From Eledone cirrhosa (taxonomy: Eukaryota): a stretch of DNA of 64,000 nt. Below are positions 1 through 64,000 of the stretch, piece after piece. Below the pieces are notes generated by a model that did not search any database, was not told the DNA's origin, and worked only from the letters and a program-made list of their open reading frames with translations. Position numbers and translations under genes: made by a program. The DNA lies in NCBI GenBank assembly GCA_964016885.1, contig OZ024743.1, positions 19,096,001 through 19,160,000 on the forward strand, written 5' to 3'. Numbering within the stretch: the first letter of the stretch is position 1; each line of letters starts with the position of its first letter.

Positions 1-54
<54 letters not shown>

Positions 55-64
55 GACAGAGAGA
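1..64. repeat. (GA)n microsatellite
   Basis: Directly visible; many other (TA)n, (CA)n, (GA)n and (GATA)n tracts occur throughout the window. Confidence 0.95.
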
Positions 65-1898
65 GAATAAGAAAAAGCGAAGTAGTTTCAGATGTTAAAG
101 TCCTTTAGTGATAATGCTGCGATACATATTTCAATGACGACAGTGGCCACACACTTCGGTGTACCCAGTACCGTGATATCATCAGACAACTTCTTACATA
201 ATGAGGTTATGTTTACGAGGCAATCCAAATTGAATCGACAGGTGAACGGATAAAGCGTTCCCTTGTGAGTCCCAATTCACCCTCACCGGTCTGCGCAGGC
301 GCAAGTCCGATGGAAGTTGACCTTCCACTACCCCAAAGTTCTACCAAACTTGTCTAGGCGGGTCCCCTCTCAACCAAACAATCACCCTATCCAGGTCTGT
401 AATATGACATGGTTATAGTTTACTGCTAGTCGCCCTGCCAGTGACAGTTGGCCGAAACCTAGTCGGGGTGGGAGAGTATGAGTTTCAATAGGTCTCAATA
501 CTACCCCTAAATTATATTATGCTTGGACAATAGAATTGACCCGCTAAGAGAATATATACTTATTTCTAGGTTTCACAGTGGAAATTATGATTGAAAATTA
601 GAAATTAAAAAAATTACAACTTAAAATCTTGATTGAAGAAAGTAAAAAAATATGTACATATAATAACTAATAAATAGGGAGATGTTTAAATTATAGTAAG
701 AAGTGTTGAAAGGCGGATCAATATTACAGATATATTATCCATATATTGAACGATAGTACCGTACAGTAGAACAGAGGGTAAATTACAGTATGAAACGTAG
801 TAATTAGGCAAATACATAGTTAATATCTCTATCACATGAATCAAAACAAAAAATACAAAATATGAAATACAAAAAAATACAAAAAATGCATAGATGCAAA
901 ATGACATAGGAGATATATATGAGAAAAATATACGAGGAAGGTAAACTGTATGGAAATGAGGGTATAAGTGGTTAAAACGATTGTCAAATTTGTCCATGTA
1001 AAGTGCATATAAAAATTCGTTATCGGATGAAGTGAGGGGGCTTCCGTTCAAGACCTCTGTGCAAATGCAATTTGCTGCAGGTAAGTAAGGGGATTATCGT
1101 TGTTTTTAGTTCCGCGTATTTGCCCTGTCGAAAGTTAGTTTATAATTTTATGTCCGTCCAGTAGCAGGGATTTCCAGTCTGTGTAATCAATCCCCATGGT
1201 AGAGGGAATATCCGGGTGTAGCTGATGGCTGGTTCCTCTCTTCTCCACTATATCGGTTACATCATAGAGTGCTCAACGCTTTAGAGCTAAATTCTTAAGG
1301 TAAACATCGATGCAATTAAATTCAAGCACTCAACGTACTTTTTCTACATAGGAGCGACGGATTATATATCGAATAAGAAAAAGCGAAGTAGTTTCAGATG
1401 TTAAAGTCCTTTAATGATACTACTGTGTTACATATTATACTGTGATACATATTCCAATGGCGACAGTGGCCACGCGCTTCGGTGTACCCAGTGCCGTGAC
1501 ATCAGACAGCTTCTTGCATAATAAGATTATGTTTCCGAGGCAATCCAAATTGAATCGACAAGGGAACGGACAAAGCGTGTGTTCTTGAATCCTTCGCTCA
1601 TTCCCTTGTGAGTCCCAATTCACCCCCACCGGTCTGCGCAGTCGCAAGTCCGAAGGAAGATTACCATCTACTACTCCAAAGTTCTACGAAACTCGCCTAG
1701 GCAGGTCCCCCTCTCAACCAAACGATCACCCCATCCAGGTCTGTAATATGACAGGGTTGTAGTTTACTGCTAGTCGCCCTGCCAGTGGCGGTTGGCCGAA
1801 ACCTAGTGGGTTTATCTTATTCGATATATACTCCGTCGCTCCTATGTGGAAACAGTACGTTGAGTGCTTGAATTGAATTGCATGAATGTTTACCTTAA

Positions 1899-1899
<1 letters not shown>
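65..1899 (-). mobile_element. Family A PLE-like remnant with two direct pseudo-LTR copies and a short inverted terminal piece
   Basis: 65-467 is repeated with divergence at 1371-1810. 1815-1899 is the reverse complement of 1294-1377. Bounded by (GA)n and (TA)n; carries an HHR. Confidence 0.7.
116..190 (-). ncRNA. Type I hammerhead ribozyme (family A)
   Basis: Minus strand: gttgt-CTGATGA-stem II-GAAA-tatgta-TC-gcagc. The second copy (1439-1510) has stem I gctgt/acagt, which still pairs, but a decayed core. Confidence 0.7.
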
Positions 1900-1948
<49 letters not shown>

Positions 1949-3408
1949 CATTGGAGTGATTTGGTAGTCATGCCTCACCTGATATGTATTTACTTTGGTG
2001 TTATTGGCATCAAATAAGGCATCATTGATTATATCAACACCCATTCCCTATATTTAGAGAAGTTAGGAAATTATTAAACTGCATTTTCCTCAGTTATATA
2101 AGTAATCTCATTGTAAGAATGAACTAGCTGTCGGTGTGAGCGGCTACCAATACTGCCAACACAAACAGCAGTGGCCCCTAGACAATTATCTAAGTATCAG
2201 CACTCTTTTTGAAATCTTCTTTTAAAATATATAATATGTGTGTGTTTGATTGCGTATACAGATACGTGACTATTAGGTAAAGTTCACGTATTTATAAATA
2301 TTCTACTCGATCATACGATACAGCTGGATTTTACCGATAGTAATATGCCCATGTGGAATACATTTATTGTAGATCTAAATTTTTTTAAGAGATACTGTGG
2401 AAATCTGATGAAAATATAAAGATTATCTAGTTACCCATGTGTGATTGCTTATATCGTCACCATGTGTGCTTTAAATATCAATCAAGCTCATGCAAAACAC
2501 AGCCTACCATTTTTAAATGATCTCTGTCGACAGTGTTCTTCGTGTTACTCTAAAATCTGAAAACCAAAAGACAACTTATATATAACTTGAATGCGGTTTA
2601 ATCAAAAAATTGAATTATCAGTGCCAAATTAGGGCAAAATACAGAAAGGAAAATATGTAAAATAAAAAACAACAACGATGATAACGAAGACTATAACAAC
2701 TATCTGAGTGTAGTGTTCTTCACTTTTAGCTGATACAGCTAAAGGTGTTGCTTGCCGTACTCCTTTCATTAAATTAAATAAACATTTTATGCACACTCTA
2801 TTAATATTTTCTACATAGATATGAGAGTTTTCCTTTACTGAGAGAAACTCACGTCTCAGTTGGTTTCGGGAGACATGAAAGTCATTAAATCGATCCATGT
2901 AGTGTAGCTGACAACAGCTTCACATTTCCTTGCAGAACATAATTGGTTTAACTTTCTATTTGGTAATGAGGTTACATTAAAATGAAATTAGACCCAAGAG
3001 GAATATTCCATAATACGTGAACTGTTTATTTAGAAGCAGAAAAGAAAAAAATTGGTTCTGATCTTTCGTTCTAAATATTGTCCTGGTCTCTTTAATCATT
3101 TTTATGATGGTTGCTTGGAGTTTAACATTATGCATATGGAAAGCAACATCAAAATTGATTATATGTATTACATCTAAAGGGAATCATAAGAATGGCAGTT
3201 AGCGAATTCGTATTGGCTCTCAAACATTAAATATCTGTATATATTTAAGACCACATCAGAGTCCTTTTACTCTACAGTTTCATATGTGTATTCACATAAG
3301 TTATCAGAAAAGGCGGATATGCGAAGGTGAAATTATACTATAATAGTGAACTGATTTATCATTAACAAAAGAGTATTAATCTCTACTATGTCACTCATAT
3401 TCATTAGA

Positions 3409-3522
<114 letters not shown>

Positions 3523-3592
3523 ATGTAGGAGGGGGTGTATTTGTATATCCGTGATCCTACCACTCCATCCATGTTTATAGTATATATATATA

Positions 3593-3712
3593 TAACGAAG
3601 GAAGTGTGGTAAGGAGCCAGACGGACCAAAACGCACCTGTGTACCTCAATACTTAGGGTAGTAGAGTGGGTAATAGGAAAATGTTTAACCCTGACTGTAG
3701 AGCCCAAGCCAT
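3593..3712 (-). mobile_element. Family B pseudo-LTR fragment
   Basis: Similar to 17442-17640, 53046-53132 and 60502-60645 (taacgaagga..gtgtggtaagga...ctcaatactta...gggtaata.gaaaat). Confidence 0.7.
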
Positions 3713-4130
3713 TTAAGAAACCCCACTGCACCAATAGGAAATGTATCATATGTAAGGTGAACCCCCGGATAAACTGTAAAACTAGAAACGTAGTCTATAG
3801 CATAGGATGTCCAGAGGGTACTTGCAGAAACATGACAACAATATACATAGGTGAGACAGCTCGTAGCATAGATGAAAGGATAGACAAACACTGGGGGAAC
3901 TAAAAGGACGAAAAAACGGGTCAGTACTATACGAACATGCTAGACAACACCATGACGGTAACATAGACAACATAGAAATTAGAATAATATCTAAACATAG
4001 AAATGACCCAGCAGATAGGCAACACAGAGAGGCCAGTGAAATAGAAATTAGAAGACCAAGGCTAAACAGAAAGAACGAATGGAATAACAACAACACCCAA
4101 ACAAACAACACTGACCTAAGGGAAGTATAA
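3703..4130 (+). pseudogene. PLE GIY-YIG endonuclease 3' fragment, Nematis-like
   Basis: Manual translation PKPFKKPHCTNRKCIIC...NCKTRNVVYSIGCPEGTC...IYIGETARSIDERIDKH, then a stop and frameshift, then SVLYEHARQHH...RQHREASEI...LNRKNEW. The clade call rests on recalled motif similarity. Confidence 0.8.
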
Positions 4131-4357
4131 ATAAGTAAATAAAATAAAATAAATACATACACAAGCACAATAACAACAAGCCCATAAACACACACTACTC
4201 ACCCATCAGACAGCAAACAAAACACTATACACACACGCAAACGCATGCGCAAAGAAGATAAAATAAAATAAACAAACAAGCAAATAAATAAATAAATATA
4301 TAGGCAGACAGAATAAAAATGGCGTAGACATACAATACAACAGGAGGAAAATATAGC

Positions 4358-4399
4358 ACCACTGACGATGTTGCAGATGTGCAACGAAAGATTTATGAT
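4358..4399 (+). ncRNA. Minimal type I HHR in the 3' pseudo-LTR of the PLE fragment
   Basis: cca-CTGACGA-t-gttgca/gatg/tgcaac-GAAA-gatt-TA-tga; stems I and III slightly decayed. Confidence 0.65.
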
Positions 4400-4437
4400 A
4401 AACTATATATATGTGTTTGTGTCTATATTGTATCTGT

Positions 4438-4663
4438 ATTATTTTTGACCGCCGGTCAGTCAATGGCAACATTGAGGACCAAGTATATTAGATTACCGAT
4501 ATAAAAGACACAGAAGCGAGAAGCGAAAACCAACCAAACAGTGAGTGTGTTCTGTTATTAATTCTGGCAATATTACACAAATATGACCCTCCCCAAGTAT
4601 AACAATATTTGTTTCGACACACGATTTCATATAAAAAACCTCGCAAAACTAATTCATCGCCGC
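4438..4663. mobile_element. Family C short repeat related to the 3' end of the Hydra-type PLE
   Basis: Homologous to 30369-30600 (first part inverted there), 58722-58790 and 62280-62315. Confidence 0.7.
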
Positions 4664-5669
4664 TATATATATATATATATATATATATATCCAGAGAGTG
4701 TAACGTGAAGTAACTGTACGTTCACGCAGGTGAGCACTCGATGTTTAGATTCACGTCTGTAACGAGGAGTAGAGCTAAGCAGAATGTAAATATAATAATA
4801 CAAGGACGGTTTATTATGTCTTCATTACATCTATTGATTGGTTTTGCGAGATTCGGTACTAATCCGCTCAAGGTTTGATCCCTATCAATCTGGCCCGACT
4901 CTGGAATCAAAAGCTCGTCATTCATGGATATATGTAATGAAATGTATAGAAATATAGGGATTTGTAAGCACATGTATGTTTTTATTCTCTTATACTTCTA
5001 CTGGTTTCTATCATAAGACTGACCCTGCTGGGGTAGGATCTTACCTAGGTGACCATATCAAGCCCAGTATTTATTGCAGTTAATACTAAATTAAATTGTA
5101 TACATCTCTTTGTGTCAAACAGGTAATTTAAAAAACTGCACCCACCTTCAAGTTTCGACATATATATATATTGAATTCGAATGCTTGTATTAACTATCTG
5201 AAGAACAACGTTGGTCGTAGTAATCAACCGGTTAATTTCTCTCTCAAGGATTCCATTCTTGACAATATTTCCCAATAGAATTGCCTATAGTAGAAATCAT
5301 TAGTATTATTATTACATACATACACACATACATACATGCATGAATACTTGCATACATACATGTAAACAATCATTGATCAAAATAGACTTGACCATTCTAT
5401 TAATCTATTTTTTACTATTCAACATCGTTTCAGAAGAGACAGCATTTGAATTAATACCCATATAACACTTAGCACATTCAGTAGTATTTTTCTCTGTTTC
5501 ATGAGAACGTTATGCAGTAATTGTAAGTCTTCATAAAAATATATACGATGCAATTTGCACACCGTTGGTTTCAGTGTATTTTATGTATAAATGTGCTTCA
5601 TATTAGAAACAGAAGCACGACACAAACAAACTCACATTAGTATTTCCATACCGTGCATAAGTTCAAATC

Positions 5670-5820
5670 CCGTTCAAATCTGAGTTCAAATCTCGCTAAT
5701 GTTAGCTTCGCCTTTCATCCTTACGAGGTCAATAAAATAATTTACCATTCACGCACTGCAATTGATTTATTTGACCTCTCCTCCCCAAAATTATTGGCAT
5801 TGTGCCTAAATCAGAAACTT
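5670..5820 (+). mobile_element. Decayed octopus-type SINE (Meta/Nin-like core)
   Basis: gagttcaaat...gcctttcatccttacgaggtcaataaaataa...tgtgcctaaa. Other decayed copies near 9130-9240, 16095-16165, 32985-33135, 36228-36295 and 39560-39700. Confidence 0.7.
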
Positions 5821-6003
5821 ATGCACGTACCTTAATTCAATGCGTGCATCAAGCATTATATCTGGTGATACACTCTCATTAATACTCTAGTTATATCCTT
5901 GAATAATTATATTCATCACAATATCATTCTTACAAATTAGTATATACACAGATATGTGGTTGTGTCATATTGTTCTAAACCAATTTCTCTTTTTAATAAA
6001 ATG

Positions 6004-6041
<38 letters not shown>

Positions 6042-6499
6042 ATGTGTGTGTGGGTGTATGTGTGTGTGTTGTGTGTGGGTGGGTGTGTGTGCGAGTGTGC
6101 ATGTGTGTGCCTGTATGCACATGTACATATACGTCTTTATATAGTGCTTCTGGGGAATATATTTCTATTTTTCTATATCCGGAAGGATGGTCTTGAATAA
6201 TTTAATACTGGAAAGTGTATAGGCATTTCCTTGAATAGCAATGTTTAGATTATACATTTATGGAATTTTGAATGGAGCTGTATAGTTTGAAGTAGCAAAA
6301 TTTTCCTCACGAGCATGCGTAAACATGATTAATAAAGATTCAAAATGTCAACAGAGCTTTGTCAAAGCTTGGGACACCAAGCGAAAAGAAAGTAACCGGT
6401 AAATGAATCGAACAAGAGGACGTATGTATGTGCATATCTCTTGTTCTCTCTCCCGCTCCCCCTCTTTCTCTCTATCGCTCTCTCTCTCTCTCTCTCTCT

Positions 6500-6559
<60 letters not shown>

Positions 6560-6562
6560 GAT

Positions 6563-6593
<31 letters not shown>

Positions 6594-7576
6594 TGTGTCT
6601 GTGTATGTGTGTGTCTGTGTCTGTGTCTGCGTATATGTATGTGTGTGTCAGTATGTGTACGTATATAACAAGGCAGATTGAGGTAAATGATAGCTTCAAC
6701 ATATTGAATTAACGGTGGCTAATATCAATTGATCAATTTAAGTTGAATTACATCCCAGCCCCATGTAAATGATGCAACACAATAAGGGAAAATTTAGTTA
6801 AAGGTAGGAGGGCATAAAACCAGAGATCCATCAAATCAAATTGACATCGAATTAACCATAATTAATGGGGAGATCTTGATTAAAACCAACATAACTCAAA
6901 TTAACGTATCAATTGTATATATACACGCTATAAATTTACAATGTGCCCTTGGAAATTCTTTCAGTAAATAGGTAAATTTATTCAATTAATACAATCAATG
7001 AAAAGTCAACAATGTATGTCATCATAATAGCCTGCTACAAATATATCTACTTGTTTAATTATAAGCCGGCAGTTACAAATGCATTCTAACTAACAAGGAA
7101 CAGAGGGCATTGCAAACTTTCTGTAGTAGACGATGACAAAATTTAATATTCACAAATGTATATAATTTGTTAAAAGTAAAAGAAATTTAGTAAAATCATA
7201 TGTTCAAACATCAAACATATATAGAGTGTATCCGTATAGTTGATATAAATGTATTATTCTGATGTATAAATATGGCGTTCTTATACGGAAGCACAAACAC
7301 TCAAATTCATGCATACACACGCACACACACACACACGCACACATATGCACAATCAAACACATACACACACACACGCAGTCACACACAGACAGAGGCACAC
7401 ATACACACCGAAACACAGGCACATGGTAAATTCAAATTAATGAAGTAGTTATAGAAGCAATTTCTATTTGAAATAAATACGCAAATTCCCTGTTAATTTA
7501 TTGGGCACCATACTTCACTGTGTTTCTCTTCAGTTCCGAAAAACTTTCTTACTCACACAAACACACAAATATTCAT

Positions 7577-7617
<41 letters not shown>

Positions 7618-7620
<3 letters not shown>

Positions 7621-8121
7621 GATATTTTGCAATTTCGAATTTTCGCAATATTATACACATTCATTCGCCTAATTTATGTGTTGCCTCCCTTGCTGAACCC
7701 CACGTGGGGTCAGCTACAGACACATCTATGTGGTCTTTCGAACTGAATCCCGTTGATAACGCGTACTCCTAGTTCAGTCAGGATACGAGAAACTTAACAT
7801 CCTTTATGTAAGTGGACAGTAAATGAATTATGGAGCCGCAGAAACCCCAACACTGGACTTTACCATCATTCCAGGGGTCCGGGTGAGTATAAAACATTTA
7901 TGCTTTCATATATTTTTATATCTGTATATCTGTTTGATCCGAAATAGGAGATCGAATCTTCGCTGTGTGGATAATTAGTTTAACCACCATCTCAGTGTGT
8001 TTGGCCTTTAACGTAAGTTGTAAGCTCTAATTCATTTGAAATATAGAGCGCTTGCCTCACAATTCGAAAGTGTTATTTCGTTATTTCATAGGCTGAAATT
8101 CGATTCTCGCTAATTTTTACT

Positions 8122-8122
<1 letters not shown>
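7618..8122 (+). mobile_element. Family D non-coding HHR element between (TA)n tracts
   Basis: Shares ordered blocks (ctcccttgctg, cccgttgataa, gcagaaaccc, gggtccgggt.agt, tttaacg, agctct) with 49996-50724, and several of them with 53202-54130. Confidence 0.75.
7749..7883 (+). ncRNA. Large type I HHR, U3-A8 variant, long stems II and III
   Basis: cccg-TTGATAA-[gcg..ctcc.tagttca / tgaatta.ggag.cgc]-GAAA-cccc..tgga/tcca..gggg-TC-cggg. Confidence 0.75.
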
Positions 8123-8205
<83 letters not shown>

Positions 8206-8269
8206 TACATATATAGTGAAAGATTGAAGAATAACATGGTCGGCTGTACAACAAGGGGCTTTATTTCAA

Positions 8270-8379
8270 GTATTGACAATTGTTTCATTGATCAGGTGAG
8301 TCTAGAGGCCGGTAATCGTTCGAAGTTACGTCACTCGACTCCAATACAGTGTTTACCTCTGATCAAATCCTCAGAATAC
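8270..8379 (-). ncRNA. Type I HHR in family E repeat (about 8221-8602)
   Basis: Minus strand: gtatt-CTGAGGA-ttgatcag...ctgatcaa-GAAA-caattg-TC-aatac, followed by AATAAA. Confidence 0.8.
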
Positions 8380-8602
8380 GAAAGAAGTCACACATGGCAT
8401 GGCATATATAAAGAAATAGCGTAGAATCAAAGCAATAACACCAATAATAAAATATAATGGTAAATAGGTAAAGAGGTTACAGATGTAAACGTTATAAACT
8501 CACTGCCTGAGTTGGAAACACCTTGTTGAGTCAAACAAAGCCGTACGTTAAAACTATCCTCGACATCTAACTGGATTACCTATAACGATAACTTGTTATC
8601 CC

Positions 8603-8644
<42 letters not shown>

Positions 8645-8712
8645 GAAGAAAGATGGTTTCATTTGTATAACAAAATAAATATGGATGTACAAATGAAACC
8701 GTGTTACTTGTT

Positions 8713-8794
<82 letters not shown>

Positions 8795-9499
8795 TGTAAA
8801 TAGAGAGACGGGAGAGTGGGGGAGACAGAGAAACAGCGCGAGTGCGAGAGTGAGATAATTTTTCCCTAATACACCCTAACCAACAACAATCCGACACCAG
8901 CTCTAAATTCGCGAAAACGCATTAGAGAAAATGCAACTGAAGTGCTACATAAAATCAAAATTTAAAAAAAGAACAGGCAAAAAGCACTTCGTATTAACGA
9001 GGACTTTACTCGACGAGTTATCAGAGGCATGTTGCAATATATATGGGTTTCCTAACCCTACCTACATACCACAAAACTAATTTAGTTCAAATACATCACA
9101 CAAAATAGAATTACTTGTTTAAATAATTCTTTCTACTTTTGGCACAAGACCAGCAATTAACTCAGTGTATTACTGTTACTTTATTTTATCGACACTGTAA
9201 GGATGAAAGGTAAATTTAACCTTGTCGGGATTTCAACTCGAGGTTAATTTTGCCTTTCATCTTACATGTTTAAATAATATTAAATACATTACAACATGTA
9301 AACCCTCATTCAAGAGTTCTTTCAAAGGGGATCGTAATCCAGCGAGTATAAAAGTATGTATTGTTATTTCTTAAAGAAAATACAAATACAATCTAGTATT
9401 TATCCCACAACACAATATCCAATTATCCAGTTAAAGAAATTATAGTGAAAAACAACTCACTGAGAACCAGTCGGGTGATAGGGATACGATCACCAGTTA

Positions 9500-10340
9500 A
9501 GATGGTTAGATCCAAGCAATCTTAAAAATAGACGGGCCTATACAAAATTGAGTGACACTGTTAATTCTAATGGTAATATTAGTGGTTTTGAAGACGAGCC
9601 ATAGAATGAATTGCTCAGGTGAATTGCTCGCATAGTGAATGCAACAAACTGAAGATCATTTCTAGATTTTAGTATATACTAGATCTACCCATCGCTCATA
9701 CTGGTTAAGAGAAATAAAAGGAATACTGTTCGGGTGGGTTGCTTTGTTTGTTTTAAGCAACTGATATCTGCTTGCACTTGGTAGACCTGTATAGTGAATC
9801 GTGCGCCCAATACGACTGATGGGATATATTGGGAGGAAATTTATCAAATGGGTGCAAAGTGGACTGCAAATGTGGTACATATCTTCGCAGCATTACCACA
9901 AATTATAATATAATGATTCGAGTAAGATTGGAAACATTATTCTGCAAATTTGATGGAGGAACGAAAACTATCGACAGTATCCTGGGTAGCAGGAAATCTT
10001 GAGAGTTGTGCAATGAATAGAGAAAACATTCGAAGTTCATTTAGTGGGCAGTACTGGGTAAATGCCAGTGAGTTATGAGGGGACGCTGACTTTATCTAAC
10101 ATTGGGGGCCTTTTAATTGAAAATGACATTGCATGAACTGTTGCTGTGAGTGCGATACATAGAACCCTACATAAATGTATCGTTTGCATCACAAGACCAA
10201 CAGTTTCTAATATGTCAGGAGTATAGCATATATTCTGGCAGGGATGATTAGTATTTAGCAGGCGGAGCCCTATCAAATAGGCGGGTATGAAATGACATGA
10301 ATGTATGCTCAGCATACCCCTACATTGAACCACCTAGGTA
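9500..10340 (-). pseudogene. Highly decayed possible PLE ORF remnant
   Basis: Only weak motifs: IHSCH, TRLFDRA (thumb-like) and CGNAAKICTT (zinc-knuckle-like) in broken frames. Confidence 0.3.
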
Positions 10341-10830
10341 CTTTGACATAACTTATATATTTACTAGTATTAGTGTACATCTGTACGCATATGTTGGTAG
10401 ATGTATTAATTCTATATATTTATCTCCAAATTATTTGTTGAGCAAACTTGCCAAATCTACTGCTAATTCATAGTAGTAGTAGTAGTAGGCTTTGTCATGA
10501 TACCACCCCGCTCCTAACTGACTAACCTCAGTGTCACCTGATTGATTATTTAGAATACACCACTGACCAGAGGCAGTGAACTTTTTCAGTGCTATGGAAT
10601 TTAGTCCCCGCTAGCTTATTACATCCACTGAATTATTATTTTTATATGAGATCCTAGTGTCCGCGCATTGCCTGGGAACTTAGCTGAGAATAGACTCCTG
10701 ATGACGTAATGAATTCTCGATAGTTACATTGTGTAACTATATTTATCCCATTACAGAAACTAATTAGTTGGAGTGAACATTTTAGTAAGTAAGTTAATTT
10801 TTAATTTTTAAAATTTTCTTATTTTACGTC

Positions 10831-10836
<6 letters not shown>
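10340..10836 (+). mobile_element. Family F non-coding HHR unit (monomer), HHR at 10694-10774
   Basis: actc-CTGATGA-c-gtaatg...cattac-a-GAAA-ctaattag-TT-ggagt. Ends in ttttacgtctttcatat then (TA)n. Homologous to 30632-31035 and 41357-42981. Confidence 0.75.
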
Positions 10837-10883
<47 letters not shown>

Positions 10884-11004
10884 GTGTGTGAGTGTTTGTG
10901 TTTTCATGTGTGCTTATGTAGGTGTCTGAATGTGCTTGCATGCATACATACACACATGCACGCCCTCACACACATGCGCACACACAAATACACACACACA
11001 GATA

Positions 11005-11053
<49 letters not shown>

Positions 11054-11055
<2 letters not shown>

Positions 11056-11682
11056 GTATAAGATTATCCTGGAGGCAGTAATGGTTAATTACTACAGTGG
11101 ATAGAGTTGACGTACGGTGAGAGGTTTCTCAACGAGTTATGGAAGTATTATTGAAGAAACTTAGTTCCTGATCCTTCGGTATTTCGGAGTGTAGATAAAG
11201 AATGAATAATAACAGGTAGACATCATAAAAAGGTAATTTATTCTGTGTGCTTACAAATGTTTCCACGGTGGTTATACAGCCTAGTTATGCTATGTGCAAA
11301 TTTATAACTATTTTCAAAACTCAATTATCAAATGCTGTGACCACTGTATCATCAGAGCAGAATGGTTAAAATGTACAATGTAAATACCCATAAGTGAGGT
11401 TATGGGGGAAGATAGAGTAGAAAAGGAAGAGAGAAACGAGGGGGAGATGGAGAGAGATAGAGAGAGAGATATGCAGGGGTTGGATATATGGGAGAGAGTG
11501 GTTTGTAGATATCTTAATCAAAATGTTGTGGTAGGGGTTTTATTATACTGGTTACTCTTAAATCGACCACCTTAAGCGATGCGTTGATAGTCAAGGTTGG
11601 AATTATTTATTGCCCCAGAGGGCAGGTTCATAGATGTGGAGAGGGAGGGACGTGGGCCTAGGCGAGAGAGAGAGAGAGAGAT

Positions 11683-11722
<40 letters not shown>

Positions 11723-11811
11723 GAATGGATAGAGAAGGAGAGATCGAGAGGGGACAGACGAAAGCTATGGGGTGGGTGTACATAGTGTTATGTTGTCTAC
11801 CTGTTATTATT

Positions 11812-11816
<5 letters not shown>
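11054..11816 (-). mobile_element. Family G PLE 3' remnant with HHR at 11248-11359 and an inverted terminal piece
   Basis: Minus strand: tgct-CTGATGA-long stem II-GAAA-catttg-TA-agca. 11785-11816 is the reverse complement of about 11195-11228. Flanked by (TA)n. Confidence 0.7.
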
Positions 11817-13684
<1,868 letters not shown>

Positions 13685-14717
13685 ATGCATGAATGTATGC
13701 ATGTACGTGCGTTAATGTGGATTTGCTATAAAACTATTCTTTATTATACATGTCCTGGAATAGAAAATTATTTAAAGAATGATCTCGGGTATTGTAGGTC
13801 TCTGAACATACATATACAGGTTGCGCAATCGTTATTTATACGATGCAGCTTTTAATGTGTTTATACCAGTATCCTATAGTGTCCAAAACTCTTTGAATTC
13901 TAGGTGTATGCTTTAAAGCATCAACATTAAAGAAACAGAGAAATGTTATATATATGTATTAGAGTTACATATATATGTTTTTATACGCCTATTATAATAT
14001 AATAGTAACCTGAAACATTCGTAAAATAGCAGTAAATCTTTGGAATGCATTCCTCCATTATATGATACATATAGGTTCCTTTTAATGTTTTGTCAAGGTA
14101 ATAAAATGGTTGAAGATTCCTAACCTATGGTCTTTGACATGTAAAGTTACTTTTAATGTAGTATTAAACGTATATAAACTGCTGAGTATAATCAAATCCT
14201 TGACAATAAGTGTTTTCTGAGTTGCTGCAAAACGTTCAAATAAGAAAAAGTACGACTAGCTGTTGTTATTTGTTGTGTGGCTAATGGTGCTTAGACTGAA
14301 CACGAATTTTAGTGTTAGCAAGGGTGGGTAACAGAAAAGAATTGTTTTCGTGTAAACTTAATACTGCAAGTAATAATTTATAGAGGATTGGCAAATAAAT
14401 TGCAAAGAAACGTAATTTTTAATTAAACATTTAATTGCATCTAAAAGCTGTAACTACTAAATTGTTAAGTACAGCAGAATAAAACCATTGACGCTGAACA
14501 GACGAAAGGTTATCCTGCTGTTAAGCTATTGGAACACATTAGAGATTTAAATGTCGTGTTAGGTTGTCCAAAAACACTACCGTTATAATGATGTTGAGTG
14601 TTTATATATCCCTTCGAAAGAGCCGTGTTACCGCCAAATTAATGAGATCGACACATGTTGCTAATTTATTTATTGCTACATCAGTTAGTATGTATTGATT
14701 CGGGCAAATTCTAACAG

Positions 14718-14821
14718 ACGAGTATATTGTTATAGATATGGAATTGGCACAAGTAGAAGATCCAGAATCTAATATCCATGGCATATTTCCACCAGGATTT
14801 ATGTTTCCTTATCACACAAGG
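14718..14821 (+). CDS. Candidate internal exon of an unidentified host gene
   Basis: ctaacag| acceptor (alternative tatag| at 14735), open frame (D)EYIVIDMELAQVEDPESNIHGIFPPGFMFPYHTR, then donor G|gtttgt. Lies in repeat-poor sequence. Confidence 0.5.
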
Positions 14822-15632
14822 GTTTGTTCAATTATTATATATATATTTAAGGTTATTTTACTCATTGCGGGGTGTGTGTTAGGAGTTTACTACTCTCAAG
14901 TTATAGCATATTAAATCCTTGTTAAATAGCGAGACGTGAAGAAGTATGTAATTAAAGTAAGGGTTTGTAGCTACTTATTGGTGTTGAATTATGAAACAAC
15001 GTAATGGTTGGTTAAAGTTAATGATTAGTAAATGTAGATAACATGGTTGATTACAAACACTTGAATATACGTTGTGCATTCAGTTATTCCAGAGGAAAAT
15101 GCATTTCGTTATCGCTACTTAATTCCTCTATTGTCAGAATGCTATGCTGCGAGATGAACGAACTTCCCGTAAATGTATAGTCATATTATTCATTAATTGC
15201 CTAAAGTTTACCGTTATATTATATGTACTATCAGGCTTTTTGCTATGTACACTTATTGTAACGTTGCAACTGTTAACATCATATCATGTCGTTTATAAAT
15301 AACTCTTTTCTCGTGAATTCTAGGAGATTCTGTCGAGATGAAAATGCCTATATGTTTGGAGTTACACATAACCTCATGTAAAAATGATCATAGTAACCAC
15401 CTTCCTGGTATTGATGCTAAGATTGTATCTTGTGGAATTTATCTGACTGATGTGTAAACATATACAGCATTCTTTCCTAAACAGCGAATGGTAAAGCTAA
15501 TATTTGGTTCATCAATTCTTTGATTACCAAAATGTAGAAGCGTGATGTGTGAGACGCGCGCACACACACACACACACATAGACACAGACACACACACATA
15601 GACACAGACACACACACATGCACACACACACC

Positions 15633-15685
<53 letters not shown>

Positions 15686-17401
15686 ATGTGTGTATGTGTG
15701 TACGCGCGCGCTTCCATGTGTGCGTTTCAGCGGCATGCCTGTACGGGTGCGTGTAAGCATGTGTGAGAGCGTGTGTGACTGCACGCGTGTGTGTAAAACT
15801 AGTGTTATAATCTATAAATATACGGATATGCTTTATATATTAACCTCATGCATGTCATATTGGTATTACAAAGTTCAATTAATTTAATATATCACTCATT
15901 GCAACTATTGCATTTCAATAAGTATTGCATTACACATAAACCAGTGCTCAAGCCGCAAAACATATCATTAGATTATCATATAAATGTATATCATCATTGG
16001 ATAATCATGAGATCATCATGTATAGTCTCGTTACATGTACCAGTTTTGCAGCGATTGTTTCGACTTTCTGCGCTCTGAGATCATATCTTTCAGAGGTTAA
16101 CATCACGTTTCATCCCCTCGACGTTGATAACTAAAGTTCCGGTTTCATACTGGGGTCTATTTTATCTCCACATTTTCCTCGTTCTCATTCTCGTAATGAT
16201 GTCAGCTATGCTCATATGTGTGTTGGTTAATGAGCTTCTCCGTTTTCAAGAAATGAAATTATGGGACACTGCAACTGGCCATAACTAACTTATTTCAATT
16301 CGTAAACAGCAGTGTCTGTACCTAAACACTATGGTAGAAATCAATAGAATGGTTGTTATATTTTAATTAATCTATAATGATTAATTTATTGAATGTACCA
16401 TTTCAATATGATACCTTCTACGTCTTTATTTATTTATTATCTACATTTAGTCTGGAATAAATCTCATTCAATTTACTGCATAATTAGAAATTATATTTAT
16501 TATGTCTCATGCTCTAAGTTAATATACATCATGATCCTCAAATGATACCTCTTCAGTCACGAGAGGGTTAGTATCATTATTACATAATTATGTAAAAATA
16601 ATTGTAAAGAGGGAATATTGAATGTTAATATAGTCATAAGTGAAAATATTAATTAGACTAGTCTAATTTTAAATATAAGCCTATAATGAGCGAATACGTT
16701 TCCAGACGTTAACTAATTCGTTTAATTTCAAGCTAGTACAATGAGATCTAGTTTAGAGTAGATTGTATTTCAGCTTACATCATTTCCAGAATATCTCGAT
16801 GCTTTTGTCTGCAAAGATTAATTCTTCTTAGTGGATGTATAAATATCAAAACGATGTTTTAATGAAAATAATTTAGACAGACAAAACTGACAGAAACAGC
16901 GATTTAGAAGTATATTTATTGGTAGAATAAATAATGATGATCATGTCACGTTTCAAAAATGACAGATTTGGTTAATATGTGTTGACAGGTGTATTCACCT
17001 CTGAGGTTTGACTCGTCTATAAAAGCATGTAAATGCTTTGCGGCTGTCTTGACGGTTTAATAAAAAGAACATTTTATGTGCACTTCCAGTGTTATGTATG
17101 CAATCGATACTTCTCACTGTTACTATGTCACTATCTATCAACTGATATCATAGACAAATAAAATCATTCCATTTAACAAGTAAACAGCGAAATTGTTAAG
17201 CAACATCGGGAGTTCGATTAAGTACAATCAAAAGTGAAAGCAGCAACTGATAAATAGATGACAGGTGATTCAATTGTCACATTAATCGTCATGCACGTAT
17301 ATTTCATTCGCTAAATACCAAGGTTCTCTTTGCATTAACAAATTTTGCCTTCATTTAGGAAATTGAAATAATCAACACAGAAAAGCTTGTATCATTGTGG
17401 T

Positions 17402-17441
<40 letters not shown>

Positions 17442-17444
<3 letters not shown>

Positions 17445-17637
17445 AAATGTATGATCCCGATGGCAGAGCTCAAGCCGTTTCGATGGCTATTTCTGGACTA
17501 GTAGTCCAAAAATAGCTGTCGAAACAGCTTGTGCTCTGCCGTCGGGGTCATACATTTTCCTATTACCCACTCTACTACCACAAGTATTGAGTACTCTGGT
17601 GCGTTATGGTTCATCTGGTTCCTTACAACTTCTTCGT

Positions 17638-17640
<3 letters not shown>
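17442..17640 (+). mobile_element. Family B fragment with a fold-back inversion (about 58-bp arms centred near 17500)
   Basis: ggaaatgtatgatcccgatggcagagctcaagccgtttcga..ctggacta / tagtcca..tcgaaacagcttgtgctctgccgtcggggtcatacattttcc; (TA)n on both sides. Confidence 0.75.
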
Positions 17641-17670
<30 letters not shown>

Positions 17671-17685
17671 TTATTTAAATATAAG

Positions 17686-18310
17686 TACGTATGGATTCAC
17701 CGAACATTTATTATAATGCTCGGTGTGTTTGTAAACAAACATCCCGAATTAAGCCGTACAGTGTCTAGCAACCATCGTTGCTCGTTTGTTCAACACTGAC
17801 ATAGGAACGATGTACTAGTTTCAAGCTTATTAGCTATCGTCAGCAACGTATACCTTCCTGCCATATGGTTGAACGTCTGAAAGTATATACTTTCCTTATG
17901 CATATGTACGTCTGTATACATATATGTATGTACGTGTACATACTTATATTTAAGTAACAGCCGTACTAAGAGTGAGAAATGAAATTTCGTTTCATTTTTT
18001 TCCGTTTATCGTTTTCGGTACCCCGGCCGATTAACTCACTCGATATGCAAATTAGGCTGCTCAAACGTTAATATGCATAAGGAAAGTATATACTTTCAGA
18101 CGTTCAACCATCTGGCAGGAAATTATACGTTGCTGACGATTGTTAATAAGCTTGAAACTAGTAGAGTATTCCTTTGTCAGTGTTGTACAAATGAGCAACG
18201 ATGGTTGCTAGACACTGTACGGCTTAATTCGGGATGTTCGTTTACAAACACACCGAGCATTATAATAAATGTTCGGTGAATCCATACGTACATATATATA
18301 TGTGTGCATG

Positions 18311-18351
<41 letters not shown>

Positions 18352-18458
18352 TACTGTACGTCTGTATACATGTATGTATGTACGTATACATACTTATATT
18401 TAAGTAACACCCGTACTAAGAGTGAGAAATGAAATTTTGTTTCATTTTTTCCGTTTAT
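17686..18458. mobile_element. Family I element: about 220-bp inverted arms with minimal HHRs
   Basis: Arms 17686-17905 and 18071-18291. cgttg-CTGACGA-t-agct/agct-t-GAAA-ctag-TA at 17808-17848 (-) and a decayed copy at 18128-18168 (+). The spacer start 17905-18008 recurs at 18355-18458. Confidence 0.75.
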
Positions 18459-19289
18459 ATTTATTTATATATATATATAAATATCAATGATATTAATAAA
18501 TGGAAACAATATTTATAAAACCATATTTATTTTATTATATATATTTCAAGCGTACCAGCAAATTAAATATCTCTTTGCATATATATATATATATATATAT
18601 TTTTTTTTTTAGTATATATATATTATATTTTTTTTTTGTTGCAATTTTCGGAATGTTTTGACTGTTGTTTCTTGTAAACAGCTTTTCGTCTCATCACGCC
18701 ATCACTAGCGTGTGTCCACCTGTGTTTTGTTATTTCAATTCTACACGCTGTCGTTTGCCTGCTTTTAATTCCGCTCCGGCATTTTAGCTGTGAGAATCTA
18801 GTTAATGTGTTGAGTACTACCAATCGTGACTAACCCTACTGAACAGTTTCGTGAAATAGTCTTTTAAGACTATATAGTGCATTTGTAGTTTTCCCCAAAT
18901 TGACGGTTAAGTATTTCTTCTTGATTTTATTTTGAATTAAGATTGTACTGCTTTTTCCCCAACTTACACAAAGTCTGAGGATAAAGTTTTACTTGATTTG
19001 TTTTAAATTAAGATTGTATTACTTTTCTCATATCTTACATTAAAAGATTTTTCATCTTGATGGTATAGTCACTTATATGTCTGAATTATTGTTGGCATTT
19101 TGCTTACATTAATTTCTCTATTTTCATGTATATATATCTATACCTATATATAAATATATATATGTGTGTGTGGGGGGGGGGGTTCGTGTGTGTGTGTGTG
19201 CGCGTGTGTTTGTGCGCGTGTGTGTGTCAAAGATATCAACGCAGATACAGTTAGGTGTATTACTGTGTATATATATATATATATACATC

Positions 19290-19930
19290 TTTCTTCTTCT
19301 TCTCCTTCGCCCACTGAGAGGGTCCTGGGAGGAGAGTCAAAATACTCCTTCCAGCAAGTCCTCTCAGAAACTAATATCTCTAACTGATCCGGCTGTATCC
19401 CTAAGAGAGACCAGCGAAGCTCATGGATATTATTCCTCCATCTTGCGTGGGGTCTACATCTGAATCTGCTGCCGGTTAGTGTCGCCAGTAAAATCTGAGC
19501 AGCTATTCTTTCCTTAGACATGCTAACCACATGTCCATAGTATCGTAGCTGAGATCTCTCAATTCAGAGAAGTGGCTCCACCTGGAGTGACTCTCTGATC
19601 TCCGAGCTACGTACCCTCTCAAGTAACGTTACTGCGAAAACCCTTCCGAGGAACCCCATTACAGCCGCTTGTATTGTCAATCCTATTTTGGTCTTTAAAC
19701 AAGATTCATGAACATAGGTAAGTTGTGGCACAAATACTGAATTGAAGTTAGTGAGTTTGGATTTTAGAGATATTCATTTCTTCTGCGTACTGAATGCTAA
19801 AGCTGACGTATTACTACACCAACTCCTGCAGTTCCTGCACTTAATTCAGCCTCATGCTTTCCATGAATCGAGAATACGAGAATGTAAAATATTGTAGAGT
19901 GTTTCCAATGATTTGTATATCCATGTAAAA
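19290..19930 (-). mobile_element. RTE-clade LINE 3' remnant
   Basis: EPLL-RIERSQLRYYGHV, MSKERIAAQILLATLTGSRFRCRPHARWRNNIHELRWSLLGI and a (GAA)n tail match typical RTE C-termini. Confidence 0.75.
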
Positions 19931-21365
19931 TTTAGGAAGTATATTTCTTAACTCTCGAACAAATTGTTTGTTAGTAATGAAAGGATGATTATCAGGTTGA
20001 ATGGATATGTTGCATTGCAATTATCAATTATCGTTTGCACGATGAGCCAGCTGCAATGAAGGAAAATAAAGAGACAATAACCTGTATAATGTGAATTGGT
20101 GATGACAAGAACGATATATAAATATGATCGCATTCATGGCTACCTTCATCATTAGAATAAAATAACTAAATAAATAAGTAAAAACGCACATAGACACACA
20201 CATATATATATGTGTGTGTGTGTGAGTGCGCGTCTGTGTGCGTTTGTGTGTGTGTTAAGGAAGTATGTTTGGAGCGCATTTGTTTCCGTTTGAGTTAGGG
20301 GAGCCCCAAAATATAATCTTCTTCCGACGGTGTTATTACCTATATGTTATATCTTTGTATCTTCTATATCTAATGACATGGGTTGGTGGATTACAGCATC
20401 AGAGCCACACTTTATATATAATTTTGACTGTAATATCTATGAAGTACCTTCAAGTAATTAAATAAAAATAAGTTTCCTTCTATGCCATTTTTTGTTGTGT
20501 CACCTGTTTGTTTGTTCCGTACAACGACTAAACTTTTGAACTTTTCGCCTTGGTAGAACTCCAGATATTTTCATTGATTTTCACATTAGGATATTGCCAA
20601 CACAAAATAGCATGGTTGAAAAACAGAGATTCCAAGCATTTACCTGATTTCATATGGAAAGATAATAGAAATATTGATTATAAATTGTGAATCCTGGCGG
20701 AGTAGTCGTTCTAAAGGGTAACAGACATCTGCTTTAAAAATGAGATATTGCTTTCCATCACTGAGAGATTCGAGCGCTATATCTGGACGTTTTCATACCT
20801 ATCAGCGCCTGATATAGTCGGTGATAGTATGAGGTAAATAGGTGAGCGGGTAAGGAGGACAAAACTTTAAATAGAGGACACGTTGAGGTGCATTGAAGGA
20901 GTGTGCATAACAGGGTAGATGTAGCTGGAAGACACTCAATGAAATTCTAGATTATGAATGATTGAATTTTAGCCAGAGGTACAACATTATCATGCAAAGA
21001 TACCAATTTAATGACGAACGCACATATATAGGTACATATGTGAAGTAATGAGATTACGCTGTAGTAGAATTCAGAAACAAACGAAGTTTCGTATATACTT
21101 CAGGGAGCTCTGGCTTCCTCCCAATAGATGAGTAGTTTTTCGTGATTTTTGATGTTCTGATTTGTGTTACAGCATTGCAAAATACCACAGTTTACCATTC
21201 TATCAATGGTGAGGAAGGACGCCTTATATTCACAATTAGCTATGTGTAGACACCCTGGGCGAATTCACCCCAGTGTTTCCTGGAAGTGAAAGAGTATGTA
21301 AAATATTTCAGATATTTAGTCTCTAAAATCACAGGCAGAAACATGCGCACAGACGCCCCCACACA

Positions 21366-21650
<285 letters not shown>

Positions 21651-22401
21651 TTAGCAGCGGAATATAAAATTACAAATATAAATAGGGATGCATTTAAGAC
21701 AGCTAAATGAAACAAAGACGCAGAATGCTGCATTAAAACATGGGAGCTGAACTACGTCATATGTAATGTTCAAAAGACTGTACACTATAATATGTAGGAA
21801 GAATATTCCCGTAGATGAACTGTAAAGTGATTGTATGATGTAAAAACCACAATTACCCATATTAAAGAATACTGATGAATGAATACTTGATACACTTATA
21901 CCATATACTTCTTGACAAGATTTCAGTAATGTGTAAATATAACAGACCTAATATGAGTGACTGGTATATAGTAAATAAATTGCACAATAAATGTTAACAT
22001 ATCGTTAAAATATAGTGAAATGTGATGCATCTATATCAATATACGTATTACATAACGAATTTGGCAATAGATAATACAGATATGTTTCTAAAAGTATATG
22101 GACTGCAGCTCCCCATTATGCCACATATTTAGGCATAATGTTGGAAAAAGCAATTACATCGTGGAGAGACATTTTAACAATTCATAAGCAAATATAACTG
22201 AATAAATTCATTTCAAATTAATAGTTTATGCTTTTCTATCAGAGAGTAGATTGCATAGAGCACGATGAACATTTTAACACCAGGTAAAATGAATTTCATA
22301 GATTTTGTGAATTACCCGCACACACACACAAAGAAATACACCCAGACACATGCACTTGCACATAGACACACACACGCGCACACACACTCACACACTCACA
22401 T

Positions 22402-22432
<31 letters not shown>

Positions 22433-22458
22433 AATATATATATATCTATATATAGATA

Positions 22459-25400
22459 ACTTTCTTTTTATTTGCCGCCAGGGCATCAAAGAGTGGGACA
22501 AGTACAATGGGGGGGGGGTTTACATAAAAATGCGTCCTCACTAAGGAGGAGGCAATCACAAAATATATATATATAAAATATAAAATATATTAAAAATAAA
22601 TTGAAAAACAAAATCCTCAATAGTGAGGAGGCGCCTTGTGGGTCGCACACCCCCGAAAAAAGTGTTGTGCAACCCTTCTCCTCGGGAGCAGAGAGAGAGG
22701 GTGCTCCCATGATCTTTCATCTTTCTCACCTACAGTCTGATGTAAAGTAAAGGCCCATTCACACAGGCCATTCTCCCCACTTTCACCCATCTTTCATAGA
22801 AATGGCTGGGGTGCAGCACCTCTCTCTCCATCCTGATCCTTCTTCCAAAATGATATCGGAAGAAACGGACCAGTTGTTGGCCAGAGAGAAAGGTGTCTGA
22901 CCTCATTCCTTTCAGACGCGTCCACCATACAACCTCTTTCGCCATGGCTACTACGAACAGAAACACCGCCTCTCCTTCGTTTTTGAAGAGGGGAGGCGGC
23001 TTGATCAATACAATAGATTCGGTGGTCAACCGGATCGGTCCCACCCTTGACAGCAATTGTTCGACATAGCCCCACAGATCGGCAATGCCCGAGCAGTGTA
23101 CCAATGCATGTGCAACGGTTTCCTCGTCGCACACGCATCTGGGACAGATCTTTTTCGAGGGGTCCCTACCCGGGCGCCCGTGTCTGTAGAGCCTTTCTTG
23201 AACGGGCAGAGCCCCTCGGTAGCACTGCCAGGCCAGGGACCTCTGGAATTTATCCATGGGTCCTCGGCTGAATGTCCTACCGAACAGGTTGGCCAGTTCG
23301 TCTTCAGGCCTAGGGCTTCTCAGAGGGCGTCGCCAAGCCTGCTAACCACCAGCTCTCTATAGAATGACGAGGCGGATTCTGCCGACACCGCTTTCCACAA
23401 TCCCGGTTCCAAGGGGATGCCCTGCAACAACTTCAACTTCCGCAGCAGTGGCTCTAGTGTCATTACATACAGAAGGGAGGAGAGAGGGCACCCTTGTCGG
23501 ATGGACCGCGCTATTTCGAACGGCTCCAAGAGGTAGACGTTCACATTGACCCTGGAGCAGATGCGGCTGCTGTGCATGGCATTGATCCAGTCCCTGAAAA
23601 CGGGTCCGAAGCCTGCCGCCGCTAGCACCGCATCCAGGTAACCATGGTCGACCCTATCGAACGCCTTAGATTGATCCAAGTTTATCAGGGCCCCACCAAA
23701 GCCGGGTTGGTTCCCAACCCTCTATATGATGTATCGCATGAGGTGGAGGTTGTCGTGAATGAACCTGGACGGGATAGCACATGTCTGCGCATCCCCCACC
23801 AGGTTTCCCACGACAAGTGCCAACCTCTTTGCTAGCACCTTGGCCAAAATCTGTAACTCTGTATTTAGCAGAGTTATGGGCCTGAAATTATTTATATCGT
23901 CCCCCTTCTTCTCGTCTTTCCTCACTAGCGTGACTACGCCCTTGGTCACAGCACAGGGAATTCTCCCGTTTTGTTGCCAGTTGCAGTAGACCGCCTCGAG
24001 GAGATCGGGGAACAAGTACGGCATAGCTAGATATAGTTCGTATGGAAGACCATCGAGACCTGGGGATTTGCGTTTGCCGCATTGGCTCAGCACGTCCTCT
24101 ATCTCAGCGACTGAAATCGGCCTCTCGCAGGACTTCGCCTCCCTGTCCGAGAGACGCGGCAGGCCGTCGAGGTATGGACCGAAATCCACTTCCCCAACCG
24201 GCTCCCCGCCCCTTCCGAACAATCTGGCAAAGTGCTTTTGAAAAGCCTCGCACATCTGCTTAGGTTCAAGGATCACACGTCCATCCTGATCTCGCAAAGA
24301 CCGGATAGTGGATCTACTCCCTCTTTTGGCTTCTGTCACGCGGGCCCAGCTAACAGTTTTGGTCCCCTCGTTTCCCAGAGCACGTATTTTGCTTCGGACG
24401 ATGCAGCCTTCGTGTTTTGCGTCGAAGAACTGGCCCAGGGCCGTTCTCGACGCTAGCAGTCTGGCCACGTCGCCGCTTCTAATTGCCTCTTCTACACTAT
24501 CTACCAACTCCCTTTCCTTCCTATTTCAATTTGAGGCTAACTCCTTACTAAATTCTATAGAGACTACTCTCTAATCTCTCTTTTGAGAGATCCCCACCAC
24601 CTGCGGTTGACGATGGTGCCCGTCAACCGCTCCTTAACTAAATTGCTAATCCGGTCCCTGTAAGCCTTACTTGCCGGTAAGGACAAGTTGAGCTTCCAGT
24701 AACCGGGTCCCTGTCTATGCGTTCTGTCAAGGTTGACCATGCAGGTCACTAACTTATGGTCTGAATAGCCAACCATGCGCTTTTTTGGACAACTTAAAAA
24801 GTCCTTATCCTTATTTATAACTAAGAACCTATCTAGGTACGACCTAGATGATCCGCTGCGGTTTGCCCAAGTCCAGGTTGGCGCAGTCGGAAAATCTAGT
24901 CGATATCTATCGGCCAGGTCAAATCGACCGATTAACTCTTTGAGGCTATTACACCCCTCTCTATCGGGAAAGGCCCCTACGTAGTACCAACGTGCATCTA
25001 GGATACCATTCCAGTCCCCCACTAATAGCAAGGTGCAGGACGTCCCTAGAAAAGTCTCCAGACGATGGAAGAAGTCCGGCCTCATGGACCCGAAAGGGCA
25101 GTAGTCGGCTACCAACCTAAACGCTCCGCTTTCAGCACTGCCAAGGTCCAGAACCACTAGTCGACCCTCCGGGTCCAAATGTACCATCTGTGTTGCGAGA
25201 CCCAGATGTTTTTGGAGCAGAACGACAACCCCACCGCCACCTCCGGGCTGACAGAGGGATGCGTGCATCTCAAAGTCATCAAAGGTGGGGGCCAGCTGTC
25301 GCACGTTGCTGATCCGGGCCTCGCAAATATCCATCACATCTATACGTTGTGACCTGAGGTCATTTAGCAGCATTGCTTGCTTCCAAGATGACCCAGGCCA

Positions 25401-25700
25401 CGCGTATTTAGACAGCCTACTATTAGCATAGCCATGTTGGTGGTGAAGAGAAAAGGCACTTACCTCTCTGCGTCCCGTGTATCGGCCTCTTCATCTCCTG
25501 GGGACCAGCTCCACAATTTCCATGGGGGTGTTGGAGGGTATGTTTGATGGGGGTGGTGGTTTCTGGCGGGGTGGGGATGGAGGTGTTTGATGGGAAGGGG
25601 TATCTGGAGGATGGGGATCACTTGGGTAGGGGAGCCTGTGGTGGTGAGGCCTTTGTAGAGGACGCGGTTGATTGGTTTCACGCAGGAATTCCCCACGTCC
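22459..25700 (-). mobile_element. Tx1/L1-clade non-LTR retrotransposon, 5'-truncated, frameshifted and internally deleted
   Basis: ORF2 starts near 25435. APE motifs (LNTRGL, GDWN, SYLDRF, SDH, GPGYWKLN); RT motifs (KSPGLDG, NFRPITLLN, DQSKAFDRV, RQGCPLS); C-terminal CPRC..ETVAHALVHC; AATAAA plus A-rich tail near 22460-22473. Confidence 0.92.
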
Positions 25701-26012
25701 TCTACAAATATAGATAAATATACACAGGTGTGTATGATTGTGTATAGAAGATTATATTAATAAAAGGAATTCCAACTTCGTCTGATTTATTCGTTTTATT
25801 TACAATCCTTTAAAATTTATAATGGATTCGAACGAAATAGTATGGTAGAATATTACATGTTAAGTGTTAATTGAACAACTACTTTCATACTTTCGCAATC
25901 TTCAGGTTCATAGTGTGTGGTGACAGTCAAGTTTGCAATTTTCAGTTGAAAATCAGACAAAGTTGGAATTCCTTTTATTAATATAATCTTTTATGCACAA
26001 TCACACACACCC

Positions 26013-29000
26013 GTGTATATTTATCTATCTATATATATATTCCTATTGTGTATATGCCAGCATGTCTGGAAAGCAACAAATGAATTCAACAGAATCAGAA
26101 AAATTCTAAAGGAGATATCATCGAAATTATCAACACTTATCACGATGATTGACACACAATCCTCTATTTTAAAGGAAATAGAAAAACAATCTACAGACGG
26201 AAAACTTATAACTGAACATATAAACTCTGAAATTAAGAATGTAGCTGAAATTATACCAACAGTTATCAAAGATACAAGAGAAAGCCTATCACAACCCACT
26301 TGGATGTCAGAACTAAACGAAAGAAATTTGGAAAACAAAACACATCGAATAAGAAAAGAAATGTGGAAGACATGGAAACAATTTCTTAACAAGAAAACAA
26401 AACTTCTGGAAAGCATACAGATGCGAAAAATATGTCGAAACACATTCGAAATGGCTCTCTCTAACGGCACCCATACTCCCTCGTAAATACCTTATTACAG
26501 AAATTGCAGGAGAACCAGAACAAGAAAGAAAACTCCGATGGGAACTTACATAGACAAAATTCAGGACTGACATCTTCATTTCTCAATGTAAACAATCCCG
26601 CTACAAAGCCAAATATGAAGCTATCGATGACCAAATTGAAGTTGAAATACCAAAGCTAACGACTGGTATTATAGCTGAAAAACTACGAGAACTATGGATC
26701 AGAGATATCTCAAAAGAAGAAAACAAATCAAGAAAGGTATGGCAGCAGAAACAATTATTTCTCGACGAATATGTTGCAAATTACGGAAAGACTCTGGAAC
26801 CCTGAGAAAAAGCATTAAAAGTGGACAATCTCACCAACACAAAATACGCCAGAACACGTGCCAAGACAAACACTTGACTCAAAGAAGAACTACGTTAATA
26901 GCTTTTCGCTTTTTCTACAAAAACACCCTAACGCACACAACATGAACAAAAAGCACAAACACGATAGATATTCCTTTGACCAGACCATGAGAAGTAGTAA
27001 AACCAGGAGATCATTCTCAAGATCTCAACAGAGACTACCCGCAGGGAACGGGGAAACAAAACGTAGAATAACCAGATCACTCTCAAGATCTCAACAGAGA
27101 TTACCCACAAGAAACTGGACGAAAAAACGATCTAAACCTGAAAGCAAACCTAGGTCATTTCCCCAGATTGTTAAAAGTAATGCTAACAAGAAATGGAAAA
27201 ATAATATACATAATACCATAAATAGGACAAAATACATAACGAAACCAAATATAATATCATGACCAAAAGTTCATCAAGCAAACACCTACAGGAATATAAA
27301 TCCTGAACAGAGAAAAATCCATTTTTTAAGGTCAGGACAACAAAAACCGGAAAAAGAAAAACTCCAGGAGGAAACATACCCAAAACAACTGTACACGTAG
27401 ATCCTAAAATAATTAATTTATCCAAAAGAGATCTTGACAATGATGAAATGCAAATTCTGTTAAAAAGACTGAAATTCACACCGACTCCAACAGTCAACCA
27501 TCAAGAACTGAATGAGGATACCCAAGAATTCTGTCGAAAATTACGTCTTGTAGAATTCTTCGCTGATAAAAGTAATGGGAGTGATGAATCACTAGTAAAG
27601 AATAAATCAAATTTCACTCCGCCAAAAGGAAGAAATATCTATCTCGACCAATACATTGACATCCTGTCTAAATTTCCTCTTAGCCGTAATACTAATGTCA
27701 GGCCAAACATTAACAAATCAGAAATATCTGCACTTAAACGTATACAAGATGATAAAACAATAATAATTAAAACAAGCAGATAAAGGGGGTGCAGTTGTTT
27801 TAATGGATGCTGAATACTACAAGTATTTGGTTGAGGAACAACTGAAAGATACAACATTCTATCATGAAATACCGTCAAATATAGACCACAACATCATGAA
27901 GATCAACAACCTGGCTTCAAAATACCACAACTCCCTTACTGATGAGGAAAGAGACTACATCAGCAATTTTGAGCCAAAACCTGTATGGCTTACCGAAAGT
28001 TCATGAGTCAAAAGAAATACAACTGAACAAAACAGAGAGTTCATTAAATTACTACACCCAAAAGACTTAAATCTTAGACCTATTATAGCTGGTCCAACAT
28101 GCCCACCCAACGTCTAAGCAATTTTGTTGACATTATTTTGAAACCACTATGTATTCACATACCCAGTTTCATCCGGGGTGATATCGACTTCCTGTCCCAT
28201 CTTCCCAAAACCACGGAAACGAATTTACTTCTACTTAGCTTTGATGTGGTAAGCCTTTACACCAACATTACACATGATTTAGGAATAAAGGCGGTTAAAT
28301 ACTGCGTGGAAAAACATAGAGAAGTGATTCCCATCAGATTCACAGCGCCATTTATATTAGACGCAGTTAAACTTATTCTGGAAAACAACACTTTCGTCTT
28401 CAATGGAAAGAATTACATCCAAATTAGAGGCACATTGATGGGAACGAAGTTTGCTCCCGTTTACGCGAACTATGTAATGGGATACTTAGAACAACAACTC
28501 TACCAAGAAATAGAGGAAAAATATAGTACTGACTTTAGAAAGTACATTGAAAAATCTTGGAAAGCATACCTTGACGACTGTTTCATCATCTGCACAGAAT
28601 CTCTAGATACTCTGGATGAGTTCAATATCCTACTGAATAACCTACACCCATCTCTCCAATTCACAAAAGAGATGAGTAGTACAAAATTACCATTCCTAGA
28701 ATTACCACGGATATATATTATAAACACACAGACACCCATCAATATATGAATTTTAAGTCGTGCCATCCACCTAATACAAAACGCAACATCCCATACTGCC
28801 TAGCCAGAAGAATGTGTACCTTTGTAGAAGACACGAATACGAGGTACAAATGCCTAACAGAACTAAGAGAATTTTTGCTCAAACAAAAATACCCATCTCT
28901 ACTTATAGAAAATGGCATACAGTGGGCTATAAAAATACCTATACAACTTAGGACAACCCAAGGCAGAAGAAACGAAGAACTGGTCATACCATTCATAATG

Positions 29001-29560
29001 ACACACAACCCATGTCACCAGAATATCTTCAACACTGCCAAAGCAAACCTACCGATCATTGCTCAAAGTAATGAATTAAAAGATCCTTCTCTGACTCTTA
29101 GTAAAAGACAGCCGAAAAATTTGAAGCAATTACTAACAAAAGCAAAGTTTGACCTAACAACAAAGACCAATCATTCACGGTATCTAAATGCAATGATAGT
29201 CGATGTGGCACATGTCAATCCATACACGCCGGTCAATATATGAAAACAAAAACTGGAAAAATATTCCAAAATGCAAATATGAACTGCAACAGCAGACATC
29301 TAATTTACTGCATTAAATGCCCGAATTGTGAAGAACTCTATGTCGGTCAAACTGGAAATGCACTTTCGGAACGTGCACGGGTACACCGACAGAAAATCAG
29401 AGACCAAGTGTCCGTCAAATACCCCTAAGTAACCATCTAGCAACATGTGGTCAGGGAATATTTATAATATTCCCATTCTACAAATTACACAGCCCAAGAG
29501 AAAAATCAAAGAAAAGAATGTTATTGATAAATTCAAACCCAAGCTAAATGAACAATAATA
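26013..29560 (+). pseudogene. PLE reverse transcriptase plus GIY-YIG endonuclease ORF, multiple frameshifts
   Basis: LKFTPTP, FCRKLRL, RPIIAGP, FDVVSLYTNI, GTLMGTKFAP, YLDD, SCHP, CNDSRCGTC, LIYCIKCPNCEELYVGQT. Confidence 0.92.
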
Positions 29561-29640
29561 ATGGGGTTTTACTCCTACTATGACTATGACTACAACCATG
29601 TCAACTACGACCTCTAACAACAACAACAAAAATAATAATA

Positions 29641-29881
29641 ATTGTTTCTACTTTTGGCACAAGGCTAGCAATTAACCAGTACATTACTGGTACTTTATTT
29701 TATCGACCCCGTAAGGATGAAAGGCAAGGTTAACCTCGACGGCTTTGAACTCAGACCATAATAATAATAATAATTGTTTCTACATTTGGCACAAGGCCAG
29801 CAATATACAGTGGATTACTGGTACTTTATTCTATCGACCCCGAAGGATGAAAGGCAAAGTTAACCTCGGCGGGATTTGAAT
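29641..29881 (-). mobile_element. Two tandem SINE copies with (AAT)n spacers inside the PLE 3' region
   Basis: attgtttctac..ggcacaagg..tactggtactttatt.tatcgacccc..aaggatgaaaggcaa.gttaacctcg.cgg.tttgaa occurs twice. Confidence 0.8.
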
Positions 29882-30180
29882 TATAATAAAAGTAATGTTG
29901 ATGGTGATGATTACTAGAAAATGCTATTTTCGTCATTTCTAAAAATAGCAAAACAATTGATGCTTTGGATAGGGTCAAATTGTAGTCGTTAGACATGCTC
30001 AACCAACCGTGACGCCTAAACCAATCAGCTTTAGTAATCCAGTGAAACTACACACCGATTGGTCGAAATACAGTTTGCAAGATTTAGTATTCTGGAGCCA
30101 CTTTTCACTGTATATAAGGCACAACACTTACCCATCTCATTACAGTTGAAAATTGCAAACTTGACTGTCACCACACATTA

Positions 30181-30219
30181 TGAACCTGAAGATTGCGAAA
30201 GCATGAAAGTACTTGTTCA
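30181..30219 (+). ncRNA. Minimal HHR in the PLE pseudo-LTR (inverted copy at 25872-25910)
   Basis: tgaac-CTGAAGA-t-tgc/gaaa/gca-t-GAAA-gtac-TT-gttca. Confidence 0.8.
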
Positions 30220-30331
30220 ATTAACACTTAACATTTAATATTCTACCATACTATTCCATGCTAATACCATTATACATGTTAAAGGATTGTAAATAAAACG
30301 AATAAATCAGACAAAGTTGGAGCTCCTTTTA

Positions 30332-30368
<37 letters not shown>

Positions 30369-30374
<6 letters not shown>

Positions 30375-30599
30375 ATATTTGGGGAGGGTCATATTTGCGT
30401 AATATTGCCAGAATTAATAACAGAACACACTCACTGTTTGGTTGGTTTTCGCTTCTCGCTGTCTTTTATATATATATATCAGCGATCTAACTTACTCGGT
30501 CCTCAATGTTGCCATTGACTGACCGGCGGTCAAAAATAACAATATCTGTTTCGACACACGATTTCATATAAAAAACCTCGCAAAACTAATTCATCGCCG

Positions 30600-30600
<1 letters not shown>
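30369..30600. mobile_element. Family C copy with an internal inversion relative to 4438-4663
   Basis: 30369-30538 is the reverse complement of 4438-4606, followed by the same 60-bp tail in forward orientation. Confidence 0.75.
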
Positions 30601-30631
<31 letters not shown>

Positions 30632-30637
<6 letters not shown>

Positions 30638-31035
30638 GACGTAAAATAAGAAAATTTAAAAATTTAAAAATTAACTTACTAAAATTTTCACTCCAACTAA
30701 TTAGTTTCTGTAATGGGAGTCTATTCTCAGCTAAGTCCCCAGGGGATGCGCGGACACTAGGAACTCATATAAAAATAATAATTCGATGGATGGAACAGCT
30801 AGCGGGGACTGAATTCCATAGCACTGAAAAAGTTCACTGTCTCTCGTCAAGTGGCAGATTCTAAAGAATCAATCACGTGACACTGAGGCTAGTCAGTAGG
30901 AGTGGGATGGTATTATGACAAGAAACTACTACCACTACATGAATTAGCAGTGGATTTAGCAAGTTTGCTCAACAAATAAATAATTTGGAGATAAATATAG
31001 AGAATTAGTATATTTACCAACATATGCGTACAAAG
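30632..31035 (-). mobile_element. Family F copy with the HHR 5' core deleted
   Basis: Reverse complement of about 10380-10836; reads gactccc|attacagaaactaattagttggag and lacks TGATGA and most of stem II. Confidence 0.75.
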
Positions 31036-31059
31036 GTCGCTCATCAAGACCAAACTTTA

Positions 31060-32930
31060 AAGAGCAAAGATCGTGTCCATCCCATATCAAGTCAGCGTTT
31101 TGGCTATTGATTCTTGCTTTTCTAACCGGCTAACCTTCTTTCTACGCATCGCTTACTCGAATCACGAGTTGATATTTTCATATGACCATACAGTATAAGT
31201 ACTCTTTAATTTATAGCTGATGTGATTGGTTTAGGCTTGGTAATGTTTAGTAGCTCATTGGGTCGTTTGTTAGTCATAAGACGCATGATGAGGTTCTGCA
31301 ATGTAGAAATCTTCTGAAGTATCCGTGTTCTCAAATTAACACTATCAAGACCATATAACACAACTGGTAGAATGTAAATGTCACAGATCCTTGCCTTCAA
31401 ATGATAACTCGTTTTGATGTTAGCACTTTTTGTTGAAATTTACCCACCATAGAGTGATGCGATATTGCAACGTGACCATTCTATTGTTGTTTGCTGGTAG
31501 ATTATGACCGAAATATAAAACTCCGTCACTTCAGCAATTTGCTGGTTTTAGATTATGACTTGGAGATTGATATCGCTTTTGTCAGTTGTCATACACTTCA
31601 TTTTGGAGATGTTGATGTATAAGCCAATCACTAGTTCACGAGATTACTCTCTCTCAATACGAAGAATGTAGATCCCTCATCTGGGAAGAGCCATTTTGTG
31701 TCACGTTCTCCGCATCCACCCTAGTCGCTTCGGCCCCAACACAAATCTCGGTACTGCAGCGCGCAATGCAGAGGAAAAGAAAACAAATATATACCAGGGA
31801 TTGTTCGGCAGCTTCCTCTTCGCACCGGTCACTGTCGAAAACTCTGGCGTACTCGCATCCAGAACTTTTCGCAAGATCGGAAGGTCAGCAGCCAGTCTGA
31901 GGAAGTAACCTTATGAGTTGAGTTGGTTGTTGAAGCGGGTTTCGGTGGACTTTGTCCGCGGAAATGCTTATACGGTCTATCCGTGAGACGCAGCTCCAAC
32001 ATCACCACGCCCTGGGCCTAGAACCAATCAGCCTCTCCCCTTTCCCTACACCTTCTTTCTGTGACCCTAGAATCCTTGCTTTTTCTTTTTTTCCCTCACA
32101 TTTGAGGCTTTCAGAGACCTTTCTTCTACTTTCCCATACATCCAGATCTGCCCTTCCTTACCTCTTCCTCATTTTCTCATTATGTAATTTTACTGATTAA
32201 ATTATGTACGGAGCCTGATAAGAATGATGGAAGATTAATTGAGATATGTACTCCTAGCACATTTTAACTTGGAGCATGTTTAGCCAGTACATTCAGAATG
32301 ATTTGCAGATCAGTCCTAGAGAATCTCCTGAGGGCCAAATCGCCTGCATATCTAATATTTTATAAGACTTGATCTCCTGTTTGATATCGAGAGGAGCATT
32401 GTTCTTCAGTTTGGTATAATACAGAACGATACAGAACGGCAGTGCTGATAGTACATCACCCTGCTAACCTCCCTTCTATATATCTATACACTGTGTAGTT
32501 CCCAGTCGTTTTTGTATATATGCTGTTGAGTTGGTGTACGTTTCTTTCAGTAAGTTGATATATGTCCTGATACTTAAGGATTTGTTTAAGAGTTGCCATA
32601 TGTTGGTTAGTTTCACATTGTCAAAAGCTTTTGTGAATTCAATTAAGTTGATGTGCACAATGTTGTTGAATTCTATTGATTTCTCAATGGTTTGTTCAAT
32701 AGCTAGGATCTGTTCAATAGTGTCTCCTCCAGATGTATACGCAGCCTGGGTTTCAGTAAATAAGGCGGAAAAGTCTGACTACACACGTGGTGCAACGATA
32801 CACGCGAAAAGCCTGTTAACATGACTCAAAACGCTGATAGGGTGATATTTCCAATAATCAAGTTTGCTATATTTTTTATTGATTAACACTACCAATGATT
32901 TCTTAAATATATCTGGGTTTTTTTCAGTGG
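31060..32930 (-). mobile_element. Decayed RTE-like LINE RT region, interrupted by an insertion
   Basis: PISVLSH, EFTKAFDNV, QGDVLSA, GLYINISKMKCM, YILPVVLYGL in broken frames. Confidence 0.75.
31665..32200 (+). mobile_element. CRE-like non-LTR 3' fragment (restriction-like endonuclease)
   Basis: GTAARNAEEKK..YQGL..FLFAPVTVENSGV...IG...ELSWLLKRVSVDFVRGNA resembles the CRE-clade C-terminus, followed by a pyrimidine-rich 3' UTR. Confidence 0.65.
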
Positions 32931-35900
32931 TGATAATAAATCGGTAGAGCGTTAGAAAAGATGTTTTGTGACATATAGTTACTCCACTTTACGTTCTCAG
33001 TTGAAATCTTGTCGTAATTTGCGTTGCCTTTTATCCTTACGAGGTCGATAACATAAAGTACCATTAACACACTGAGGTCGATCTAATCGTGTATCTCCTC
33101 TTCCAACATTGTTGCCCATGTACCTATATCAGAAACCGTTATAATGTAACAATGCTGACCTTGTGCCGATATTAGAAGGAATTATGACATAAAAATGATA
33201 CAAAAACTGGACTATGGATTTTCCTATGAATCTGCTATAGATTTATAGATTTACCAGGGTATCATTACAATACAGTGTAATTTAAAATGATAAGTTTGTC
33301 TTATATTTGCGTAAGTAGTTCTTAATTTTGATTCGATTTAACTGATTCATTGTGTGAGTTGAACAATTACATTTGATCTTTTATTCTAATTGTTATACAA
33401 ATTAAGATTCTTTTTATTCACATCAACCTACCTGCCGGGGTTTTAATTTACTTTAATCTAGAACACTGGCTGAACGACTAAATAATATTCTTTCTGGTTG
33501 TTAAATCCTGTGTAGTGTTGTGTAGCTATGGAATAATCATATCACAGTAGAAACAATAAGAATAATCTTACCGGAATCACGAAACTCCTATTTAACTGCA
33601 TGGTATCAAATAAACCCTACACCTTTCTAATCAGCAACAAAAGACTTTAAATGTTTATTCTTATCTACACGAATATCATTTCACTATCATTAAAGCACCA
33701 GTTTTTCTAAAACTTATTTCTGGCTTCATGTATTGTACACATCGTGATTTTGATATATATTATAGTACGAACTAAATGTACGAACTACAAATGAGAAAAC
33801 GGTACTGTTCTAATACAGAGTAAAGCGGCTCTTTAATATTGAAATATCAGCAACTACTAATTTAGTGAAAATTATTTAATAGATATGCTGATATATTCTC
33901 CGTAGATCTAAAATTGTGTATGATTTGTTTTGGTATTTCATAATTAATCGAGTAACAAAATGTTTACCTGTTTCTCATGCTTTCTCCATATAAGATGATT
34001 GTAAATGGGAAACTTTAATTTCACAGAGCTAATTACATTTAAAATAAATTGATATATGTTTGATTATTCTGCAAACTATTAAAATAGACTTTATTAATTG
34101 AGTTATTATTTTCTAATTATTTTCAAAGTGCTTAAGATAACATTAGTTGCAATTTCCTTTAGTGAATACTTATCAATTTTATATCTAATTGTTTATCTTA
34201 ATTTACATATATTTGAATCGATAATTATACAGAGTATACAACGTGAGTGCTTTGAAATATTTTCCTTGAAGATTATTTGAGTATATTCTGGTATGAAATC
34301 AAAAATTACTCATAAATCTGTTTCATTAGTTATATCTAATTGGAAACAGATTCTATAGAATGTTACAATAGTGAAACATTTTAACTGAGCATATGTTAAA
34401 TACTATTGTTTCAGAAAATTAGACAACACTTTACAAGTATCAGCGTTCATGTTAGAAGTTATTTTATGTTGGGCACTCTCAAAATTAACTACCAACATGA
34501 GCCTTGATAACATGCCAATTTTTAAGTTCATTTTAGCATCAAATGCTAAGTGTATATATAGTATATAAGACACCGATGCATATCTCCTTCTGGTTGTTTA
34601 TATGTTGTACATAATCTTTTCGGATGGCAAACACAAGCCTTTCAAAATCGATATTTATAATTTCTTTAGTTAATGTGAATTACATAAAGTTTTAGTCTTT
34701 ATATACAATACTCATATTTATATATACATATTTATATATACTTGCTTACATCGGAATTATAGAGGAAAATATAAGGTTAATGAATGCTGTTTAGCGAACG
34801 ACTTATATGTAACAAATGTAGATGCATATTTAATTCATTTTGTATCACTAGTATAGTTCATTATATATTTCTAATAACACAATCCATGCTTCCTTGTATT
34901 TACGGCAGTTGGTTTGATGCAGAATTCTTTACAGTTCAGACAGAACAGATATCATTTAAAACATTTACATTTGAAGCCGTTTTATTGGTTACCTCAAACA
35001 TGCTTCCAGCATTCGGCTATTTAATGCATTGTAAGTTATATATATATATACACACATACATACATGCATACACACACAGACACACACAGACACACACACA
35101 CACACGCACACACATTAAGATGTTCAGTTTGCAATAATTACTTCCTGAGTTCGATCAAAATCTGTAGGACATTGTGGAGGGGGTGTCATTTACTAGAGCC
35201 TTGGTTCAGCCGGATCTGTATGGGTGATATTGTGTAGACGTGAACTCTTTGGACGCCCACCGAATTGGCTGGTTCTGTATTTCAAAGGGCTTTCACTTTC
35301 ATAAAAATTATGACATGAGTGGAAGTGTCTGTAGAAGTTTCAGTCACATACAAGTTAATGTCATGAGCAAGCTGTTACGTTGGTCAAACTAGTTTAGCAG
35401 TCATCGTCAAGATTAATGTTGGCGCATTCTATGAATATGTATTTGATGGAGTTCCAGACTTTTTCCGGCTACCAATATCTACTCACATCATTGGTTATAA
35501 CAGGGGTATAACAGAATAATCTAGCCGAAGATGCCTTAAAGACAAATAAGCCTGAAACCCCAGGGCTATTTCGCAAATGTCAACATTACAGGTAATCTCT
35601 ATGCCCCAAGAATGTATATTAGGGTTACGAATTTATTTTTTAACCTAAAGCTGTCCTCGCTTCTTCCGCTTCAGTGTCAACGAATTAATTTGGTTTTAAA
35701 TATGTATTTATTATTTTATACTTTGAGTTGTAACATTCTAATATTCATTTCTCCCAACCTATATTATTTAACATGTAAAAGATTTTCTTTTCTGCACACT
35801 GGCATTTTAGTTCACCCACTCTAAATTTGAGACATCAACAAATTACAATTTGAATGAAATAATACATAATAGCGTTATTTCAAAACCATTCCTTTCTAAC

Positions 35901-36993
35901 TAGTAATCAATTATTGTTGAATTAATTTCTCGTGTAACCAGACTACATTTTTGTGTTCAATTTTCATTTATATTATGACCAATCCTACATTTTCTATATC
36001 TTAATATAGTTTATATCAAACAACTCAACTGAATTAATTTTTCTTTCTAGCATAAAGAGTTACTGTCTTCTTATTGGTTTCTACATTTTCTTCTAATTCA
36101 TATTTACGTTCTTCTTCTTCTTAGTCGTCGTCGTCTTCTTACTGATATTGTTGCTGATGTTGTCCATGATGATGTCATTGTTAATGAGTTGTCTGAATGT
36201 TTAGAATGTTTATTCTTGATCTTTGTGTTTCTGAGTTCAACTTCTTTCGCGGTCATCTTTACCTTTCATTATTCCGAGGTTAATTAAATAAGCATATGAA
36301 TAGAACATTTGAAACTATCCATCCGTCTATATCACATCCCGAATGCTGGCCATTCTGCCTACGCACTCATTTATATATTTAACAATGGTGTATTCAGGTC
36401 AATATTGCTCCAATATAAGTCGGGATTTCAGCCGAGGTTATTGAGTAGATAGGTGTTCCCCCTTCTGTGTTAAGTAAGAGGTGTTAGTTTCCTCTTATCT
36501 GCAATGGTAGTCGTTGGGTGTGCACCACTCAAATATTTGAGGAGAAAACTTTACATCTGAGATTAGAAACTTCGCTAGCGTCTCCAAACATTACTAATGA
36601 AGTGAAGTGATGAAGAGTGGCTGGATTGGTTTGGTCAAATAAGCCAAAATTAACTGTTTCGGAGGATAACAGCGACAGTTGGGGTCCAGGTGCCCCATAT
36701 TACATTGTGTGATTTGATATTTTGTTTGTTCTCGTTTTGTTTTACATTGTTACTACTATTCATTAACAGCTACTTATAGTAAGTATCTATCTTTAGTTGT
36801 AAGTACCTATCATACACAATGTACATTTCCTGTTGTTTCTTATTTGTTGTTCCAATATATTTGTCTATTTTGTACTATACACAATACTTTTCATTATTCG
36901 TTGTATACTTACTAGTCTGTAGCCCTTAAGCTAACATGCATTTGTTATTCGAAAGCCCACCTCACAGCTTTTAGAAAAAGAATTATCTTCCAG

Positions 36994-37278
36994 GCGAAAG
37001 AACAGGCAGATGTTTCACTAAATGGAATAGATGAAGTTCAATTAGCTCTGAAAGCAGTGGCAATCGCTGCCGCAACGAAACCAAAAACACGGAAAGTGCA
37101 TGAAAACTCTGTAATCAACTTCCCATTAATGGAAATAGCATTATTACCATCACTGTCACGACAAAACAAATCAACGCAGCAAACAGGAGCTGCGGCCAAA
37201 ACACCACAATCACAACCGGCAGCAGAATTAAAAACAATAGAAATCATTATAATCGTCCAAAGGGTCTGTACTCAATGA
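36994..37278 (+). CDS. Candidate terminal exon of the same unidentified gene
   Basis: ttatcttccag| acceptor; phase-0 open frame AKEQADVSLNGIDEVQLALKAVAIAAATKPK...VCTQ*; phase-compatible with the 14718-14821 exon. Confidence 0.4.
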   Translation, partial: AKEQADVSLNGIDEVQLALKAVAIAAATKPKTRKVHENSVINFPLMEIALLPSLSRQNKSTQQTGAAAKTPQSQPAAELKTIEIIIIVQRVCTQ

Positions 37279-39270
37279 CCAACCCTTTCTCTCTCGTCTC
37301 TCTCAGCCCACTCTAATCACACACGCACACACTCACATATACAAACAAAGCACTTCCATCGCCATGAAAATCACATTTGTCCCAAAAGGTTGCATCGTGG
37401 TCTTCCAAAATAAAGTGAAAAGCAACCTCGTAAATCAAAATACAATAATAATCTATTCTATCATACAACAATTCTCACTCCAACAAATGCGAAACAGACA
37501 CCCACGCAGAAACATAAACATATTAGCAACAACTCCAACTGATATAGAGTTAGGACAACCCAATCTCCAACAGCACTTTTAAGTAATTATACATCTATTC
37601 AACCAAAGGTTAGTAATTTGTATGCATTCCGTTTGCTTCAGGTCGTAAGAGCAGAGCTTACGACTAACCTTGATATCCTAGAAAATAATAAGAAACTAAA
37701 AATATTATTCTTTTGGCATCATCAAAGATCGACACATTGGATTCTTATCTATAAGGGTTCTTTCAATAACGTCTTTTATATTTCCCCAAGGTTCACCTTT
37801 TCCTACGAAAATAAAATTAGACCACAGAAAATATAATTCAGATGTGTATGTCAGATTGTTGTGAGGATATTGAATATATCAAATATCCGACATTTAAAGA
37901 CAATATATACTATCTCGTATGAAAGCATACGTTTCGTATTTGAAATCTCACCATAGATTATCATAATTCCTTTTTCAATATGCACAAAAGAGATGAAAAT
38001 TAATATGTTATATCCAAATATTTTCATGTTAGATATTTATTGGCAAAATTGTAAACACAGAACATAATCTTATCAGCTTTCTGGGTAACCTGATACGAAT
38101 TTGTTTCAGTTTCGTTTTTCACCAGAGTAGCATGGAGATAACACTGTTTATACAATTGGCAATTCTATTAGTAATGATGGCCAGTAGCTGCAAGCAAGTG
38201 TTGAAATCTGATCAGAGAAAGATTGTGCTGGGAGTTTACCCTCACACATACAACAAAGAATTTCATTAATATACAGTAGACATTACACTCGATCGAAGCC
38301 TCTAACAAAAAGGCCATCTTATATTTAATAAGGATATTTCTACTGCAATTTGCCATGTCTATATTATCAAATTACAAATGGTTTCATTTTGATATACGGT
38401 GATATTAAGAACGTTGAATGTGAATTAATGGTAAGATCAAAAGAAATAAGAAATAATGCTATTTTATTTCTCCGACTTGATAAGAATGTACTTGAAATAT
38501 AATCTTATATTATATTATTAGGAATTAATTTTATCGCATTGCACCAGTTTCAGCATATGCTTTCAACGGAAACACGCATGAGTGAAAGGATACTCATACT
38601 TGTATGACTAAAATAAAAGTATACGAGCAGTTTCGATACATTTCAATCACATTAACGCTGATAATGTCTGTGAAAAATGCATACATGAGCCTCGCAAACC
38701 AATGATAAAAGGATGATATATTTATATATATTTATAATAGTAAAACTTCTGTTGAGATTATTAAAATGGTAAATGGGCAATTGGCATAGCAGTTATAGTG
38801 GAGCATCTGACAAAATGTGTCAGAGTATTTAGTTACATTCTGTTGAATTTTCATAGCATCTGTAGAAGGCTGAGAAAATAAGTAAGAATGTTATATATTA
38901 TACGACTTAATCCACTATACCCTACTCGAGACATGTGATCCTGTGTCAAGCGTGAGTATTATCTTTTTAAGCAAAGACGTTAATAGAATTTAAGAATCGA
39001 TAGATTTCTGGATAAATATAATGTGACGTGTTACTTGTCTGAAGCTTAAATTTGGTTTTTCATTATCCTGCAGAGGATAAATAAAGTATCAGACAAGCAG
39101 TCAAGTACTAATACCACTTCAATCGTCGCCAATCCTACTCTAATTGTGCTGCCACCTATCTCTGCATTTATTATAGTTATAAAGATAGATATTGAATACT
39201 TTAGTTGAATACTATAGTTGAATACTATAGTTGATTTTATTAGTTAAATCAATGTGTTTCTGTTCTTTAG

Positions 39271-39303
39271 GGCGGGTTCAGCGCTCGTTATGCAGAACAA
39301 TGA
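39271..39303 (+). CDS. Possible alternative short terminal exon
   Basis: Strong acceptor tgtttctgttctttag| followed by GC-richer sequence reading GGFSARYAEQ* in phase 0; other frames cannot be excluded. Confidence 0.25.
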   Translation, partial: GGFSARYAEQ

Positions 39304-41058
39304 CCAAATGAGTAACAGCCATCACAATCAGATCCTTCACTCAAGTATTGCGTATTTGGGTCTAAATTATTCATTGTCGCCTTCCATTTGCAAAATTGTA
39401 TCGTATTTGATAGATATTTGGCAGTTATTGTTTGCATGTTATCATGTATGTACTGCTTTCTTGTTCACTTGTTTAATCATTAGTATTTTATAATTAGTGA
39501 TATCAGAGTGGCAGAATGACTAGAGAATTGAATAAAATAGTATTGTTGCATTAATAAACGTCAAATTCAGAGTTCAAATCCTGCTTGCATTTCATTCTTT
39601 CGTGTTGATAAAATAAAGTATCACACACATACTGGAGTTTATTTAATCAACGCTGCCATTACACAAAAATGTGCTGACCTTGTACCAAAATAAGAAATCA
39701 ATACCAGTACATGTGCCGTACGTCATGAAGATGTAACGAGAGAAATATTCTAATATTTTATTAAATGCTGTTATTCCTAATGTATCAGATATGATCGATA
39801 AAATAATATAAAAATGTTAACGAAATGAAGCATTGCACGAAGTGTGAAGCTACAATAATTTAGGAGTAAATGTTCTGTCCAGAACTATAATGTCAGATTT
39901 CAACTCACGACAACTTGATCGGTTTTCCAATATTTCAGTCACTACAATTCATTACTCTTTTTTTTTCACATTTAAATGATTAAAATAACATGCAATTAGT
40001 TTCTTTATTAAACCCAATATATTCAAAATCATAAAACTGTATTTAGAGAATGTCGATCATGTTCTATCTGGTTCTTATTAATGGTATAATATGATGGTTA
40101 ATTGATTGTAACCATCAGACAATTCTATCGCTAATTCATCATTAAATTATCATTATTAACACGTCGCAGTCATTAAGTAGTTTTGTTGTTACTTGAATAT
40201 TTCTCATATTTATTTATTTCTATATCAATTTGTTTTCTTATCTGGTTTTACTCTTCTATATTTATGGCAATTATATCAGTGTTTGCAAAAGAAATACTAG
40301 CATATTAAAACTGTTTGAATGCGATCTTCTAATCGTCTCTCACTGTATTACACACAAACCTGGATTTTTGTCCAAAGATATTTTTGACAGATGCACGCTA
40401 AACCATATTATTGTCATTGTTGAACTGTTAGAAAAGCGAAATCAAACTTTTGCACCGTTCACCAGCAAAGATAAAGCCCATAAAGTAAATAGATAGAATA
40501 TAAAGTCAAGAAAATATAACCATTTCATTTAAAATGTTAGTATTGTTTTCAACACGGCGTTAAACAACGACTAGAGAAAATATATATAACGAAGTATTGG
40601 GCTTTCAAATATATGAAGAGAACGACTTGAAAAATCAATTAATCGATCATATTAAAGCAGAGGAAATTATATATTAAATTTTTCGTCAAAACAAATCAAC
40701 ACAATCAAGACAGGCAGTCAGCTAGAAAGGTGTTACAATATTATTAATTATTTCTTACAGCACATAACATCTACTTCTATGATGAGACTTCCTGTTGTTC
40801 TATGAAGGAGATGGCCTACTTACCAAATTTACGTGTAAATAGTGAGATTTCCATTGAGACACGTGAGCTAAATATATGTCTAGAGAGATTCGACGTGACA
40901 CAATAACAAATACATCACATTCGATGAGTTTACAAATCTTCCGACTAACTAGTTTCACTAAGAATGATTACGTTAAAAAGAGAGTATATTAAATTTGCCA
41001 GAAGGTTAAATAGATTCTGGTAAAATGAACTATGTAATACACACGCACCCGTTCACAA

Positions 41059-41093
<35 letters not shown>

Positions 41094-41233
41094 GTTAGAG
41101 AAGCAAAACATTGCTTATTGTGATCCATTTTTTGGTTAAGAAAGCCAGTTTCATGGATGGTTTCAACGTACGGTTAGGGGTAACTCCACAAGTTTGCTTT
41201 TATTTTTGTCAATATTATCTTTATTTTTATTTA

Positions 41234-41278
<45 letters not shown>

Positions 41279-41296
41279 ATGTGTATGTGTGTGTAT

Positions 41297-41353
<57 letters not shown>

Positions 41354-41356
41354 AAC

Positions 41357-42978
41357 AATTAATATCTAGTAACATATATATACATACAGATGCATATCAA
41401 TGCTAGCAAATATATAGGTTTTGTCTTAGTAACTTTGTGGTTCAATGCATGGGGTTGCAGAACAATAATATGAGAGACGTAAAATAAGAAAATTATAAAA
41501 TTAACTTACTTACTAAAATATCACTTCCAACTAATTAGTTACTGGAATGGAATAAATATATTTTCCGAAGAAAACATACGGAAAAGCATTCCGTCGTCAG
41601 GGAAGACTATTCTCATCTAAGTATCCAGGCAAAGCGTGGACTCTGGAAACTTATTAAAAAATAATTCAGTGGATAGAAAATAGCAAAGCGTGGACTGGAT
41701 TCCTAGCCATTGAGAAAATCACTGGCTCTATCCACTGAATTATTTTTTAATAAGTTTCCAGAGTCCACGCTTTGCCTGGATACTTAGATGAGAATAGTCT
41801 TCCCTGACGACGGAATGATTCTCCGTGTTTTCTTCGGAAAATATATTTATTCCATTCCAGAAACTAATTAGTTGGAAGTGATATTTTAGTAAGTAAGTTA
41901 ATTTTATAATTTTCTTATTTTACGTCTCTCATATTATTGTTCTGCAACCCCATGCATTGAACCACAAAGTTACTAAGACAAAACCTATATATTTGCTAGC
42001 ATTGATATGCATCTGTATGTATATATATGTTACTAGATATTAATTCTTTATAAGTATATCCAAATTATTTGTCGGGCAATATTGGCCATGACTGCTGCTA
42101 TGGTAGCAGGCAGGCCGCTGTCTTATTAGCAAACCACTTTCCACTGATTGACCTCGATGTCACGTGATTGATTCTTTTTGAATTTGCCACCGACGCAGAA
42201 GCAGTGATTTTCTCAATGGCTAGGAATTCAGTCGACGCTTTGCTATTTTCTATCCACTGAATTATTTTTTAATAAGTTTCCAGAGTCCACGCTTTGCCTG
42301 GATACTTAGATGAGAATAGTCTTCCCTGACGACGGAATGCTTTTCCGTATGTTTTCTTCGGAAAATATATTTATTCCATTCCAGTAACTAATTAGTTGGA
42401 AGTGATATTTTAGTAAGTAAGTTAATTTTATAATTTTCTTATTTTACGTCTCTCATATTATTGTTCTGCAACCCCATGCATTGAACCACAAAGTTACTAA
42501 GACAAAACCTATATATTTGCTAGCATTGATATGCATCTGTATGTATATATATGTTACTAGATATTAATTCTTTATAAGTATATCCAAATTATTTGTCGGG
42601 CAATATTGGCCATGAATGCTGCTATGGTAGCAGGCAGGCCGCTGTCTTATTAGCAAACCACTTTCCACTGATTGACCTCGATGTCACGTGATTGATTCTT
42701 TTTGAATTTGCCACCGACGCAGAAGCAGTGATTTTCTCAATGGCTAGGAATTCAGTCGACGCTTTGCTATTTTCTATCCACTGAATTATTTTTTAATAAG
42801 TTTCCAGAGTCCACGCTTTGCCTGGATACTTAGATGAGAATAGTCTTCCCTGACGACGGAATGCTTTTCCGTATGTTTTCTTCGGAAAATATATTTATTC
42901 CATTCCAGTAACTAATTAGTTGGAAGTGATATTTTAGTAAGTAAGTTAATTTCATAATTTTCTTATTTTACGTCTGTC

Positions 42979-42981
<3 letters not shown>
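41357..42981. mobile_element. Family F array: about 370-bp inverted partial unit plus about 2.4 direct 524-bp units, four HHRs
   Basis: tccactgaat recurs at 41731, 42253 and 42777. HHR cttcc-CTGACGA-c-ggaatg..cattcc-a-G(A/T)AA-ctaattag-TT-ggaag at 41524-41605 (-), 41799-41878, 42321-42402 and 42845-42926 (+). Confidence 0.9.
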
Positions 42982-43042
<61 letters not shown>

Positions 43043-43067
43043 ATGTGTGTGTATATATATGTATCTG

Positions 43068-43102
<35 letters not shown>

Positions 43103-43415
43103 CTCTTTATATCCCCCCCCCTCTCTCTCTCCCTCTCTATCCATCCCTCCCACTATTATCTATTTAATTCTCTTTAACTCACTACACTCCACGACATGAT
43201 GTCTGCTAACAAAACTGACCAAAGAATCCTTCCACCTCTACCCCTACCTCCACCTCAGTTTGTCATTCTACTTCCTACCTCTTCCCCCTTCCTCTCTCTC
43301 TATACTATGCCGTATGTCCCCTCACCTCCTGATTCCTCTCTCTCTATACTAGTAAATACAATTCCAAATAAATATTTTTCCCTATATATTAAGAATTATT
43401 TTAAGAGTAACTCAC

Positions 43416-43517
43416 TATTTTGAAAATTTGGACTGTGAACAACAATTATAATTGAGTGGCTGCTATTTGCAGTATAGCAATATAAGTTTGCACTTACCAA
43501 TGAAACGGTCGTAAATA
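43416..43517 (+). ncRNA. Type I HHR (UUGAAAA variant) in a PLE-like 3' remnant (about 43090-43566)
   Basis: tatt-TTGAAAA-t-ttgg...ccaa-t-GAAA-cggtcg-TA-aata. Confidence 0.6.
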
Positions 43518-43564
43518 CTTGGATTAAATCCTTCTCTTAATGCTTACCTGTGTTTTCTCTTTTA

Positions 43565-43676
<112 letters not shown>

Positions 43677-44773
43677 TTATATATATATAGCTGTGTGTGT
43701 GTGCATGTGCGTATGTGTCTCTGTCTGCGTCGGTCTGTGTGTATGTGTGTAGGACGTTTGGATGATTTAAAATTAGAAAGATTGAAATCCAAACGCAGAC
43801 TCGCTATGATGACTATAGTATTGGAAAATCGGGTACAAGATGCATGTACACTGAAAGTAAGTAGTCATCTGTATATCTTTAATTTAGGCCAAATAGAAGC
43901 TAATAAATTTTCTAACCAAATTAGGGAATAGATACAATGGATTTTGCGGCTGGATCCAAAAGTAAACGATTTGTCTAGACCTTTGGAGAATTTGAAATTA
44001 TAAACTTTGACATCCAAACACATATTCAGTACAATGGCAATAGCGTTACATTTTGTTTTATAAAAAAAACCCTTGGGAGAAAAGATATATTGCCAGCAGC
44101 CACTAAGGGTTATGACTTGACTGTAATTCTACTATCTGTTGTGGTGGACGGTCAATTATTTTCTGTTCGTAATATAATTTTACCCAAATCCCTAACGCTA
44201 TGTTATTTGTAGAGAATCTGTGTTTCGATTTATAGATGTTTAATTTAAAATTATCAAAAGAACTCAATAAATCGGGAAGAGTTTTGTTTCCATCTATAGA
44301 CGCTAATGACACTGTATGTATATACAGACGCCTAAATTGTGTGTGAGCCTATGGGCACCTTAGTGACATAATTTATTTCTATGGCATTGTTTTAAACATG
44401 GCAGAGATCAACCCGTCTCCAGGTCTGCATACAGCAGATTTCTACCAAAAAACGGTAGTGAGAAAACATATAGAGGAATAAGCTGACCCCCAATACTAGA
44501 CTGGTACATTTTTTATCGATCTGCAAAGAATTGTATCCGATTACCTACTGACTCTGCAAGCCTACCATGGTAAAGATATTATATATAGTTCCTGATTTTG
44601 GACACGAAATGTGTTAGCTACCATTTGGCGTTATGGTAACGAATTTAGACGAAGTTGAAGTGATAAAATTTCGATTCTAAATAGTAGCTTCAGGTCAATT
44701 ATTGTCTGTCCCAGAGGTCATTTTACGCTTGTTTCTAGCCCTATAGTCATTGAATCAAATCAGTGTTTTTACT

Positions 44774-44885
<112 letters not shown>

Positions 44886-45017
44886 TTGATAAAACTAATC
44901 CCAAAATATAACAGTTAAATACAAGTAGCATAAAGGCACTACATTCTTTTTCTACTATTTAGATGTTGCCGTAAACCATACAATTATCCCCGTTCAACAG
45001 TTAGAATCATTTATTGG

Positions 45018-45116
<99 letters not shown>

Positions 45117-46025
45117 GGTCCATTATTTTCTTAATAAAGCCGTGCAATGCAAGTGGCTTAGATTGCCAAGGTAACAATCAGAAGGGAATTGAGAGGAATC
45201 AAATTCAAAAAAAGGAAAAACGACTGAAAGCTAGTAATTTAATATTCCCAACATCTTCTGGATTAACTATCCACTTTCAAGAGAAGGGGTCCTTAGAGGG
45301 GTGGGGAGGTCCGGAGAAAATGAGATTTTACCTCCTGGTTGCTCTTTATAATTTATTTTTATTTTGAATAAAGGTATATGTTATATTTTGTTTGGGCATG
45401 TGCGAAATAAGCAGGTGCTGTAAATATCTATAATATCGGTTCATGTGTATATGCGAGTTCGTGTGTAAATATGCATATAAAATAGTTCTTTATGCGTGAA
45501 TGTAATTTGGTATAACTATGTGTTTGAATATATAAATGCGTATGTATGTGTGTAAATGCAGTGATATATATTTGTAAGTGTATGACATAATTTTGTGATT
45601 ATGTAAGCATGTGTGCGTGTATTTGTATGAACATGCATCTGTGTGAGCACATGTGCTCCTGTAGATATACATGTATATTGAGAATGGTTCAAACCGATAC
45701 ACAAAAAAACATTAAAAACATGTGCTTATTCCACATATGTGCAAACAAAATCTAACGCAAATCATTATTAGAAAAGAAGATAAACGGACACCAGGAAAGA
45801 AAATCTAGTTTTTTTCTCGGACGGCCCTTCTCCGCAATGACATCACCATCTCGTGAAAAGCGATGATTAATCCGAAAGATTTTGTAAATGTTAAATTGCT
45901 AAGTTAATTTTCAGTTGTTCATCCTATCTTTTATTTTATTATCTCATTCAATTCCTTCCTGATTATTACCTTGGCAATCTAACCCACATGTTTCACATTG
46001 CCTCAATCAGACTGAACTATCAGAG

Positions 46026-46090
<65 letters not shown>

Positions 46091-47000
46091 TTCTACAGGA
46101 CTAGAATTATTTCATTCGGGAGAAATCATATATATATTTATTTATTCATGATGTGTGTGTCTGAACAATAAAAACAGAAGTCAGATGTAGCTAGAGAGTT
46201 AGTTTATTGTTTTACAGTATATATATTTATATATGAAGTTGTGTTTGGACACCACACCTCTGATAGATTAAATCTGTATTATCATGCATAGCCATATTCA
46301 ATTAATCCGGTGTTTCATAAAGATTAACAATTTTAAATAACGCGTCAATTGTTAAATTATTTCCACATTGGTAAAGTTTACTGCTAGTATAGTTTTCCTG
46401 GTTAGGTTTGTTCACGCTCGAATGATATTTTCCTGTGTTAACTCTCTGTCCAATCAATATAGTGAATAGCACCACGAACTACCTATAAAATAATTTATAA
46501 ATAACGCACAATATACAATAGACAAATATCACCCAACTTATTAAGTTGATGTCTGATAATATGACAAAGCTGGACAAAGCAAAAGTTCAGAAATATTCTT
46601 GTTTAATGTGAATGATCTTCGCAATCTGTAAAAATCAAAAGCACTGGATTAATTCAACAGTCGACACACATTGTATTTTGCCATTCTTGGGTGATATATT
46701 GCATGACAAAATGTGGCAAAATTCTATATTAGTAACAAAAGTGAGATACTTTATCTTCCAATAATTAAATAAACTCTATCATATGCATGAGATATGGATG
46801 TACATACGCACAAAACATACAGACCCACACACACATACTCACCCATACATACATACACATACATGCATACGTTTGCAAACATTGATATATATATATCTTA
46901 AAATATGTCTTTAGAATCACTAGATATAATATAAACCATTTCCTTTCCCAATTAGATATATATATATATATATACACACATGCAAACACAGACACACATA

Positions 47001-47085
<85 letters not shown>

Positions 47086-47089
<4 letters not shown>

Positions 47090-47330
47090 ATAATAATGGT
47101 AGTAAATGGAAAATATATCACTATAACATCATAATTTATTTCGTTGTATAGATTTGAGGGATACTGATTTATAGTAAGCTCTCTTCAGACAAAATACAAT
47201 ATTTGATGTATACAATTGTACCTCACCTGAAGAGCGCATACTATCAATTAGTATTCTTGAAATATATATAAGGAAATAAATTATGACGTTATAGTGATAT
47301 ATTTTCCAATTATTACTATTATAATACTCC
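47086..47330 (+). mobile_element. Small pseudo-LTR remnant with inverted ends and a decayed HHR (47222-47275)
   Basis: 47086-47140 is the reverse complement of about 47273-47327; CTGAAGA..atact/agtat..GAAA-tata-TA with a poor stem I. Confidence 0.5.
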
Positions 47331-47411
47331 AGATAAATGTTATTTGTCGAGTGCTTCGTATCTGTTATGAATATAATCCTGTTGAATACTTATCAACAAA
47401 GCACATAATAC

Positions 47412-47440
<29 letters not shown>

Positions 47441-47445
<5 letters not shown>

Positions 47446-48544
47446 GAAGAGAGAAGAAACATTTAGATATAATTAGTAATAAAATGTATCATACCTAAAC
47501 TGCTCCTAAATTCCTCGACTACGTAGTTTCGTGGCATAAACAAAAACAATATATCATAAAGATATAGAGTCCCTGCGAGGTCCGCCGACTTATCAAGAGG
47601 ATACCTCATTTTACTAGTCTCAAGAACGCGTCTACACGACGTGAGAAAGAATCCCAAAAGGCGGAGGGGGAGATAGTCACGCGATATAACGGTCGAGAAA
47701 CAGAGCTAAGCCTCTTATAACCACGAGGAAAATACCACGGAGGCGGAGGGGGTATTCATATCGAGGCCGCAGAAGAGGTGGTGAAGAAGGCTAGAAGTAT
47801 GAGTAATGGAAGCTTTCCAGTTGTCCCCACACTTCAAAGATTGCTCGACCAGAGGGAGTTATTAACAATATATTTATATATGTGTATATATTTATATGTA
47901 TATATGTGTGTGTCCGCATGTATCTGTGTGTTTCTAAATATATTGTTAATAACTCCCTCTGGTCGAGCAATCTTTGAAGTGTGGGGACAACTGGAAAGCT
48001 TCCATTACTCATACTTCTAGCCTTCTTCACCACCTCTTCTGCGGCCTCGATATGAATACCCCCTCCGCCTCCTTGGTATTTTCCTCGTGGTTATAAGAGG
48101 CTTAGCTCTGTTTCTCGACCGTTATATCGCGTGACTATCTCCCCCTCCGCCTTTTGGGATTCTTTCTCACGTCGTGTAGACGCGTTCTTGAGACTAGTAA
48201 AATGAGGTATCCTCTTGATAAGTCGGCGGACCTCGCAGGGACTCTATATCTTTATGATATATTGTTTTTGTTTATGCCACGAAACTACGTAGTCGAGGAA
48301 TTTAGGAGCAGTTTAGGTATGATACATTTTATTACTAATTATATCTAAATGTTTCTTCTCTCTTCATAATGTATTTTTAACTCTGATACTGGTTCAGTCT
48401 AGTTTCAACTGAATTGGTCTGTCCCAGTCATTCATTGAGCAACATCGGTGAAGTTGGCACCCTTAACTCACAGTTGGGTGCGGATGCATTCATGTATATA
48501 TGTGTGTGTCCGCATGTATCTGTGTGTTTCTAAATATATTGTTA
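47441..48544. mobile_element. Family M: 435-bp near-perfect inverted arm plus about 1.1 direct 596-bp units
   Basis: 47441-47875 versus 47936-48370 (one mismatch seen). tgtccgcatg recurs at 47911 and 48507. HHR tcctc-TTGATAA-gtcggc..gccac-GAAA-ctacgtag-TC-gagga at 48210-48299 (+) and 47512-47601 (-). Confidence 0.9.
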
Positions 48545-48567
48545 TATATATATATATATATATATAT

Positions 48568-49452
48568 AGTACATTATGAAGAGAGAAGAAACATTAGATA
48601 TAATTAGTAATAAGATATATCATACCTAGCTGCTTCTATAGTCCCCGACTACGTAGTTTCGTGGCATATTATGCACAAACACTAGATCATAGAGATATAG
48701 AAATTTTGTGAGGTTCTGCCGACTTATCAAGGGGATACCTCATTAAGGATTTCAAGACACGGCTGTAATGCGCGAGATAGAATCTCGAAAAGGCGGAGGG
48801 AGGGTCAATCACGTGATACAGCGGTCAAGAAACAGAGCTAAGCCCCTTATGACCCTGAAAAAAATACCACGGAGGCGGAGGGGGTATTCATATCAAAGCC
48901 ATAGAAGAGGTGGTTTGAGGAGGCGATAAGTATGAGTAATGGTAGCTATCCAGCAGTCACTACACTTCAAATGTTACTCGACCAAAGGGAGTTATAAACA
49001 ATATATAGAGAGAAACACACAGATACATGCGGACATATACATATACATGAATATATCCACACATATTCCTGAGTTAGTGGTGCCAACCTCAACCGATGTT
49101 GCTCTATAAATAACTGGCACAAAACAATCCGAATTGATTAGACTGATTCAGTATCAGAGCTATATAGTACATTATGAAGAGAGAAGAAACATTAGATATA
49201 ATTAGTAATAAGATATATCATACCTTGCTGCTTCTATAGTTCCCGACTACGTAGTTTCGTGGCATATTATGCAAAAAAACTAGATCATAGAGATATAGAG
49301 TTTGTGTGAGGTTCTGTCGACTTATCAAGGGGATACCTCGTTAAGGATTTCAAAACGCGTCTGTAATGCGCGAGATAGAATCTCGAAAAGGCGGAGGGAC
49401 CGTCAATCACAGTCAAGAAACAGAGGTATCCCCTTGATAAGTCGGCAGAACC
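48568..49452 (-). mobile_element. Family M sibling: about 1.4 units of 598 bp plus a short terminal inversion
   Basis: acattatgaagagagaag at 48571 and 49169; HHRs at 48642-48735 and 49240-49333; inverted gaggtatccccttgataagtcggcagaacc at about 49423-49452. Confidence 0.88.
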
Positions 49453-49995
49453 AAGTTTATAATTGCAGAAATATCGTATTATATTTTACCTTCTCTGAAA
49501 GTAGGTACTCATCGAACCAATTTTACGTTGACATATTGGATTTGGGCTTTCATAATAGTAAGGTTATAGGTTTTCAAATAGCAAGAGAAGACAATTATGT
49601 TAAGTTTTCAAAATACTCAGAGAACATGAATAAAAGCATGACTACGACAGATGAGAGAATACTGTGTTTGAAGGAGTATGCGTGAAATCAAATGGCATGT
49701 AACTGTTGTAACTAGTAGAAAATGAAGATACATGTATATATTTATAAAAACATATATCTGCATATATATATATACATTTAAAGTGTACGATAAACACGAA
49801 ATGTGTTTACATTGCAACAGACAAAGTTAGCTATTAATGAAATAAACTAATAAAAGTGAATACAATTTGTCTGTCTCGATATAAGTCAATAAAGACAATA
49901 TTATATTGGCAACAGTATATATATATATAAGCATATATATATACATATATATGCTTATATATATATATATACATTTATATATACATATATATGCT

Positions 49996-50724
49996 TAGCT
50001 CTGATTTATCAAAATTATTGAGCCCTCTGCCACTCATATCGGATATTGTTTATCGTTAATTCGTGAGCTGATTTTCCGATACTCGATTATTCTATTATAT
50101 TTAGCTCTAGACCTAGCTATTGACCAGTTAATTTTATTGATCATTTTTTGTCGATGCTATTGACTGATGAATAGCTCCTGTTTATTTTAACATGACTATT
50201 GAGCACTCTGATTCGATATGTGATATTTTGTATTCCTACATGATTTCCACATTACCGAAAATGTTTTCGCTAATATAGAGGTTATCTCCCTTGCTGGGCA
50301 CCATGTGCGTGTCTGGCTAAAGGTCACTTCTTTATTATCGGACGGAACCCGTTGATAAAGCTCTTCCGGTCCACTCCTTCCCTAGAAGTCTTATATATTT
50401 TTATGTGGGCTGATAGTGAACGGATTAAGGAATTGCAGAAACCCAAGAAGCTACATTTAACACCCTTCTAGCGGGTCCGGGTAAGTTTTTTACATTCATT
50501 TAAATTATTGATTTATTGATATTTTATTTGAGTGACCCGAATCTTCCTGGTCTTTTTTTTTCGGCTGCACGGGTGATTTTAGGCATAATCTCTATGTGTT
50601 GGTAATTTAACGATAGTTATAGCTCTGATTTATCCAAATTATTGAGCCCTCTACCACTCATATCGGATATTGTCTATCGTTAATTCGTGAGCTGATTTTC
50701 CGATACTCGATTATTCTATTATAT
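49996..50724 (+). mobile_element. Family D unit of 624 bp, about 1.17 copies, large HHR at 50348-50481
   Basis: 49996-50100 is repeated at 50620-50724. cccg-TTGATAA-..-GAAA-ccc.agaag/cttct.ggg-TC-cggg|taagt. Confidence 0.85.
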
Positions 50725-50739
50725 ATATATATATATATA

Positions 50740-52720
50740 AGATCAGATACAACCTCCTCACGAGGAACAGCAGACTACCCGCCTTCTACCACCTTGTGAA
50801 AACACACAAACAAGGACACGACCTGAAGATCATAACCATCGTATCGAGCGTGGAAGGACCGCTGTACAAAATATCATGGCTCCTAGACAGAATACCCAAA
50901 CCCATACTAGACACCTTGCCGGGACACGTAAACAGCTCCGAGTAGGTGTTTGAGCGTCTGCATCAAATGGATCCCGACACCAGAAAGGCTAACAGATATG
51001 CCTTCAGCCTTGATGTGGTCGCTCTTTACACCTCGGTCCCGGCGCTCCCGGTTGTTGATATACTGATGGAACGCGTCTAATCTACCGACCTACACTGCTT
51101 CGAGCTCACCCCCATGGACATCCACCAACTCGTATCCGTCGTCGTTGACAACACATACTTCAGTTTTCTCAACCAAACATACGGGCAGACCTCGGGGCTA
51201 CCCATGGGCTCAAGCCTGTCACGTGTGCTAGCGATCTCATACATGGACAGCCTCGAGCGCAAGGCACTCACCACCTGTCACCCCAACGCCGTCGCCTTTT
51301 TCTCAAGATACATGGATGACATCCTCATCCTCGCAACTTCCAAGGAGATGGCGAACGGAATCTTTGAGACGGTCAACAACACGGACGAGAACATTGATTT
51401 CAGTGTTGAACACCCCAGCGACAACGGGTCACTTGCCCTCCTCGACTTCCGAATCAACATCACGGAGCAGGGAGGGATCCACACTAACTTCAACCGCAGG
51501 GCTACCTGCAGGGACTTGTTCGTCCACTACAAGTCTGCCCTCCCCAACAGCGCTAAAAGAGGGTACATCACGAACGAGATCACGTGAATTAAAAACAGAT
51601 GCAGCGATCCGGTGAGTGGTGTCACCCGCACCAAGCGATTCCTCAAAGTGCTGAAGACGAACGGGTACCCCTGCCTCACTCACAAACAGAGTAGGAGACA
51701 CCAGACGTAAGAGGCTGAGGAACACCCAAGGCAAGTGCTTCCTTAAAATACCACACATGGGCGAGAATACCACCAACGCTATCCGCAGGGCTATACGGAG
51801 AGAGGGCCTCAACATCTACCTGGCCCTCTCGGGCCCCTGCCTGCGGAGAAACCCGGGAAATCGACTCAACGCGTGTTCCCTCGTAAACTGTCCGATGCGC
51901 CATACGAAATGTTGCTTACGCACATACGTGGCATACAGGGTCGAATGTGACAAGTGCAACGGCTACTATATCGGTAGCACAATCCGGCCGCTACATATCA
52001 GGATAAAGGAGCACATCAACACCAGGGCCTCGTCTCTCCGGAAACACATCATGAAATGCGGAAACAAAGACGGAAGGCTCATTGTCACACTGCTAGCGAC
52101 GGAACGCAACGTCGGCACGCTACGAATCAAGGAAGCACTTTGGATCAAAAGCCTAGGGCCACAAATAAATAACCGATCCGAGAGAAGCGAGATGAGGTGG
52201 TTGGTGTGAACTAACGAGGCACCAACACACGCGCACACACACACACACACAGTGACATTCGAACGGTTGTTTTTGTGTGTGTAACACCGCCACCATCCAC
52301 CGACCTAATTTTTAAAAAAAAAGAAAGGAGACCAGGCAGAATACCACTAATACCAGACGACTATATTACACTGCCAGTACCAAAAACCCAACACAGATAA
52401 ACAGTACAATGGACTAACAGCTAACGGCATCCCACTCCCACAATTAAGAGAACTACTTCGACCTCTGCTTGACCACACCGATTCCACGCGCACGCGCGCT
52501 CTGCAGAATGCCTCAATTAGACACAAACAGCCAACAACAGAAGACACGTTCCATTTTTCTCCGACACATAACCCCCCCCCCAGAAAACAGCCCAGTTGAT
52601 GGATGTGAATACGAAATATAGGGACAATTAAATCCGTCTCAAGGTAACTCTATCTCGTGTTATTATTTTTATTTTTTACGCTCTTTCCTACATTCCTCTA
52701 CACACTTTACATCTCATTCT
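50740..52720 (+). mobile_element. 5'-truncated Penelope-like element (RT plus C-terminal GIY-YIG), degenerate
   Basis: FYHLVKTHK, SLDVVALYTSVP, GLPMGSSLS, RYMDD, AYRVECDKCNGYYIGSTIRPLHIRIKEH, IKEALWI; in-frame stops; decayed HHR-like motif at 52590-52625. Confidence 0.9.
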
Positions 52721-52949
52721 ATATTCCCTTACGTCAAGTGTTATTATTTTTATTTTTACGCTCTTTCCTACGTTCGTATACACACTATACATCACATTCT
52801 ACACTCCCTTACATCTCTCTCTTCACCACCGGATCCTGTTACCCGGAGAATTACCCATCTGCATTGTTGAGGCTTCCAAAACGACCAAAAGATAATAAAT
52901 TCTATTATTCCACAATGCTTCAAGCAGATTTCAATACTCTCATTATATA

Positions 52950-53048
<99 letters not shown>

Positions 53049-53130
53049 CGGAGGAAATGTGGTAAGGAAAAGGAAAAGTGCAGAATTAGCATTCGAAACG
53101 GCTTGAGCTCAGCCGTCGGGGTCCTACTCG

Positions 53131-53201
<71 letters not shown>

Positions 53202-53202
<1 letters not shown>

Positions 53203-54130
53203 TATTCAGCGAGAATCTTATTTCGGCTGGTAGAAAAAGCTAAACGAAATGCAAAATCGTAGAAATGCTGGCAAGCGCTCCAATAGTTAATAAAACTAGA
53301 GCTAAACAATATGTTAAAACGTCATACAAACTGAATAGTGGTCAAGAAGGCATTAATCACCTAAACCAAAAAACAAGTCAGGCTAATCAGATCAAACAAA
53401 ATAAATGATATAAACAGCCCTGGACCCAAGTGGAATTGATGGTAAAATCCAAATGTAGTGTTTCTATTACACCTAAATCAATAATACTATCTGCTTAAAA
53501 CTATAAACTTTCAGCATAAAGATCGAACAAGGAATATCACGTTATCAACAGGTATTTTGCTTTGAACCAATTTTGTGAGTGACGCAAAACCTTGTAAAGG
53601 CACATGCGTAAGTCACGAGGGGAAAATTCCCCAGATTTTGGCAAATGAATTCAGTATGTGTATATCATACAAAAAATTGCATAGATAGCACAAATCGAAT
53701 AAGCACTCAACCGGGTAGTTTTAAAATAAACTTATGCAATTAATCTGTCAATAGAAGTATTAACAGGTTAATTGTAAGACTCGGGAGATTAATATAAATA
53801 TGTATTCAGCGAGAATCGTATTTCGGCTGGTAGAAAAAGCGAAACGAAACGCATAATCGTAGAAATGCTGGCAAGCACTCCAATAGTTAATAAAACTAGA
53901 GCTAAACAATATGTTAAAACGCCATACAAACTGAAAAGTGGTCAAGAAGGCATTAACCACCTAAGGCAAAAAACAAGTCAAGCTAAACAGTTCAAACGAA
54001 ATAAATGATATAAACAGACCTGGACCCAAGTGGAATTGATGGTAAACTCCAAATGCAGGGTTTCTATGACACCTAAATCAATAATAGTGTCTGCTTATAA
54101 CTATAAACTTTCAGCATAAAGATCGAACAA
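53202..54130 (-). mobile_element. Family L (D-related) 600-bp unit, about 1.55 copies, large HHR at 53419-53552
   Basis: tattcagcgagaatc at 53203 and 53803. Minus strand: cctg-TTGATAA-cgtgatat..-GAAA-c(a/c)c..tgga.tttaccatcaattcca..ggg-TC-cagg. Confidence 0.85.
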
Positions 54131-54199
54131 ATATATATATATATAAATTAATAAAAACAATGAATAAAAATAAAGAAACATTAAAAAATTCATCATTTT

Positions 54200-55030
54200 A
54201 CGAATGTTTCTAGGAGATATGTGTGGGTGTTGGTATGTATATCATATAGATCTATGTAAAAGTTTTACAAACTATTAGAGGGAATATACATACCAAAACA
54301 TATATATGCTGTCTTCAGAAATAATGATATTTGTTTATTGAAAAAAACAACAAAGATTTAATATAATAGGTCTGTTTGGGAACAGGTTTTGAATTGACCA
54401 ATAGAAAAGTAGTAAGTGGTCAAGTTGATAGAATAGTAGTAGTAGAAATTTAATTTAGGGGTAGAGGAATGCAGACTTCAGTTTTGAATGGAAAGAGTAT
54501 TTTGAATGAAAAGATTACTTTGGGGATGAAAATAGGTCAAGCCGGTGAAAGGTACACGAAAATTTGAAGTTATTAAAGAATAATGCTAATGTTAAAATCT
54601 AAGGAGAATAAAATTTTACTATAAATGTGTTAGTGGAAAATATCAGTCTTATTTAAAACATAAGGAATATAGATCTATAAAAAGAAATTAAATTAATTTA
54701 ATTGATAGGTATATTTATAGGGATAAATTTAAATTAATTCATATAGATATGATAAATAATTGTTAGATGTTATTAAAGAATGTTGTTAAAAACGAAGGAA
54801 AACAATTTTTTTTGGCGGGGGGATAAATGTATTAGTGAGAAATAACAAACTTATATAGATTATAAGGAATTTAGATTCATAACAGGAAATTAAAATAGTT
54901 TATATGTATACTTATTGGTATAAATATTAGGAAAAGATAGCTGTAAAAGGGAAATAAAATTATGCAGTTCTTAGTAGTAGAATATTAATTAAAGGTTAAC
55001 TAATTTTAAAAAATAATTATAATAATTTGT
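54200..55030 (-). pseudogene. Very decayed possible PLE-type RT remnant
   Basis: Only FPNIYTN (similar to F..LYTNI) and YFHPQSN (thumb-like) in broken AT-rich frames. Confidence 0.25.
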
Positions 55031-55039
55031 AAAATATAA

Positions 55040-55040
<1 letters not shown>

Positions 55041-55082
<42 letters not shown>

Positions 55083-55094
55083 TATGTGTGTGTG

Positions 55095-55166
<72 letters not shown>

Positions 55167-55185
55167 TATATATAGATAGATATAT

Positions 55186-55231
<46 letters not shown>

Positions 55232-55280
55232 AGAGAGAGGGAGAGAGAGAGGAGAGAGCGACAGAGAAAGAGGGAGAGAG

Positions 55281-55356
<76 letters not shown>
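55041..55356. repeat. Compound (TA)n-(GA)n microsatellite
   Basis: Directly visible. Confidence 0.95.
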
Positions 55357-55358
<2 letters not shown>

Positions 55359-55654
55359 GCACATATGTATTTATTTATGCATATATAGCTTCAGATATTG
55401 TTTCTGAAAAGAGATATTCATTAAGATCAATTTGCATACATGTTCACTGGTATATGTTGGGTTTCTTTTTATATTTTTATGTACAAATCTACATATGAAC
55501 ATATTAAAGACCAGCTTTTTTTTCTATCTTGGTTTAATCTCTTAATTAATCTCGACTTGCAACAGTATTTAGTGTATAATATTGATGTGCCATATAGCCA
55601 TATGGTAAGAATAGTTATGTCAGTTAAAGTAAATAAATAAATAAATCTATGAAT

Positions 55655-56380
55655 AACTATAAAATACAATATGTTGAAAGGGTAACACACTAGAGAGAGA
55701 GATACAGTGCGCTATCTATATATTGATACAGTGTTTTCAACATATTATATTTTAAAGAGCTCAGGATTTCATCTCCTTTGAGCACATTATTTACAGGGAA
55801 TGGCGAGAGTCTATGGCTCCGTTAATTTTTCGTGATATTTTGCTCCTTATAACAGTCTTTCGTCTCTCTCTGTTTGGTTGAGCACACTTCTCTGAGTGGT
55901 TTTGGGCTGCCCTTTCTAGCAGCTCGTCCCTTAGACGCCACTGGTTCAGTGCCCTTAAACACGCTGTGACTTCTCTCTCCCACGTGTAGCTGGACAGTCA
56001 CTTTAAAATTCTCTTTGTGTTGTCTGAAATGTATAGCCTTACACACGCTGACGAACCGGGGTTATTCCATTTTTGTCAACAACTTACTGGCGAAATAGAT
56101 CTCTTTGGATTTGTACGTGTGTTATATAGTTATAGAGGTATTTATTTACGCTTTAATTTATATTTTTAATTATCGTGTGTCTACTCTCACTTTCAGAGTT
56201 TATAGATTCCATACATCTGGGGTTTTCCCTGTTTTATTGATAGCGCACTGTATCTCTCTCTCTCTAGTGTGTTACCGTTTCAACACATTGTACTTTAAAG
56301 AGCTCAGGATTTCCTCTCCTTTGATGACATTATTTACAGAGAATGGCGAGAGTCTATGGCGCCGTTAATTTATCGTGAAT
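55655..56380 (+). mobile_element. Family N: 543-bp unit, about 1.2 copies plus an inverted 5' piece, HHR at 56041-56122
   Basis: 55735-55835 is repeated at 56278-56378. 55655-55716 is the reverse complement of about 56239-56300. acacacg-CTGACGA-a-ccgg..ctgg-c-GAAA-tagatct/ggatttg-TA-cgtgtgt. Confidence 0.85.
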
Positions 56381-57604
56381 AACTATATATATAAAGCGTG
56401 TGTGAGTCAGAGTCAAAACCAGCAATGAAATATTAAATTGATTGTATTGCATTAATGTGTAGGCTGTGTTGATAAGGAAAAATGCTACGAATGTAAACAA
56501 ACCATAACAAATGATAATTATCATTTGTTATAGTTTTGAATTATAATTCAAAACTATGAAAGTAGTTCCGTTTTGTATATAATAGAGAGTATCTGGAAAA
56601 GCATTATAACTGTTGCATAGTTACGAATATTACTACAAAATAATAAAAGTACACTGTAACCAGCAATTATATAGTGATTAAAACGAATAAAATGTTACGA
56701 GTATGTATTTTAATGGATGATTTATAGCGCGTTTACCGCATCGATTATAGTGAACCGAACTATATGAACTAATAAAGTAACTATGATATTTTTTATCATT
56801 TTACAGTCCAGTTGATACCTATACACGTATATTTAAATACATATAACTTAGTTAAATCTTAAAATTGTCATAATACCAATAGAGTGCATTGCATAAGCAT
56901 ATGTTGTTTAAAACATACGACCTATTACACACCATAATATAGATGCGCTCATACACAAACACACATGTGTGTCAGTGTGTGTGTAAATGATCGTGTTTGT
57001 GTGTGTAGAATATACATCTGTATGTCATACTCCATCTACCATCGTATGCACTTATAACATTCTCATATATGGATTTCAATAACTTTGTCTTTTTTTCTAA
57101 ATTTATCTTTATTCGACCGAATATTCTCAGTGTCTTTGTTGTTGGTAAAGCCAGTAGTACATTTGGAGATAATAATGAATACATTAATTTGCGTATAAGG
57201 CAAGAAACGATATGATGACTAGAGGCAAAATGGGGGAAAGTGAGAACAGAAGATATATTCATAGAATAACTCTTTGTCACAAAATGCTATATATGGTTTC
57301 GTGATCTTAGATATTTGCACTGATATATTTTGTGAACTCCATGAAGATATTTGTGTCCTAATTTCAGATGCTAGGCTAGATGCTGACAAGAATGTATGCT
57401 TTCCAAAGAAAAACGTGCATTTGGTGAAGCAGGGCTTTTTTACCGTGTTTACCTCTAGAAAATCTAGCGTTCACCTATCCACGTGTAGGTGGAGCACGTA
57501 TTAAACGATAGACATGAAACATACTACTTTACTATCATTTTGAAATACGTACTTTGCACAATAAAGAACTCAATTGCATAGTTCATATTACATCACACAC
57601 ACAA

Positions 57605-57687
<83 letters not shown>

Positions 57688-57766
57688 TATATATTTATAT
57701 ATAAGCAATGCGAATAAATACAGGAGTTTCAAGTCGTTATAACAAAATATTTTTATGCTTCGTATC

Positions 57767-57882
<116 letters not shown>

Positions 57883-58352
57883 TTCATGGCTGAGAGATGA
57901 GAATAATCGATACCAAAGAGGAGATTTAATATTCAATTTTATTTAAGCTAAATAGTGAGTGTTCTTGATGTGGAGTTTTGCCTGTTCATCAGCCACAATA
58001 TAATATTTGAATAGCAGACACACTATAAATAAGAAAGACCTTCGCACCTCGAGCCGTTAATGTGTCTGTTATTACGATGTTAATTTTAGTCTGTTGACCA
58101 TGTGTTAAACAGGCGAAACTCCAGGGTAACAATACTCACAATGTAGCCTTCATAAAATGAATATAGGTAACTATATATAAATACACACACACTCACCACC
58201 ACCCCACACACACACTCAAATATATGTATATATATATATATATATGAATACAACAATTGTAAATCCATTCATTCTGTTGGATTAAAGAAAACTTTTAAAA
58301 TAGTTCTGGGTGTTTTTACCTTCCCTATTTAACTGCACACGCACACTCACTC

Positions 58353-58390
<38 letters not shown>

Positions 58391-58413
58391 GTATATATAT
58401 ATATGTATGTATG

Positions 58414-58483
<70 letters not shown>

Positions 58484-58789
58484 TTATTTATCCATAATTG
58501 CAGAAATCTTATAACGAATCGGCCGTCTGGAAGGAAGGAGATATTTATTTAATAATGTCTCATATAAAATAATACAACCAGCTATTCACAAATACTAAAT
58601 TTGGATAATACTTAGGGATATCCTAATGTTTGTTGAGTGATATGGAGTTGGTCGGAGTATCGCTCAAGGCTTTCTCTGTTCATGTATTGTATATAAATAT
58701 ATATATGCTGGAAAGCATGGCAAGTATAACAATATTTGTTTCGACACACGATTCCATATAAAAAACCTCGCTAAACTAATTCATCGCCG

Positions 58790-58858
<69 letters not shown>

Positions 58859-58904
58859 TAGGCATATATATATATATAACTATAGGAATAACCAAAGAGT
58901 GCTT

Positions 58905-58951
58905 AGCTAACAGTGTTTCATCCATACCCCATGCCAGGAATCATCAGAGCC
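58905..58951 (-). ncRNA. Minimal HHR in a PLE-like 3' remnant (about 58880-59410)
   Basis: Minus strand: ggct-CTGATGA-t-tcc..gga-t-GAAA-cactg-TT-agct. Confidence 0.65.
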
Positions 58952-59448
58952 TATAAACAAGAGTATATCAATAATTGCATGCTCCATCGAGCTGCGTCAC
59001 CAGAACAAGGTTAAAGGACGAGCAGGGGGGTCCCGAGGCCAACGCTATATGGAAAAAGACCGAATACATGATGCACATAATGTCATAAAATGTCTTAAAC
59101 AATTACATCAAAAATTAAAAATTAAAAATTACAACAAAAATGTATCATTTAAATGGTGCAAAAGTTGATAAAGAGGTTGGGAGAGGGTAGCAAGGGGTGA
59201 GTGAAGGTATTACTCAGCATGATCAGAAACAATAAAAAAAAATAATAAAAAAGTACAAAAATACAGAGATAACAAACGAGATAAATATAAAAATACAACA
59301 CAATAAAGGAACAAAAAGCTGGTTTTTCGGGCTTTTTGTTGCTTTCAAATGTTCAATGCCCTAGGGACCGGATTACGCGATATAGCGATATCTCTCTATA
59401 ATTCTTAGTCTTTCTCTTTTTAGATAGATACATATATATAACGTCGCG

Positions 59449-60123
59449 CCCTTATATAATATGTCTGTATGTCTGATGGTCTGCATTACGTCACTTCACT
59501 GAGGATGTCTGTCTGTGTCAGTGTGTATGTGTGTCTGTGAGTTTGAATCCCTAAAACTCGAGAAGTACCAAACCGACTTTTTTCAAACTTTGCATGTGTA
59601 TTACTTATATTTCAGGGAGTGTTATGCACATAACAAAATTCAAATTTTTGCTCCGTAGGGCCCGAGTTAGGTGTAAAACTGCGTTTTTAGGTGGTTTTTT
59701 AGTCTTTACGTCAGACTGATTTCCTTGAAATTGTAACTATGTATTAGCCAGTCTCTTCTTCATACCGTGAGCAAAGAAAATCCAACTTTTTATGGCTTAG
59801 GGCCTGCATTAGGAGAAAAACTTCATTTTTTCAGCTTTTTTGAGCTTTTTTGAGCTTTTTTGAGACGTTATGTCTAGACGATTTTCCAGAAATGTCAAGG
59901 CATATTATGCACATTAAATAAATTCATTTCCTTGATCCCCTAGGTGAAAACTTGCTTTTTTCCTGCTTCATCGAGGAAAATCTTAAAGGTTATCCAGCCA
60001 TCCGAGTATTCAGTTTATTTTCTTTACATATTGTCCACGCAGGCAGTTTTTCCACGATTAGGTCTGCTGGTGGCCCGCGTTCCAAAATACCTTATCCCGT
60101 GCAATGCCAGATACCACTGCTAG
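59449..60123 (+). mobile_element. Non-autonomous Helitron-like element
   Basis: 5' ccttatataat, (GTCT)-like repeats, aactcgagaa..accgactttttcaaactttg motif, and 3' cccgtgcaatgccag...CTAG|T. Confidence 0.65.
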
Positions 60124-60438
60124 TTATCTGTAAAGCAACTTTTGTATTTTATGTGATAAGTGCGTACCAAAAACAATGTTGGTATATTTGAAATATATAT
60201 AATAAAATAAATATGGTTTTATAAATATACTTTCCATTTATTAGTATTATTGATATTATACTCCACACGAATACAGTAGAGTGCTTCTAATCTAATCTGT
60301 TATAAACTAAATTTGTTGAATAATCAACAAATTAAATAGCTCACTGTTTATATATATATATATATATTGTTATTTTCAGAAGATCCCGTTAAGGGTGAAA
60401 GCAGCGATTCTTTGCTTAAACTTTAATCTGTTATTTTA

Positions 60439-60501
<63 letters not shown>

Positions 60502-60503
<2 letters not shown>

Positions 60504-60915
60504 ACGAAGGAGGTGTGGTAAGGAATCAGATGAACAATAACACATCACCAGAGTACTCAATACTTAAGATTGTAGGGTGGGTAATAAGAAAATATATGAC
60601 CCCGGCGGCAGAGATCAAGCCGTTTCGACGGCTATTTCTGGATTAAATTAGAATTGTTAGCCTGGTAAATAAATAGCCGAACTTTTCAAGGAGTACTTCC
60701 TTATATGGGATGATTGTAGTTGTCCAGAGGATTGGTCAAAATTTGTTGTAAACACATTTAAGTCTATCATTGCAGTGGCTGAACTTGCCTGTAGAACAAT
60801 GAGGGAGTGGGTGGAGCCGGTCAAGCGTTGAAAGCGAAATCTATACAGCAAATTCTAAGGATTGTGTATGAAAGTAGGCCAGAGGAGGTAGGCAAAAAAT
60901 GGTTCTGGAGAAAAG
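60502..60915 (-). mobile_element. Longest family B copy, with an HHR-like motif at 60612-60694
   Basis: Minus strand: ctcc-TTGAAAA-g..cggctattt/aaatagccg..c-GAAA-cggc-TT-gatc; stems I and III imperfect. Confidence 0.6.
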
Positions 60916-62309
60916 ACCGCGTTATAGCAAAAGTTAATCAAAACGCGAGACTTAGCCTATGGGTCAGCACCAAGGAAGTAATCTCATGGTTCAGAAAATT
61001 CAAACAGTTTGACATAGAGAGTTACTATGCATCTATTACCTTACCGCTCCTTACGGTCGCTTTGGACTTTGCCAAAACACTCACACCCATCACCGACCAG
61101 GAAAGAAATATCATTATCCACGCCAGGAACAGTCCTACTTTTCGACAACTCCAATTGGATAAAGAGAGCTCCCGACTCCCCCTTCGACATCAGTATGTGC
61201 GCGACCGATTAGGCCGGGGTCACCGATCTTATAGGAGTATTCCTACTATTTAAACTCACCGAAATGTATCCTGCATTCGGCGGTGGATTGTACCTAGACG
61301 ATGGGCTCCTCACCCTCAAATGGTACAATCCCAGTAGTACAGACCGGGTCCGTAAACAACTACTCAACTTCTTCCGAGACTGGGGATTTAAAATCACCCT
61401 ACAAGCGTCCCTAACCCGAGTAAATGTGCTGGACGCTACCCTCTACCTCGAATATGATCTATATTATCCATACAGGAATCCAAACGACAACCTGCACTAC
61501 ATCCACTGCCGCTCTAATCATCATAGAAACATCACCAATAACCTGGTTAAAAACATCTCCCACCGCATACCTCTTTTGTCCGCTAATGAGCAGATATTCG
61601 ACGAACATGTGCCTCATTACAATCAGGCCCACAAGCGAAGCGGCTTCCGGGAGGAAATATCCTTTTATCCAGCTTCCCTTAGCGGAACCAGCAGGCGACG
61701 CGGCCGCTCACGCCACGTAACGTGGTTCAATCCTCCCCACAATTTCGAGGTGGCAACACCTATCGGGAAAATCATCTTTAGGCTCCTCGAAAAACACTTC
61801 CCACCACAATAGCGATACTTCAACATAATCAACAAAAACACTATCAAACTCTCCGAGAGCATCACACAGAACATCGTCTCCTCAAACAACAAAAAACTCA
61901 ACCCCTATGGAAGAAACAACCTAGGCATTAATGGAGAGCCGACCAGGAGGTGTAACTGCTCTGATAGATCTACGTGCCCCCTCCACAACAGATGCCGAGA
62001 AGGTAATGTGATCTACCAGCGCAACGTGAGGACGGACACCTCTAACAAAGCTTATATAGGATTAACCGTTTGTGACTTTAAGACTTGGGTCTACCAACAC
62101 CGACATACGTCCCGAAACCCGGTCAGGCGACATGCCACTACACTTTCGGGCCACAACTGGGACCTCCAAGATAATAACATAACATACAATCTTACTTGGA
62201 GCTTACTGTCCAGAGCTAACCAACCAACCAACCGGATATTTATAATAAGTTGAAGTGAAAGCAACTGGTGCGTGCGTTTCTTATTGGCAACATGACCCTC
62301 CCAAAGCAT

Positions 62310-62315
<6 letters not shown>
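60916..62315 (+). mobile_element. Truncated, degenerate PLE resembling the Hydra clade
   Basis: QFDIESYYASIT, FDISM..D*A.VTDLIG, GLYLDDGL, YIHCRSNH, TWFNPP..V.T.IGK..LLEKHFP, CNC..CPL..C, VIYQ..YIGLT..FK..H. The clade call rests on recalled motifs. Confidence 0.85.
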
Positions 62316-62375
<60 letters not shown>

Positions 62376-62912
62376 GCGTGTGTATGTGTTGTAATATATC
62401 TACTGGGAATATAGTACTTCAATTCATAATGAATAACGATATTTCAAGTAGAAATATACAAAGAATGAAGCAGCCGAAAATTATGACTATTATTCTTTGT
62501 TCATAACCAGGATCATATTTTACTCTTTTAAAATAATAATTAGCAAGTATATAAAATAGCTTTTTATAATTATACACAAGAGAAATCTGCGACAAGAACA
62601 TCGTCATTTTAGAAATGACACGATTGAAAATAGTACGAAGCTCATGTAGAAGTGTTTTGAAGTTGTCTACAATCAACACATATTCTTGATTTATTCGTAG
62701 CAGACTAGTTGTCGACTGTGATTTACCGTCTATCTAGTAGATGTTCAGACACTAAAGGTAGACGACAAACGCATTATTATTGGCAATGCGATAAAATATA
62801 ATTAATTACAATTTAATACACACCGAATTTTACATATCTATACGTACATGTAGGTGTGGTGAAGGGGTATGAGGCTCTGAATGTGAGTATATACATGAAA
62901 ACACACACACAC

Positions 62913-62957
<45 letters not shown>

Positions 62958-63099
62958 AGTGTGTGTGTGTGTGTTTGAATTTCTTTGTGTGTGTGTGTAT
63001 GTATGTGTGTCTCTATGTATAAGTATATATTTTTCTCTATTTGAATGGATGCATGTGCGCATATATACACTGGTGCAAGTATACAGGTCTATATAAATA

Positions 63100-63360
63100 T
63101 AATTGTTCCCACTTTTTGGCACAAGGCCAGCAATTACCCAGTGCATTACTCGTACTTTATTTTACAGGTCTATATACATATAATTGTTTCTACTTTAGGC
63201 ACAAGGCCAGCAAATACCCAGTTCATTACTGGTACTTTATTTTATCGACCCCGTAAGGATGAAAGGCAAAGTCAACCTCGGCGGGATTTGAACTCAGATC
63301 GTAAAGGGACGTAACTATGCTGGAAAGCATGGCATCCGACCCTCTAACGACACTGCCAAT
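63100..63360 (-). mobile_element. Octopus-type SINE with a duplicated 3' end
   Basis: ggcacaaggccagcaa..tactggtactttattttatcgaccccgtaaggatgaaaggcaaagtcaacctcggcgggatttgaactcag; the 3' part appears twice (63100 and 63182). Confidence 0.85.
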
Positions 63361-63817
63361 CCACCGGTCTATATACATATAATGATAGAGAATGTGTGTG
63401 TGGGGAGTGTTAGATAAAGATAAGTGAGGAGAGTGAGACACACTACACATTTAGGAAACATCATATCCGATGTCTCTTTGGTGAGAAAACACCGTAAAAT
63501 GCCCTTTTATCTTCAGTAAATTACTGTAGGCAATAAAGTGGCGACTTTTTATATTTTAGTCTGCGATGCTTCTAATAGTTCTCAATATAATTGTTGAGAT
63601 TGCTTGGCTTCTAACCGTCAAATAAATCACATGTCTATATGAACCCATACTTCATAATTTCTATAATATAGTCAATGGGTACAGACTAAGAGCCATTTCT
63701 GATACTCACATAGAAATTGAATGCCCGGTAGTAGCAAAGCAGAAAATGGCTATTCCATACAAAAGAAGAATTGAATAAATGTTCTTTTAAATATCTGCAA
63801 CATTGTATACCTACGCA

Positions 63818-63927
<110 letters not shown>

Positions 63928-64000
63928 CAAGATAAGCAGAACAAGTAAAATTCTACCAATTTTTCAAAATAAATCAAAATTAATATACAATTAAAATTAA

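Follow-up and report, generated by a model that had tools for sequence, protein, structure and literature searches.

How does a repeat that codes for no protein come to stand twice, head to head and almost letter for letter, in a (TA)n microsatellite, and what part, if any, does the hammerhead ribozyme motif that it carries play in bringing it there? The question is raised by positions 47441-48545 of the stretch of Eledone cirrhosa DNA analyzed here, which is 64,000 nt long (contig OZ024743.1, positions 19,096,001 to 19,160,000) and is referred to below as the window. The answer that we regard as likely is that 47441-48545 represents a single, very young insertion by which a non-coding 596-nt repeat entered (TA)n head to head, probably produced in one event by the reverse transcriptase (RT) and GIY-YIG endonuclease (EN) of a Penelope-like element (PLE). 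The window insertion, taken as a single locus, is ordinary, and the repeat adds one more case to a kind already known without amounting to a new system; its ribozyme may be a passenger in the cycle of the repeat.

The left remnant of the target microsatellite, a (TA)n tract at 47412-47440, is followed by a short (S) arm on the minus strand (47441-47876), which runs from u440 down to u1, has its 3' end outward at 47441 and is 99.5% identical to the unit (unit positions, u1 to u596, are those of the 596-nt unit at window positions 47935-48530). A TA/TG-rich filler of 19 nt (47877-47895), lying outside the match of both arms to the unit, forms the head-to-head junction with a long (L) arm on the plus strand (47896-48545), which is composed of u558-596, then u1-596, then u1-15; its 3' end faces outward at 48545 and reads ...AAATATATTGTTA followed by (TA)n, as do 15/15 long-type ends. 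The right remnant of the target, (TA)n at 48546-48568, lies between this young element and an older one. The palindrome by which the preliminary description had recognized the locus is the overlap of the two arms, 47441-47876 against 47935-48370, each of 436 nt, with one mismatch (C at 47738 vs 48073) and with 58 nt between them, corresponding to the 19-nt filler plus unit positions 558-596. A repeat search gives 445 nt at 99%, because the match extends into the TA-rich flank.

How recent is this insertion, and does it derive from one RNA or from two? One position in 436 separates the arms, and full family units show about 3.3 differences per 596 in pairwise comparison, in agreement with the initial claim that the arms are nearly identical and the insertion very recent. 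Both window arms carry a C at unit position 150 and a G at unit position 294, found in 0/43 other sampled copies, and the sole difference between the arms (u139) is a change in the plus arm only. Since these private variants are shared, the two arms come from one template lineage, most simply from one RNA in one event.

The family to which the element belongs is large and young. A first look gave 1215 candidates of the young subfamily in the 3.0-Gb genome, and the long matches among the 40 that were scored are 95-100% identical, nearly all of them 98-100%. Among 34 distinct full units, those of different arrays show on average 3.3 differences over about 596 positions, and units inside one array show a median of 0.5 differences vs 3 between arrays, a contrast too small to speak for or against a rolling-circle signature. 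Most copies are short, with 1-4 units, and many are fold-backs; the arrays of the young family reach up to 4 full units plus partial ones, and the canonical single-arm copy comprises about 1.85 units and two tandem hammerheads. The period is 596 at the window locus and 595 elsewhere. The unit, with a GC content of 42%, holds no open reading frame (ORF), its longest stop-to-stop frame being 80 codons, and a tblastn search of 60 family loci with the RT and EN of a neighboring PLE gave one weak match, in a flank, and otherwise none. The old subfamily accounts for 2374 first-look candidates, with copies 91-96% identical to its window copy.

This window copy of the old subfamily (subfamily B) lies next door, at 48569-49410 on the minus strand, where repeat comparison reveals about 1.4 units with a period of 598, a short-type 3' end at about 48569 and two hammerheads. 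The first of these (48642-48735, minus strand) matches the hammerhead descriptor, has a CCCC/GGGG stem I and a predicted cut after 48647; the second, about 598 nt rightward, is mispaired (C.A) in stem I and does not pass the descriptor. The same comparison identifies a short inverted piece of the sibling on the plus strand (49418-49449; 32 nt, unit positions about 265-296), which ends at neither canonical terminus, and this arm is thus truncated or rearranged. As initially described, the neighbor is a diverged sibling subfamily (81% identity to the young unit, periods of 596 vs 598). It is not, in contrast, a tandem partner of the fold-back: its 3' end abuts the same (TA)n tract as the young element, and, as judged from the sequence, it is an independent, earlier insertion of the older subfamily, the young element having landed in the adjoining (TA)n.

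The ends of other copies bear on how the repeat inserts. Young-family 3' ends are confined to two sites, which lie 168 nt apart and are each followed by (TA)n: the short end, ...CUUCAUAAU(GUAU), is at u440-444, and the long end, ...AAAUAUAUUGUUA, is at about u605-613, give or take a few bases. All 18 short ends, like the one bordering the left remnant of the target, and all 15 long ends abut (TA)n (33/33 3' ends), and the 5' flank is (TA)n in 6/7 single-arm copies; no target-site duplication is discernible in (TA)n at copy ends. An inverted arm is found in 14 of 21 distinct young-family insertions and is absent from the other 7. Wherever both outer ends of a young-family fold-back are visible, one is short and the other long (13/13, window copy included), and the same holds for 14 of 19 old-family fold-backs, with no short/short and no long/long case, the remaining 5/19 having one end at neither site. 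Both families pooled, 27 of 32 fold-backs have short/long outer ends, and two ends are never alike. The short/long fold-back architecture is thus not special to the window locus. Arms measure anything from 38 nt to >2.4 kb of tandem units, full-length arms begin mostly at u496-559, and inner junctions vary between loci, so that the arms are not simple snap-back hairpins.

Such a footprint would be expected if a PLE reverse transcriptase and its GIY-YIG endonuclease were supplied in trans, if (TA)n DNA ends annealed to two A/U-rich sites of the repeat RNA to prime, if DNA synthesis were thereby primed on this RNA from both ends of the cut, and if the two cDNAs were then joined head to head. A hairpin predicted directly upstream of the short-type 3' end (48304-48356 on the plus strand, in a block 90-95% conserved between subfamilies) may serve the reverse transcriptase as a recognition element, as far as the modeled fold can tell. 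A PLE with an RT plus a GIY-YIG domain at its C terminus is located 2 kb away, itself in (TA)n; its endonuclease has 14979 genomic candidates, whose open frames reach up to 854 aa, and 10/10 ends of this family lie in (TA)n. No similarity beyond low-complexity sequence was found between the repeat and 30 loci of this one abundant PLE family, and no hammerhead was found in the 3' UTR of the neighboring PLE, either by descriptor in the 30 loci or by Rfam in the 3' region.

What, then, of the ribozyme? The plus-strand motif of the L arm (48210-48299), detected from its sequence and by the descriptor, reads UCCUC / UUGAUAA / GU(C)GGCG...UGCCAC / GAAA / CUACGUAGU / C, followed after the predicted cut by GAGGA. 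Its stem I pairs 48210-48214 with 48295-48299 (5 bp); the core comprises UUGAUAA at 48215-48221 and GAAA at 48281-48284; stem II pairs 48222-48228 with 48275-48280 (6 bp), with C48224 bulged near its 5' end and an insert of 46 nt; and the palindromic stem III occupies 48284-48293, ahead of C17 at 48294. Helices I, II and III thus have 5, 6 and 3-5 pairs, helix III being a 10-nt palindrome that would form 3 bp and a tetraloop in the monomer. The S arm holds its own copy of the motif on the minus strand (47512-47601), a descriptor match whose stems II/III/I have 6/5/5 pairs, and cuts are predicted after 48294 on the plus strand and after 47517 and 48647 on the minus strand. UUGAUAA, GAAAC, the palindrome ACUACGUAGU and the GUC that precedes the cut are present in all three complete window copies, which bears out the initial statement that the sibling keeps both the UUGAUAA core and the palindromic stem III.

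Every conserved position of the hammerhead core (U4 G5 A6 N7 A9, G12 A13 A14, A15.1-U16.1 and an H17 that is not G) is canonical, with the exception of a U3-A8 pair that replaces C3-G8 in every subfamily. The descriptor finds 5 sites in the window vs a mean of 0.37 (max 2) in 60 simulated windows, and no canonical C3-G8 site in the window passes it. A second, unrelated family with a U3-A8 core, UUGAAAA, occurs in a fold-back at 11847-13460, and a third, with UUGAGAA (L083:719-802), has left a 3' stub at 53060-53130; the three families differ at the free position N7. U3-A8 is not a new core, as it is a published natural variant of PLE hammerheads, known as a natural covariation in Cercyon of Schistosoma mansoni (Cervera and de la Pena 2014, PMC4209133, in the parts that treat PLE hammerheads). 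Rfam returned no hammerhead match, neither at the gathering score over the whole window nor at E<=10 over 3 kb and 141 nt, and its miRNA matches were discarded, reflecting only the palindrome and TA repeats.

The predicted fold of the whole unit is strong and strand-specific. The sense monomer (L003:1750-2344, minus strand) reaches -182.6 kcal/mol vs -143.1 +/- 6 in shuffles (z -6.6, with 0/100 shuffles as good), vs a z of -0.6 for the antisense strand, and its minimum free energy (MFE) structure contains helix II as drawn together with a long hairpin immediately ahead of the short 3' end. Folded alone, the hammerhead stretch does no better than shuffles (z -0.38). The unit also carries GGCGGAGGG boxes, at 47660, 47742, 48792, 48874 and 49390 on the plus strand and at 48061 and 48143 on the minus strand; two per unit had been announced, and a box scan of the locus gives the same number. 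These boxes, initially put forward as a possible internal promoter, are conserved between subfamilies and lie on the strand opposite to the hammerhead (antisense); their match to the GC-box consensus is loose. Transcription by Pol III was considered and set aside: the T5 run at the young short end is absent from the old subfamily, and another T5 run lies inside stem II.

Whether the motif is used is a separate matter. The same insertion could have come about with the hammerhead as a mere passenger or a weakened relic, a linear transcript being copied by the PLE enzyme without self-cleavage or circles, and this we consider unlikely. The motif halves are the most conserved blocks of the unit between subfamilies that are 81% identical overall (100% at u341-360 and 90% at u281-300, vs 65% inside stem II), which speaks against a relic. 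The same is true of stem I, for which the preliminary description had proposed a compensatory swap from CCUC/GAGG to CCCC/GGGG: the swap is compensatory, a third state, CCUC/GGGG, exists in the genome, and among 76 unique hammerhead sequences, obtained from 169 copies, pair 2 occurs as C-G in 40, U-A in 18, U.G in 18 and C.A in 0, the pairing being kept through three states with 0/76 mispaired. Pair 2 of stem I is the only one that covaries, the other stem pairs being invariant between subfamilies, and an upstream GAGG with which a rival hairpin might form does not co-vary, so that the change tracks stem I. The core, too, is kept in these sequences (UUGAUAA in 74/76, GAAAC in 70/76, U16.1-C17 in 74/76). 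The retention of U3-A8 in three unrelated families, and the fact that canonical copies carry exactly two tandem hammerheads, also weigh against a passenger.

In its favor, copy ends and cut site do not match: the 3' ends lie downstream of the latter, by 80 or about 250 nt, and cleavage is therefore not needed to explain the copies. The 5' ends cluster at u496-559, as they would from a defined RNA start or a strong stop, and short stubs span the interval from the long end to this u496-559 zone. A cleavage footprint was sought in the 5' ends, two old-family arms beginning exactly at the ribozyme cut (L053, L036) and three others 4-9 nt upstream of it (L056, L010, L029), and was dropped, as five arms are too few and too fuzzy. 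The lack of an Rfam hammerhead match in the searches described above points the same way, as do the poor in vitro cleavage of the minimal hammerheads of PLEs (PMC4209133) and the success of Naiads, which thrive without canonical hammerheads according to the part of the 2021 review that deals with them (PMC8557442). On balance, we hold that the hammerhead is probably real, with a PLE-type architecture and the published U3-A8 variant, and that its self-cleavage is predicted. If so, the RNA of copies that hold two hammerheads in tandem would undergo self-cleavage after C17, between GUC and G, releasing an RNA of about 596 nt that might circularize, as in metazoan retrozymes.

This has a consequence for the window copy itself, which had been proposed as the best candidate for a currently active member. 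That proposal fails, because the young fold-back has only one hammerhead per strand, and a unit-length RNA cannot be excised from it. Judging from its sequence, the fold-back is better seen as a fresh end product of an active family, a predicted dead end and an unlikely source of further copies.

Could an enzyme of another kind have made these copies? Twin priming by a LINE with an apurinic-type endonuclease, in place of a PLE, is very improbable. The window does contain LINE-like ORFs (Exo_endo_phos, RVT_1, zf-RVT), located at 22730-25490, and twin priming, as Ostertag and Kazazian are said to have described in 2001, reportedly yields inversions. L1 twin priming gives non-overlapping segments. 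The arms observed here overlap in content and have both 3' ends outward, the copies lack poly(A) and any other 3' tail, and (TA)n flanks them on both sides. What the process seen here and L1 twin priming would share is that two primings at one break lead to an inversion; they differ in the overlapping arms, the outward 3' ends, the lack of poly(A) and the microsatellite target seen here. Partial tandems, one extended end and a (TA)n bias are, on the contrary, traits of PLEs (PMC8557442, in the passages on PLE insertions).

An origin at the DNA level, either as a foldback or MITE-type DNA transposon or as a template-switch duplication of a satellite, is barely credible. Long near-perfect arms, a short spacer and AT-rich surroundings would suit it. 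The outer ends of the arms, in contrast, lie at different unit positions in the 27/32 fold-backs counted above and are never alike, the inner junctions change from locus to locus, a third of the insertions (7/21) lack the inverted arm, and the arms span the wide range of lengths already given, from 38 nt to >2.4 kb of tandem units. Identical terminal inverted repeats combined with a target-site duplication, the hallmark of foldback elements and MITEs, were not found in the family copies. An assembly artefact from a chimeric long read is hardly conceivable: palindromes are a known failure mode of assembly, and yet 13 further young-family loci, spread over several contigs, show the same asymmetric architecture with inner junctions that differ, both window arms end in (TA)n at canonical termini and they differ at one base, all of which argues against it.

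Insertion by a PLE RT and GIY-YIG endonuclease thus remains our preferred reading. Could it be taken further? We tentatively suggest, as a possibility that is more doubtful than the insertion itself, that one PLE complex holds one structured RNA and primes from both DNA cut ends, and that (TA)n-targeting elements of this genome regularly have the U3-A8 hammerhead as their ribozyme. The suggestion stems from the short and long ends, 168 nt apart in 27/32 fold-backs and never two alike. If it is true, abundant young ribozyme repeats would constitute a readable record of the integration step of Penelope elements.

The interest of the family lies in its thousands of near-identical, ORF-less copies, in which termini, inner junctions and target can be read base by base. 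With its strict end rule, it offers a convenient natural data set for PLE integration and a compact substrate for retrotransposition assays, and it adds a 596-nt unit and a U3-A8 core to the range of hammerhead-bearing, retrozyme-like repeats. More speculatively, the near-perfect inverted repeat of 436 bp, if transcribed through, would give a hairpin RNA that could feed small-RNA silencing.

How does the repeat compare with known systems? Metazoan non-LTR retrozymes are repeats of 150-450 bp giving RNAs of roughly 170-400 nt (Cervera and de la Pena 2020, PMC7229834, in the passages that define them). Like them, the family consists of ORF-less tandem repeats in which every unit bears one type I hammerhead, and shares their high copy number, low GC content, predicted highly self-paired RNA and co-existence with PLEs. 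Unlike them, it has a period of 595-598, outside the range of 150-450 bp, and its predicted hammerhead is of the atypical PLE kind with U3-A8 and not the canonical one; copies of mostly 1-4 units, many of them fold-backs, also set it apart from the retrozymes described in those passages.

The hammerhead itself is closer to those of PLEs, which are minimal or atypical type I motifs, believed to act as dimers and showing poor cleavage in vitro (PMC4209133, in the same parts as above). Common to both are a helix I of 4-5 bp, a long helix II in which a base near the 5' end is left unpaired, a small helix III, palindromic and suggestive of action as a dimer, and U3-A8. The motif found here differs in the 46-nt insert of its helix II and in its animal host, and it resides in an ORF-less repeat, whereas theirs is located in the pLTR of a coding PLE.

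For insertion, the closest parallel is found in endonuclease-bearing PLEs, whose insertions comprise partial tandems and an adjoining copy that is inverted and 5'-truncated, the 3' ends pointing outward (Craig et al. 2021, PMC8557442). The same source, in the passages concerned, reports an extension (tail) of 30-40 bp at one end only, a (TA)n bias without readable target duplication in the Hydra and Naiad clades, and, in its capacity as a review of 2021, calls the integration mechanism of PLEs undefined. Partial tandems, an inverted 5'-truncated arm, a one-sided extension and (TA)n targets all recur in the present family. Its one-sided extension is, however, 168 nt long vs 30-40 bp, the repeat has no RT/EN ORF, and, unlike in the PLEs described there, no sequence link ties it to an autonomous family, the comparison covering one abundant PLE family.

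Finally, retrozymes have recently been proposed to be non-autonomous derivatives of PLEs (Li, Clavereau and Pollet, bioRxiv 2026, 10.64898/2026.07.22.740005). Our analysis points to the same conclusion, namely that such repeats depend on PLEs, from different evidence: co-occurrence and pLTR homology in vertebrates in their case, and the insertion footprint in ours, where homology to PLEs was not found. Insertion footprints do not figure as evidence in the passages of that preprint on which this comparison draws. Taken together, and in line with the 2026 proposal, our analysis indicates a repeat that resembles a metazoan non-LTR retrozyme (PMC7229834) and appears to insert like a PLE (PMC8557442), each in the respects covered by the passages cited.

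Family M, the 596-nt repeat with a predicted hammerhead and no open reading frame, is also represented outside the head-to-head insertion at 47441-48545. A 620-nt contig from record 25 of sequencing run X6, a run labelled as another organism, corresponds to 1.04 family-M units at 95-99% likeness and has ends that overlap by about 30 nt, which indicates, at the level of sequence, that family M occurs in further runs too, in tandem or circular form. Among 169 hammerhead copies sampled, 22 form a lineage of the young subfamily that carries the stem III ACUGCGUAGU in place of the palindrome ACUACGUAGU; its loci L007-L009, L019 and L025 belong to a single array on contig C11, whose four full units are all mutually identical.

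Several other repeats of the window border on (TA)n tracts. Summed depth in run contigs is high at an inverted repeat at 47090-47325 (arms of 111 nt, 82% complementary, spacer of 14 nt), and this sequence is therefore considered a separate repeat in its own right. It lies immediately left of the family-M insertion and is flanked by two (TA)n tracts. Two direct repeats, at 49996-50103 and 50620-50727, are 96% identical and 624 nt apart; as the second continues into (TA)n, the pair probably represents another (TA)n-targeting element. A 5'-truncated Penelope-like element on the forward strand (50741-52945), encoding RVT_1 followed by GIY-YIG, has (TA)n at both ends, and its 3' end reads CUUCAAUACUCUCUUA directly followed by (TA)n in 10 out of 10 loci. 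No hammerhead was detected by our pattern descriptor in its 3' UTR (30 loci); its endonuclease yielded 14979 first-look candidates genome-wide, whose open frames reach 854 aa. The reverse strand at 22730-25490 harbors a LINE-type retrotransposon, with Exo_endo_phos, RVT_1 and zf-RVT domains in successive open frames.

A second fold-back element (11847-13460), unrelated in sequence to family M and inserted in (TA)n, bears one compact predicted hammerhead per strand, with putative cuts after 13406 (+) and after 11897 (-), and its core UUGAAAA is once more of the U3-A8 type. A third predicted U3-A8 hammerhead family, with the core UUGAGAA and the stem III GGCUUGAGCUCAGCC, is represented in the window by its 3' part alone (53060-53130), flanked by two (TA)n tracts, while the full motif is found at a sampled genome locus (L083:719-802); in both cores, as in the UUGAUAA of family M, U3-A8 replaces the canonical C3-G8 of hammerheads.
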